Source of the DNA: a virus | Lineage: Duplodnaviria; Heunggongvirae; Uroviricota; Caudoviricetes | Reading direction: 5' to 3' (one strand) | Length of the DNA stretch: 13,007 nucleotides | IMG/VR virus record: IMGVR_UViG_3300029162_000078 | Span: 1-13,007 of that record | Part shown: positions 1-13,007 of the stretch, piece by piece | How positions within the stretch are numbered: position 1 is the first letter of the stretch | Layout: each line of letters opens with the position of its first letter | Notes under the pieces: generated by a model | What the model saw: the letters and a program-made list of their open reading frames with translations, nothing else | The model's database searches: none | What the model was told of the DNA's origin: nothing | Position numbers and translations under genes: made by a program

Positions 1-1254
1 ATGCTGGAACAAATGGGCATTGCCGCGAAGCAAGCCTCGTATAAATTAGCGCAACTCTCCAGCCGCGAAAAAAATCGCGTGCTGGAAAAAATCGCCGATG
101 AACTGGAAGCACAAAGCGAAATCATCCTCAACGCTAACGCCCAGGATGTTGCTGACGCGCGAGCCAATGGCCTTAGCGAAGCGATGCTTGACCGTCTGGC
201 ACTGACGCCCGCACGGCTGAAAGGCATTGCCGACGATGTACGTCAGGTGTGCAACCTCGCCGATCCGGTGGGGCAGGTAATCGATGGCGGCGTACTGGAC
301 AGCGGCCTGCGTCTTGAGCGTCGTCGCGTACCGCTGGGGGTTATTGGCGTGATTTATGAAGCGCGCCCGAACGTGACGGTTGATGTCGCTTCGCTGTGCC
401 TGAAAACCGGTAATGCGGTGATCCTGCGCGGTGGCAAAGAAACGTGTCGCACTAACGCTGCAACGGTGGCGGTGATTCAGGACGCCCTGAAATCCTGCGG
501 CTTACCGGCGGGTGCCGTGCAGGCGATTGATAATCCTGACCGTGCGCTGGTCAGTGAAATGCTGCGTATGGATAAATACATCGACATGCTGATCCCGCGT
601 GGTGGCGCTGGTTTGCATAAACTGTGCCGTGAACAGTCGACAATCCCGGTGATCACAGGTGGTATAGGCGTATGCCATATTTACGTTGATGAAAGTGTAG
701 AGATCGCTGAAGCATTAAAAGTGATCGTCAACGCGAAAACTCAGCGTCCGAGCACATGTAATACGGTTGAAACGTTGCTGGTGAATAAAAACATCGCCGA
801 TAGCTTCCTGCCCGCATTAAGCAAACAAATGGCGGAAAGCGGCGTGACATTACACGCAGATGCAGCTGCACTGGCGCAGTTGCAGGCAGGCCCTGCGAAG
901 GTGGTTGCTGTTAAAGCCGAAGAGTATGACGATGAGTTTCTGTCATTAGATTTGAACGTCAAAATCGTCAGCGATCTTGACGATGCCATCGCCCATATTC
1001 GTGAACACGGCACACAACACTCCGATGCGATCCTGACCCGCGATATGCGCAACGCCCAGCGTTTTGTTAACGAAGTGGATTCGTCCGCTGTTTACGTTAA
1101 CGCCTCTACGCGTTTTACCGACGGCGGCCAGTTTGGTCTGGGTGCGGAAGTGGCGGTAAGCACACAAAAACTCCACGCGCGTGGCCCAATGGGGCTGGAA
1201 GCACTGACCACTTACAAGTGGATCGGCATTGGTGATTACACCATTCGTGCGTAA
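1..1254 (+). CDS. proA: gamma-glutamyl phosphate reductase (glutamate-5-semialdehyde dehydrogenase), proline biosynthesis
   Basis: 417-aa ORF starting at window position 1 and ending TAA at 1252-1254. The translation is recognisable as full-length enterobacterial ProA (aldehyde-dehydrogenase fold). Followed by tRNA-Thr, as in the E. coli proBA-thrW locus. Confidence 0.93.
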
Positions 1255-1368
1255 ATAAAACCGGGTGATGCAAAAGTAGCCATTTGATTCACAAGGCCAT
1301 TGACGCATCGCCCGGTTAGTTTTAACCTTGTCCACCGTGATTCACGTTCGTGAACATGTCCTTTCAGG

Positions 1369-1444
1369 GCCGATATAGCTCAGTTGGTAGAGCAGCGCAT
1401 TCGTAATGCGAAGGTCGTAGGTTCGACTCCTATTATCGGCACCA
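1369..1444 (+). tRNA. thrW: tRNA-Thr (anticodon CGU)
   Basis: 76-nt sequence GCCGATATAGCTCAGTTGGTAGAGCAGCGCATTCGTAATGCGAAGGTCGTAGGTTCGACTCCTATTATCGGCACCA folds as a cloverleaf by hand: 7-bp acceptor stem, D-arm GCTC/GAGC, anticodon loop TTCGTAA (anticodon CGT), T-arm GTAGG/CCTAT, encoded CCA end. Confidence 0.93.
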
Positions 1445-1445
1445 T
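1399..1445 (+). repeat. attL: 47-bp direct repeat (3' end of thrW), left prophage junction
   Basis: Positions 1399-1445 are identical to 11853-11899, with mismatches immediately outside both ends (1398 c vs 11852 a; 1446 t vs 11900 c). The repeat covers the 3' part of the tRNA, typical of tRNA-targeting tyrosine integrases. Confidence 0.8.
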
Positions 1446-1458
1446 TAAAATCAATAAG

Positions 1459-2622
1459 TTACACATCATTAGTACCTTCCTTATTTTTTGACTGGGACAA
1501 ATTTGGGACCGATGGGTTCAGGATCGAGTCTATTTGCCGTGCGTGTTCGGTAAGGTGATTAGGTGCAAGGTGAGCATATCGACGAACCATTTCGATAGAC
1601 TCCCAGCCTCCCATTTCCTGTAACACTGACAACGGGACTCCGGCTTGAACCAGCCAACTTGCCCAGGTGTGTCTCAAGTCGTGAAATCTGAAATCATCAA
1701 TACCAGCCCGTCTCAGCGCCGCTTTCCAGGCTGTGTTTGCGTCATACCGCATCTTCCTTACTGTTGGCGCTTTCGTTCCGTCTGGTTTGGTACAGCTTTC
1801 CTTGTACACAAATACCCAACGGTGATGATTCCCGATTTGTTTTTTCAATACGCGACATGCAGTATCATTCAGCGCAACGCCAATTGCGCGGTTTGATTTA
1901 CTCTCTTCCGGGTTTATCCATGCCACCCGGCGCTGCATATCTATTTGTTGCCATTCAAGGTTGATGATGTTCGAGCGTCTTAAGCCTGTTGCCAGTGCAA
2001 ATTCAACAACAGACTTTAATGGCTCCGGACATTCATCAATCAGCCTTTGTGCTTCATGGGGCTCCAGCCAGCGGATCCGTTTATTCTTTGGTTGAGGCAC
2101 TTTAATAATTGGTGCCTTATCCAGCATTTTCCATTCACGCTCTGCGGCTCTTAGTAGGGCCTTTATAAATGAAAGATGCGTAGCCTTCGTTGCAACGGAC
2201 GCTGGTTTTGGCGTGTATTCTGGAACAGGTTTCCCTTTTTTTCTGCATGCTTCTGCCCTGAGTTTCCAGTTTTCCTCATGACGCCGGTTCGTCATTTTCT
2301 GCATTGCTGAATAAATTTTTGATTCAGTAATGTCTCTTAGTTGCATTCCTGCGAAATGTTGAAGCCAGAATCCGATCCGGCTTTTGTCATCGTCCAGCGA
2401 TTTTTTATGTGCTTTCTCTTCAAGCCACCTGACACACGCTTCCTCGAACGTTATATCAGGTATTTCACCAAGTTTGCTGACCCGCCATGCTTCAGCCTTT
2501 AGCTTGTCATGGAGTTCTGTCGCCTGCCTTTTGTCCTTTGTTCCAAGAGACTGTTTAAATCTTTTACCGTTCGGCAATGTGAAACTGGCGTACCATATTT
2601 CACCTCTGCGGAAGAGTGACAT
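1459..2622 (-). CDS. int: Tyrosine-type site-specific integrase, phage P22 Int-like
   Basis: 387-aa ORF. N-terminus [41 protein letters not shown] and C-terminal catalytic region (...[39 protein letters not shown]) match the P22-type integrase family as I recall it. Adjacent to the thrW att site. Confidence 0.9.
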
Positions 2623-2849
2623 TTTCTTTCCTCTGTTATGCCATCACCCGCGCTCACCTGGACAGTATGCAGCGGAGACTGAAGAGCCGCAATGCAGGCT
2701 TGTCGTGTTGTGAGGTAAGGAGATTTATTCTTAGTGGGATCTTTGCGTGTTGCCTGAAGACGCCCTGTGCGTATCCAGTTAATGGCAGTCGGTCTGGATA
2801 TCTTGAGAAAATGACAGGCCTCATCGAGTGTGAGGCTGTATGGCTCCAT
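2499..2849 (-). CDS. xis: Excisionase, P22 Xis-like (116 aa)
   Basis: Within ORF 2499..2933 the protein most plausibly starts at [31 protein letters not shown] (ATG at 2849..2847, overlapping the upstream gene's TAA as TAATG). 116 aa, and its 3' end overlaps the int start by 124 nt. The sequence resembles P22 Xis as I recall it. Confidence 0.75.
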
Positions 2850-3154
2850 TATTTCACCTCTTGTTGTGACATTGTTGAAAAATGGATACCTGCTCGTTGC
2901 TGCCAGACGATCCAACCGAGAGTCATATCCCATGCCATGTATTCGTTATCGCCGTTTTTTGCTCTCCGACGATCTACTAAGTCACCGAAACGCTTTTCCA
3001 TGAATAATTCATAAGCTTCGCGTTCATCTGGTTCTACTTCCAGAGATAGGAGTGCGATTTCATAAGCACGGCGCTCAATATCGTCTCGCACGTCAAGGCT
3101 GCTGATACGCTCTTTAATTTCTTTAATCAGTTCTTTGTCGGTAAAAGTGGTCAT
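2849..3154 (-). CDS. Hypothetical small phage early-region protein (101 aa)
   Basis: ORF MTTFTDKELIKEIKERISSLDVRDDIERRAYEIALLSLEVEPDEREAY... with GGAGG about 10 nt upstream of the ATG at 3154. Start overlaps the upstream gene's stop and its stop overlaps the xis start (TAATG), consistent with an operon. No recognisable domain. Confidence 0.5.
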   Translation of the reverse strand: MTTFTDKELIKEIKERISSLDVRDDIERRAYEIALLSLEVEPDEREAYELFMEKRFGDLVDRRRAKNGDNEYMAWDMTLGWIVWQQRAGIHFSTMSQQEVK

Positions 3155-3516
3155 TATGCTCCAGCCTCCGGTGCTTTTGGCATTACTGCCCAGTGAGTGA
3201 TATTGACGTTTTCAAGGTCCCCGACCTGAAATGTCCACTGCCATTCTCCGGTTTCTTTTTGTCCCCAGGTGTACCAGAGAGAACGCCAGCCAATTAGCCA
3301 GCCTTCTCCGTTAGCATCGAATAACAAAACACTTTCATTTGCTGGTGGCAGTTCAGTTGACACTGGTATTACTTTGTTTTCCTGTGCTGCACATTTAGCT
3401 TCAAGCGCATCGAATTTACGCACCAGGTATTCAGCATCTGTTTCATTCACTTTCAGATCTCGCGGTACACATCTCCCACGAAGAAACCCTTCCATTTCGA
3501 AAACATTCATGCGCAT
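3154..3516 (-). CDS. DUF551-like phage protein (120 aa)
   Basis: ORF with GGAG 8 nt upstream of the ATG at 3516. C-terminal region ...KVIPVSTELPP...GWLIGWRSLWYTWGQ...NITHWAVMPKAPE resembles the Trp-rich DUF551 signature common in lambdoid/P22-like early regions (motif recollection, not a search). Confidence 0.55.
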   Translation of the reverse strand: MRMNVFEMEGFLRGRCVPRDLKVNETDAEYLVRKFDALEAKCAAQENKVIPVSTELPPANESVLLFDANGEGWLIGWRSLWYTWGQKETGEWQWTFQVGDLENVNITHWAVMPKAPEAGA

Positions 3517-4073
3517 TTGCGTAACTCCGATAACTCGTTAAAACGTTCCATAAACATCCCGTAGGCATGGCCCGGTGCCTGTGGAATCACTTTGAACATC
3601 TCTGTTGCCGGGATACCTTCCAGTACAGGCCAGAAAGAGCCATCATCAAGCCCGAGATCGCGGCGTTCGGTTGCCAGCATAATGAGATCGGCATATTTCA
3701 CTGGCGTGCTCATAACAGGAGGTAACCCGTATTTCTCACGTATTACGGCGTCTATTTTTTCTTCCATCCGTTTATAGTCAGGAAGAAGTCGTTTCAGTGG
3801 TGCGGGGATGTCCTGGCAATATGCTTCTGTTGCATCATGCATTAAAGCTTCAAAAGCAAATTCCTGTGGCACCAGCTGGCTGCAAAGCACCGCATGTTGG
3901 GCGACACTGTAGAAGTGTGAAAGATGTCCTGCAAAGCGACAGATATTTGAAAGGGAAATGCCAGCATAATGCTGGGGTATGTTTCTGATGCGATGAAAGT
4001 GGTGGATTCTGCCGTATCGGATGCCGCCAGGCTGTTGCAGGGGGATATCTCGGTACTTCTGCCGCCGCCATCG
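3507..4073 (-). CDS. HD-superfamily phosphohydrolase, YfbR/YfdR-like 5'-deoxynucleotidase; no canonical start in frame (probable 5'-damaged or truncated gene)
   Basis: The track ORF 3507..3890 begins at a GTG, but the same frame is open upstream to a TGA at 4074-4076. That upstream stretch reads ...GIRYGRIHHFHRIRNIPQHYAGISLSNICRFAGHLSHFYSVAQHAVLCSQLVPQEFAFEALMHDATEAYCQDIPAPLK..., giving the H...HD metal-binding pattern of YfbR-type nucleotidases. There is no ATG/GTG/TTG between the stop and the first His motif. Confidence 0.55.
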   Translation of the reverse strand, partial: RWRRQKYRDIPLQQPGGIRYGRIHHFHRIRNIPQHYAGISLSNICRFAGHLSHFYSVAQHAVLCSQLVPQEFAFEALMHDATEAYCQDIPAPLKRLLPDYKRMEEKIDAVIREKYGLPPVMSTPVKYADLIMLATERRDLGLDDGSFWPVLEGIPATEMFKVIPQAPGHAYGMFMERFNELSELRKCA

Positions 4074-4778
4074 TCAGGCAAAAATTTCGTTGAGCAGGTG
4101 CAGAAAATGTGGCGTACCGGGAAACGCCTTTATGGTAACGCCAGCGACCTGGTCACCATGATCAAAACGCTTTCCGGTGTCAGCCTCGGCAGTGATCTGC
4201 AACCGCGCGGCGTCTGGAAAACGGACAGTAAAACCACCGCTACGGCGACGCAGCAGCGTAACGTGGTTGCCAGCACCCTTCGTACGACCGCAATCAGCGA
4301 AGCGGCGTATGCCGTCACCCGATTGCCTGCGCCAACAACTTCCGCGGTGATGCAGAATGCCGCAGTGGGGCAGGCAACAACAGCTGCACAGAGCACCGGC
4401 TGGCCTTCCGTCACGCATCCGGCACTGAACAATGCACCGGCGGTGAAAAACACGGTTGACCTGCCGACGTGGGAAGAACTGACTGACATTCGCGACACAC
4501 TGAATACGGCAATTGATAAGGAGTTGTCCCGTACAACCAGTGATGCGCTGTTTCTGGCGCTGCGCCGGGTGAAAGCAGATCTGAATGCGGATATCAACAC
4601 GCGCCTTGAACAGTCTGCACGGATCATTCAGCGCACACCGGATGAGGTTTTACCCGCGCTGGTGCTGGCGGCGACCTGGTTTGATAACGCGGCGCGTGAC
4701 GCGGACATTATTCGGCGTAATGCCATTACGCATCCCGGCTTTGTGCCGGTGATCCCTCTGAAGGTGCCAGTGCAATGA
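3969..4778 (+). CDS. Mu gp43 (N)-like DNA circulation protein, C-terminal fragment (N-terminal half missing)
   Basis: 269-aa ORF (frame open from 3951) whose stop overlaps the start of the next baseplate gene (ATGA at 4775-4778). Position and context match the gene upstream of gp44 in Mu-like tail modules. Far shorter than a full-length protein, and its 5' end runs into the antisense HD gene. Confidence 0.55.
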   Translation: MLGYVSDAMKVVDSAVSDAARLLQGDISVLLPPPSSGKNFVEQVQKMWRTGKRLYGNASDLVTMIKTLSGVSLGSDLQPRGVWKTDSKTTATATQQRNVVASTLRTTAISEAAYAVTRLPAPTTSAVMQNAAVGQATTAAQSTGWPSVTHPALNNAPAVKNTVDLPTWEELTDIRDTLNTAIDKELSRTTSDALFLALRRVKADLNADINTRLEQSARIIQRTPDEVLPALVLAATWFDNAARDADIIRRNAITHPGFVPVIPLKVPVQ

Positions 4779-5866
4779 ACGACAATGTCACGCTACGGGT
4801 AAATGGCCGGGAGTGGAATGGCTGGACATCGGTGCGCATCGGTGCCGGTATTGAACGGCTGGCGCGGGATTTCAGTGTGGAGATCACCCGCCAGTGGCCG
4901 GGTGATGAGGGTATCACCACGCTTCAGCCGCGCATTAAAAACGGTTCAAAAGTGGAGGTGCTGATTGGTGATGAGCTGGTGATCACCGGCTGGGTGGAGG
5001 CGACGCCCGTTCGTTACGATGCCCGTTCGGTCAGCACCGGTATTGCCGGACGCAGTCTGACCGCTGACCTGATTGACTGTGCAGCCGAACCGACACAGTT
5101 TAACGGACGCTCGCTGGTGCAGATAGCGCAGGCGCTTGCTGCGCCTTTCGGCATTGAGGTGGTGAACAACGGTGCGCCGTCGGGTGTTATTCCTGACGTC
5201 CAGCCCGATCACGGCGAAACGGTGATTGAGGTGATCAACAAAATACTCGGTCAGCAGCAGGCACTGGCTTACGACGACCCGCACGGCAGGCTGGTGATTG
5301 GCGGTATTGGCTCAACGCGGGCACATACCGCGCTGGTACTTGGGGAAAACATCCTTTCCTGTGATACGGAGAAGAGTATCCGGGAGCGGTTTTCAGTTTA
5401 CCAGGTGGCGGGGCAGCGTGCCGGAAACGATGATGATTTCGGTGAGGCCACCACCACCGCGCTGCGGGCCCGCACAGAGGATGCATTTATTGCCCGTTAC
5501 CGTCCGATGTATATCAGGCAGACAGGGCAGGCTACGGGGGCAGGCTGTATTGCCCGTGCGGACTTTGAAGCCCGACAACGGGCGGCGCGGACGGATGAAA
5601 CCACCTATGTGGTGCAGGGCTGGCGACAGGGTAACGGTACGCTGTGGCAGCCCAACCAGCGGGTGATTGTCTTTGATCCGGTCTGTGGTTTCGACAATAC
5701 CGAACTGCTTGTTTCGGAAGTCACGTTTACTCAGGACCAGAACGGCACCCTGACGGAAATCCGTGTCGGCCCACCTGATGCTTATCTGCCTGAACCCGAA
5801 GCCCCGGCGCGCGGAAAAAGAAAAAAGCCAGAGTACAGGAGGACCCGTTCTGATGAGGACGATTGA
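4775..5866 (+). CDS. Baseplate hub protein, Mu gp44 (P)-like / phage late control D family
   Basis: 363-aa ORF, translationally coupled to neighbours. Gene order gp43-gp44-gp45-gp46-gp47-gp48 matches the Mu N-P-Q-V-W-R baseplate cluster. GC-rich with Lys/Arg-rich C-terminus. Confidence 0.75.
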   Translation: MNDNVTLRVNGREWNGWTSVRIGAGIERLARDFSVEITRQWPGDEGITTLQPRIKNGSKVEVLIGDELVITGWVEATPVRYDARSVSTGIAGRSLTADLIDCAAEPTQFNGRSLVQIAQALAAPFGIEVVNNGAPSGVIPDVQPDHGETVIEVINKILGQQQALAYDDPHGRLVIGGIGSTRAHTALVLGENILSCDTEKSIRERFSVYQVAGQRAGNDDDFGEATTTALRARTEDAFIARYRPMYIRQTGQATGAGCIARADFEARQRAARTDETTYVVQGWRQGNGTLWQPNQRVIVFDPVCGFDNTELLVSEVTFTQDQNGTLTEIRVGPPDAYLPEPEAPARGKRKKPEYRRTRSDEDD

Positions 5867-6401
5867 AGCCATGCAGCGACAACTCCTCGGCCTGATTGGG
5901 CGGGCAGTGGTGAAAAGCATCAGTGCCGCCACGAAATGTCAGACCGTGGATGTGTCTCTGATTGCCGGTGAACCCAAAGCCGGGGTTGAACATCTTGAAC
6001 CCTACGGTTTTACCTCAAGGGCAAACAGCGGTGCGGAAGCGGTGGTGTTGTTTCCGGATGGCGACCGTTCTCATGCGGTGGTTGTTACGGTGTCGGACCG
6101 GCGCTACCGCCTGAAAGGGCTGCAGACGGGTGAGGTGGCTGTCTATGACGATCAGGGGCAGTCCGTGACGCTGACCCGGGAGGGGATCGTGGTGGACGGT
6201 GCAGGTAAAACGATCACGTTTCGCAATTCACCTAAAGCACGTTTTGAAATGGACCTGGAAGTGACAGGACAGGTGAAAGACCTGTGCGACTCCGGCGGCA
6301 CCACCATGTCAGCGATGCGGCTTGCCTATAACGGGCATCGTCACAGAGAGAACGGTCAGGGCAGTAACACCGACAAACCTGATAAAGCGATGGAGGCATG
6401 A
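5853..6401 (+). CDS. Baseplate assembly protein V / spike, Mu gp45-like
   Basis: ATG at 5853 preceded by AGGAGG (5837-5842). Protein MRTIEAMQRQLLGLIGRAVVKSISAATKCQTVDVSLIAGEPKAGVEHLEPYGFTS... is typical of gpV-type baseplate spike proteins. The track ORF begins at 5763, but the RBS supports 5853. Confidence 0.75.
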   Translation: MRTIEAMQRQLLGLIGRAVVKSISAATKCQTVDVSLIAGEPKAGVEHLEPYGFTSRANSGAEAVVLFPDGDRSHAVVVTVSDRRYRLKGLQTGEVAVYDDQGQSVTLTREGIVVDGAGKTITFRNSPKARFEMDLEVTGQVKDLCDSGGTTMSAMRLAYNGHRHRENGQGSNTDKPDKAMEA

Positions 6402-6826
6402 TGGAACTGTGGCTGACGGTGAACGGTAAACGCACCTGCGCCAGCGCACCGCTGGATCCGCTGACCCGCGCCGTGGTGATTTCCCTGTTTACCTGGCGGC
6501 GGGCGGAGCCTGATGACAACGCCGACGTCCCGATGGGATGGTGGGGGGATACCTGGCCTGCGGTACAGAATGACCGTTACGGCTCCCGACTGTGGCTGCT
6601 TCAGCGCAGCAAACTGACCAATCAGCTGGTGCAGACGGTAAGGGGGTATATCCGCGAATGCCTGCAATGGATGATTGATGACGGCGTGGTGTCCCGTATT
6701 GATCTGGATATCCGCCGCACCGGGATTAATGAACTGGGTAACAGTATCACTCTCTGGCGTCGTGACGGACCGGTAATGATTTCTTTTGATGATCTGTGGA
6801 GTGCGATAACGCATGGCGGACAGTGA
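6398..6826 (+). CDS. Mu gp46-like baseplate protein (GP46 family)
   Basis: 142-aa ORF. Start ATG overlaps the gp45 stop (ATGA). Size and position match the Mu V / gp46 family. Confidence 0.7.
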   Translation: MMELWLTVNGKRTCASAPLDPLTRAVVISLFTWRRAEPDDNADVPMGWWGDTWPAVQNDRYGSRLWLLQRSKLTNQLVQTVRGYIRECLQWMIDDGVVSRIDLDIRRTGINELGNSITLWRRDGPVMISFDDLWSAITHGGQ

Positions 6827-7871
6827 ATTTCAGCGCCCGACGCTGGCAGAAAATATCAGTATGCTCCGTAACGATTTATTCGCCAGGCTGGACGTCAGCG
6901 ACACGCTCCGGCGCATGGATGAAGACGTGCGGGCAAAGGTGTATGCGGCGGCGCTGCATACGGTTTACGGTTACATCGATTATCTGGCAATGAACATGCT
7001 GCCTGACCTGTGCGATGAGTCCTGGCTGGCGCGACATGCTGCGATGAAACGGTGTCCGCGCAAGGGGGCCACGACTGCCAGCGGGTATATGCGCTGGGAA
7101 GGCGTCAGCGATGGCCTGAAGGTGACCGCCGGGAGTGTTATTCAGCGCGATGACCTGGTTCAGTACACGGCAACTGCCGATGCAACCAGCGCCGGTGGTG
7201 TCCTGCGCGTGCCGATCGCCTGCTCAAGTGCAGGCGCGGTCGGTAACGCTGACGACGGTACGTCATTAATCCTGGTCACGCCGGTTAATGGTCTGCCGTC
7301 TTCCGGCGTGGCAGACACTCTGACAGGTGGATTTGATACTGAAGATCTGGAAACGTGGCGCGCCCGCGTCATTGAGCGGTATTACTGGACTCCTCAGGGC
7401 GGGGCTGACGGGGACTATGTTGTCTGGGCTAAAGAAGTGCCCGGCATTACCCGCGCATGGGCATACCGTCACTGGATGGGAACGGGGACTGTCGGTGTGA
7501 TGATTGCCGGCAGTGACCTGATTAATCCGATTCCGGAAGAATCAACGGAAACGGCGGCAAGACAACATATCGGGCCACTGGCCCCGGTGGCAGGCTCTGA
7601 TTTGTATGTGTTCAGGCCGGTGGCGCATACGGTGGATTTTCATATCCGTGTGACGCCGGATACACCGGAAATACGGGCTGCCATCACCGCGGAGTTGCGT
7701 TCGTTCCTGCTGCGTGATGGTTATCCGCAGGGAGAACTGAAGGTGTCGCGTATCAGTGAAGCGATTTCCGGTGCGAACGGGGAATACAGCCATCAGTTGC
7801 TTGCACCGGCGGAAAATATCTCCATTGCAAAAAATGAACTGGCGGTTCTGGGGACGATTTCATGGACGTGA
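6813..7871 (+). CDS. Baseplate J-like protein, Mu gp47 (W)-like
   Basis: 352-aa ORF overlapping the gp46 3' end. Size and position match baseplate J family proteins of Mu/e14-type modules. Confidence 0.8.
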
Positions 7872-7980
7872 CAAACGATGATTACATCCGCCTGTTGTCG
7901 GCACTGCTGCCGCCCGGTCCGGCGTGGTCAGCCAGCGATCCGGCGATTGCCGGTGCGGCACCGTCATTAACCCGCGTTCA
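7862..7980 (+). pseudogene. Truncated Mu gp48-like tail protein (DUF2313 family), N-terminal stub of about 30-40 codons
   Basis: Start ATG overlaps the gp47 stop. N-terminus [22 protein letters not shown] matches the conserved start of gp48/YmfQ-type proteins. The frame then runs antisense into the 3' end of tfa (stop at 7981-7983 on the minus strand), so the rest of the gene is deleted. Confidence 0.5.
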
Positions 7981-8418
7981 TCAGCGTGCGGATGCCGGAG
8001 GCGTAGGCCATTCAATATCTGGCGTACCGGAAGTATCGACCAGTTCCAGTGCGTCCAGATAATCCAGCCACAAATTATATTGCGCCAGTTCCTCACCTTT
8101 CAGGCGACCAATCGCCGCTTTACCAAGCCATTGCTTTCTGTTTATGTATTCGTTGATCTGATTAATCAATTGCTGCTTTTCCAATTCGGCTGCGGCAATT
8201 TGTTCCTCATGAGTTGGCGGTGGAATATCAATCCATGCAGGCATTCCGTCGATGACACCTCTGTATTTTCCTTCTGGTGCTTCCTTCATAAATTCGGCAG
8301 CAACAGTGTCGTCAATTTCGATTCCATCACCGGGCCATTCGCCGGATTCCTGATAAGCGATTTTAAGCTCCACAGGGAAAAACGCATTTTTATCGGCACT
8401 GAAAATATATTTCTGCAT
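7981..8418 (-). CDS. tfa: Tail fibre assembly protein (Tfa; U'-type copy of an invertible segment)
   Basis: 145-aa ORF with AGGA-type RBS. C-terminus ...[18 protein letters not shown] matches the conserved ...VDTSxxPDIEWP... end of E. coli Tfa proteins. Lies directly downstream of the tail-fibre variable fragment on the same strand. Confidence 0.75.
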
Positions 8419-8420
8419 TT

Positions 8421-8819
8421 CTACCGTCCTATCGAAACATAACTGAATCTGTATTGCTGTGAGATGTCACTGGTTGCCACACGCCACGCTGAATTACTGA
8501 TATGTTCAAAATTTACAGACAAAACCTGCGGGGCAGGACTCGACGGGTCTGACTGAACGGCATCAGACATAACACTGACTGAAACCATCGGCTGATTAGG
8601 GAATGGTATAGGGAAGTGTCCACTGATAAAGCGGGTCGTGTTTCCTGAAAAAGTGCCAAACTGAACAATATATCCACCTGGTAGCCTGAACCATCCCGAA
8701 CCAGAAGCGAATGCTCCCATATCCGGTATCTGATTATCTCCTGTGCCCACATCCCTTTTCGCCGCTTCTCCCAAACCAACGTTTATGAAAATGCAGAAAT
8801 AACGAGCAAATGGCATCAT
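8421..8819 (-). pseudogene. Tail fibre C-terminal variable segment (S'v-type), no functional start; remnant of the invertible segment
   Basis: Open frame ending TAG at 8421-8423, immediately upstream of tfa. The reading frame passes through the crossover site at 8766-8791, where in intact Gin/Pin systems the constant N-terminal tail-fibre part would be joined. No constant-part gene exists in this window. Confidence 0.5.
8766..8791. other. Din-family invertase crossover site (pix/gix/hix-like), right boundary of the former invertible segment
   Basis: TTCTCCCAAACC-AA-CGTTTATGAAAA: 26 bp with imperfect dyad symmetry and the AAACC-NN-GGTTT-like core of hix/gix/cix sites (recalled consensus). Located 55 bp upstream of the pin start, where the invertase-proximal site lies in Mu G, P1 C and e14 P segments. 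Confidence 0.5.
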
Positions 8820-8845
8820 TCCTGCTTTTGTCAGGGAGATCTACC

Positions 8846-9400
8846 ATGCTTATTGGCTATGTACGTGTGTCAACAAATGACCAGAACACAGATCTACAAC
8901 GTAATGCGCTGAACTGTGCAGGATGCGAGCTGATTTTTGAAGACAAGATAAGCGGTACAAAGTCCGAAAGGCCGGGACTGAAAAAACTGCTCAGGACATT
9001 ATCGGCAGGTGACACTCTGGTTGTCTGGAAGCTGGATCGGCTGGGGCGCAGTATGCGGCATCTGGTCATTCTGGTTGAGGAGTTGCGCGAACGTGGCGTT
9101 AATTTTCGCAGCCTGACGGATGCTATTGATACCAGCACACCGATGGGGCGTTTTTTCTTTCATGTGATGGGTGCCCTGGCTGAAATGGAACGAGAACTGA
9201 TTGTTGAACGAACAAAAGCTGGACTGGAAGCTGCTCGCGCACAGGGACGAATTGGTGGACGTCGTCCCAAACTTACACCAGAACAATGGGTGCAGGCCGG
9301 ACGATTAATTGCATCAGGCGTTCCTCGCCAGAAGGTGGCGATCATCTATGATGTTGGTATATCGACACTGTATAAGAAGTTTCCGGTCGGAGATAAATGA
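8846..9400 (+). CDS. pin: Serine recombinase, DNA invertase of the Pin/Gin/Cin/Hin (Din) family
   Basis: ATG at 8846 with AGGGAG RBS gives a 184-aa protein: MLIGYVRVSTNDQNTDLQ... (catalytic Ser in the YVRVST motif), resolvase core, C-terminal HTH (...GVPRQKVAIIYDVGISTLYKKF). The track ORF starts 12 codons upstream at 8810. Confidence 0.9.
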   Translation: MLIGYVRVSTNDQNTDLQRNALNCAGCELIFEDKISGTKSERPGLKKLLRTLSAGDTLVVWKLDRLGRSMRHLVILVEELRERGVNFRSLTDAIDTSTPMGRFFFHVMGALAEMERELIVERTKAGLEAARAQGRIGGRRPKLTPEQWVQAGRLIASGVPRQKVAIIYDVGISTLYKKFPVGDK

Positions 9401-9440
9401 AACCGTAGCACGTCGTATGCAAGAAGATCGTGCTGCGGTT
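9399..9440 (+). repeat. Copy A of a roughly 40-bp imperfect palindromic repeat; probable bidirectional terminator between pin and the GIY-YIG gene
   Basis: GAAACCGTAGCACGTCGTATGCAAGAAGATCGTGCTGCGGTT: arms ACCGTAGCACG / CGTGCTGCGGT (10 of 11 complementary) around a 16-nt loop, followed by TTTATGCTTAT. Sits between two convergent genes. Confidence 0.5.
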
Positions 9441-9460
9441 TATGCTTATCACTTAAAGAC

Positions 9461-10330
<870 letters not shown>

Positions 10331-10420
10331 CTAACCCTTTGAATTTACATAGCGCAAAAAGATACCTTTCCTCATAATGTGAGCTAATTTTATGTTTCGT
10401 TTGATGATCGGGTCGGTCTC

Positions 10421-10460
10421 GAAACCCGTAGCCACGTCATATGCAAGAACGTGCTACGAC
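10421..10460 (+). repeat. Copy B of the roughly 40-bp imperfect palindromic repeat
   Basis: GAAACCCGTAGCCACGTCATATGCAAGAACGTGCTACGAC aligns with copy A over about 80% of positions (GAAACC-GTAGC-ACGTC-TATGCAAGAA-CGTGCT-CG). Same orientation as A, on the other side of the GIY-YIG gene. Confidence 0.5.
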
Positions 10461-10673
10461 TGGCTGGTGAACTTCCGATAGTGCGAGTATTGAATTATTT
10501 CCAACTGTTATCGATTTTGCGTATTTTTTGCATGAGAGGATTTTTACCTCCTCCCACCGATCCTCCATGGCTTTACGCCAGTGTCTCTGGTCTGCTATGT
10601 GCCAGGAGCAGCCATTGCTAAGTCCATCCTGTATTGTGCAGGTCAGCTCGTTTTTAAAGAGTCCGGCCATCAT
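10437..10673 (-). CDS. Hypothetical small protein (78 aa), doubtful
   Basis: ORF MMAGLFKNELTCTIQDGLSNGCSWHIADQRHWRKAMEDRWEEVK... with no convincing Shine-Dalgarno sequence or promoter. Its 3' end overlaps repeat B. Retained only as a possibility. Confidence 0.2.
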   Translation of the reverse strand: MMAGLFKNELTCTIQDGLSNGCSWHIADQRHWRKAMEDRWEEVKILSCKKYAKSITVGNNSILALSEVHQPVVARSCI

Positions 10674-10811
10674 CTTACTGGTACAGACACCATATACTTT
10701 GTGACGGTCAGGCTACATATGCACAACTCAACTTATTCATCTATTTTTTGCTTTAGCATGTCAGTGTTGCTTTCTCGTCGGCGGGTGAGCGGTGACCTGA
10801 CCTGTCGATAA

Positions 10812-10848
10812 AGGAACGTAGCACGTTTTATGCAACACCCGCATGCGG
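10812..10848 (+). repeat. Copy C (more divergent) of the roughly 40-bp repeat
   Basis: GGAACGTAGCACGTTTTATGCAACACCCGCATGCGG shares the GTAGCACGT-NN-TATGCAA core with A and B, same orientation. Lies upstream of the flxA promoter. Confidence 0.4.
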
Positions 10849-10963
10849 CAGAAAATTATTGCCGAACGTTTACCCCTGTCAACAAGCTTTACTTTCTGAG
10901 GCGCGCCAGCCCGCGAGGAAAACAATCTGAACATCAAACAATTAATGACACAAGAAATACGAT

Positions 10964-10990
10964 TAAAGATTTTTTTGTGCATGTCGATAG
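10964..10990 (+). promoter_or_regulatory. Sigma-28 (FliA)-type promoter upstream of flxA
   Basis: TAAAGATT-(11 nt)-GTCGATAG against consensus TAAAGTTT-N11-GCCGATAA, 24 nt upstream of the flxA ATG. AGGAG RBS at about 11003-11007. Confidence 0.6.
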
Positions 10991-11013
10991 TGCTTTTTTA
11001 AAAGGAGAAATCT

Positions 11014-11346
11014 ATGTCTGTCACAATTCAGGGAAATACCTCAACCGTTATTTCAAACAACTCCGCCCCGGAAGGAACATCAGAAATAGCCAAAATCACA
11101 AGACAAATTCAGGTGCTGACTGAAAAGCTTGGGAAAATCTCATCGGAAGAGGGGATGACGACACAGCAGAAAAAAGAAATGGCTGCATTGGTACAGAAGC
11201 AAATTGAAAGCCTCAGGGCTCAACTGGAGCAGTTGTTAAGGCAGCAGGCAGAGAAAAAGAATGAAGACGCGACAGTTCAGCCTGATAAAAAAGAAGAGAA
11301 AAAAGACGATACAAATACCGCTGGCACCATTGATATTTACGTCTAA
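11014..11346 (+). CDS. flxA: FlxA-like protein (sigma-28-regulated prophage gene family)
   Basis: 110-aa ORF MSVTIQGNTSTVISNNSAPEGTSEIAKITRQIQVLTEKLGK... with coiled-coil and Lys/Glu-rich C-terminus, a strong RBS, a class-3 flagellar-type promoter upstream and a terminator downstream. Confidence 0.8.
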   Translation: MSVTIQGNTSTVISNNSAPEGTSEIAKITRQIQVLTEKLGKISSEEGMTTQQKKEMAALVQKQIESLRAQLEQLLRQQAEKKNEDATVQPDKKEEKKDDTNTAGTIDIYV

Positions 11347-11360
11347 GTGACAGCCGTATT

Positions 11361-11383
11361 GTGGCCCTCATCGGGCCACTTTT
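11361..11383 (+). terminator. Rho-independent terminator of flxA
   Basis: GTGGCCC-tcatc-GGGCCAC (perfect 7-bp GC-rich stem, 5-nt loop) followed by TTTT, starting 15 nt after the flxA stop. Confidence 0.6.
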
Positions 11384-11852
11384 CGCCATCAGCCTTTTCT
11401 TTAAAGACATATTATCTTTGTATCATTTCTGATAGTTAACATTACAAGATATAAGTAATGGACGCACTCCCAATTAGTCTATTTAAATCGCCACGAGTTT
11501 AACTGACAACCCATGATCAATTATGAATTGCAACTATTTCTGTAGTCACTTTTGTGGGGACAGTCCACAAAACTGCCAACTTCCGCTTCTTGCTCATAAC
11601 AGACATAAACTTCAGTTATGGCATAAAGGTATGCATGCTGGGTGGGGAAAGTATGAAGGAAAAGAAGACTGCTGCGCCGTTTGTCGTCACGTTTATCTTC
11701 ATTGGCTATGCAAGTCGTAATACAAGGTGGGACAAAACTGAGACACATAAGGCCTCGCAATGGCTTGCAAGGCTTTACATGTTTTGATGTGGTGGGACGT
11801 GTGAGCGCAGTGTTGATGGGGTAATGCTTTGAATTAGAAGTGGATTCTTATA

Positions 11853-11899
11853 ATTCGTAATGCGAAGGTCGTAGGTTCGACTCCTATTATCGGCACCAT
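11853..11899 (+). repeat. attR: 47-bp direct repeat duplicating the 3' end of thrW; right prophage junction
   Basis: Identical to 1399-1445. A partial tRNA-Thr 3' fragment without the 5' half of the tRNA. The right boundary of the island lies here. Confidence 0.8.
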
Positions 11900-12362
11900 C
11901 TTTTCTCGTAAAATCATCAAGTTACTATTGCAGTATTTTGCTTTGTTCAACACTAATGTGCAATTTTGCGCGTTGTAGGTGTGGCAAAATTGTGGCAAAG
12001 CTAATTGGTCAGCATTTGCATCATTACGCTAAACAAACTACTTCCTTATAAACGTAATGTGTTGACCTTATCGATGCGTTGCATGAAAGACAGTTTAGTG
12101 ATGAAAAATCTTATAAATTAACAGCTTAAATACATTATCCGATAGAGCTAAGTGCCAGAAAGGGACACTCAGGTTACATAACAATGAGTGATACAGTTCA
12201 CGTAGTGAAGGTACTATGCCTAGGTGTTTGATTACACTTTGATCATTGATGATACGCTCATGAAGGTATTACTTTCCTGTAATGAGCAGGTAGGTAACGA
12301 TGTCGAACTAAATGAATTTATAGTAAACTTTGCAACAAGAGAACAAGGGAGTATGAGGGGTT

Positions 12363-13007
12363 ATGGCTACTGCAGAGCAGATCAAAGCTTTATTGAAAAG
12401 CCACGTTGATCGTGATGATCAGCGTTTCTTTTCTATTGCTTTGCAGGTGGCAGCTAAGGAAGCAAGGCAAGGTCATCATAAGCTTGCTAATGATATAAAA
12501 AACTTAGTTGATAAAAATCAGAAAACAACGAGTTCTGTAGGTTTAGTTGAAAAACGACTTACACCATTTGTTAAGCAGCCTGATGGTGATCTTAAGGGGT
12601 TACTTGAGCAAACGAACAAGCCAGTACATCTTCAAGATCTGGTGATTTCTGGAAGCGTTAGGGAAAGATTGAATCAGGTTCTGCTTGAACAAAAACAGAA
12701 AGATAAACTTTCTGAGTTTGGGCTTATTCCAAGAAGAAAAATTCTTTTCACTGGTCCTCCCGGTACTGGTAAGACAATGTCCGCATCAGTCATTGCTACA
12801 GAGTTAAAGCTACCACTTTATACAGTCGTCTTAGATAATCTAATCACTCGCTATATGGGTGAAACTGCAGCTAAGCTGCGTTTAATTTTTGACCACATAC
12901 GGCAAACAAGAGCTGTATATTTTTTTGACGAGTTCGATGCTATAGGAACTCAGCGTGGCGCTCAGAATGACGTTGGAGAAATTCGGGTAATGACTCCAAC
13001 TTATTGA
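12363..13007 (+). CDS. Classic-clade AAA+ ATPase with N-terminal helical domain; ORF ends about 30 codons after Walker B (truncated, frameshifted, or cut by the window)
   Basis: Walker A ILFTGPPGTGKT, then YMGETAAKLRLIF and Walker B AVYFFDEFDAIG with the following TQRG motif. The ORF stops (TGA 13005-13007) before the expected NQLL...DG sensor region. The +2 frame over the last about 20 nt reads ...NDSNLL, which resembles that expected continuation. Preceded by about 460 bp of AT-rich non-coding DNA. Confidence 0.7.
   Translation: MATAEQIKALLKSHVDRDDQRFFSIALQVAAKEARQGHHKLANDIKNLVDKNQKTTSSVGLVEKRLTPFVKQPDGDLKGLLEQTNKPVHLQDLVISGSVRERLNQVLLEQKQKDKLSEFGLIPRRKILFTGPPGTGKTMSASVIATELKLPLYTVVLDNLITRYMGETAAKLRLIFDHIRQTRAVYFFDEFDAIGTQRGAQNDVGEIRVMTPTY

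What the first reader, a model, noticed from the sequence alone, without database searches (positions are those of the whole stretch)
1399..11899. Mosaic, heavily deleted prophage of about 10.4 kb bounded by 47-bp att repeats at thrW
Seen in sequence: a perfect 47-bp direct repeat (1399-1445 and 11853-11899) with the integrase next to the tRNA. Established knowledge: P22-type integrases target the 3' end of thrW. Inference: the element joins a P22-like int-xis-early arm to a Mu/e14-like baseplate and invertase module and an AT-rich cargo arm, and lacks head, replication and lysis genes. It is therefore a cryptic remnant that retains int, xis and both att sites and could in principle still excise.
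Basis: partly seen in the sequence, partly recalled or inferred. Interest (0 to 1): 0.45.

Follow-up and report, generated by a model that had tools for sequence, protein, structure and literature searches.

The report
Deleted SfV-type prophage remnant at thrW
This is an ordinary cryptic prophage: about 10.5 kb left from a 39-kb SfV-family phage integrated in the thrW tRNA gene of E. coli, which lost 73% of its genome in two internal deletions but keeps its integrase, excisionase, both attachment sites and a known anti-phage defence gene (PD-T4-3).

Summary
A perfect 47-bp direct repeat (1399-1445, 11853-11899) is the 3' end of an intact tRNA-Thr(CGT), with a tyrosine integrase beside it.

The element is not a new chimera. 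It is colinear with SfV-family phages (P22-type int/xis, lambdoid early genes, HK97-type head, Mu-type tail). An intact 38.8-kb relative with the same right arm sits at thrW in E. coli JE86-ST05.

Two microhomology deletions explain the structure:
- Junction 1 (3954-3958, about 26.5 kb) fuses 5'-truncated yfdR/orf30 to a 5'-truncated DNA-circulation gene.
- Junction 2 (7993-7996, about 1.8 kb) removes the tail-fibre constant part and one Pin crossover site.

The AT-rich "cargo arm" encodes PD-T4-3 (a validated GIY-YIG defence gene) and a FlxA-like protein. The right flank is another island, an IetAS defence system cut by IS1.

The predicted empty site exists at 100% identity in 15 complete E. 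coli genomes. It also occurs in one gut-metagenome contig carrying the same ietA::IS1 marker.

Int is 98% and Xis 97% identical to the SfV proteins, but the early promoters and regulators are gone. Autonomous excision is therefore possible but unproven.

This is a routine cryptic prophage of low novelty.

The parts
1..1254 (+). proA 3' part (left chromosomal flank, not part of the element)
   Evidence: ORF. Annotated proA in all matching E. coli genomes, and 100% identical to K-12 KLY and FAM21845.
1369..1444 (+). thrW, intact tRNA-Thr(CGT). Its 3' 46 nt are supplied by the attL core.
   Evidence: ARAGORN; Rfam tRNA, 71.8 bits.
1399..1445 (+). attL core (47 bp)
   Evidence: Perfect repeat. Identical to the attP core of SfV (L001 11419-11465).
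1459..2622 (-). int, tyrosine integrase, 387 aa, full length
   Evidence: Pfam Phage_integrase, E 3e-48. 381/387 identical to SfV Int. The exact sequence occurs on >=1000 contigs.
2499..2933 (-). xis, excisionase (HTH_17), full length
   Evidence: Pfam HTH_17. 140/144 identical to SfV Xis.
2849..3154 (-). SfV orf28 / yfdT-like early gene, function unknown
   Evidence: Colinear with SfV orf28; phrog_660.
3154..3516 (-). SfV orf29 / yfdS-like early gene (DUF551)
   Evidence: Pfam DUF551; phrog_583, full length.
3507..3958 (-). 5'-truncated SfV orf30 / yfdR (5'-deoxynucleotidase). Its start codon and about 28 codons are lost.
   Evidence: The alignment to SfV stops at L001 13978, inside orf30 (13527-14063). 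phrog_318 matches only its C-terminal part.
3954..3958 (.). Deletion junction 1 (about 26.5 kb lost: early-left remainder, immunity, replication, Q, lysis, terminase, head, sheath, tube, tape measure). Imperfect 5-bp microhomology GGgAA/GGtAA.
   Evidence: The two alignments to SfV, JE86 and TUM10008 overlap at 3954-3958. Base-level view. Size taken from the JE86-ST05 coordinates.
3959..4778 (+). 5'-truncated Mu N-like DNA-circulation / baseplate-hub gene (SfV orf15), lacking about 173 codons
   Evidence: phrog_184 matches profile positions 176-408 of 411 only.
4775..5866 (+). Mu P-like baseplate protein (SfV orf16). A 1-nt deletion in the C-run at 5802-5805 frameshifts the last ~17 codons.
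   Evidence: Pfam GpP-like and Gp44-like domains. The frameshift shows against L007.
5853..6401 (+). Mu gp45-like baseplate assembly protein V (SfV orf17)
   Evidence: Pfam Phage_Mu_Gp45; gene call in the identical contig L006.
6401..6826 (+). Mu gp46-like protein (SfV orf18)
   Evidence: Pfam GP46.
6813..7871 (+). Baseplate J / Mu gp47-like protein (SfV orf19)
   Evidence: Pfam Baseplate_J, E 2e-52.
7862..7996 (+). 3'-truncated Mu gp48 / YmfQ baseplate wedge gene (SfV orf20)
   Evidence: The alignment to relatives ends at 7996. phrog_203 matches the N-terminal 45 aa only.
7993..7996 (.). Deletion junction 2 (about 1.8 kb lost: ymfQ 3' end, tail-fibre constant part, left Pin crossover site, one Sv/tfa pair). 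4-bp microhomology TGCC.
7981..8418 (-). Tail-fibre assembly gene (tfa) of the former invertible segment. Its last codons are replaced at junction 2.
   Evidence: Pfam Caudo_TAP in L006; phrog_188.
8421..8816 (-). Promoterless alternative tail-fibre C-terminal segment (gp53-like C domain)
   Evidence: Pfam Gp53-like_C; phrog_1396.
8766..8789 (+). The only remaining Pin crossover site, so the switch is locked
   Evidence: The intact relative has an inverted pair at L004 17520-17543 / 19366-19389. The window has a single match even allowing 3 mismatches.
8846..9400 (+). pin, serine DNA invertase, 184 aa, full length
   Evidence: Pfam Resolvase + HTH_7; annotated pinE in relatives.
9461..10234 (-). 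PD-T4-3, single-gene GIY-YIG anti-phage defence, 257 aa, full length
   Evidence: PADLOC PD-T4-3, E 2.6e-140, profile positions 1-255 of 256. Pfam LEM-3_GIY-YIG.
11014..11346 (+). FlxA-like protein gene (cargo, function unknown)
   Evidence: Pfam FlxA; phrog_11044, full length.
11728..11852 (+). P arm of attR (phage side)
   Evidence: 95.9% identical, without gaps, to the SfV attP left arm.
11853..11899 (+). attR core (47 bp)
12363..13007 (+). Right flank, not part of the element: ietA of an IetAS defence island, cut at codon 214 by IS1 (IS1 terminal repeat at 12986-13007)
   Evidence: PADLOC IetA, E 2e-50, profile positions 1-200 of 330. Intact IetA-IetS in FAM21845. The alignment to the intact gene ends at 12985, and IS1 follows in L006.

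Best explanation
An SfV-family temperate myovirus of about 39 kb integrated by Int-mediated site-specific recombination into the 3' end of thrW. This family has a P22-type Int/Xis, lambdoid early region, HK97-type head and Mu-type contractile tail. In its E. coli members a Pin-invertible tail-fibre segment and a cargo slot sit next to attP. In this host thrW was already followed by an IetAS-carrying island. Integration duplicated the 47-bp core and regenerated the tRNA. Two illegitimate, microhomology-mediated deletions then removed about 73% of the prophage. Delta-1 took everything from inside yfdR/orf30 to inside the DNA-circulation gene. Delta-2 took the 3' end of ymfQ, the tail-fibre constant part and one Pin crossover site. 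What remains is a non-inducible, non-packageable remnant. It has full-length int and xis, both att sites, four complete or nearly complete baseplate genes beginning to decay (one frameshift), a locked orphan pin, and an autonomous cargo gene, PD-T4-3, that probably still protects the host against T-even phages. Shown here: the repeat, the gene content, colinearity with intact relatives, the two junctions and the empty-site alleles. Inferred: the order of events, PD-T4-3 activity and any excision.
For: Repeat, tRNA and int. Colinearity: 1399-3958 is 98.5% identical to SfV int-xis-orf28-30, and 3954-7996 is 97.8% identical to SfV orf15'-orf20'. 8765-11899 is 98.2% identical to the right arm of the intact thrW prophage of JE86-ST05, and 99.9% from 9400. 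The left arm is 99.1% identical to JE86 and 99.5% to TUM10008. The intact relative measures 38,819 bp from attL to attR, with all modules in the same order. Junction sequences show microhomology. Other E. coli strains carry different deletion derivatives of the same family at thrW: TUM10008, LR-33 and O157:H7 DEC4E, which I take to be the Sp1/CP-933H remnant. The same two junctions occur in independent assemblies. The junction-1 product is indexed in 49 blocks of the collection, and junction 2 is seen in L006-L009 and partly in L010. Precise absence is documented three ways. The synthetic empty site is 100% identical over 647 bp in 15 complete genomes. The FAM21845 flanks are 100% identical over 1,445 and 1,133 bp. 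Contig L023 is 100% identical over 1,234 bp and runs into the same IS1. Int and Xis match SfV at 98% and 97%. PD-T4-3 is assigned and was validated experimentally in PMC9519451 and PMC12409345.
Against: No direct undeleted ancestor with identical sequence was found. The best intact relative differs by 1-2% in the tail genes and has a different tail-fibre variable segment, so the size of Delta-2 (about 1.8 kb) and the orientation of the ancestral invertible segment are inferred. TUM10008 shows that stepwise deletion is an alternative route to junction 1. The host strain is not identified: no complete RefSeq E. coli genome carries this derivative, and one exact protein is labelled E. coli in NCBI. 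Function of int, xis, pin and PD-T4-3 in this element is untested.
Confidence: 0.9

Rival explanations
1. De novo chimera: the element was assembled in this chromosome by recombination between unrelated elements (a P22-like prophage, a Mu-like prophage, e14 and an AT-rich island).
For: The modules resemble P22 (int 81% nt identity), Mu (Pfam Mu Gp45, GP46 and GpP) and e14 (annotation names ymfQ, pinE, tfaE). GC content differs between modules, from 0.43 to 0.58.
Against: The same modules occur in the same order in functional phages (SfV, SfI, SfII, SfIV) and in an intact prophage at the same site. Both novel joints are simple deletions relative to those genomes.
Confidence: 0.04
2. Domesticated defence cassette: the remnant persists because selection keeps PD-T4-3, while the rest of the prophage erodes. 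This is compatible with the main explanation and adds a reason for persistence.
For: PD-T4-3 is full length and 100% identical to the gene of strain C7, whereas gene P in the same element carries a frameshift. The independent deletion derivatives at thrW in TUM10008 and O157 DEC4E keep pin (partial in DEC4E) and a full-length PD-T4-3. PD-T4-3 is present in 822 of 5,426 complete E. coli genomes and is active in a native host (PMC12409345). A strong promoter-like site lies upstream (10882-10855, 11 of 12 matches).
Against: In LR-33 the gene is split by IS3. Retention of att-proximal DNA could simply reflect where deletions happen to fall. No selection test was done. The four baseplate genes are also complete or nearly complete, which suggests a young deletion rather than long-term selection.
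Confidence: 0.3
3. Locked fossil: despite full-length int, xis and att sites, the element no longer excises on its own, and the empty sites are simply never-occupied alleles.
For: pL, N, cI, cII and all other regulators are deleted. No sigma-70-like site is found on the minus strand between 1400 and 4300. The O157 Sakai remnant Sp1, scored int+ and xis+, gave no circularisation (PMC2669165). Native empty thrW is common, in 948 of 5,426 genomes.
Against: The empty-site contig L023 carries the same ietA::IS1 marker as the occupied contigs. This is compatible with precise excision, but also with integration after the IS1 event. Many cryptic prophages excise at low frequency, and Int and Xis could be supplied in trans by any of the common phages with this int type (1,043 of 5,426 genomes).
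Confidence: 0.5
4. Phage satellite or other autonomous mobile island that exploits a helper phage.
For: Small size (10.5 kb), its own int and xis, and a tRNA site.
Against: There is no replication, regulatory, packaging-redirection or cos function. Its genes are truncated fragments of structural genes, and its borders inside the element are deletion scars.
Confidence: 0.02
5. Assembly artefact (collapsed or chimeric contig).
For: None specific.
Against: Independent assemblies from different samples and assemblers carry the same junctions: L009 is identical and L007 is 99.92% identical. L006 is identical throughout and may be the window's own source.
Confidence: 0.01

Closest known systems
Shigella flexneri serotype-converting myoviruses SfV, SfI, SfII and SfIV
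   Same: Identical 47-bp att core in thrW. Int is 98% and Xis 97% identical in amino acids. orf28-30 and the Mu-like baseplate genes orf15-20 are 98% identical in nucleotides and in the same order. The literature reports a 46-bp attP and thrW integration (PMC3851460).
   Different: The cargo slot next to attP holds PD-T4-3 and flxA-like instead of gtrA-gtrB-gtr(type). A Pin invertase and an invertible tail-fibre segment are present, which SfV lacks. About 73% of the genome is deleted.
Intact SfV-like prophage at thrW of E. coli JE86-ST05 (NZ_AP022815.1, 297,050-335,869)
   Same: Same site, same int arm (99.1%) and same right arm of pinE, PD-T4-3, hypothetical gene, flxA and attR (99.9% from 9400).
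   Different: It is complete at 38.8 kb. Its right flank is the native 'lysR-paoD chromosome rather than the IetAS island.
Sp1 / CP-933H of E. coli O157:H7 and other thrW remnants (TUM10008, LR-33)
   Same: Degraded prophages at thrW with the same int type and, in O157 DEC4E, TUM10008 and LR-33, a pin-PD-T4-3 right arm. Sp1 is described as a highly degraded lambdoid prophage (PMC2669165).
   Different: Their deletion end points differ and they carry IS insertions and other cargo (AraC; a restriction-modification pair plus AbiTii). That the DEC4E locus is Sp1 rests on my recall of its position at thrW and was not checked against the Sakai record.
PD-T4-3 (Vassallo et al. 2022)
   Same: Full-length match to the PADLOC model (E 2.6e-140) with a GIY-YIG domain.
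   Different: Nothing detectable at sequence level. Activity here is untested.
Gin/Cin/Pin/Hin invertible tail-fibre switches (Mu G, P1 C, e14 P segments)
   Same: Full-length serine invertase next to a crossover site and inverted tfa / fibre C-terminal genes.
   Different: The second crossover site and the fibre constant part are deleted, so no inversion in cis is possible.

Membership tests
tRNA-integrated prophage (tyrosine-integrase att system) | Direct repeat identical to the 3' end of the target tRNA at both ends | tested here: met
   Perfect 47 bp, of which 46 nt are the thrW 3' end.
tRNA-integrated prophage (tyrosine-integrase att system) | Tyrosine recombinase gene next to one att site | tested here: met
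   Phage_integrase domain, E 3e-48, 14 bp from attL.
tRNA-integrated prophage (tyrosine-integrase att system) | Precise empty-site alleles in related genomes | tested here: met
   The synthetic attB is 100% identical in 15 genomes. The native empty site occurs in 948 of 5,426 genomes. Contig L023 is empty in the same IS1-marked background.
tRNA-integrated prophage (tyrosine-integrase att system) | Excision and circularisation activity | not testable with these tools
   This needs junction PCR or reads from a clonal culture. The analogous remnant Sp1 was negative (PMC2669165).
SfV-family temperate myoviruses | SfV-type Int/Xis and att core | tested here: met
   Int 98% and Xis 97% amino-acid identity; identical core.
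SfV-family temperate myoviruses | Mu-like baseplate gene block orf15-orf20 in SfV order | tested here: met
   97.8% nucleotide identity over 4,044 bp, truncated at both ends.
SfV-family temperate myoviruses | HK97-type head, lysis, replication and immunity modules (complete virus) | tested here: not met
   Absent, removed by junction 1. The element is therefore a remnant of a family member and not a functional member.
Serotype-converting phages | gtrA-gtrB-gtr(type) or oac next to attP | tested here: not met
   The slot holds PD-T4-3, a hypothetical gene and flxA-like.
PD-T4-3 defence system | Single full-length protein matching the PD-T4-3 model, with a GIY-YIG nuclease domain | tested here: met
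   PADLOC E 2.6e-140, profile positions 1-255 of 256; Pfam LEM-3_GIY-YIG.
PD-T4-3 defence system | Protection against T-even phages | not testable with these tools
   Shown for homologues in PMC9519451 and PMC12409345.
Invertible tail-fibre switch (Pin/Gin family) | Serine invertase with resolvase and HTH_7 domains | tested here: met
Invertible tail-fibre switch (Pin/Gin family) | Two inverted crossover sites flanking the segment | tested here: not met
   One site only, at 8766-8789. The intact relative has the pair.
Phage satellites (P4-like, PICI) | Own replication, regulation and helper-exploitation genes | tested here: not met
   None found with Pfam, PHROGs or PADLOC.
IetAS defence system (right flank) | IetA ATPase plus IetS S8 peptidase | tested here: not met
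   Only IetA residues 1-214 remain before IS1. The intact pair is present in FAM21845.

The most novel reading that the evidence does not exclude
SfV-family prophages at thrW erode repeatedly and independently (this element, O157 Sp1, TUM10008) down to remnants that keep int-xis-att together with the pin-proximal PD-T4-3 gene. The slot that holds the O-antigen gtr operon in the Shigella phages would then act in E. coli as a defence-gene hotspot. Selection on that slot would turn dead prophages into excisable, trans-mobilisable defence cassettes.
Probability: 0.25. Interest if true: 0.35.

Novelty: new member of a known kind. Interest (0 to 1): 0.2.

Why it matters
It matters little on its own, because cryptic prophages at tRNA genes are commonplace. 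The case has three modest uses.

- It is a clean, base-resolved example of how a 39-kb phage becomes a 10-kb remnant through two microhomology deletions.
- It shows that the att-proximal slot used for O-antigen conversion genes in Shigella phages carries anti-phage defence genes (PD-T4-3, restriction-modification, AbiTii, HNH) in the E. coli relatives.
- It shows thrW acting as a tandem landing pad where a prophage remnant and an IetAS island sit side by side.

For annotation, it warns against reading module joints in remnants as recombination between unrelated phages.

Tried and rejected
- **Source in complete genomes.** I looked for the window in complete RefSeq E. coli genomes. None covers 80% or more of it.
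- **Junction scan.** One exact protein is labelled E. coli.
- **Shigella origin.** I considered Shigella because of the SfV match and the IS1 / allH adjacency. I could not confirm or exclude it.
- **Frameshifted ymfQ.** I first read 7862-8442 as a frameshifted ymfQ. I rejected this because 7981-8418 on the minus strand is a tfa gene and the ymfQ homology ends at 7996.
- **Isolated phage with this right arm.** No phage record carries the whole pin, PD-T4-3 and flxA arm. Only fragments match.
- **Promoter for xis/int.** None was found with the consensus scan. That scan is crude, so the negative is weak.
- **Other RNA genes.** Rfam found only the tRNA.
- **Order of IS1 insertion and integration.** I could not decide whether IS1 inserted before or after the prophage arrived. 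All occupied contigs seen carry the truncated ietA, so L023 does not prove excision.
- **Failed call.** One literature query failed on syntax and was repeated.

Full report
**Observation**

The window holds a perfect 47-bp direct repeat at 1399-1445 and 11853-11899, with a spacing of 10,454 bp. About 4e-21 such repeats are expected by chance in 13 kb. ARAGORN and Rfam both find an intact tRNA-Thr(CGT) at 1369-1444. The repeat is therefore the last 46 nt of thrW plus one base. proA ends at 1254. A 387-aa tyrosine integrase lies 14 bp to the right of attL on the minus strand.

**What the element is**

Megablast against phage records gives SfV as the best hit, with 64% of the element covered at 98%. 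SfI, SfIV and SfII follow. Alignments to SfV (L001) and to three E. coli loci resolve the window into colinear blocks:

- 1399-3958 corresponds to the SfV att core, int, xis, orf28, orf29 and orf30' (98.5%).
- 3954-7996 corresponds to SfV 'orf15 through orf20', the Mu N, P, gp45, gp46, gp47 and gp48 homologues (97.8%).
- 7997-8845 is a tfa gene and a fibre C-terminal segment on the minus strand.
- 8765-11899 matches the right arm of a prophage in E. coli JE86-ST05 at 98.2%, and at 99.9% from 9400.

That JE86-ST05 prophage sits at thrW and measures 38,819 bp from attL to attR. Its gene order is int, xis, yfdT/S/R/Q/P, repressor, replication, Q, lysis, terminase, HK97-type head, sheath, tube, tape measure, DNA-circulation, baseplate, ymfQ, invertible fibre segment, pinE, GIY-YIG gene, hypothetical gene, flxA, attR. 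Domain searches agree with every assignment. They find no head, lysis, replication or immunity gene in the window.

The "mosaic" of P22-like, Mu-like and e14-like modules is therefore the inherited architecture of this phage family. It was not assembled at this locus.

**The two scars**

Junction 1 lies at 3954-3958. On the left, orf30/yfdR has lost its first ~85 nt. On the right, the DNA-circulation gene has lost ~173 codons. The joint falls in an imperfect 5-bp match, GGgAA/GGtAA. Measured on JE86-ST05, about 26.5 kb is missing.

Junction 2 lies at 7993-7996. ymfQ stops after ~45 codons and is joined, through the 4-bp match TGCC, to the 3' end of a minus-strand tfa gene. About 1.8 kb is missing: the rest of ymfQ, the constant part of the fibre gene, one Sv/tfa pair and the left crossover site.

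The intact relative has an inverted pair of crossover sites, at L004 17520-17543 and 19366-19389. The window has a single match at 8766-8784 (full site 8766-8789), even when three mismatches are allowed. The full-length pin gene (8846-9400) therefore has nothing left to invert in cis.

A 1-nt deletion in a C-run at 5802-5805 frameshifts the last ~17 codons of gene P. It is present in the window, L006 and L009, but not in L007, L008 or L010. This is early decay.

**The cargo and the right flank**

The AT-rich arm (GC 0.43) encodes a full-length PD-T4-3 at 9461-10234 on the minus strand (PADLOC E 2.6e-140; Pfam LEM-3-like GIY-YIG). It also encodes a FlxA-like protein at 11014-11346. PD-T4-3 is a single-gene defence found by functional selection (PMC9519451). 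It restricts T-even phages, including in its native host (PMC12409345). The gene is present in 822 of 5,426 complete E. coli genomes.

In relatives the same slot, between pin and attR, varies:

- TUM10008 has PD-T4-3 plus a cytosine methyltransferase, a type II endonuclease, DUF6650 and AbiTii.
- O128:H27 90-9281, O157 DEC4E and C7 have PD-T4-3 plus an AraC regulator.
- VTB97584v has PD-T4-3 plus an HNH protein.
- SfV has gtrV-gtrB-gtrA.

To the right of attR the sequence is not the native chromosome. It is the edge of another island encoding IetA. Here IetA is cut after 214 codons by IS1, whose terminal repeat occupies 12986-13007. FAM21845 has the intact IetA-IetS pair, followed by HigA and traJ/trbJ/trbL genes.

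**Presence and absence**

- The native empty site (proA, thrW, 'lysR, paoD) exists, for example in L011. It is found in 948 of 5,426 complete genomes.
- thrW followed directly by this int-xis pair is found in 1,043 genomes.
- A synthetic query joining window 1200-1445 to 11900-12300 is matched contiguously in 15 complete genomes, nine at 100% and six at 99.8%.
- The FAM21845 flanks are 100% identical to the window over 1,445 bp and 1,133 bp, with the element exactly absent.
- A 1,338-bp human-gut metagenome contig (L023, assembled at k = 127) is 100% identical to the predicted empty site over 1,234 bp. It continues into the same IS1 at the same position.

The element is thus a precise insertion/absence polymorphism, even within the ietA::IS1-marked background.

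L023 does not prove excision. The phage may have integrated after the IS1 event, and recombination between strains could also give this pattern.

**The same derivative elsewhere**

The truncated 269-aa junction-1 product is indexed in 49 blocks of the collection. L006 and L009 are 100% identical to the window, and L007 is 99.92% identical. No complete RefSeq E. coli genome carries this derivative. A species-representative scan for junction 1 found nothing.

**Can it excise?**

In favour:
- Int is 381/387 and Xis 140/144 identical to the proteins of the viable phage SfV.
- The cores are perfect, and the P arm aligns to SfV without gaps.
- Phages with the same int type are common and could supply both proteins in trans.

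Against:
- pL and all regulators are deleted.
- No sigma-70-like site is detected upstream of xis/int on the minus strand.
- The comparable O157 Sakai remnant Sp1, scored int+ and xis+, gave no circular form in experiments (PMC2669165).
- An excised circle would have no cos site or replication functions, so excision would simply cure the cell.

I put autonomous, detectable excision at roughly even odds. Excision with Int and Xis supplied in trans seems likely.

**Comparison with known elements and verdict**

The element works like, and descends from, an SfV-family prophage. It fails the tests for a complete virus and for a serotype-converting phage. It is not a satellite. Its Pin switch is incomplete.

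- The module mosaic is ancestral.
- There are two deletions.
- The cargo is a known defence gene.
- The right neighbour is a second island.

The finding is real and ordinary. It is a new, undescribed deletion derivative of a well-known kind, of low interest. It has some modest value as an example of defence-gene retention in eroding prophages and of tandem occupation of thrW.

Noticed in passing
window 12986-13007; L006 19033-20810; L018 10639-17560: The last 22 bases of the window are an IS1 terminal repeat that cuts ietA at codon 214. In the identical metagenome contig, IS1 is followed by allH and ABC-transporter genes. This implies an IS1-mediated deletion or inversion that removed the rest of the IetAS island and much neighbouring chromosome.
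   Followed up: partly
window 11900-12985; L014 9247-18647; L003 1-2549: thrW is occupied in tandem. An IetAS / HigA / traJ-trbJ-trbL island with its own integrase lies to the right of the prophage here. In TUM10008 an island ending in VbhA and an integrase lies to the left of the prophage, next to a second thrW-derived copy that PGAP annotates as a 112-nt 'tRNA-Ser'.
   Followed up: partly
window 1446-1462 and 11909-11924; L011 5446-5462: A motif AAAATCAnnAAGTTAC follows the 47-bp core in native attB (taaaatcaaagagttac) and in the phage P' arm (taaaatcaataagttac). It also follows the core at the IetAS-island edge (aaaatcatcaagttac), shifted by 9 nt. The attP/attB similarity thus extends to about 64 bp with 2 mismatches, and the neighbouring island may have used a related site.
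   Followed up: no
L021 1-1500 (Logan SRR19362248): Another sample has the same ietA::IS1 gene preceded by a different element (a PRiA4_ORF3-domain gene). That element is joined through only a degenerate ~17-nt piece of the thrW core (CCTATTATCG-CACCAT).
   Followed up: no
window 5802-5805: A 1-nt deletion in a C-run frameshifts the last ~17 codons of the Mu P-like baseplate gene. It is polymorphic among otherwise near-identical contigs: present in L006 and L009, absent in L007, L008 and L010.
   Followed up: yes
window 10855-10882 (minus strand): A near-consensus sigma-70-like site (TTGACA, 16-nt spacer, AATAAT; 11 of 12 matches) points towards PD-T4-3, about 620 nt upstream of its start. A 78-aa minus-strand ORF (10437-10673, weak DUF771 hit) lies between them and is not annotated in relatives.
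   Followed up: no
window 3961-3975: A perfect palindrome, CCAGCATAATGCTGG, lies immediately right of junction 1. It is also present in the intact relatives JE86-ST05 and C7, so the deletion did not create it. Whether it favoured the break is unknown.
   Followed up: partly
L016 12437-17047 (E. coli C7): A related Mu-tailed prophage integrated at argW through IntS carries the same PD-T4-3 gene (100% identical in nucleotides) plus an acyltransferase and an AraC regulator. The PD-T4-3 cargo thus travels with the tail module independently of the integrase type.
   Followed up: no

What the first reader, a model, noticed from the sequence alone, without database searches (positions are those of the whole stretch)
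2499..4073. Overlapping minus-strand operon of accessory early genes upstream of xis-int
Seen in sequence: the HD hydrolase, DUF551-like protein, 101-aa hypothetical, xis and int are chained by overlapping stop/start codons (two TAATG junctions, a 10-nt overlap at 3507-3516, and a 124-nt xis/int overlap), with GGAG-type RBSs in front of the middle genes. Established knowledge: the region between int-xis and the recombination genes of lambdoid/P22-like phages carries dispensable accessory genes. Inference: a YfbR-type 5'-deoxynucleotidase homologue here could alter nucleotide pools during infection; this is speculative.
Basis: partly seen in the sequence, partly recalled or inferred. Interest (0 to 1): 0.35.

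Follow-up and report, generated by a model that had tools for sequence, protein, structure and literature searches.

The report
Truncated yfdR-yfdS-yfdT prophage remnant genes
This is the well-known yfdR-yfdS-yfdT accessory gene cluster plus P22-type xis and int of an SfV-like prophage at the thrW tRNA gene, here cut short by a 25-kb internal deletion, so it is an ordinary decaying prophage remnant.

Summary
The sequence observation is correct. On the minus strand, int (1459-2622), xis (2499-2849), a 101-aa gene (2849-3154), a 120-aa DUF551 gene (3154-3516) and an HD gene (stop at 3507) are chained by overlaps of 124, 1, 1 and 10 nt. GAGG/GGAG motifs precede int, xis and both middle genes.

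The three accessory genes are orthologues of E. coli K-12 CPS-53 yfdT, yfdS and yfdR (96-97% identity) and of SfV orf28-30 (98.5% nt). The same overlaps occur in both. About 35% of complete E. coli genomes carry the trio. The 124-nt xis/int overlap is identical in P22.

The HD gene has no start codon because an internal deletion of about 25.2 kb (junction 3954-3958) removed its first 28 codons. The deletion also removed everything upstream, including the early regulatory region. It fused the gene to the middle of a Mu-N-like tail gene.

Published work shows K-12 YfdR binds DnaA. Multicopy yfdQ + yfdR + (yfdS or yfdT) blocks replication initiation, and YfdR's nucleotide affinity is weak. Neither yfdQ nor intact yfdR survives here, so the nucleotide-pool idea is unsupported for this copy. 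Already known; low interest.

The parts
1369..1444 (+). tRNA-Thr(CGT), thrW. Its 3' part (1399-1445) is the attL core of the prophage.
   Evidence: ARAGORN and Rfam tRNA. The 47-bp stretch 1399-1445 is repeated exactly at 11853-11899.
1459..2622 (-). int, P22/SfV-type tyrosine integrase, 387 aa
   Evidence: Pfam Phage_integrase, E 3e-48. About 80% nt identity to P22 int and 98.5-99.1% to SfV, SfIV and SfII. GAGG lies 11 nt before the ATG.
2499..2849 (-). xis, P22-type excisionase, 116 aa. Overlaps int by 124 nt.
   Evidence: PHROG 2907 excisionase, E 1e-50, residues 1-116 on profile 2-117/117. Pfam HTH_17. P22 xis is 351 nt with the same 124-nt overlap. GAGGT SD present; the upstream ATG 2933 has none.
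2849..3154 (-). yfdT orthologue (SfV orf28), 101 aa. Its stop overlaps the xis start (TAATG).
   Evidence: 96% identical to K-12 YfdT and 100% to the O157 strain 7784 protein. No Pfam family. PHROG 660, function unknown.
3154..3516 (-). yfdS orthologue (SfV orf29), 120 aa, C-terminal DUF551. Its stop overlaps the yfdT start (TAATG).
   Evidence: 96% identical to K-12 YfdS. Pfam DUF551 22.2 bits against a cut-off of 22. PHROG 583, E 1e-82.
3507..3958 (-). 5'-truncated yfdR (SfV orf30), HD-domain protein. Codons about 29-178 remain and there is no start codon. Its 3' end overlaps the yfdS start by 10 nt.
   Evidence: 97% identical to K-12 YfdR over 150 aa, with residues 1-28 absent. The first canonical in-frame start, GTG 3890, corresponds to Val52, just after His50, the putative first metal ligand.
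3954..3958 (.). Deletion junction with 2-5 bp microhomology. About 25.2 kb of prophage is missing between yfdR codon 28 and the middle of the Mu-N-like gene.
   Evidence: Window 1265-3958 matches L006 1-2694 and window 3954-7996 matches L006 27900-31943. Alignment of both parents and three independent assemblies shows the same junction.
3959..4073 (-). Fortuitous extension of the open yfdR frame into the antisense strand of the tail gene. Not HD-gene sequence.
   Evidence: Translation. This stretch matches 'DNA circularization protein' genes on the + strand.
3954..4778 (+). 3' portion of the Mu-N-like 'DNA circularization protein' tail gene, with about 168 codons lost. It is followed by baseplate genes (4775-7871).
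   Evidence: Pfam GpP/gp44 domains in the next ORF. Gp45, GP46 and Baseplate_J in equivalent loci.
11853..11899 (+). attR core, an exact 47-bp copy of the thrW 3' end, marking the far end of the roughly 10.5-kb remnant.
   Evidence: exact repeat. (homology to the SfV attP-side sequence and to the O157 attR region).

Best explanation
Region 2499-4073 is the promoter-distal end of the leftward early operon of an SfV-like lambdoid prophage integrated at thrW. In transcription order it reads yfdR (HD), yfdS (DUF551), yfdT, xis, int.

Shown here:
- The three accessory genes are orthologues of K-12 CPS-53 yfdR/yfdS/yfdT and SfV orf30/29/28.
- Their stop/start overlaps and SD motifs are conserved in those relatives, which is the layout expected for translational coupling.
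- The xis-int pair is P22-type, and the mosaic boundary lies exactly at the xis start.
- A single internal deletion of about 25.2 kb removed yfdR codons 1-28, the position where SfV and K-12 carry yfdQ, the repressor and early regulatory region, and the replication, lysis, head and most tail genes.

Inferred for the intact phage: the genes are transcribed from the early leftward promoter after induction or infection. From the K-12 experiments, YfdR binds DnaA domain I. Together with YfdQ and either YfdS or YfdT, it damps initiation at host oriC.

Inferred for this window: that activity cannot operate, because yfdR is an untranslatable pseudogene and yfdQ is gone. yfdS, yfdT, xis and int are intact reading frames with no detectable promoter of their own upstream. 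They are most likely silent or weakly expressed passengers.
For: Anatomy:
- Searches give the coordinates, overlaps and SD motifs, and show no start codon before GTG 3890.

Identity:
- Searches give 96-97% identity to K-12 YfdR/S/T and 99-100% to O157 strain 7784.
- Searches give 98.5-99.1% nt identity to SfV/SfII/SfIV, with the same overlaps annotated.
- One search shows the K-12 overlaps (9512-9521, and a shared base at 9874).
- One search shows P22 xis/int overlapping by 124 nt.

Deletion:
- define the junction.
- The intact relative with the same gene order is the thrW prophage of strain 7784.
- The junction is identical in three independent assemblies, and the truncated tail protein appears in 48 collection blocks in the same frsA-crl-phoE-proBA-thrW context.

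Function of the intact cluster (PMC4776307):
- The minimum set is yfdQ + yfdR + (yfdS or yfdT).
- YfdR binds DnaA in a manner dependent on Phe46.

Other:
- No sigma-70-like promoter on the minus strand between 3500 and about 8074.
- The trio covers at least 80% of the query in 1,896 of 5,426 complete E. coli genomes and in 34 phage records.
Against: - Expression was not measured. A consensus scan cannot exclude weak or non-sigma-70 promoters, or antisense read-through from the tail module.
- The DnaA-directed role rests on multicopy overexpression in K-12. Its authors state it could be an overexpression artefact, and deletion of yfdQRST gave no phenotype.
- The roles of YfdS and YfdT remain undefined. 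The AlphaFold model of YfdT was of low confidence (pLDDT 59.8).
- The true parent of the left arm beyond the junction is unknown. The 100%-identical O157 relative itself has no intact yfdQ annotated.
Confidence: 0.88

Rival explanations
1. The truncated HD gene is still translated from an internal start (GTG 3890, giving 127 aa, or ATG 3842, giving 111 aa as some gene callers predict). The fragment would retain nucleotidase or DnaA-binding activity.
For: The frame is open. Gene callers report 127-aa and 111-aa products in equivalent loci. The HD dipeptide (His69-Asp70) and the C-terminal part are retained.
Against: - No SD-like motif lies upstream of GTG 3890.
- A product starting at Val52 or Met68 lacks His50. 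That residue aligns with the conserved first His of the HD fold in the Atu1052 structure 2gz4.
- It would also lack the N-terminal 51-67 residues.
- No promoter was detected.
- yfdQ, which is required for the known phenotype, is absent.
Confidence: 0.04
2. yfdS and/or yfdT remain expressed in the remnant and benefit the host on their own, for example through tolerance to oxidative stress. This would explain why the remnant persists in a lineage.
For: - Both ORFs are intact with their own SD motifs, including in three other assemblies carrying the same deletion.
- K-12 yfdS deletion mutants are reported to be H2O2-sensitive (Wang et al. 2010, as cited in PMC4776307).
Against: - No promoter-like site was found upstream.
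- Identity to intact prophage copies is 100%, so there is no signal of selection either way.
- Persistence is equally explained by recent clonal descent.
Confidence: 0.12
3. One reading: YfdR acts mainly as a 5'-deoxynucleotidase that reshapes dNMP/dNTP pools during phage development.
For: - HD-domain homology is real: PHROG 318 'deoxyribonucleoside 5' monophosphate phosphatase', E 3e-91.
- There is a weak Pfam YfbR-like match.
- RefSeq names yfdR a 5'-deoxynucleotidase.
Against: - Scores against YfbR models are below cut-off: Pfam 24.9 vs 25.9 bits, NCBIfam 20 vs 122 bits.
- In any case it cannot apply to this truncated copy.
Confidence: 0.15
4. The yfdR/tail-gene junction is an assembly chimera rather than a real genomic arrangement.
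For: None of 5,426 complete E. coli genomes contains the junction.
Against: The identical junction is present in three independent ENA/Logan assemblies with the same chromosomal flanks. The junction-specific 269-aa product is indexed in 48 collection blocks.
Confidence: 0.02

Closest known systems
E. coli K-12 cryptic prophage CPS-53 (KpLE1) yfdQ-yfdR-yfdS-yfdT cluster (Noguchi & Katayama 2016, PMC4776307)
   Same: YfdR, YfdS and YfdT are 96-97% identical. Gene order is the same, as are the 10-nt yfdR/yfdS overlap and the 1-nt yfdS/yfdT overlap.
   Different: - Here yfdR lacks codons 1-28 and yfdQ is absent.
- The downstream partner is P22-type xis-int at thrW, not ypdJ/torI at argW.
- The published DnaA-inhibiting gene set is therefore incomplete.
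Shigella flexneri serotype-converting phages SfV / SfII / SfIV, int-xis-orf28-orf29-orf30-orf31
   Same: 98.5-99.1% nt identity over int to orf30. Same overlaps, same thrW attachment and the same Mu-like tail module on the opposite strand.
   Different: - The window has lost about 25 kb between orf30 and the gpN-like tail gene.
- No gtr genes are seen next to the att site.
- It is a remnant, not a phage.
Intact SfV-like thrW prophage of E. coli O157:H7-lineage strain 7784 (NZ_CP018247.1)
   Same: 99.96% identity over window 1265-3958 and 97.5% over 3954-7996. Same insertion site and orientation.
   Different: It carries full-length yfdR (178 aa) and the intervening 25.2 kb of early, lysis, head and tail genes.
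Phage P22 xis-int and the 'ea' accessory region
   Same: About 80% nt identity over int-xis. Identical gene lengths (387 and 116 aa) and the identical 124-nt overlap. Accessory genes follow xis in the same operon.
   Different: P22 has eaC/eaG/eaA after xis instead of yfdT/S/R. Homology stops exactly at the xis start codon, a mosaic boundary.
E. coli YfbR, HD-domain 5'-deoxynucleotidase
   Same: HD-superfamily fold and the H...HD...D motif in full-length YfdR. Weak profile match over residues 16-79.
   Different: - Below the family cut-offs.
- Reported to have much weaker nucleotide affinity.
- This copy is truncated.

Membership tests
yfdR/yfdS/yfdT orthologue group (CPS-53 / SfV orf28-30) | High sequence identity to the K-12 proteins over their length | tested here: met
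   YfdS 96% over 120/120 aa, YfdT 96% over 101/101 aa, YfdR 97% over the 150 retained residues.
yfdR/yfdS/yfdT orthologue group (CPS-53 / SfV orf28-30) | Same gene order and stop/start overlaps (10 nt and 1 nt) | tested here: met
   Window, K-12 and SfV agree.
Functional yfdQRST replication-initiation inhibitor set (PMC4776307) | yfdQ present | tested here: not met
   The sequence upstream of yfdR is replaced by a tail gene. No DUF2303/YfdQ ORF is present in the window.
Functional yfdQRST replication-initiation inhibitor set (PMC4776307) | Intact, translatable yfdR | tested here: not met
   Codons 1-28 are deleted. No ATG, GTG or TTG lies between the stop at 4074-4076 and GTG 3890.
Functional yfdQRST replication-initiation inhibitor set (PMC4776307) | yfdS or yfdT present | tested here: met
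   Both ORFs are intact.
Functional yfdQRST replication-initiation inhibitor set (PMC4776307) | DnaA binding / inhibition of oriC initiation | not testable with these tools
   Requires pull-down, flow cytometry or an hda-185 suppression assay.
YfbR-like 5'-deoxynucleotidase (Pfam PF12917 / NCBIfam NF003009) | Score at or above the curated family cut-off | tested here: not met
   Pfam 24.9 bits against 25.9. NCBIfam 20.4 bits against 122; full-length K-12 YfdR also scores only 19.9.
YfbR-like 5'-deoxynucleotidase (Pfam PF12917 / NCBIfam NF003009) | Complete H...HD...D metal-binding set in a translatable product | tested here: not met
   His50 is encoded at 3896-3894, but it lies upstream of the first possible start, GTG 3890 (Val52).
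DUF551 (Pfam PF04448) | Domain match at or above the gathering score | tested here: met
   The 120-aa protein matches residues 50-117 to profile 3-68/68, at 22.2 bits against a cut-off of 22.0, which is marginal. It is 96% identical to YfdS, a recognised DUF551 protein.
P22-type Xis/Int recombination module | Full-length excisionase and tyrosine integrase homology with the characteristic 124-nt overlap | tested here: met
   PHROG 2907, E 1e-50, end to end. Pfam Phage_integrase, E 3e-48. P22 annotation shows the same overlap.
P22-type Xis/Int recombination module | Flanking att repeats at thrW | tested here: met
   Exact 47-bp repeats at 1399-1445 and 11853-11899.
Lambdoid leftward early (pL-type) operon | Early promoter and repressor region upstream of the accessory genes | tested here: not met
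   It is present in the relatives: a cI/XRE gene in L006 and cI in SfV. It is deleted here. No promoter-like site lies on the minus strand between 3500 and 8074.

The most novel reading that the evidence does not exclude
The roughly 10.5-kb remnant (attL-int-xis-yfdT-yfdS ... PD-T4-3-attR) may not be inert debris. It could be a domesticated and still excisable mini-island. In that case int/xis and the intact yfdS/yfdT would be expressed from a cryptic or read-through promoter. YfdS/YfdT would then act independently of YfdQ/YfdR, for example in stress tolerance or in interference with incoming SfV-like phages. The evidence here does not exclude this: the ORFs, SD motifs and both att cores are intact, and the same deletion is found in many samples. 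Nothing positively supports it either.
Probability: 0.08. Interest if true: 0.35.

Novelty: already known. Interest (0 to 1): 0.1.

Why it matters
It matters little beyond correct annotation.

- The HD ORF should be labelled a 5'-truncated yfdR pseudogene, not a 5'-deoxynucleotidase.
- xis should be annotated as 116 aa.
- The locus should be recognised as a deletion derivative of an SfV-like thrW prophage.
- The deletion junction (3954-3958) could serve as a lineage marker. It is absent from 5,426 complete E. coli genomes but recurs in metagenome and read-archive assemblies.

The biologically open question is what YfdS, YfdT and YfdQ do for YfdR-DnaA inhibition in an intact phage. That is better addressed with SfV or CPS-53 than with this truncated copy.

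Tried and rejected
1. **Shared motif between YfdS and YfdT.** Either gene suffices in the K-12 suppression assay, so I asked whether they share a domain.
   - A MAFFT alignment suggested a common F-x-E...G-x-x-V-x-R...D-x-E-Y pattern.
   - BLASTP gave only E = 0.34.
   - A YfdT-family HMM scored YfdS at -1.3 bits, and 2,047 of 5,000 shuffles scored at least as high.
   - I rejected the pattern as an alignment artefact.
2. **Structure of YfdT.** AlphaFold2 with a 24-sequence alignment gave a low-confidence all-helical model (mean pLDDT 59.8, pTM 0.53). I did not run a fold search because the matches would be meaningless.
3. **Solved-structure relatives.** The YfdS sequence and the mixed YfdT-family/YfdS profile (alignment A5) gave nothing significant. 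Full-length YfdR matched only Atu1052 (2gz4), an HD protein.
4. **Anti-phage defence role.** PADLOC gave no hit for YfdT, YfdS or truncated YfdR.
5. **Non-coding RNA.** Rfam found only the tRNA.
6. **Promoter for the remnant operon.** Consensus scans found none on the minus strand upstream, and the counts were below shuffle expectation.
7. **Assembly artefact.** Rejected, because the junction is identical in independent assemblies.
8. **Tool note.** Two scripts failed because locus files were not yet available. The comparisons were redone with the alignment tools.
Full report
**Setting**

The window begins with proA (1-1254) and tRNA-Thr(CGT) thrW (1369-1444). A prophage segment follows immediately on the minus strand. 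The 47 bp at 1399-1445, the 3' end of thrW, recur exactly at 11853-11899. These are attL and attR of an integrated element of about 10.5 kb.

**Check of the observation**

A script on the raw sequence, the ORF list and the reverse-strand read agree.

| Gene | Start | Stop | Length |
|---|---|---|---|
| int | ATG 2622 | TAA 1459 | 387 aa |
| xis | ATG 2849 | TAA 2499 | 116 aa |
| 101-aa gene | ATG 3154 | TAA 2849 | 101 aa |
| 120-aa gene | ATG 3516 | TAA 3154 | 120 aa |
| HD frame | none (see below) | TGA 3507 | open to 4073 |

- The overlaps are 124 nt (xis/int), 1 nt at each of two TAATG junctions, and 10 nt (3507-3516).
- GAGG, GAGGT, GGAGG/GGAG and GGAG motifs begin 8-15 nt before the int, xis, 101-aa and 120-aa start codons.
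- The HD frame stays open up to 4073, below an in-frame TGA at 4074-4076. This explains the finding's end coordinate.
- That frame has no ATG, GTG or TTG before GTG 3890, and GTG 3890 has no SD motif.

**What the genes are**

- int has a Phage_integrase domain (Pfam, E 3e-48).
- xis has an HTH_17 domain.
- The 120-aa protein matches DUF551 marginally (22.2 bits against a cut-off of 22).
- The HD frame gives sub-threshold YfbR-like and HD_3 matches.

Direct comparison is decisive. The 101-aa, 120-aa and HD products are 96%, 96% and 97% identical to E. coli K-12 CPS-53 YfdT, YfdS and YfdR. They are 100%, 100% and 99% identical to the proteins of the thrW prophage of O157-lineage strain 7784. At the DNA level, int through yfdR is 99.1% identical to phage SfII, 98.9% to SfIV and 98.5% to SfV, where the genes are orf28, orf29 and orf30.

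K-12 and SfV annotations show the same 10-nt and 1-nt overlaps. The chained architecture is therefore a conserved property of the module and not chance. The layout is the one expected for translational coupling, which is an inference.

The module is very common. At least 80% of the 1,109-bp yfdT-yfdS-'yfdR stretch is present in 1,896 of 5,426 complete E. coli genomes and in 34 phage records. Partial matches in the listed rows begin near query positions 314-317 and 657-660, close to the yfdS/yfdT and yfdR/yfdS junctions (3154 and 3507-3516).

**xis and int**

Homology to P22 (about 80% nt) runs from int to exactly the xis start at 2849 and stops there. P22 xis is 351 nt and overlaps int by 124 nt, as here. 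The PHROG excisionase profile matches residues 1-116 end to end (E 1e-50). ATG 2849 has a GAGGT SD, whereas the upstream ATG 2933 has none.

**Why the HD gene has no start codon**

- Window 1265-3958 aligns to the strain 7784 prophage (L006) at positions 1-2694, with 99.96% identity.
- Window 3954-7996 aligns to L006 27900-31943, with 97.5% identity.
- In that intact relative, yfdR is 178 aa. The right-hand breakpoint lies inside a 442-aa Mu-N-like 'DNA circularization protein' gene.

The window therefore carries an internal deletion of about 25.2 kb, with 2-5 bp of microhomology at 3954-3958. The deletion removed:

- yfdR codons 1-28
- the position where SfV and K-12 carry yfdQ
- the repressor and early control region
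- the replication, lysis and head genes
- the tail sheath, tube and tape-measure genes
- the first 168 codons or so of the gpN-like gene

Bases 3959-4073 of the 'HD frame' are simply the antisense strand of that tail gene.

The junction is real. It is base-for-base identical in three independent ENA/Logan assemblies with the same frsA-crl-phoE-proBA-thrW flank. The junction-specific 269-aa ORF is indexed in 48 blocks of the assembly collection. It is absent from all 5,426 complete E. coli genomes searched.

The first available start, GTG 3890, corresponds to Val52. That is two residues after His50, which aligns with the conserved first histidine of the HD fold in the Atu1052 structure 2gz4. 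A product from GTG 3890, or from ATG 3842 as some gene callers predict (111 aa), would lack a metal ligand and the N-terminal helices. The HD gene is a pseudogene.

**How the module works: shown versus inferred**

Published experiments on the K-12 orthologues (Noguchi & Katayama 2016, PMC4776307) show the following.

- Multicopy yfdQ + yfdR + (yfdS or yfdT) suppresses overinitiation in hda-185, dnaAcos and seqA mutants, and inhibits initiation in wild-type cells.
[quoted passage not shown] - Deleting the cluster has no replication phenotype.
- The authors note that SfV encodes YfdQRST homologues (which they cite as ORFs 29-31), and they propose a role in shutting down host replication during phage growth.

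From this I infer that, in the intact SfV-like phage, the genes are expressed from the early leftward promoter and act on host DnaA. In this window, two of the three required components (yfdQ and intact yfdR) are missing. Consensus scans find no sigma-70-like promoter on the minus strand between 3500 and about 8074, with counts below shuffle expectation. The most likely state is therefore a silent remnant with intact but unused yfdS, yfdT, xis and int frames.

It is weak even for the intact gene: YfbR family scores are below cut-off (Pfam 24.9 against 25.9 bits, NCBIfam about 20 against 122 bits).

**Extra analysis of the small proteins**

A database search with YfdT found 831 relatives, and those listed are named almost entirely as E. 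coli or Shigella. A conserved core (residues about 33-88) is combined with variable N-termini. In 173-177-aa relatives it is joined to a C-terminal DUF551 domain and the same ...PQEVK terminus. One such gene sits among accessory genes downstream of the replication genes of another prophage, next to an Ead/Ea22 gene (L009). YfdT thus resembles a DUF551-less member of a mosaic accessory-protein family.

I tested whether YfdS and YfdT share a motif that could explain their interchangeability. The result was negative: BLASTP E = 0.34, and an HMM score of -1.3 bits that 41% of shuffles equalled or exceeded. An AlphaFold2 model of YfdT was all-helical but of low confidence (pLDDT 59.8). No solved structure is related by sequence to YfdS or YfdT, and there were no PADLOC defence hits.

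**Verdict**

This is the already named and partly characterised yfdRST module, and here it is decapitated by a 25-kb deletion. It is an ordinary cryptic-prophage remnant, already known and of low interest.

Noticed in passing
window 9461-10285 (-): A 274-aa LEM-3-like GIY-YIG protein matches the PADLOC PD-T4-3 anti-phage defence model end to end (E 2.6e-140). It sits inside the prophage remnant next to the invertase. The intact O157 relative carries the same gene at the same place.
   Followed up: partly
window 12363-13007 (+), cut by the window end: The N-terminal 214 aa of an AAA ATPase match IetA of the IetAS defence system (E 1.9e-50). The gene lies just outside attR, so a second defence gene abuts the prophage.
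   Followed up: no
window 7871-8820: The tail module has a second lesion. Homology to the intact prophage stops at 7996, inside the gp48/ymfQ-like gene. It resumes in inverted orientation within the tail-fibre and fibre-assembly cassettes (7993-8243, 8717-8784) next to a Pin/Gin-type invertase (8810-9400). The constant part of the tail-fibre gene is missing.
   Followed up: partly
window 3961-3975: A perfect 15-bp palindrome, CCAGCATAATGCTGG, lies 3 bp from the deletion junction. It belongs to the gpN-like gene, since other genomes match 100% from 3957 onward. It is imperfect in strain 7784. Whether a hairpin here favoured the deletion is speculation.
   Followed up: no
window 2499-2933 (-); L001 7200-7634; L008 4041-4484: Public annotations give xis as 144 aa (RefSeq) or 147 aa (SfV), overlapping yfdT by about 85-94 nt. 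The P22 homology boundary, the PHROG profile and SD placement all favour the 116-aa form starting at 2849.
   Followed up: yes
L009 4001-4522 (E. coli CP072688.1); proteins P0028-P0034: The conserved YfdT core also occurs fused to a C-terminal DUF551 domain in 173-177-aa proteins encoded among accessory genes downstream of the replication genes of other lambdoid prophages, next to Ead/Ea22. YfdT looks like a DUF551-less variant that keeps the same QEVK terminus.
   Followed up: partly
window 11014-11346 (+): A 110-aa FlxA-family protein (Pfam FlxA in the equivalent locus L003) lies between the PD-T4-3 gene and attR. The strain 7784 relative has an AraC-family regulator in the corresponding interval, so the attR-proximal cargo differs between relatives.
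   Followed up: no

What the first reader, a model, noticed from the sequence alone, without database searches (positions are those of the whole stretch)
3890..4080. Deletion scar where the HD hydrolase loses its start and gp43 loses its N-terminal half
Seen in sequence: on the minus strand the HD-domain frame is open from 4073 down to 3507 and contains both His motifs, but has no canonical start codon and an in-frame TGA at 4074-4076. On the plus strand the gp43-like frame opens only at 3951 and encodes a C-terminal fragment. Two unrelated modules on opposite strands therefore meet head-to-head within about 120 bp. Inference: one deletion or illegitimate recombination event fused the P22-like early region to the Mu-like tail module and removed everything between them.
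Basis: partly seen in the sequence, partly recalled or inferred. Interest (0 to 1): 0.4.

Follow-up and report, generated by a model that had tools for sequence, protein, structure and literature searches.

The report
Deletion scar in a decayed prophage
This is the junction left by a roughly 26-27 kb internal deletion in an SfV-family prophage sitting in the E. coli thrW tRNA gene, which beheaded two phage genes at once; it is an ordinary example of how dead prophages shrink.

Summary
The yfdR gene (HD-domain 5'-deoxynucleotidase, 178 aa when intact) keeps only codons 29-178 (3507-3959, minus strand). The Mu-N/gp43-like DNA circularization gene (442 aa when intact) keeps only codons 170-442 (3957-4778, plus strand). 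The two homology blocks overlap by 3 nt (AAT, 3957-3959), with no filler DNA and no IS element.

The two modules are not foreign to each other. Phages SfV and SfIV, and an apparently complete thrW prophage in E. coli EC6622, carry both in this order and orientation. The scar is therefore an internal deletion of 26.1 kb (SfV), 26.5 kb (SfIV) or 27.2 kb (EC6622). It removed immunity, replication, lysis, head and tail-shaft genes.

The remnant is 10.5 kb, between 47-nt attL and attR repeats. It also carries a second 1.8-kb deletion scar and a frameshift. Related remnants in other strains have different junctions with 0-4 nt of microhomology.

The exact junction is absent from 5,426 complete E. 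coli genomes but present in at least 23 independent public contigs, so it is real and inherited. Both genes are pseudogenes; the GTG-3890 ORF lacks His50 and a ribosome-binding site. One curiosity is unexplained: a perfect 15-nt palindrome lies next to both parental breakpoints.

The parts
1369..1444 (+). thrW tRNA-Thr(CGT), the integration site. attL is the 47-nt repeat at 1399-1445.
   Evidence: ARAGORN, Rfam tRNA at 71.8 bits, and the perfect 47-nt direct repeat 1399-1445 / 11853-11899.
1459..2622 (-). Intact SfV/P22-type tyrosine integrase, 387 aa.
   Evidence: ORF list. PF00589 is recorded for the identical gene in L006-L008. It is colinear with SfIV int at 98.9% identity.
2499..2933 (-). 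Excisionase-like HTH_17 gene.
   Evidence: Pfam HTH_17, E 3e-8. It corresponds to SfIV/SfV xis.
2849..3516 (-). yfdT (2849-3154) and yfdS, a DUF551 protein (3154-3516). Both are intact early-left genes.
   Evidence: RefSeq names in colinear loci. Pfam DUF551.
3507..3959 (-). yfdR pseudogene. Codons Ile29-Ala178 of the 178-aa HD-domain 5'-deoxynucleotidase remain. The start codon and the first 28 codons are deleted.
   Evidence: The 150 retained residues are identical to the BE2-5 YfdR. Nucleotide homology ends at 3959. Aligned to PDB 2gz4 over residues 19-175.
3957..3959 (.). Deletion breakpoint. The 3-nt microhomology AAT is shared by both parental sequences (5 of 6 over GGNAAT).
   Evidence: Three-way alignment of the window, intact yfdR (L003/L004) and the intact circularization gene (L002).
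3957..4778 (+). Pseudogene of the Mu-N/gp43-like DNA circularization (baseplate) protein. Codons Asn170-Gln442 remain. The first 169 codons, including the whole PF07157 domain, are deleted.
   Evidence: PF07157 covers residues 7-93 of the full-length protein, and the fragment has no Pfam hit. The full-length homologue matches Mu protein N, PDB 9ki1, E 3.5e-14.
3961..3975 (.). Perfect 15-nt palindrome CCAGCATAATGCTGG, native to the circularization gene, 2 nt from the breakpoint. Its counterpart ATCGTTAATAACGAT lay 7 nt inside the deleted side of yfdR.
4775..7871 (+). Retained Mu-like baseplate genes: the hub gene (gp44/P homologue, 4775-5866, frameshifted at the C-run 5802-5805), gp45, gp46 and the gp47/J homologue.
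   Evidence: Pfam. The 1-nt deletion relative to L006 and SfIV.
7993..7996 (.). Second deletion scar (TGCC microhomology). It fuses the truncated ymfQ/gp48 homologue (ORF 7862-8062) to the 3' end of a minus-strand tail-fibre assembly gene.
11853..11899 (+). attR, a 47-nt repeat of the thrW 3' end. It marks the end of the 10.5-kb remnant.

Best explanation
The site is the junction of an internal deletion in an SfV-family temperate prophage integrated in thrW, next to proA. An intact parent of the EC6622 type runs attL-int-xis-yfdT-yfdS-yfdR-...immunity-replication-Q-lysis-terminase-head-sheath-tube-tape measure-circularization protein-baseplate-tail fibres-pin-PD-T4-3-attR.

A RecA-independent, illegitimate joining event then occurred (inferred). 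It joined codon 29 of yfdR to codon 170 of the circularization gene at a shared AAT. It removed about 26-27 kb, equal to 37 whole genes in SfV.

Consequences (inferred from gene content):
- The element can no longer replicate, lyse the cell or build particles.
- yfdR has lost its start codon, ribosome-binding site, 28 conserved N-terminal residues and its upstream pL-type operon. The circularization gene has lost its defining N-terminal domain and its late promoter. Both are dead pseudogenes whose frames merely run on into each other's antisense.

The remnant then kept decaying, with a second 1.8-kb deletion and a 1-nt frameshift.
For: - Nucleotide-level breakpoint with 3-nt microhomology, no filler DNA and no IS element.
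- Full-length YfdR is 178 aa and the full-length circularization protein is 442-458 aa in relatives.
- Both flanks are colinear with single genomes, on the same strand and in prophage order: SfIV, SfV and EC6622. These give deletion sizes of 26,519, 26,101 and 27,206 bp.
- Perfect 47-nt attL/attR repeats bracket the remnant.
- Four other scars in this prophage family have 0, 2, 4 and 4 nt of microhomology at different positions, so decay by such deletions recurs.
- The junction is identical in independent assemblies, and some of them still have the unframeshifted hub gene.
- No sigma-70-like promoter lies in 3400-4900 on either strand.
- No Shine-Dalgarno pairing precedes GTG 3890 (+0.6 kcal/mol, against -6.4 for the native yfdR start).
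- His50, equivalent to the conserved VAQH histidine of PDB 2gz4, lies upstream of that GTG.
Against: - The exact parent is not available. The closest left flank (BE2-5, 99.7%) and the closest right flank (20AR0354, 98.9%) come from different strains, so ancestry is mosaic.
- A 3-nt microhomology is only marginally above chance, about 5% for 3 nt or more under a simple random-junction model (my estimate). The enzymology is therefore inferred, not shown.
- PGAP annotates the 127-aa GTG-3890 ORF as 'HD family hydrolase' in E. coli drafts, so expression of a fragment is not formally excluded.
- No expression data were available.
Confidence: 0.9

Rival explanations
1. The present junction is the last of several nested deletions rather than a single 26-kb event. 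An earlier, smaller scar, such as the Q'|circ' junction seen in TUM10008, would have been swallowed by a later deletion running from yfdR into the circularization gene.
For: Relatives show that partial intermediates exist. TUM10008 retains yfdR-KilA'-DUF968-Q' fused to a 1200-bp circularization fragment. Strain 1409 has yfdP' fused to a 732-bp fragment. The window itself has suffered at least two further lesions.
Against: The window's right flank differs from TUM10008 by 91 mismatches in 4 kb (97.7%) and is closer to intact prophages (98.9% to L002), so it is not a direct derivative of that scar. Strain 1409 retains less of the circularization gene than the window, so it cannot be the ancestor either. 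Nothing in the sequence distinguishes one step from several.
Confidence: 0.25
2. The junction arose by illegitimate recombination between two different resident prophages, for example a CPS-53/KplE1-like element carrying yfdR and a separate Mu-tail prophage. In that case it would be a true chimera.
For: The yfdPQRST cluster also occurs in argW-integrated CPS-53-like elements. The best matches to the left and right flanks come from different strains.
Against: Order, strand and att sites are exactly those of one integrated SfV/SfIV/EC6622-type genome. Complete prophages with both modules occupy the same thrW site. An inter-element event would usually also rearrange or delete chromosomal DNA between the two elements, yet attL and attR are both intact and 10.5 kb apart.
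Confidence: 0.04
3. Both ORFs are genuine short genes, or yfdR uses a non-canonical start, so nothing is broken.
For: The minus-strand frame stays open for 38 codons beyond the homology. PGAP calls a 127-aa 'HD family hydrolase'.
Against: The 38 extra codons are antisense of the circularization gene and match nothing in YfdR. No in-frame ATG/GTG/TTG lies upstream of 3890. In-frame ATC/ATT/ATA/CTG codons have no or weak SD pairing, -4.8 kcal/mol at best. None of the 5,426 complete E. coli genomes carries this junction, and yfdR DNA matches in them end at window 3958-3960. In every related prophage inspected the gene is the full 537 bp.
Confidence: 0.01
4. The junction is a mis-assembly that joins two contigs.
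For: None, beyond its absence from the complete RefSeq E. coli genomes and from the GTDB representatives.
Against: The junction is identical in ENA metagenome scaffolds and Logan assemblies from many samples: 23 contigs were read, 48 blocks are indexed, and one contig type occurs in 20 or more samples.
Confidence: 0.01

Closest known systems
Shigella/Escherichia serotype-converting phages SfV, SfIV, SfII and SfI (thrW-integrating, HK97-like head, Mu-like contractile tail)
   Same: The int-xis-yfdT-yfdS-yfdR block is 98.5-98.9% identical and the circularization-baseplate block is 97.8-98.2% identical. Order, orientation and the thrW att site are the same (PMC3851460).
   Different: The window lacks the central roughly 26 kb. 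In place of the gtrABV serotype-conversion locus it carries a Pin-invertible tail-fibre segment, the PD-T4-3 gene and flxA.
Apparently complete thrW prophage of E. coli EC6622 (NZ_CP096587) and its relatives in Combat11I9 and 20AR0354
   Same: Same chromosomal site (proA-thrW). Same left end and the same right-end cargo (pinE, LEM-3-like GIY-YIG/PD-T4-3, flxA). This is the best available model of the parent.
   Different: EC6622 retains the 27.2 kb and the 1.8 kb that are deleted in the window, and its hub gene is in frame.
CPS-53/KplE1 cryptic prophage of E. coli K-12, and other decayed relatives (strains 1409, TUM10008, BE2-5)
   Same: They carry the yfdPQRST gene cluster. They are defective prophages shaped by internal deletions that leave head-to-head truncated genes, which PGAP annotates as 'incomplete; partial in the middle of a contig'. 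YfdR is an HD-domain protein that binds DnaA (PMC4776307).
   Different: Their junctions differ: yfdP'|circ' in strain 1409, Q'|circ' in TUM10008, and HNH'|gpV in BE2-5. Strain 1409's element lies next to torI and dsdC rather than at thrW, which by my recollection is the argW-region position of K-12's CPS-53. yfdR is intact in those strains.
Short-homology illegitimate recombination / microhomology-mediated deletion in E. coli (general knowledge, not tested here)
   Same: 0-4 nt of microhomology at five scars, no filler DNA and no mobile element at the junctions.
   Different: No enzymatic evidence was obtained. Palindromes next to both breakpoints are seen only at this scar.

Membership tests
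YfdR / HD-domain 5'-deoxynucleotidase | Near-identity to annotated yfdR over the retained part | tested here: met
   150 of 150 residues are identical to the BE2-5 YfdR, and the DNA is 100% identical over 160 nt in many genomes.
YfdR / HD-domain 5'-deoxynucleotidase | H...HD...D metal-binding motif present in the reading frame | tested here: met
   His50 (VAQH) and His69-Asp70 (MHDATE) align with the TVAQH and LHDAPE motifs of PDB 2gz4. Both lie in the open frame 3507-3959.
YfdR / HD-domain 5'-deoxynucleotidase | Complete coding sequence (178 aa) with a start codon and ribosome-binding site | tested here: not met
   Codons 1-28 and the upstream region are deleted. The first canonical start is the GTG at Val52, which has no SD pairing.
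YfdR / HD-domain 5'-deoxynucleotidase | Score above the curated threshold of Pfam YfbR-like (PF12917) or NCBIfam NF003009 | tested here: not met
   The fragment scores 24.3 bits against a 25.9 cutoff. Intact YfdR also falls below it (24.5 bits), so the models simply do not capture this divergent subfamily.
Mu N (gp43) DNA circularization / baseplate protein | N-terminal DNA_circ_N domain (PF07157) | tested here: not met
   Present at residues 7-93 of the full-length homologue (E 5.5e-34). It lies entirely within the deleted 169 codons, and the 269-aa fragment has no Pfam hit.
Mu N (gp43) DNA circularization / baseplate protein | Sequence homology of the parent gene to Mu protein N | tested here: met
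   The full-length homologue matches PDB 9ki1 'DNA circularization protein N' over residues 10-433, E 3.5e-14. The window fragment is identical to residues 170-442 of that homologue.
SfV-family thrW prophage | Integration in thrW with flanking att repeats and an SfV/P22-type integrase | tested here: met
   47-nt perfect repeats at 1399-1445 and 11853-11899. The int gene is colinear with SfIV and SfV at 98.5-98.9% identity.
SfV-family thrW prophage | gtrA-gtrB-gtr(type) serotype-conversion locus next to attP | tested here: not met
   No SfIV or SfV gtr sequence matches the window. That position holds pin, PD-T4-3 and flxA instead.
SfV-family thrW prophage | Complete set of immunity, replication, lysis, head and tail-shaft genes (that is, a functional phage) | tested here: not met
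   All of these lie within the deleted 26-27 kb.
Microhomology-mediated illegitimate deletion | Short shared sequence at the junction, with no inserted DNA, IS element or recombinase site | tested here: met
   AAT is shared by both parents and the homology blocks overlap by 3 nt. No repeat family or IS element lies at the site.
Microhomology-mediated illegitimate deletion | RecA-independence, and the enzyme responsible | not testable with these tools
   Requires genetics.

The most novel reading that the evidence does not exclude
The two endpoints of this 26-kb deletion may not be random. Each parental breakpoint sits 5-7 nt to the same side of a perfect 15-nt palindrome with 7-bp arms (ATCGTTAATAACGAT in yfdR, CCAGCATAATGCTGG in the circularization gene). 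Only 2.4% of positions in SfIV lie within 10 nt of such a palindrome, so both ends doing so has a post-hoc chance of about 6e-4. The scar could therefore record a hairpin-directed long-range deletion, caused by replication stalling, template switching or nuclease cutting at hairpins, followed by joining at AAT. None of the eight breakpoints of four other scars shows this.
Probability: 0.12. Interest if true: 0.3.

Novelty: already known. Interest (0 to 1): 0.1.

Why it matters
The finding matters little beyond annotation.
- It shows that the 127-aa 'HD family hydrolase' and the 269-aa 'DNA circularization protein, partial' called in carrier genomes are two halves of one deletion scar and should be marked as pseudogenes.
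- It adds one nucleotide-resolved example to a small series of five independent scars with 0-4 nt of microhomology. The series illustrates how SfV-family prophages at thrW and argW are whittled down while int, xis, the att sites and a defence gene (PD-T4-3) survive.
- The series could serve as a natural data set on prophage decay. The paired palindromes are a minor lead on deletion mechanism.

Tried and rejected
- Exact 26-mer junction scan of the GTDB species representatives: 0 hits. This is uninformative, because E. coli and Shigella are represented by one genome.
- A 301-nt junction query against 5,426 complete E. coli genomes: no record spans the junction. The carriers were instead found through an exact-protein look-up.
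- Non-canonical start search: in-frame ATC/ATT/ATA/CTG codons between 4073 and 3891 have weak or no SD pairing. Rejected.
- Promoter scan of 3400-4900: none on either strand.
- Rfam scan of the whole window: only thrW.
- PADLOC scan of YfdR', YfdS and YfdT: no hits.
- Test of whether palindromes accompany the breakpoints of the other four scars: none do. A general palindrome rule is rejected.
- Idea that the window's scar derives from the TUM10008 or strain 1409 scars: rejected on flank divergence and on retained-fragment lengths of 825 bp versus 1200 and 732 bp.
- Idea that the circularization gene is a deletion hotspot (three of four comparator scars end in it): not claimed. Those comparators were picked up because they match a query containing that gene, which is an ascertainment bias.

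Full report
**Observation**

On the minus strand the frame ending at the stop codon 3507-3509 is open up to 4073, and an in-frame TGA sits at 4074-4076. The first ATG/GTG/TTG in that frame is the GTG at 3890. On the plus strand the frame ending at 4778 opens at 3951, after a TGA at 3948-3950. Its first ATG is at 3969.

**Identity of the two genes**

Megablast against 5,426 complete E. coli genomes labels the left side yfdR (5'-deoxynucleotidase) and the right side 'DNA circularization protein', followed by baseplate genes.

Intact YfdR is 178 aa. The window keeps Ile29-Ala178, and these 150 residues are identical to the BE2-5 protein. YfdR aligns to the HD-domain structure 2gz4 over residues 19-175. 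His50 (VAQH) and His69-Asp70 are the conserved motif residues.

The intact circularization protein is 442 aa (458 as annotated in SfIV). The window keeps Asn170-Gln442. The full-length protein carries PF07157 (DNA_circ_N) at residues 7-93, entirely within the deleted part, which is why the fragment has no Pfam hit. It is homologous to phage Mu protein N (PDB 9ki1, E 3.5e-14).

**Breakpoint**

I aligned the window with intact yfdR (L003, L004) and with the intact circularization gene (L002). Left homology runs through 3959 and right homology starts at 3957. The breakpoint is therefore the shared triplet AAT at 3957-3959, with a 5-of-6 match over GGNAAT. There is no filler DNA and no IS element.

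**What was deleted**

The two modules are not strangers. SfIV and SfV carry int-xis-yfdT-yfdS-yfdR on one side of attP and the Mu-like tail genes on the other (PMC3851460 notes thrW integration and the conserved orf30-34 cluster). Window 1399-3958 matches SfIV 23198-25757 at 98.9%, and window 3954-7996 matches SfIV 12514-16557 at 98.2%. Both are on the same strand, in the order expected of an integrated prophage.

E. coli EC6622 has an apparently complete prophage of about 39.5 kb at the same proA-thrW site, with the same right-end cargo.

| Reference | Deleted length |
|---|---|
| EC6622 | 27,206 bp, including an IS1 |
| SfIV | 26,519 bp |
| SfV | 26,101 bp |

The deleted DNA covers yfdQ through immunity, replication, Q, lysis, terminase, head, sheath, tube and tape measure. 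The remnant is bounded by perfect 47-nt repeats of the thrW 3' end at 1399-1445 and 11853-11899.

**Is it real and inherited?**

No complete RefSeq E. coli genome and no GTDB representative carries the junction. However, the exact 269-aa product is indexed in 48 blocks of public assemblies. Three fetched contigs carry the identical junction, and L007 is 100% identical to window 1393-10778. NCBI E. coli draft genomes list the 127-aa GTG-3890 ORF as 'HD family hydrolase'.

L006 and L008 have the scar but an intact hub gene. The window and L007 also carry a 1-nt deletion in the C-run at 5802-5805, so the scar predates that frameshift.

**Are the fragments expressed?**

This is inferred, not shown.
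- No sigma-70-like promoter is found in 3400-4900 on either strand.
- GTG 3890 has no Shine-Dalgarno pairing: +0.6 kcal/mol, against -6.4 for the native yfdR start.
- A product from that GTG would begin at Val52 and so lack His50.
- In-frame non-canonical codons upstream have weak pairing at best.
- The native transcription sources, the early-left and late operons, lie in the deleted DNA.

I conclude that both are pseudogenes.

**Context of decay**

Related remnants carry other junctions.

| Scar | Junction | Microhomology |
|---|---|---|
| Window, 3957-3959 | yfdR' fused to circ' | 3 nt (AAT) |
| TUM10008 | antiterminator' fused to a 1200-bp circ' | 0 nt |
| Strain 1409 (next to torI/dsdC) | yfdP' fused to a 732-bp circ' | 2 nt |
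| BE2-5 | HNH' fused to gpV | 4 nt |
| Window, 7993-7996 | ymfQ' fused to an inverted tail-fibre assembly gene; 1.8 kb lost relative to EC6622 | 4 nt (TGCC) |

The window's scar cannot derive from the TUM10008 or strain 1409 scars, on flank divergence and on retained-fragment lengths. Whether it formed in one step or swallowed earlier nested deletions cannot be decided.

**An unexplained detail**

Both parental breakpoints of scar 1 are followed, 5-7 nt to the right, by a perfect 15-nt palindrome. ATCGTTAATAACGAT in yfdR was lost. CCAGCATAATGCTGG survives at 3961-3975. Only 2.4% of SfIV positions lie within 10 nt of such a palindrome, so both ends doing so has a post-hoc chance of about 6e-4. 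None of the eight breakpoints of the other scars has one. I treat this as a weak lead, not a finding.

**Comparison and verdict**

This is a textbook cryptic-prophage deletion scar in a known phage family. It is related to, but different from, the scars of K-12's CPS-53/KplE1 and of other strains. The 'fusion of unrelated modules' wording and the 'one event' claim go beyond the evidence. Interest is low.

Noticed in passing
window 7993-7996 (ORF 7862-8062, + strand; tfa gene 7981-8418, - strand): A second deletion scar. The ymfQ/Mu-gp48 homologue is cut after nt 135 (66-aa ORF) and joined at a 4-nt TGCC microhomology to the 3' end of a minus-strand tail-fibre assembly gene. About 1.8 kb is lost relative to EC6622, in the flipped state of the Pin-invertible segment.
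   Followed up: yes
window 5802-5805: A 1-nt deletion in a C5 run (now C4) frameshifts the last ~15 codons of the baseplate hub (Mu gp44/P) gene and shifts its overlap with gp45. L006 and L008 carry scar 1 but not this frameshift.
   Followed up: yes
window 9461-10285 (-): A LEM-3-like GIY-YIG protein matches the PD-T4-3 anti-phage defence model at E 2.6e-140. It sits in the moron position where SfV carries gtrABV, and its presence might explain why the remnant is kept.
   Followed up: partly
window 12363-13007 (+), cut by the window end: An AAA ATPase matches IetA of the IetAS defence system (E 1.9e-50). It lies just outside attR, in an island that is absent from EC6622, BE2-5 and TUM10008 at this site.
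   Followed up: partly
window 3961-3975 and L003 4966-4980: Perfect 15-nt palindromes lie next to both parental breakpoints of scar 1 (chance about 6e-4, post hoc). They are absent from the eight breakpoints of the other four scars.
   Followed up: partly
window 8810-9400 (+) with 7981-8819 (-): An intact Pin/Hin-type serine invertase lies next to what is left of the invertible tail-fibre segment. The segment is now truncated on one side, so inversion is probably no longer possible; the recombination sites were not mapped.
   Followed up: no
L003 17990-18590 versus window ~11578-11598: BE2-5 carries about 600 bp extra, a '4-fold beta flower protein' gene, between flxA and attR that the window and EC6622 lack. 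The window's two alignment blocks to BE2-5 overlap by 21 nt.
   Followed up: no
window 3507-3890 (-): NCBI PGAP annotates this 127-aa GTG-start ORF as 'HD family hydrolase' in E. coli draft genomes (for example EIG8051844.1). It is a truncated pseudogene fragment lacking His50.
   Followed up: yes

What the first reader, a model, noticed from the sequence alone, without database searches (positions are those of the whole stretch)
7930..8846. Locked remnant of an invertible tail-fibre segment: intact Pin, one crossover site, nothing left to invert
Seen in sequence: the gp48 N-terminal stub runs straight into the 3' end of tfa, and only the inverted tfa/S'v half-segment plus the pin-proximal crossover site (8766-8791) remain. 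The constant tail-fibre gene, the forward Sv-U pair and the second crossover site are absent. Established knowledge: Din invertases (Gin, Cin, Pin, Hin) act on paired inverted crossover sites and can complement each other in trans. Inference: this orphan Pin can no longer switch its own segment but may still act on invertible segments of other prophages in the same genome. A weak crossover-like sequence (about 7961-7986, CCGTCATTAACC-CG-CGTTCATCAGCG) sits at the deletion junction.
Basis: partly seen in the sequence, partly recalled or inferred. Interest (0 to 1): 0.5.

Follow-up and report, generated by a model that had tools for sequence, protein, structure and literature searches.

The report
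Deletion-locked e14-type invertible tail-fibre segment
A recent 1.8-kb deletion in a decayed E. coli prophage removed one of the two flip sites of a switchable tail-fibre cassette, leaving an intact invertase gene with nothing of its own to flip; this is ordinary prophage decay of a well-known system.

Summary
Draft-genome relatives with no base differences from the window in the compared flanks (5810-7996 and 7993-9400) still carry the whole e14-type P segment. They show that the window lost 1,783 bp between codon 45 of the Mu-gp48/YmfQ gene and the last codons of the inverted tail-fibre assembly gene. The break lies at a 4-bp microhomology (TGCC, 7993-7996).

- **Lost:** most of ymfQ, the constant tail-fibre part, the distal crossover site, and the forward Sv-tfa pair.
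- **Kept:** 782 bp of the segment (tfa', S'v), one 26-bp crossover site (8766-8791, identical to the K-12 e14 pin-proximal site), and a full-length Pin.

A sister isolate has the same segment flipped, so the system was active shortly before the deletion.

The junction lies outside it, so it played no part.

The junction is identical in every carrying contig I compared (six loci; 24 carrying contigs were read). It is absent from 5,426 complete E. coli genomes. That fits one recent event in one lineage.

Action of Pin on other segments has published precedent (PinQ/PinR, Fin, PinE) but cannot be tested here. Low interest: a new instance of a known kind.

The parts
6813..7871 (+). Baseplate J / Mu gp47-like gene. 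It is the last intact tail gene before the deletion.
   Evidence: Pfam Baseplate_J 1.6e-52.
7862..7996 (+). N-terminal 45 codons of the YmfQ / Mu gp48-like gene. The ORF reads on through antisense tfa' to a stop at 8062, giving a 66-aa junk fusion.
   Evidence: No differences from intact ymfQ of L013 over the compared stretch up to 7996. The intact 194-aa protein carries PF10076 Phage_Mu_Gp48. Translations were compared.
7993..7996 (.). Deletion junction: the 4-bp microhomology TGCC shared by both parental sequences. 1,783 bp of the ancestral locus are missing here.
   Evidence: Three-way alignments of window, left parent and right parent. Coordinates come: window up to 7996 equals L013 up to 3368, and window from 7993 equals L013 from 5148.
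7961..7986 (.). It is native ymfQ sequence and not a recombination site.
   Evidence: 13 of 26 identities to pix; site score 5.3 against 29.2 for the real site; rank 5 of 12,982 windows; 133 windows match pix at least as well; central dinucleotide CG. The same stretch is present in intact ymfQ: identical over the displayed 7960-7986 in L013, one mismatch in L002.
7997..8778 (.). Surviving 782 bp of the roughly 1,822-bp invertible segment, from the deletion junction to the centre of the remaining crossover site.
   Evidence: Site positions in L013 are 4099-4124 and 5921-5946. The same stretch lies in the opposite orientation in L020.
7981..8418 (-). tfa', the tail-fibre assembly gene of the surviving cassette (145 aa). 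The deletion changed only its C-terminus, VQAR* to SAR*.
   Evidence: Pfam Caudo_TAP 3.3e-32. Comparison with the 146-aa intact protein.
8421..8819 (-). S'v, the alternative tail-fibre C-terminal cassette. It forms an ORF of 132 aa (131 from the second ATG) that starts outside the segment next to pin. This is the same layout as K-12 stfE/StfE2.
   Evidence: Pfam Gp53-like_C 1.2e-8 over residues 45-132. The N-terminus MMPFARYFCIFINVGLGE resembles K-12 MPFACYFFIFINVGLGE. After an in-silico flip it reads in frame with the constant fibre part, and that flipped junction is found in 55 complete E. coli genomes.
8766..8791 (.). The single remaining 26-bp Pin crossover site (pin-proximal), with central dinucleotide AA at 8778-8779.
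   Evidence: Unique in the window. Identical to K-12 e14 L010 6606-6631. The orientation breakpoint between L013 and L020 falls at 8765-8789.
8846..9400 (+). pin, a Din-family serine DNA invertase of 184 aa, intact.
   Evidence: Pfam Resolvase 1.1e-51 and HTH_7 4.8e-12. 95% identical to K-12 PinE and 99% to Combat11I9 PinE. The identical protein sits next to complete and flipped segments in other isolates.
9461..10234 (-). Context only: a PD-T4-3 (GIY-YIG) single-gene anti-phage defence gene directly downstream of pin.
   Evidence: PADLOC PDLC04031 2.6e-140, full length. Pfam LEM-3_GIY-YIG.

Best explanation
The region is the remnant of an e14-type P segment, a Din-family invertible tail-fibre switch, in a defective prophage with a Mu-like tail module integrated at thrW.

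The ancestral layout was: gp47, gp48/YmfQ, tail fibre (constant part, distal crossover site, Sv), tfa, inverted tfa', inverted S'v, proximal crossover site, pin.

**The deletion.** One 1,783-bp deletion joined codon 45 of ymfQ to the last codons of tfa' at a 4-bp microhomology (TGCC). I infer replication slippage or another illegitimate recombination, not Pin. It removed the constant fibre part, the distal site and the forward Sv-tfa pair.

**What follows from it.** Serine invertases of this family need two inverted sites plus the Fis-bound enhancer on one supercoiled DNA molecule. The remaining site is therefore inert, and the surviving tfa'/S'v cassette is frozen in the orientation next to pin.

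**Pin itself.** Pin is unaltered because the deletion is very recent. Whether selection also keeps it cannot be told. If the genome holds another invertible segment with its own enhancer, Pin could flip it in trans.
For: **Shown**
- Loci L013, L014 and L022 have no differences from the window in 5810-7996 and in 7993-9400, and they carry the complete two-site segment.
- Locus L020 has 100% and 99.97% identical flanks but the segment in the opposite orientation, with the breakpoint at the crossover site. The 797-bp cassette itself is 99.75% identical. The switch was therefore working in the immediate ancestry.
- The junction shows the TGCC microhomology, and both parental sequences are visible on either side.
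- There is only one crossover site in the window and in up to 20 kb of sister contigs, against two in every intact relative.
- The remaining site is identical to the K-12 e14 pin-proximal site.
- Pin is full length with catalytic Ser9. It also has the invertase-specific residues K46, K47, R50 and Q150, R153, L154, which correspond to Hin K47, R48, K51 and Q151, R154, L155. Basis: the sequence read against PMC3798978.
- Its one difference from Combat11I9 PinE (A149V) aligns with Hin E150, where an alanine substitution keeps full activity.
- The junction is identical in all six independent contigs I compared. The junction-specific Tfa protein is indexed in 42 collection blocks, and 24 carrying contigs were read.

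**Inferred**
- The slippage mechanism.
- That the single site is inert.
- That the Fis enhancer is retained. The first 200 nt of pin are 98.5% identical to K-12 pinE, but the Fis sites were not located.
Against: - Nothing contradicts the structural account.
- Pin activity and expression were not measured, and the promoter scan was no better than chance.
- The enhancer was not identified directly.
- Trans activity depends on other segments in a genome I cannot see.
- The junction is absent from all 5,426 complete E. coli genomes, so no finished genome of this lineage was available for a whole-genome check.
Confidence: 0.9

Rival explanations
1. Pin itself made the deletion, by site-specific recombination that used the weak crossover-like sequence in ymfQ (7961-7986) as a quasi-site.
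For: That 26-mer ranks 5th of 12,982 windows on a crossover-site score and lies within about 10 bp of the junction. Quasi-site recombination is known for Cin (from my own knowledge, not checked here).
Against: - The sequence is unaltered ymfQ and is present in intact relatives.
- Identity to ymfQ continues 22 bases beyond its central dinucleotide, so no strand exchange happened there.
- Its centre is CG, whereas the real sites have AA/TT.
- The partner sequence at the tfa' 3' end has no site-like character: junction-centred 26-mers score -19 to -30.
- 133 windows match pix at least as well by simple identity.
Confidence: 0.02
2. The junction is an assembly artefact: a collapse of a mixed-orientation invertible region in short-read or metagenome assemblies.
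For: The window is 100% identical to a metagenome SPAdes contig (L004). Two sister contigs end inside the S'v cassette, which shows that assemblers struggle in this region.
Against: - The same junction, base for base, occurs in all six independent contigs I compared, from five NCBI isolate assemblies and one ENA metagenome.
- One flank (ymfQ codon 45) is unique sequence, and the shared word is only 4 bp. That is far below any assembler k-mer.
Confidence: 0.02
3. The remnant is kept by selection as a host-beneficial module. The pin-proximal ORF (S'v) would be a locked-on StfE2-type protein that blocks phage adsorption, sitting in a defence island with PD-T4-3 and IetA.
For: - K-12 StfE2 consists of the stfE start next to pin plus a gp53-like C domain. 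It was reported to block T2 adsorption and to protect against other phages when produced (PMC12529663).
- The window ORF has that architecture: a similar 17-18-aa N-terminus, then Gp53-like_C at residues 45-132.
- The deletion left this ORF and tfa' essentially whole.
- PD-T4-3 and IetA flank the region.
Against: - The C-terminal domain is a different allele, with no BLASTP similarity to StfE2 beyond residue 26.
- There is no PADLOC hit for it and no promoter signal above chance.
- In the compared stretches (5810-7996 and 7993-9400) no mutation has accumulated since the deletion, so the intactness needs no selection.
- The independent sister deletion in L017 truncates S'v while keeping pin. 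The two events therefore do not converge on preserving this ORF.
Confidence: 0.08

Closest known systems
P segment and PinE of cryptic prophage e14 (E. coli K-12): ymfQ, stfP/ycfK, tfaP, tfaE, stfE, pinE
   Same: - Same gene order and the same Mu-gp48-like gene upstream.
- Identical 26-bp pin-proximal crossover site.
- Pin is 95% identical to PinE.
- The conserved spacer between the site and pin encodes the same short N-terminus for the pin-proximal ORF.
- The defence gene downstream of pin is McrA in e14 and PD-T4-3 here.

   Different: - Integrated at thrW rather than icd.
- Different Sv and tfa alleles.
- Above all, the distal site, the constant stfP part and one Sv-tfa pair are deleted, so no inversion is possible. 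e14 still inverts (PMC4272514, PMC12529663).
Mu G segment with Gin, and P1 C segment with Cin (Din-family tail-fibre switches)
   Same: A serine invertase next to a segment that carries two opposed Sv-U (tail fibre C-terminus plus assembly protein) cassettes. The segment is bounded by 26-bp inverted sites, one of them inside the fibre gene (general knowledge; introduction of PMC12529663).
   Different: - Only half of the segment and one site are left here.
- The prophage cannot form particles, so host-range switching is moot.
- I did not compare the Gin or Cin sequences directly.
Invertases that act away from their own locus: PinQ (Qin) and PinR (rac) of K-12, and Fin of Salmonella Fels-2
   Same: An intact invertase gene in a decayed prophage with no invertible DNA next to it. 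PinQ/PinR invert the e14 P segment in trans, and Fin inverts the H segment (PMC12529663).
   Different: - PinQ is only 38% identical to PinE. The Pin here is a PinE-type enzyme that lost its substrate very recently.
- Whether a trans substrate exists in this genome is unknown.
Sister remnant in GCA_012617865.1 (locus L017)
   Same: The same element and the same exact Pin protein. An independent deletion of about 1.7 kb at a 6-bp overlap also leaves one crossover site plus an intact pin.
   Different: That deletion happened in the flipped state. It removes the pin-proximal site and truncates S'v, and it keeps ymfQ, the constant fibre part and the distal site.

Membership tests
Din-family (Gin/Cin/Hin/Pin) serine DNA invertase | Small serine recombinase: resolvase catalytic domain with the nucleophilic serine near residue 9-10, plus a C-terminal HTH_7 domain | tested here: met
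   Pfam Resolvase 1.1e-51 and HTH_7 4.8e-12. The N-terminus MLIGYVRVS9TNDQ is conserved with K-12 PinE.
Din-family (Gin/Cin/Hin/Pin) serine DNA invertase | Invertase-specific residues for activation by the Fis/enhancer: a basic helix B (Hin K47, R48, K51) and DNA-binding-domain helix 1 (Hin Q151, R154, L155) | tested here: met
   Pin has K46, K47, R50 and Q150, R153, L154 at the corresponding positions. I aligned the sequence to Hin by hand. The Hin residues and their significance come from PMC3798978.
Din-family (Gin/Cin/Hin/Pin) serine DNA invertase | Catalyses inversion | not testable with these tools
   Indirect only: the identical protein sits next to the same segment in both orientations in different isolates (L013 versus L020).
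Functional invertible tail-fibre segment (e14 P / Mu G / P1 C type) | Two 26-bp crossover sites in inverted orientation | tested here: not met
   One site at 8766-8791. The next best candidate scores 8.6 against 29.2, whereas intact relatives have two sites of 29 or more.
Functional invertible tail-fibre segment (e14 P / Mu G / P1 C type) | A constant 5' part of the tail-fibre gene that reads into the segment | tested here: not met
   Deleted: L013 3369-5151 is missing, which includes the 248-aa fibre gene at 3822-4568.
Functional invertible tail-fibre segment (e14 P / Mu G / P1 C type) | Two opposed cassettes, each a variable fibre C-terminus plus an assembly protein | tested here: not met
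   Only tfa' and S'v remain. The forward Sv-tfa pair (tfa of 197 aa in L013) is gone.
Functional invertible tail-fibre segment (e14 P / Mu G / P1 C type) | A recombinational enhancer with two Fis sites on the same DNA as the crossover sites | tested here: inconclusive
   The first 200 nt of pin are 98.5% identical to K-12 pinE. That this is where the family's enhancers lie is from my own knowledge. A naive search for Fis-like 15-mers 48 bp apart found none.
Remnant derived from such a segment | Collinear with, and near-identical to, an intact segment on both sides of a single gap | tested here: met
   No differences from L013, L014 and L022 in 5810-7996 and 7993-9400, with a single 1,783-bp gap.
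StfE2-type adsorption-blocking protein (Kirigo et al. 2025) | ORF that starts next to pin outside the segment, with a short conserved N-terminus followed by a gp53-like C-terminal domain | tested here: met
   compared with PMC12529663.
StfE2-type adsorption-blocking protein (Kirigo et al. 2025) | Sequence similarity of the C-terminal domain to StfE2, and protection against phage | tested here: not met
   There is no BLASTP alignment beyond residue 26. Protection itself cannot be tested here.

The most novel reading that the evidence does not exclude
The deletion did more than break a switch. It fixed the pin-proximal ORF (short StfE-type N-terminus plus a gp53-like receptor-binding-type domain) and its chaperone tfa' in a permanently assembled state. 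That ORF would then act as a constitutive StfE2-like adsorption blocker inside a thrW defence island (PD-T4-3, IetA). Meanwhile the freed Pin would serve as a trans-acting switch for P segments in other prophages of the genome.
Probability: 0.07. Interest if true: 0.45.

Novelty: new member of a known kind. Interest (0 to 1): 0.15.

Why it matters
This is mainly a clean, base-resolved example of how a phage host-range switch decays. Intact, flipped and two independently deleted versions of the same element all exist among near-identical isolates, so the order of events can be read directly.

It adds one more case of an invertase left without a substrate of its own. That class has gained some interest since PinQ/PinR were reported to flip the e14 segment in trans as an anti-phage response. 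For annotation, it warns against reading the small 'phage tail protein' and 'tail fiber assembly protein' genes next to pinE as a working switch.

It opens no new question by itself.

Tried and rejected
- **Pin-mediated deletion through the weak site at 7961-7986.** Rejected on the three-way alignments and site scores.
- **Assembly artefact.** Rejected because the junction is identical in six independent contigs.
- **Junction in complete genomes.** I looked for it in 5,426 complete E. coli genomes to obtain a whole genome of the lineage, and found none. The prophage's other private junction near 3959 is also absent. I therefore could not scan the rest of the genome for other invertible segments.
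- **Promoter and terminator scan of 7800-9500.** Four promoter-like sites against 2.0 +/- 1.4 expected, so it is uninformative about expression of pin or S'v.
- **Naive search for two Fis-like 15-mers 48 bp apart in the pin 5' region.** None found. This is not a valid test of the enhancer.
- **PADLOC on S'v, tfa' and Pin.** No hits.
- **Rfam on the whole window.** Only tRNA-Thr.
- **Literature search with Gin/Cin/Pin/Hin as terms.** It returned only unrelated papers.
- **Tools left unused.** I did not use the large protein-homology or structure tools, because the question was settled by DNA comparison.
Full report
**What is in the window**

From left to right the window holds:
- proA, then tRNA-Thr (thrW, 1369-1444).
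- A tyrosine integrase on the minus strand (1459-2622) and a few early-region ORFs, including a truncated yfdR.
- The C-terminal 269 aa of a Mu gp43-like DNA-circularisation protein.
- A Mu-type baseplate row: gp44, gp45, gp46 and gp47/Baseplate_J (Pfam hits).
- The finding itself (7930-8846), then pin.
- A GIY-YIG gene, a FlxA-like gene and a truncated AAA ATPase.

No head, sheath, tube or tape-measure genes are present, so the prophage cannot make particles.

A phage-collection record of the same build is vB_EcoM-689R6. It has lambdoid early genes, Mu gp39-48-type tail genes, a side tail fibre gene, an invertase 96.7% identical to this Pin, and McrA. In other words it is an e14-like phage.

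**Checking the observation**

- The ymfQ/gp48 ORF starts at 7862.
- tfa' (7981-8418, minus strand) hits Caudo_TAP at 3e-32.
- The S'v ORF (8421-8819, minus strand) hits Gp53-like_C at 1e-8.
- Pin (8846-9400) hits Resolvase and HTH_7.
- The 26-bp site TTCTCCCAAACCAACGTTTATGAAAA lies exactly at 8766-8791. It is unique in the window even with 3 mismatches allowed, and none of 200 shuffles gave a match.
- It is identical to the pin-proximal site of K-12 e14 (L010 6606-6631). The 16-bp core that PMC12529663 gives for the e14 inverted repeats matches it at 15 of 16 bases (read against the sequence).

**The ancestral state and the deletion**

I looked up contigs that encode exactly this Pin protein. 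That produced loci from independent isolates that keep the whole switch.

In L013, L014, L015, L018 and L022 the order is:
1. gp47
2. a 194-aa Phage_Mu_Gp48 protein
3. a 248-aa tail fibre gene
4. a 197-aa tfa
5. an inverted 146-aa tfa'
6. an inverted 132-aa Gp53-like_C ORF
7. pin

L013, L014 and L022 have no differences from the window in 5810-7996 and in 7993-9400.

The alignment breaks once. Window up to 7996 equals L013 up to 3368, and window from 7993 equals L013 from 5148. Thus 1,783 bp are missing. The four bases TGCC (7993-7996) are present in both parents. The same picture appeared earlier against SZQ1, at 97% identity.

The lost piece holds:
- the last three quarters of ymfQ;
- the constant fibre part;
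- the distal crossover site (L013 4099-4124);
- Sv and the forward tfa;
- the last four codons of tfa'.

The tfa' C-terminus changed only from VQAR* to SAR*. What survives of the roughly 1,822-bp segment is window 7997-8778, or 782 bp.

**Evidence that the switch was working**

L020 has flanks 100% and 99.97% identical to the window but carries the tfa'/S'v cassette (99.75% identical) in the opposite orientation. The change of orientation falls at 8765-8789, which is the crossover site.

I also built the flipped junction in silico: constant fibre part, hybrid site, then S'v. It reads in frame. It is found at 96.7-99.5% identity in 55 complete E. coli genomes. So S'v is a genuine alternative fibre C-terminus, and this Pin and site combination inverted in the immediate ancestry.

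**Only one site is left**

A position-weight score built from the half-sites seen in the comparison loci gives:

| Sequence | Score |
|---|---|
| 8766-8791 in the window | 29.2 |
| Next best in the window | 8.6 |
| Each of the two sites in every intact relative | 29 or more |

The sister contigs with the deletion, up to 20 kb long, have at most this one site. The score was trained on those same sites, so the high values are partly circular. The absence of a second site does not depend on that: one search found no second credible site within 9 mismatches (the three other hits have exactly 9, and one recurs at the same place in all relatives).

**The weak crossover-like sequence**

The stretch 7961-7986 matches pix at 13 of 26 positions and scores 5.3, rank 5 of 12,982 windows. 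By simple identity, 133 windows do at least as well.

- It is unaltered ymfQ sequence, also present in the intact relatives.
- Its central dinucleotide is CG.
- Identity to ymfQ continues for 22 bases past that centre.
- 26-mers centred on the real junction score -19 to -30.

The deletion is therefore not a Pin product. A 4-bp microhomology points to slippage or other illegitimate recombination. That last step is inference.

**Is Pin intact?**

- It has 184 aa and is 95% identical to K-12 PinE and 99% to Combat11I9 PinE.
- Ser9 is present.
- I aligned it by hand to Hin, using the residues that PMC3798978 describes as uniquely conserved in DNA invertases. It has K46, K47, R50 (Hin K47, R48, K51) and Q150, R153, L154 (Hin Q151, R154, L155).
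- Its only difference from Combat11I9 PinE, V149, aligns with Hin E150. An alanine substitution there keeps full activity (Table 1 of that paper).
- The same V149 protein sits beside complete and flipped segments, so it is not a post-deletion lesion.
- The first 200 nt of pin are 98.5% identical to K-12 pinE. From my own knowledge, this is where the family's Fis-dependent enhancer normally lies. I could not locate the Fis sites themselves.

**Real, single and recent**

- The Tfa protein with the junction-specific C-terminus is indexed in 42 blocks of the assembly collection, and 24 carrying contigs were read.
- Six loci were fetched, from five NCBI isolate assemblies and one ENA metagenome. 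All carry a 201-bp junction stretch identical to the window, always at proB-proA-thrW.
- The window is 100% identical to the ENA contig.
- No complete E. coli genome among 5,426 has the junction.
- Neither the retained tfa'-S'v-site-pin stretch (7993-9400) nor 5810-7996 has any substitution relative to intact relatives.

The deletion is thus one recent event in one lineage, and an intact Pin needs no selective explanation.

**A second, independent deletion**

L017 is identical to the flipped form (L020) up to a point inside S'v. It then jumps, at a 6-bp overlap, to just upstream of the pin start codon. This removes the pin-proximal site, both tfa genes and the other Sv. It keeps ymfQ, the constant fibre part, the distal site and pin.

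Substrate-less Pin genes therefore arise repeatedly in this element. The two events do not preserve the same parts, which argues for neutral decay.

**What it does now**

Established knowledge (PMC3798978) is that Hin-type invertases act only within an invertasome. That complex is made of two site-bound dimers and the Fis-bound enhancer on one supercoiled molecule, and wild-type enzyme is chemically inactive without it. It follows (inference) that the lone site is inert and the cassette is frozen.

Action in trans is well precedented:
- PinQ/PinR, which flip no DNA next to their own genes, invert the e14 P segment.
- Fin inverts the Salmonella H segment.
- PinE inverts the H and Mu G segments (PMC12529663).

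Whether this genome offers a substrate is unknown. As background only, 2,928 of 5,426 complete E. coli genomes have a pin-like match, and 1,272 have one covering at least 80% of the gene.

**A less ordinary reading**

PMC12529663 reports that the ORF starting next to pinE, when joined by inversion to a gp53-like C-terminal domain (StfE2, 125 aa), blocks T2 adsorption. The window's pin-proximal ORF has that architecture, and the deletion spared it together with tfa'. It sits beside PD-T4-3 (PADLOC 2.6e-140) and near a truncated IetA.

Against this reading:
- Its C-terminal domain shows no similarity to StfE2 beyond residue 26.
- It has no PADLOC hit.
- No promoter signal stands out.
- The L017 deletion destroys the ORF.

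I rate the reading as unlikely.

**Comparison and verdict**

The Pin enzyme is a member of the Din-family invertases on every feature I could test from sequence. The surrounding DNA is a remnant of an e14-type P segment. It fails three defining features of a functional segment: two sites, a constant fibre part and two cassettes. It should therefore be filed as a derived remnant and not as a switch.

The trans-action idea is reasonable, already known in kind, and untested here. The weak-site suggestion is wrong.

Novelty is low: a new instance of a known kind. Interest 0.15.

Noticed in passing
window 9461-10234 (-): The GIY-YIG gene directly downstream of pin is a full-length PD-T4-3 single-gene anti-phage defence gene (PADLOC 2.6e-140). 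It occupies the place that McrA holds in e14.
   Followed up: partly
window 12363-13007 (+); L004 4721-6056: An IetA-type AAA ATPase (PADLOC 1.9e-50) stops after 214 aa. In sister contig L004 an IS1 sits immediately beyond it. Sister L005/L019 has the full 328-aa IetA followed by a partner gene. One defence system is therefore broken by IS1 in this sub-lineage.
   Followed up: partly
L017 4981-6002 (GCA_012617865.1): A second, independent deletion of about 1.7 kb in the same element, made in the flipped orientation at a 6-bp overlap. It removes the pin-proximal crossover site and truncates S'v, but again leaves one site and an intact pin.
   Followed up: yes
L020 1849-3693 (GCA_018177785.1) versus L013: Near-identical loci carry the segment in opposite orientations. 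This is natural evidence of inversion at the 26-bp sites for exactly this Pin allele.
   Followed up: yes
window 5802-5805: A run of four C where five sister loci and all intact relatives have five. It shifts the last codons of the gp44-like baseplate gene (363 aa instead of 359). It is seen only in the window and the ENA metagenome contig, so it may be an assembly error or a private mutation.
   Followed up: partly
window about 3890-3970: A second lineage-private deletion junction. A truncated yfdR (5'-deoxynucleotidase) is joined to the C-terminal 269 aa of the gp43-like DNA-circularisation gene, which removes all late, head and tail-shaft genes. No complete E. coli genome spans this junction. 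Intact-segment relatives have the full 442-aa gp43.
   Followed up: partly
window 8465 and 8621 (ends of L009 and L008): Contigs of two sister assemblies end inside the S'v cassette. This could mean a second copy of the cassette elsewhere in those genomes, which would be a candidate substrate for Pin in trans.
   Followed up: no
window 8765-8819 (-): The N-terminus of the pin-proximal ORF (MMPFARYFCIFINVGLGE) is encoded by the crossover site and the spacer between it and pin. It is short and hydrophobic, and it is conserved with K-12 stfE. Whether it is a real targeting sequence or a by-product of conserved regulatory DNA is open.
   Followed up: no

What the first reader, a model, noticed from the sequence alone, without database searches (positions are those of the whole stretch)
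10964..11383. Prophage-borne flxA-like gene retains a sigma-28 promoter, tying the remnant to the flagellar regulon
Seen in sequence: TAAAGATT-N11-GTCGATAG (6 of 8 in each consensus element), a strong RBS, a 110-aa coiled-coil protein and a clean terminator. Established knowledge: flxA was identified as a FliA-dependent gene inside a cryptic prophage in E. coli K-12. Inference: this copy is kept as an intact, host-regulated unit while the surrounding prophage decays, suggesting selection on it.
Basis: partly seen in the sequence, partly recalled or inferred. Interest (0 to 1): 0.35.

Follow-up and report, generated by a model that had tools for sequence, protein, structure and literature searches.

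The report
Known flxA gene, variant flagellar promoter
This is the already known E. coli gene flxA with its flagellar sigma-28 promoter, sitting in a different decayed prophage from the one in K-12 and carrying a rare single-base change in the promoter, so it is an ordinary feature with a small twist.

Summary
TAAAGATT-N11-GTCGATAG (10964-10990), an AAGGAG ribosome-binding site, a 110-aa ORF (11014-11346) and a GC hairpin (11361-11379) are all present.

The gene is flxA itself, not merely flxA-like. It differs from K-12 Qin flxA at 1 of 333 coding bases, inside a roughly 1-kb cassette shared with Qin. FliA binding and FliA dependence are published for the K-12 promoter.

- **Location.** This copy lies at the right end of a 10.45-kb prophage remnant integrated at tRNA-Thr thrW, not in Qin.
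- **Promoter.** "Retains" is only half right. The -10 element carries a derived C-to-T at 10984. That exact promoter allele occurs in 13 of 1199 E. coli records; the K-12 allele occurs in 1106 of 1203.

The variant still scores within the range of validated FliA promoters, so I expect it to work, possibly more weakly.

Across the FlxA family (about 30-87% identity, including chromosomal Pantoea genes), a sigma-28 motif sits 23-32 nt upstream of the ATG in 10 of 11 loci. dN/dS is 0.11-0.29. Selection is therefore supported for the family, but not specifically for this copy.

Verdict: already known, low interest.

The parts
10964..10971 (+). sigma-28 -35 element TAAAGATT (7 of 8 to TAAAGTTT)
   Evidence: Read directly. 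Identical to the K-12 flxA FliA motif in Fitzgerald 2014, Table 2.
10983..10990 (+). sigma-28 -10 element GTCGATAG (6 of 8 to GCCGATAA). The T at 10984 is a derived change in the 'GC' extended -10 dinucleotide. The spacer is 11 nt (10972-10982).
   Evidence: Alignment to K-12, which has GCCGATAG. Allele counts: 13 of 1199 records versus 1106 of 1203. PWM score 16.9 versus 19.6 bits.
10998..10998 (+). Inferred transcription start, 8 nt after the -10 element. This is not mapped here.
   Evidence: Inference from the sigma-28 numbering (-15)GCCGATAA(-8) given in PMC12784957.
11002..11007 (+). Ribosome-binding site AAGGAG, 6 nt upstream of the ATG
11014..11346 (+). flxA coding sequence, 110 aa, intact. 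It carries R68, the ancestral residue; K-12 has W68.
   Evidence: Pfam PF14282 at 54.7 bits against a cut-off of 26.3. PHROG 11044 at E = 1.9e-71.
11361..11383 (+). Probable intrinsic terminator: 7-bp G+C stem, 5-nt loop, then TTTT
   Evidence: Fold. Not called by the consensus scan because it has only 4 T.
10581..11606 (+). The ~1-kb cassette shared with K-12 prophage Qin (5'-truncated ydfV plus flxA with its promoter and terminator), 98.9% identical. Mismatches cluster at the two ends.
   Evidence: blastn against NC_000913 1645972-1646997
10581..10811 (+). ydfV remnant lacking its 5' end
   Evidence: Homology starts 75 nt inside K-12 ydfV. Annotated as an N-terminally incomplete ydfV pseudogene in strain BE2-5.
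1399..1445 (+). Left 47-bp direct repeat (attL), the 3' part of tRNA-Thr(CGU) thrW (tRNA at 1369-1444)
11853..11899 (+). Right 47-bp direct repeat (attR). It marks the end of the prophage remnant, about 500 bp past flxA.
   Evidence: Homology to other strains' thrW prophages stops at 11899.
1459..2622 (-). Tyrosine integrase of the remnant
   Evidence: Pfam Phage_integrase at E = 3.2e-48

Best explanation
The feature is flxA, the known FliA-dependent (class 3 flagellar regulon) gene of E. coli, carried as a self-contained unit of promoter, ribosome-binding site, ORF and terminator. Here the unit sits at the right end of a 10.45-kb prophage remnant integrated at thrW, rather than in the lambdoid prophage Qin.

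Mechanism:
- When the hook-basal body is complete and the anti-sigma factor FlgM is exported, free sigma-28 (FliA) loads onto RNA polymerase.
- The holoenzyme recognises TAAAGATT-N11-GTCGATAG, starts near 10998 and makes a monocistronic mRNA of about 385 nt that ends at the hairpin at 11361-11383.
- The mRNA is translated from a strong AAGGAG site into a 110-aa helical-hairpin protein with disordered ends.

The promoter carries a derived C-to-T in the extended -10 'GC'. I expect this to leave it FliA-dependent, perhaps with reduced strength.

Shown here: sequence identity to K-12 flxA, the location in a thrW element, the allele frequencies, and conservation of the promoter and coding sequence across the family.

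Taken from the literature, for the K-12 allele only: FliA binding and FliA dependence.

Inferred: activity of the T allele, the start site, termination, and everything about what the protein does.
For: Identity and location:
- Only 3 differences from K-12 in 651 nt around flxA, 1 of them in the 333-nt CDS.
- The cassette 10581-11606 is 98.9% identical to Qin.
- The element is bounded by 47-bp thrW repeats and has its own integrase.

Published data for the K-12 promoter:
- The motif TAAAGATTTTTTTGTGCATGCCGATAGT is bound by FliA in ChIP-seq, with a fold-above-threshold (FAT) score of 16.
- flxA RNA falls from 280 to 2 in a fliA deletion (PMC4183435, Table 2).
- flxA is down 28-fold in a fliA deletion and up 8-fold on sigma-F induction (PMC1935009).

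Tolerance of the T allele:
- Five FliA-bound K-12 sites have GTCGAT.
- One of them is the yjdA-yjcZ promoter (FAT 19), whose transcripts are strongly FliA-dependent (yjdA 111 to 11, yjcZ 52 to 1).
- The window allele scores 16.9-17.0 bits. That equals yjcZ and trg and exceeds fliC, aer and ycgR.
- PMC12784957, citing Koo 2009, states that a single mutation of either extended -10 base has no significant effect, whereas the double mutation is severe.

Family conservation:
- A sigma-28 motif lies 23-32 nt upstream of the ATG in 10 of 11 FlxA-family loci, despite unalignable spacers and flanks. An eleventh locus has a weaker motif.
- dN/dS is 0.11-0.29.
- No sigma-70-like site lies on the + strand near the gene.
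Against: - No expression data exist for this allele.
- The mutated base is C in 43 of 52 FliA-bound K-12 sites and in 9 of the 10 other family loci, with A in L017.
- The substitution costs 2.7 bits.
- The -10 element already deviates at its last position (G instead of A), so the two deviations together could matter more than either alone.
- Koo 2009, the primary mutational study, could not be read.
- The terminator has only four U.
- Nothing here establishes what FlxA does. The structure search returned only generic helical hairpins.
Confidence: 0.85

Rival explanations
1. The C-to-T change at 10984 cripples the sigma-28 promoter. On this reading the copy is the first step of decay, not a retained host-regulated unit, and the gene is silent or only weakly expressed.
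For: - The exact promoter allele is rare, at 13 of 1199 records. The records inspected are all of the thrW-prophage type.
- The position is C in 9 of the 10 other family loci (A in L017) and in 43 of 52 FliA sites.
- The score drops by 2.7 bits.
- The element already has a non-consensus last base.
- Neighbouring ydfV is truncated and the prophage is decaying.
Against: - GTCGAT occurs in five FliA-bound sites in vivo, one of which drives clearly FliA-dependent transcription.
- Single substitutions in the extended -10 are reported as mild.
- The core CGATA, the 7-of-8 -35 element and the 11-nt spacer are untouched.
- The ORF, ribosome-binding site and hairpin are intact.
Confidence: 0.1
2. The gene is expressed mainly from elsewhere, by read-through from upstream prophage genes or from a sigma-70 promoter, and the sigma-28 motif is irrelevant in this context.
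For: - The ydfV remnant lies on the same strand immediately upstream.
- The motif alone is only marginally beyond chance.
Against: - No sigma-70-like site on the + strand in 10400-11900.
- ydfV has lost its 5' end, and with it its own promoter region.
- The next gene upstream (9461-10285) is on the opposite strand.
- In K-12, flxA RNA falls 140-fold without FliA, so nothing else drives it there.
Confidence: 0.04
3. The promoter-like motif is a chance match and the ORF is a spurious small ORF.
For: 15 of 200 shuffles of the window give a match with up to 3 mismatches.
Against: - It is orthologous to an experimentally defined promoter and gene.
- The motif is kept at the same distance from the ATG in homologues of about 30-87% identity.
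- dN/dS is well below 1.
- It matches the Pfam family above the gathering score.
- FlxA peptides have been detected by mass spectrometry (PMC6391000).
Confidence: 0.01

Closest known systems
flxA (b1566) of E. coli K-12 cryptic prophage Qin, with its FliA-dependent promoter (Ide and Kutsukake 1997, as cited in PMC4183435 and PMC6551532)
   Same: Same gene and same cassette. There is 1 nt and 1 aa difference in the CDS. The -35 element, spacer, ribosome-binding site and terminator are identical, and the shared region is 98.9% identical over 1026 bp.
   Different: - Host element: a thrW-integrated remnant with Mu-type baseplate genes, a Pin-type invertase and a GIY-YIG gene, instead of lambdoid Qin with relBE-ydfV upstream.
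- ydfV is truncated.
- The -10 element is GTCGATAG instead of GCCGATAG.
- Residue 68 is R (ancestral) instead of W.
Canonical class 3 flagellar (sigma-28) promoters such as tar, flgM, tsr and fliC. For the GTCGAT variant, the closest is the yjdA-yjcZ promoter.
   Same: The architecture TAAAG-type -35, N11 spacer, CGATA-core -10. The score lies within the range of validated promoters.
   Different: The product has no known role in flagellar assembly or motility (PMC4183435). The extended -10 is GT rather than GC.
Phage 'morons': self-contained promoter-gene-terminator units carried in prophages and expressed independently of the phage programme. This comparison rests on my own knowledge of the concept.
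   Same: - A compact autonomous unit at the edge of a prophage.
- The same unit occurs in unrelated elements: Qin, the thrW remnant, and the complete 48.7-kb phage PhiR42_1.
- Related copies lie next to integrases in Enterobacter and Pantoea ananatis.
   Different: The promoter is specific for an alternative host sigma factor. The family also has chromosomal, non-prophage members in Pantoea, so the unit may be a captured host gene rather than a phage invention.

Membership tests
flxA orthologue (E. coli b1566) | Near-identity of the coding sequence to K-12 flxA | tested here: met
   332 of 333 nt and 109 of 110 aa identical
FlxA-like protein family (Pfam PF14282) | Match to the family profile above the gathering score | tested here: met
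   54.7 bits against a cut-off of 26.3, E = 1.2e-14, profile positions 2-96 of 101
Sigma-28 (FliA) dependent promoter | -35 element close to TAAAGTTT | tested here: met
   TAAAGATT, 7 of 8
Sigma-28 (FliA) dependent promoter | Spacer of 11 nt (11-12 tolerated) between the octamers | tested here: met
   11 nt, 10972-10982
Sigma-28 (FliA) dependent promoter | -10 region GCCGATAA: a core CGATA plus the extended -10 'GC' | tested here: inconclusive
   The core CGATA is present. The extended -10 is GT instead of GC, and the last base is G instead of A, giving 6 of 8. GTCGAT is found in 5 of 52 FliA-bound K-12 sites. The PWM score is 16.9 bits, within the validated range.
Sigma-28 (FliA) dependent promoter | FliA binding, and loss of the transcript in a fliA mutant | not testable with these tools
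   Published for the K-12 allele only: ChIP-seq FAT 16 and RNA 280 versus 2; down 28.4-fold in a fliA deletion. Nothing exists for the T allele.
Intrinsic (Rho-independent) terminator | G+C-rich hairpin directly followed by a U-rich tract | tested here: inconclusive
   7-bp G+C stem and 5-nt loop, with fold z = -2.8. Only four T follow, so it falls below the scan's threshold.
Qin cryptic prophage gene | Location inside Qin, next to relBE and a complete ydfV | tested here: not met
   Homology to Qin is limited to 10581-11606. The element is bounded by thrW repeats next to proA.
Phage moron | An autonomous promoter and terminator flanking a gene that is not part of the phage modules, found in otherwise unrelated phages | tested here: met
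   Own promoter and hairpin. The same cassette occurs in Qin, in thrW remnants and in phage PhiR42_1. Expression from the prophage state was not tested here.

The most novel reading that the evidence does not exclude
flxA may not be a phage gene that acquired a host promoter. It may instead be an old chromosomal member of the flagellar class 3 regulon in Enterobacterales.

Evidence for a chromosomal origin:
- In Pantoea it sits in a fixed core position: gltX, valUXY-lysV tRNAs, flxA-like, yfeR, yfeH, ypeB, ligA.
- Two lineages whose proteins are only 55% identical share that synteny.
- On this reading the gene has been picked up together with its sigma-28 promoter and passed as a ~1-kb cassette between unrelated mobile elements.

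A second, linked idea is that its product is a late export substrate of the flagellar type III apparatus:
- It has a disordered N-terminus followed by a helical hairpin.
- It has class 3 timing.
- FlxA was found enriched in a culture exoproteome alongside FlgK, FliD, FliC, FlgL and FlgM.
- Its mRNA and protein levels move in opposite directions at 42 C, where flagellar export fails.
Probability: 0.3. Interest if true: 0.45.

Novelty: already known. Interest (0 to 1): 0.15.

Why it matters
As stated, the finding re-discovers a textbook-level fact: flxA is a FliA-dependent gene in a cryptic prophage. It therefore matters little.

Three modest additions come out of the check:
- The flxA unit is a mobile ~1-kb cassette found in at least two unrelated E. 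coli prophage types, and in a complete phage genome.
- This copy carries a rare natural variant of the extended -10 element. It would make a convenient natural test of how much that dinucleotide contributes to sigma-28 promoter strength.
- The sigma-28 promoter is conserved across the whole FlxA family, including chromosomal Pantoea genes. This argues that the still-unknown function of FlxA is genuinely tied to late flagellar assembly, and perhaps to flagellar export.

Tried and rejected
- **Different gene from the Qin copy:** rejected. It is the same cassette at 98.9-99.5% identity.
- **Exact match for the whole 13-kb window among complete E. coli genomes:** none found. The best record covers 67%, so the precise strain and arrangement are not in that collection.
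- **Koo et al. 2009 (PMC2756079), the primary mutational analysis of sigma-28 promoters:** not held. I relied on a later paper's summary of it and on natural FliA-bound sites.
- **Consensus terminator scan:** it did not call the flxA hairpin. Folding supports the hairpin.
- **Function of FlxA:**
  - No solved relative by sequence; best E = 0.07.
  - No NCBIfam match.
  - PHROGs lists it only as 'unknown function'.
  - The AlphaFold model has confident helices but mean pLDDT of only 65.6.
  - Foldseek against the PDB gave no match with E below 0.5. All hits were generic helical hairpins, including a FliJ/CdsO-type stalk protein at E = 1.4, which I do not count as evidence.
- **One-genome-per-species scan:** returned only 5 loci. 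Diverged homologues had to be reached through the protein searches and contig look-ups.
- **Supplementary tables of PMC6551532**, needed for the direction of the flxA mRNA/protein discordance: not held.
- **Rfam scan of the window:** found only the tRNA.
- **Inverted repeats for the Pin invertase:** none around the tail-fibre segment.

Full report
**1. What is there**

Reading the region and locating the elements by script gives the following on the + strand:
- TAAAGATT at 10964-10971, an 11-nt spacer, then GTCGATAG at 10983-10990.
- AAGGAG at 11002-11007, 6 nt before an ATG at 11014.
- A 110-codon ORF ending at 11346.
- The hairpin GTGGCCC-TCATC-GGGCCAC at 11361-11379, followed by TTTTCGCC.

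- The -35 element matches TAAAGTTT at 7 of 8 positions, not 6 of 8. The -10 element matches GCCGATAA at 6 of 8.
- The hairpin folds well (-18.1 kcal/mol for the 61-nt stretch, z = -2.8). Its U-tract has only four residues, so the consensus terminator scan missed it.
- The motif on its own is only marginally unusual. There is 1 match with up to 3 mismatches against 0.09 expected, and 15 of 200 shuffles also give one.

I also scored the site with a position weight matrix (PWM) built from 51 published FliA-bound sites, leaving flxA out. It is the best site in the window at 16.9 bits, with the next at 14.8. Five of 300 randomisations reach that score.

**2. It is flxA itself**

- The 901 bases around the gene match 1204 of 5426 complete E. 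coli genomes, where the gene is annotated flxA or FlxA-like.
- Against K-12 MG1655 there are three differences in 651 nt: 10821, 10984 (T here, C in K-12) and 11215 (AGG for R68 here, TGG for W68 in K-12).
- The protein matches Pfam FlxA PF14282 above the gathering score.
- Diverged homologues all have R at position 68, so the K-12 tryptophan is the derived state.

**3. It is not in Qin**

- Homology to the K-12 Qin region is confined to window 10581-11606 (98.9% identity). It begins 75 nt inside ydfV and ends between flxA and ydfW.
- The window starts with proA, followed by tRNA-Thr(CGU) thrW at 1369-1444.
- A perfect 47-bp direct repeat of the tRNA's 3' part lies at 1399-1445 and 11853-11899.
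- Between the repeats lie:
  - a tyrosine integrase;
  - small CPS-53-like genes;
  - Mu-type baseplate genes (gp44/P, gp45, gp46, baseplate J);
  - a rearranged tail-fibre segment;
  - a Pin-type invertase;
  - a LEM-3-like GIY-YIG gene;
  - the ydfV remnant and flxA.
- flxA therefore sits about 500 bp from the right end of a 10.45-kb remnant at the thrW site.
- Past 11899 a different island begins, with an AAA-ATPase ORF from 12363.
- The exact left junction of the cassette is present in only 33 complete genomes. Another thrW prophage, in strain BE2-5, has the cassette with a different left neighbour.
- The same cassette with relBE and a complete ydfV also occurs in the 48.7-kb phage PhiR42_1 of ECOR13, which is deposited as a complete genome.

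**4. The promoter allele**

- The 80-nt stretch with the window's promoter is matched exactly in 13 of 1199 records. The K-12 version is matched exactly in 1106 of 1203.
- The records with the T allele that I inspected are of the thrW-prophage type. BE2-5 is also of the thrW type but has C.
- The T at 10984 is therefore a recent, rare change within the thrW-type lineage. 'Retains' holds for the architecture but not for the sequence.

**5. Would the variant still work?**

Published data for the K-12 allele:
- FliA ChIP-seq gives a peak with a fold-above-threshold (FAT) score of 16 over the motif TAAAGATTTTTTTGTGCATGCCGATAGT. flxA RNA is 280 in motile MG1655 against 2 in a fliA deletion (PMC4183435, Table 2).
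- flxA is down 28.4-fold in a fliA deletion and up 8.2-fold after sigma-F induction (PMC1935009).

Evidence bearing on the T allele:
- In the same ChIP-seq table, five bound sites carry GTCGAT: holA, rluF, evgS, hslU and yjdA-yjcZ. The yjdA-yjcZ site (FAT 19) drives FliA-dependent transcripts, yjdA 111 to 11 and yjcZ 52 to 1.
- The PWM score drops from 19.6 to 16.9 bits. That equals yjcZ and trg and is above fliC, aer and ycgR.
- A 2026 structural paper places the two bases in the extended -10 element, contacted by one arginine. Citing Koo 2009, it reports that mutating either base alone has no significant effect, whereas mutating both is severe (PMC12784957).
- I could not read Koo 2009 itself.

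My reading is that the promoter remains FliA-dependent and may be somewhat weaker. This is inference, not measurement.

**6. Is there selection?**

I collected family members through protein searches and fetched their loci.

A sigma-28 motif lies 23-32 nt upstream of the ATG in 10 of 11 loci, at 15.9-23.5 bits. The flanks and spacers are otherwise unalignable.

| Locus | Source or context | Protein identity to window FlxA | Motif |
|---|---|---|---|
| L012 | Enterobacter, island near icd with an integrase | 87% | TAAAGATA-N11-GCCGATAG |
| L015 | metagenome contig | 68% | TAAAGTCT-N11-GCCGATAC |
| L009 | metagenome contig, non-phage neighbours | 66% | TAAATTTA-N11-ACCGATAT |
| L007 | metagenome-assembled Enterobacteriaceae genome | 62% | TAAATTTC-N11-GCCGATAT |
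| L023 | Pantoea ananatis | 54% | TAAAGTTT-N11-GCCGATAA (perfect consensus) |
| L017 | metagenome contig | 45% | TAAAGATT-N11-GACGATAA |
| L020 | metagenome contig | 40% | TAAAGTCT-N12-GCCGATAA |
| L021 | Pantoea chromosome | about 30% | TAAAGTCG-N11-GCCGATAA |
| L018 | Pantoea-type synteny | 38% | TCAAGCTG-N12-TCCGATAA (weaker, 11.9 bits) |

Further points:
- dN/dS between members is 0.11-0.29, with dS of 0.26-1.7.
- In Pantoea the gene is chromosomal. It lies between gltX with the valUXY-lysV tRNA cluster and yfeR-yfeH-ypeB-ligA. Proteins only 55% identical share that synteny.

Promoter and protein are therefore under purifying selection across the family. The link to sigma-28 is a property of the family, not of the E. 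coli prophage copy.

Within E. coli the gene is accessory (22% of complete genomes). It is split by IS1 in some strains (H18-H20). In one fetched locus, L008, the ATG has become ATA. Selection on this particular copy is not demonstrated.

**7. The protein**

- The AlphaFold2 model, built on an 18-sequence family alignment, gives disordered residues 1-18, helix 20-42, a loop, helix 50-86, and disordered residues 87-110. Block-mean pLDDT is 79-89 in the helices and the overall mean is 65.6.
- There is no solved relative by sequence. Foldseek finds only generic helical hairpins, none with E below 0.5.
- Function remains unknown.

Two literature leads point the same way:
- FlxA was enriched 3.4-fold in an E. 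coli-containing culture exoproteome together with FlgK, FliD, FliC, FlgL and FlgM. Those five are the late substrates of the flagellar export apparatus (PMC6391000, Table 1).
- flxA mRNA and protein change in opposite directions at 42 C, the condition in which FlgM export fails (PMC6551532). The direction of each change is not given in the main text.

Combined with the disordered N-terminus and class 3 timing, this makes export through the flagellar apparatus a testable guess. It is no more than that.

**8. Verdict**

The gene and its regulation are already known.

The new details are the second prophage context, the rare extended -10 variant, and family-wide conservation of the sigma-28 promoter, including chromosomal members. 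They are modest. Interest: 0.15.

Noticed in passing
window 1399-1445 and 11853-11899; 11900-13007: Perfect 47-bp direct repeats of the thrW 3' end bound the prophage remnant. Directly after the right repeat a different island begins, with an AAA-ATPase ORF from 12363 that runs off the window. In other strains the yagP (LysR) remnant and paoD follow instead. This suggests tandem occupancy of the thrW site.
   Followed up: partly
window 11215 (codon 68 of flxA): The window has R68 and K-12 has W68. All diverged homologues have R, so the reference K-12 FlxA carries the derived residue in the middle of helix 2.
   Followed up: yes
E. coli records H18-H20; L008 2934-3020: flxA is interrupted by IS1 in several E. 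coli strains. In L008 (strain ECGI0523) the start codon is ATA and the frame is broken, so the gene is dispensable in some lineages.
   Followed up: partly
proteins P0131 (3361 aa) and P0146 (2729 aa): Two giant proteins contain 17 and 7 repeated stretches similar to FlxA residues 8-50 (36-37% identity). Their origin and meaning are unknown.
   Followed up: no
literature: PMC6391000 Table 1; PMC6551532: FlxA is enriched in a culture exoproteome together with the flagellar late export substrates FlgK, FliD, FliC, FlgL and FlgM. Its mRNA and protein levels diverge at 42 C, where flagellar export is impaired. Both hint that FlxA may itself be exported by the flagellar apparatus.
   Followed up: partly
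L021 2897-4339; L018 162-3479: In Pantoea the flxA-like gene is chromosomal. It lies between gltX with three tRNA-Val and one tRNA-Lys, and the yfeR-yfeH-ypeB-ligA block, and has its own sigma-28 motif. Members of this branch share a conserved C-terminal G(I/V)NRPTDxNxIDIYI motif.
   Followed up: partly
window 10434-10523: A ~90-nt stretch just left of the cassette is 82-84% similar to two places in K-12 Qin, L001 21168-21257 and, inverted, L001 2467-2552. Parts of 10330-10620 occur in more than 2000 E. coli genomes. It appears to be a short repeated prophage element of unknown nature.
   Followed up: no
window 8389-8416, minus strand: The second-best sigma-28-like match in the window is GCAGAAAT-N11-GCCGATAA at 14.8 bits. 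It has a good -10 element but a poor -35 element and lies inside the tail-fibre assembly region. It is probably a chance match.
   Followed up: no
window 7900-9400: The Pin-type invertase (8810-9400) is intact. The adjacent tail-fibre segment is shortened relative to strain QEC11-421, and no inverted repeats for inversion were found, so the invertible switch looks defunct.
   Followed up: partly

What the first reader, a model, noticed from the sequence alone, without database searches (positions are those of the whole stretch)
12363..13007. AAA+ ATPase after attR ends abruptly after Walker B; possible frameshift and first gene of a separate island
Seen in sequence: an N-terminal domain of about 110 aa is followed by a canonical classic-clade AAA module that stops 15 codons after DEFDAIG, where AAA proteins normally continue into the sensor region. 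The +2 frame over the final bases reads NDSNLL, similar to that expected continuation. The gene and its long upstream region are AT-rich and lie outside attR, so they belong to neither the prophage nor obviously the core genome. Inference: a frameshifted or truncated ATPase that may open a second, tandem island at the thrW hotspot, possibly an ATPase-led defence or conflict operon continuing beyond the window.
Basis: partly seen in the sequence, partly recalled or inferred. Interest (0 to 1): 0.5.

Follow-up and report, generated by a model that had tools for sequence, protein, structure and literature searches.

The report
IS1-truncated ietA defence gene remnant
The "abruptly ending" ATPase is the first gene of a known two-gene phage-defence and addiction module (IetAS), cut off at codon 208 by the end of an IS1 insertion sequence, so it is an ordinary dead gene and not a frameshift or a new system.

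Summary
The ORF at 12363-13007 is real. It is ietA, the AAA+ ATPase of the IetAS module. It matches the intact 328-aa E. coli protein WP_001460375.1 exactly through Arg208 and hits PADLOC IetA models at 1.9e-50.

The last 22 bases of the window (12986-13007) are not ietA. They are the terminal inverted repeat of IS1, which supplies six foreign codons and the TGA stop. A contig 100% identical to the window shows a complete 768-bp IS1 at this point.

There is therefore no frameshift or homopolymer error. The "NDSNLL" resemblance is a coincidence inside the IS1 end.

In intact relatives ietA sits directly after thrW and is followed 9 bp later by ietS, an 829-aa S8 protease.

In this lineage the operon is broken. 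The sensor-1, arginine-finger and lid regions of IetA are missing. The only read-through contig has no ietA 3' part and no ietS.

About a third of the 34 complete E. coli genomes that carry the locus have it damaged by IS elements or deletions. None of them keeps a whole ietS beside a cut ietA, which fits IetS as toxin and IetA as antitoxin.

This is a known system in an ordinary state of decay. Interest is low.

The parts
1369..1444 (+). thrW, tRNA-Thr (CGT). It is the integration hotspot that anchors both the prophage remnant and the ietAS island.
   Evidence: ARAGORN; Rfam tRNA, 71.8 bits.
1399..1445 (+). attL core, the 47-nt direct repeat formed by the 3' part of thrW.
   Evidence: the repeat finder family D1, 100% identical to 11853-11899.
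11853..11899 (+). attR core, a duplicated thrW 3' end that closes the 10.4-kb prophage remnant.
   Evidence: In FAM21845 and in contig L008 the DNA to its right follows the intact thrW directly.
11900..12362 (+). AT-rich left edge of the ietAS island, the untranslated region upstream of ietA (GC 0.365). A GAGG ribosome-binding motif lies a few bases before the ATG.
   Evidence: 100% identical to FAM21845 downstream of thrW; composition. The promoter scan found no consensus sigma-70 site.
12363..12985 (+). ietA 5' fragment, codons 1-208 of 328. It holds the N-terminal region, Walker A (12753-12776), the pore-loop YMG (12852-12860) and Walker B (12915-12932). It lacks sensor 1 (N232), the arginine fingers (R243/R244) and the C-terminal lid.
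   Evidence: Identical to WP_001460375.1 over aa 1-208. PADLOC IetA 1.9e-50. Pfam AAA positions 1-81/131. Motif positions.
12986..13007 (+). Outermost 22 nt of IS1, the insB-proximal terminal inverted repeat (GGTAATGACTCCAACTTATTGA). It contributes the third base of codon 208, codons 209-214 (VMTPTY) and the TGA stop at 13005-13007.
   Evidence: An exact 22-mer is found at the ends of annotated IS1A copies in L001 and L002. L003, identical to the window, continues into a full 768-bp IS1 with insB and insA on the minus strand. Partial IS1 continuations in L004, L005, L007 and L008 are identical.

Best explanation
The ORF is a pseudogene fragment of ietA, the AAA+ ATPase (antitoxin/regulator) of the two-gene IetAS module. 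IetAS combines an AAA ATPase with an S8 subtilisin-like protease. It is known both as a plasmid/island addiction system and as an abortive-infection anti-phage system.

Ancestral state (shown in relatives): a small AT-rich island sits directly 3' of thrW and begins with ietA-ietS, with ietS starting 9 bp after the ietA stop.

This lineage (shown): the end of an IS1 element abuts ietA after nucleotide 623 (window 12985). The reading frame runs 6 codons into the IS1 inverted repeat and stops at a TGA inside it. The resulting 214-aa product keeps the N-terminal region and the Walker A and Walker B motifs. It has lost sensor 1, the arginine fingers and the lid, so it cannot be a working AAA ATPase.

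Inferred: the junction most likely arose by an IS1-promoted adjacent deletion or rearrangement that also removed the rest of ietA and ietS, as demonstrably happened at other breakpoints in other E. coli strains. A cell that lost the antitoxin ATPase while keeping the protease toxin should not survive.

The 10.4-kb prophage remnant to the left integrated into thrW independently of this event.
For: Shown:
- 208/208 residue identity to the intact 328-aa protein, then divergence.
- DNA identity of 100% to 30 complete E. coli genomes stops exactly at 12985.
- The last 22 nt equal the IS1 terminal repeat found at the ends of annotated IS1A copies.
- Contig L003 is 100% identical to window 2363-13007. 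It continues into a complete 768-bp IS1 with InsB and InsA Pfam domains.
- The same truncated protein is deposited as WP_266164507.1 and was seen on 19 contigs from NCBI, ENA, Logan and JGI, so it is not an assembly accident.
- PADLOC: the window protein hits IetA at 1.9e-50, the intact protein at 5.5e-77, and the downstream 829-aa protein hits IetS at 2.9e-34. Pfam Peptidase_S8 scores 4.3e-54.
- The intact AAA module aligns with the Cdc48/p97 D2 domain through the sensor-1, arginine-finger and lid regions, which lie after residue 208.

Support for deletion:
- In FAM21845, 2013C-4991 and DAM one IS1 has the same right flank (TTCATCATAGATGCC...). Its left flank differs: 9.7 kb from thrW, just after ietS, and at ietA nt 419. 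This is a nested series of adjacent deletions, in the same IS1 orientation as the window.
- In all complete genomes where ietA is cut, ietS is absent beyond nt ~281.
- L003 has no ietA C-terminal part and no ietS in the 7.3 kb downstream, and no 9-bp target duplication.

Literature:
- IetS is described as toxin and IetA as antitoxin on pTiC58, and ietA-mutant constructs could not be obtained (PMC13069673).
- The homologous SGI1 pair S026/S025 is a functional toxin-antitoxin system (PMC5006074).
- ietAS acts by abortive infection (bioRxiv 10.1101/2022.08.27.505566).
Against: - The window stops 22 nt into IS1, so what lies beyond IS1 in the source genome is not seen directly.
- The single read-through contig (L003) comes from what looks like a metagenome-scale assembly: it is NODE_118 and still 56 kb long.
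- L003 joins IS1 to DNA that is 100% identical to Klebsiella and Aminobacter plasmids and absent from all 5,426 complete E. coli genomes. That join may be a mis-assembly through the repeat.
- L003's right flank does not match the flank predicted by the nested-deletion series.
- A simple insertion, with the ietA 3' part and ietS still present but silenced by IS1 polarity, is therefore not excluded.
- Searches for that predicted right-hand junction, and for the left junction, in JGI metagenomes and GTDB representative genomes found nothing either way.
Confidence: 0.93

Rival explanations
1. A frameshift or sequencing error (homopolymer indel near 12984-12992) in an otherwise intact AAA ATPase gene, with the protein continuing in the +2 frame as NDSNLL.
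For: The +2 frame does read GNDSNLL. This loosely resembles the RVLNSFL motif of the intact protein.
Against: - After 12985 the sequence shares only 7 of 22 bases with the intact gene.
- It is 22/22 identical to the IS1 end.
- The same junction recurs in independent assemblies, followed by IS1.
- No AAA C-terminal region is found in any frame downstream.
Confidence: 0.01
2. A naturally short, stand-alone AAA-like protein whose homologues normally end here.
For: The 214-aa sequence is deposited as a protein (WP_266164507.1) and recurs on 19 contigs.
Against: - The intact 328-aa form is seen on at least 1000 contigs and in several genera.
- The PADLOC IetA models are 262-395 positions long, and the window protein matches only about their first 200-221 positions.
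- The Pfam AAA match stops at model position 81 of 131.
- The C-terminal 6 residues and the stop are encoded by IS1.
Confidence: 0.01
3. A simple IS1 insertion. Beyond the 768-bp IS1 the genome still carries a 9-bp duplication, the ietA 3' part and an intact ietS, kept harmless by the transcriptional polarity of IS1. The operon would be interrupted but not deleted, and could revert by precise excision.
For: - Simple IS1 and IS903B insertions with 9-bp duplications do occur in this operon in strains 14EC017 and 730V1.
- L003's downstream join may be a chimeric assembly.
Against: - Those simple insertions are in ietS, not ietA.
- No complete genome keeps a whole ietS next to a cut ietA.
- L003 shows neither a duplication nor ietS.
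- The predicted right junction was not found in JGI metagenomes, which is weak negative evidence.
- Loss of the antitoxin gene with the toxin retained is expected to be counter-selected (PMC13069673, PMC5006074).
Confidence: 0.22
4. The IetA(1-208) fragment is retained because it still has a function, for example its N-terminal domain binding a partner or a phage trigger.
For: The identical truncated allele persists in strains with three different left-hand contexts at thrW, so it has been inherited for some time.
Against: - The allele is identical at DNA level everywhere it was found, so there is no evidence of purifying selection.
- The catalytic apparatus is incomplete.
- The partner protease is not detected.
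- Persistence of recent IS-generated pseudogenes is normal in E. coli.
Confidence: 0.04

Closest known systems
IetAS. It comprises ietA (AAA ATPase) and ietS (S8 serine protease). It was first described as a toxin-antitoxin stability system of the Agrobacterium Ti plasmid pTiC58 (Yamamoto et al. 2009, cited in PMC13069673). It was later listed as an anti-phage system (Gao et al. 2020, cited in the same paper) that acts by abortive infection (bioRxiv 10.1101/2022.08.27.505566).
   Same: The window protein and its intact allele hit four PADLOC IetA models, with a best score of 5.5e-77 for the intact form. The gene 9 bp downstream in intact strains hits the IetS models and Pfam Peptidase_S8. The gene order is ATPase first, protease second.
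   Different: Here only codons 1-208 of ietA remain. No ietS was found beyond the IS1. The module is therefore a remnant and not a working system.
SgiAT (S026/S025) of Salmonella Genomic Island 1, an IetAS-type toxin-antitoxin pair that stabilises an integrated island (PMC5006074).
   Same: An ATPase-antitoxin and subtilase-toxin pair carried on a chromosomally integrated island near its edge. This fits an addiction role for ietAS at the thrW island.
   Different: Homology to SgiAT was not tested directly here because no sequence was available. The window copy is inactivated.
IS1 and IS1-promoted adjacent deletions. This is classical IS1 behaviour, cited from my own knowledge of the IS1 literature.
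   Same: The terminal 22 nt are identical to IS1. L003 shows a 768-bp element with insA and insB. Related strains show a fixed IS1 with nested deletions extending leftward into the ietAS island.
   Different: For the window's own lineage the far side of IS1 is not reliably known, so deletion versus simple insertion is inferred and not shown.
Classic-clade AAA+ ATPases (Cdc48/p97 D2, Vps4/SpoVK type).
   Same: The intact IetA aligns with Cdc48/p97 D2 over aa 105-314 at E about 1e-43. It has Walker A, a pore-loop-like YMG, Walker B, the sensor-1 Asn and paired Arg residues.
   Different: It has a single AAA module with a roughly 100-aa N-terminal region that matches no Pfam family. The window copy ends before sensor 1.

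Membership tests
IetA (ATPase of IetAS) | Sequence match to curated IetA profiles. | tested here: met
   PADLOC PDLC04232 at 1.9e-50 and PDLC02196 at 1.6e-46 for the window protein; 5.5e-77 for the intact allele.
IetA (ATPase of IetAS) | A complete AAA+ module: Walker A, Walker B, sensor 1, arginine finger and lid. | tested here: not met
   The window copy ends at residue 208. The Pfam AAA match covers model positions 1-81 of 131. N232, R243/R244 and the lid are present only in the intact allele. The window copy is a fragment of a family member, not a functional member.
IetAS system | An adjacent, co-oriented S8 subtilisin-like protease gene (ietS). | tested here: not met
   It is met in intact relatives, where ietS starts 9 bp after ietA, with IetS at 2.9e-34 and Peptidase_S8 at 4.3e-54. 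It is absent from the window. It is also absent from the 7.3 kb beyond the window in L003, with the caveat that L003 may be chimeric.
IetAS system | Anti-phage (abortive infection) activity, and toxin-antitoxin behaviour. | not testable with these tools
   Known only from the literature for homologues (PMC13069673, PMC5006074, bioRxiv 10.1101/2022.08.27.505566, bioRxiv 10.1101/2022.08.21.504612). Indirect support: no complete genome has a cut ietA beside a whole ietS.
IS1 | The characteristic terminal inverted repeat. | tested here: met
   Window 12986-13007 is 22/22 identical to the ends of three annotated IS1 copies.
IS1 | A roughly 768-bp element encoding InsA and InsB. | tested here: met
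   L003 10624-11391 is 768 bp and 99.5-99.6% identical to IS1A copies. Pfam domains DDE_Tnp_IS1, Zn_ribbon_InsA and HTH_Tnp_IS1 are present. Only the first 22 nt lie inside the window.
IS1 | A 9-bp target-site duplication flanking a simple insertion. | tested here: not met
   L003's flanks are ...GAAATTCG|IS1|CCCGACCC..., with no duplication. This fits deletion, rearrangement or a mis-join. Simple IS1 insertions in ietS of strain 14EC017 do show 9-bp duplications.

The most novel reading that the evidence does not exclude
The thrW ietAS locus may be a natural experiment on the order in which a protease-toxin / ATPase-antitoxin defence module can be lost. Across E. coli it is hit again and again by IS elements, yet never with the ATPase destroyed and the protease left whole. 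The IS1-cut ietA allele in this window would then be one endpoint of a constrained decay pathway. Less likely, the retained IetA(1-208) fragment could itself act, for example as a decoy that binds the phage trigger or a partner.
Probability: 0.08. Interest if true: 0.3.

Novelty: already known. Interest (0 to 1): 0.1.

Why it matters
The main value is for annotation. The gene should be labelled an IS1-disrupted ietA pseudogene, not a frameshifted or novel ATPase. This strain should not be scored as IetAS-positive by defence-system finders that count single-gene hits.

A minor further point: together with the relatives, the locus shows that the thrW hotspot stacks a prophage remnant on an older defence/addiction island. 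It also shows that IS1 erodes that island in a pattern consistent with the reported roles of IetS as toxin and IetA as antitoxin.

Tried and rejected
- An exact search for the ietA|IS1 junction in GTDB representative genomes and in JGI metagenomes found nothing.
- A search for the right-hand junction predicted by a simple insertion (IS1 end, 7-10 nt, then TAGGGTCTTAAATTC...) in JGI metagenomes found nothing. The question of insertion versus deletion therefore stayed open.
- None of 5,426 complete E. coli genomes contains the junction.
- I tried to place L003's post-IS1 DNA in E. coli. There was no match in near or distant mode. It matches Klebsiella and Aminobacter plasmids at 100%. The Klebsiella plasmid has no IS1 at that point. 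I therefore treat the L003 read-through as possibly chimeric and do not build on it.
- IS1 single-nucleotide variants (positions 373, 376, 507) did not help decide which IS1 copy is involved.
- The promoter scan upstream of ietA found no consensus sigma-70 site, and the terminator-like hits inside the ORF are AT-rich noise.
- Rfam found only the tRNA.
- The original pTiC58 paper (PMC2704731) is not held, so it is cited second-hand.
- I did not run the large protein-database searches or a structure prediction, because the answer did not depend on them.

Full report

An ATG-initiated ORF runs from 12363 to 13007, giving 214 codons plus TGA. Walker A (GPPGTGKT) is at aa 131-138 and Walker B (VYFFDE, within DEFDAIG) at aa 185-195.

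Pfam AAA (PF00004) matches aa 127-206 at E = 6.6e-19 but reaches only model position 81 of 131. The module really is cut short.

The only tRNA in the window is tRNA-Thr(CGT) at 1369-1444. Its last 47 nt (1399-1445) recur exactly at 11853-11899. This bounds a 10.4-kb integrated element, so the ORF lies outside attR.

GC is 0.365 upstream of the ORF and 0.40 inside it, against 0.54 in proA. The window begins at the proA ATG and ends exactly on the ORF's stop codon.

**2. What ends the ORF**

Megablast of 11900-13007 against 5,426 complete E. coli genomes gave 30 near-full matches. All of them cover query positions 1-1086 (one from position 2) and none goes further, and most are at 100% identity. 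Identity therefore stops at window base 12985.

In the intact gene the next bases are TAGGGTCTTAAATTC.... The window instead reads GGTAATGACTCCAACTTATTGA, which shares only 7 of 22 bases with the intact gene.

That 22-mer occurs exactly at the outer ends of three annotated IS1 copies in the two loci fetched first. It is the insB-proximal terminal inverted repeat of IS1.

At protein level the window product equals the intact 328-aa WP_001460375.1 for residues 1-208. It then reads VMTPTY* in place of RVLNSF.... Codon 208 stays Arg (CGG for CGT) by chance.

An exact-protein look-up found the truncated protein in 39 blocks of public assemblies, of which 23 contigs were read. It is deposited as WP_266164507.1 / MDF7587438.1, "Escherichia coli", and seen on 19 contigs.

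Contig L003 (ENA ERZ1744882, 56 kb) is 100% identical to window 2363-13007. It continues into a complete 768-bp IS1 at L003 10624-11391, with InsB and InsA domains on the minus strand. Four other contigs carry 108-138 nt of IS1 sequence at this junction (the window's 22 included), all identical to L003's copy; a fifth (L006) ends after 27 nt.

The truncation is a genuine, recurrent IS1 junction. It is not a frameshift, a homopolymer error or an assembly artefact. The similarity of NDSNLL to an AAA motif is a coincidence within the IS1 end.

**3. What the gene is**

In strain FAM21845 the same DNA follows thrW directly, with no prophage. It encodes the 328-aa AAA ATPase and, 9 bp later, an 829-aa S8 family peptidase.

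PADLOC assigns the ATPase to IetA (5.5e-77; the window fragment scores 1.9e-50). It assigns the peptidase to IetS (2.9e-34). Pfam Peptidase_S8 scores 4.3e-54.

The intact AAA module aligns with Cdc48/p97 D2 over aa 105-314 at about 1e-43. This places sensor 1 at N232, the paired arginines at R243/R244 and the lid after about residue 250. All of these lie beyond the breakpoint, so the window product cannot be a competent AAA ATPase.

From the literature:
- IetAS was first described as a toxin-antitoxin stability system of pTiC58, with the protease as toxin and the ATPase as antitoxin.
- It is also an anti-phage system whose mechanism is still unknown, and constructs with a mutated ietA could not be obtained (PMC13069673).
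- The homologous S026/S025 pair of SGI1 is a functional toxin-antitoxin system that stabilises the island (PMC5006074).
- ietAS behaves as an abortive-infection system triggered by a phage protein (bioRxiv 10.1101/2022.08.27.505566).
- An E. coli ietAS, from strain ECOR52, has been tested against phages (bioRxiv 10.1101/2022.08.21.504612).

**4. The island and how it decays**

In FAM21845 the region after thrW reads, in order:
- ietA and ietS
- higA
- traJ/trbJ/trbL remnants
- vbhA
- IS1, then a partial gene, ysgD and corA, then a second IS1
- an integrase
- CP4-6-like genes

Comparing strains, one IS1 has the same right flank (TTCATCATAGATGCC...) in FAM21845, 2013C-4991 and DAM. Its left flank differs in each:
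- FAM21845: island position 9714.
- 2013C-4991: island position 4347, just after ietS.
- DAM: island position 1023, which is ietA nt 419.

This is a nested series of IS1-adjacent deletions, all with the IS1 end GGTAATGAC... facing ietA, as in the window. The window's breakpoint is island position 1227, which is ietA nt 623.

Other damage to the operon:
- IS1 in ietS with a 9-bp duplication (14EC017, 14EC047).
- IS903B in ietS (730V1).
- IS3 plus ISSen4 in ietS (LR-33).
- A 1-nt deletion at ietS nt 178 (2013C-4991).
- A 3' truncation of ietS (ET881).
- ISKpn26 with loss of most of ietS (TUM2820).
- ietA cut at nt 970 (B27) or at nt 419 (DAM, ANT, VTB97584v), with ietS absent.

Of the 34 complete genomes carrying any part of the operon, about a third are damaged. 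None has a cut ietA beside a whole ietS. That asymmetry is what the toxin/antitoxin assignment predicts.

**5. What lies beyond the window in this lineage**

Only L003 reads through the IS1. After IS1 it has no 9-bp duplication. A tblastn search at E up to 10 found no ietA C-terminal part and no ietS.

Instead it carries 6.5 kb that is 100% identical to a Klebsiella quasipneumoniae IncF plasmid and an Aminobacter plasmid. This DNA is absent from all complete E. coli genomes, even in distant mode.

The Klebsiella plasmid has no IS1 at that junction. L003 is NODE_118 of an assembly yet still 56 kb long, which implies a multi-genome sample. The join may therefore be a mis-assembly through the repeat.

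Junction searches in GTDB representatives and JGI metagenomes were empty.

I conclude with high confidence that IS1 terminates the gene. With moderate confidence (about 0.7) I conclude that the rest of ietA and ietS is deleted or displaced and not merely interrupted. That second conclusion rests on the parallel cases and on the toxin-antitoxin logic.

**6. Timing relative to the prophage**

The identical IS1-cut allele occurs in three left-hand contexts:
- with the 10.4-kb remnant (window, L003-L005, L007);
- with an empty thrW (L008);
- with a different element using a shorter att (L006).

The ietA lesion and the prophage integration are therefore independent events at an active hotspot.

**7. 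Verdict**

The frameshift mechanism and the expected continuation are wrong.

The feature is a known system (IetAS) inactivated by a known mechanism (IS1). Novelty: already known. Interest: low.

Noticed in passing
window 1446-11852: The element in thrW is a heavily deleted prophage remnant. It carries a tyrosine integrase (1459-2622, minus strand) and Mu-type baseplate genes (4775-7871). It has only one orientation of a tail-fibre tip cassette (Gp53-like_C at 8421-8819 and Caudo_TAP at 7981-8418, both minus strand). Further genes are a Pin/Gin-type serine invertase (8810-9400), a LEM-3-like GIY-YIG protein (9461-10285, minus strand) and FlxA (11014-11346). There are no head, tail-tube, lysis or replication genes. 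No inverted repeat of 14 nt or more flanks the fibre cassette.
   Followed up: partly
L010, L011, L012, L001; complete-genome survey: The ietAS operon at thrW is present in only 34 of 5,426 complete E. coli genomes. It is damaged in about a third of them by at least five different IS families or small lesions. A cut ietA never co-occurs with a whole ietS.
   Followed up: partly
L013 9715-12934 (FAM21845); also L001 13206-16447 and L012 4883-8124: An IS1-flanked segment carrying a partial gene, ysgD and a corA copy sits inside the thrW island, with the two IS1 copies in inverted orientation. It looks like a composite transposon that has captured the corA region. Whether the native corA locus is also present was not checked.
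   Followed up: no
L003 11392-17927: The 6.5 kb after IS1 is 100% identical between a Klebsiella quasipneumoniae IncF plasmid (pKqs_SB610_3) and an Aminobacter sp. SR38 plasmid. It encodes a BMP-family ABC transporter, a DUF2877/AllH protein and amidohydrolases, with a ring-opening amidohydrolase nearby. This is a catabolic module moving between very distant hosts. It is either inserted next to ietA in one E. coli or mis-joined by the assembler.
   Followed up: partly
L011 1-1070; L001 2603-8286 and 16447-19086: Other defence-type genes flank ietAS in some strains. Strain 730V1 has an AVAST type 2 gene (avs2) immediately upstream. Strain 2013C-4991 has a DEAD/DEAH helicase, a SMEK-domain protein and a NACHT-domain protein nearby. 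thrW therefore behaves as a defence-island hotspot.
   Followed up: no
L006 1-1468: One Logan contig carries the same IS1-cut ietA but has a different element to the left. That element encodes a PRiA4_ORF3-domain protein and joins through a shorter, 1-nt-variant copy of the thrW 3' end.
   Followed up: no
cluster listing: The 90%-identity protein cluster containing IetA also contains the 829-aa IetS proteins, and its representative is an IetS sequence. This suggests that fused or mis-called ietA-ietS products link the two in the clustering. Near-identical IetA is also recorded in Salmonella, Edwardsiella, Pectobacterium and Klebsiella, which implies recent horizontal spread.
   Followed up: no
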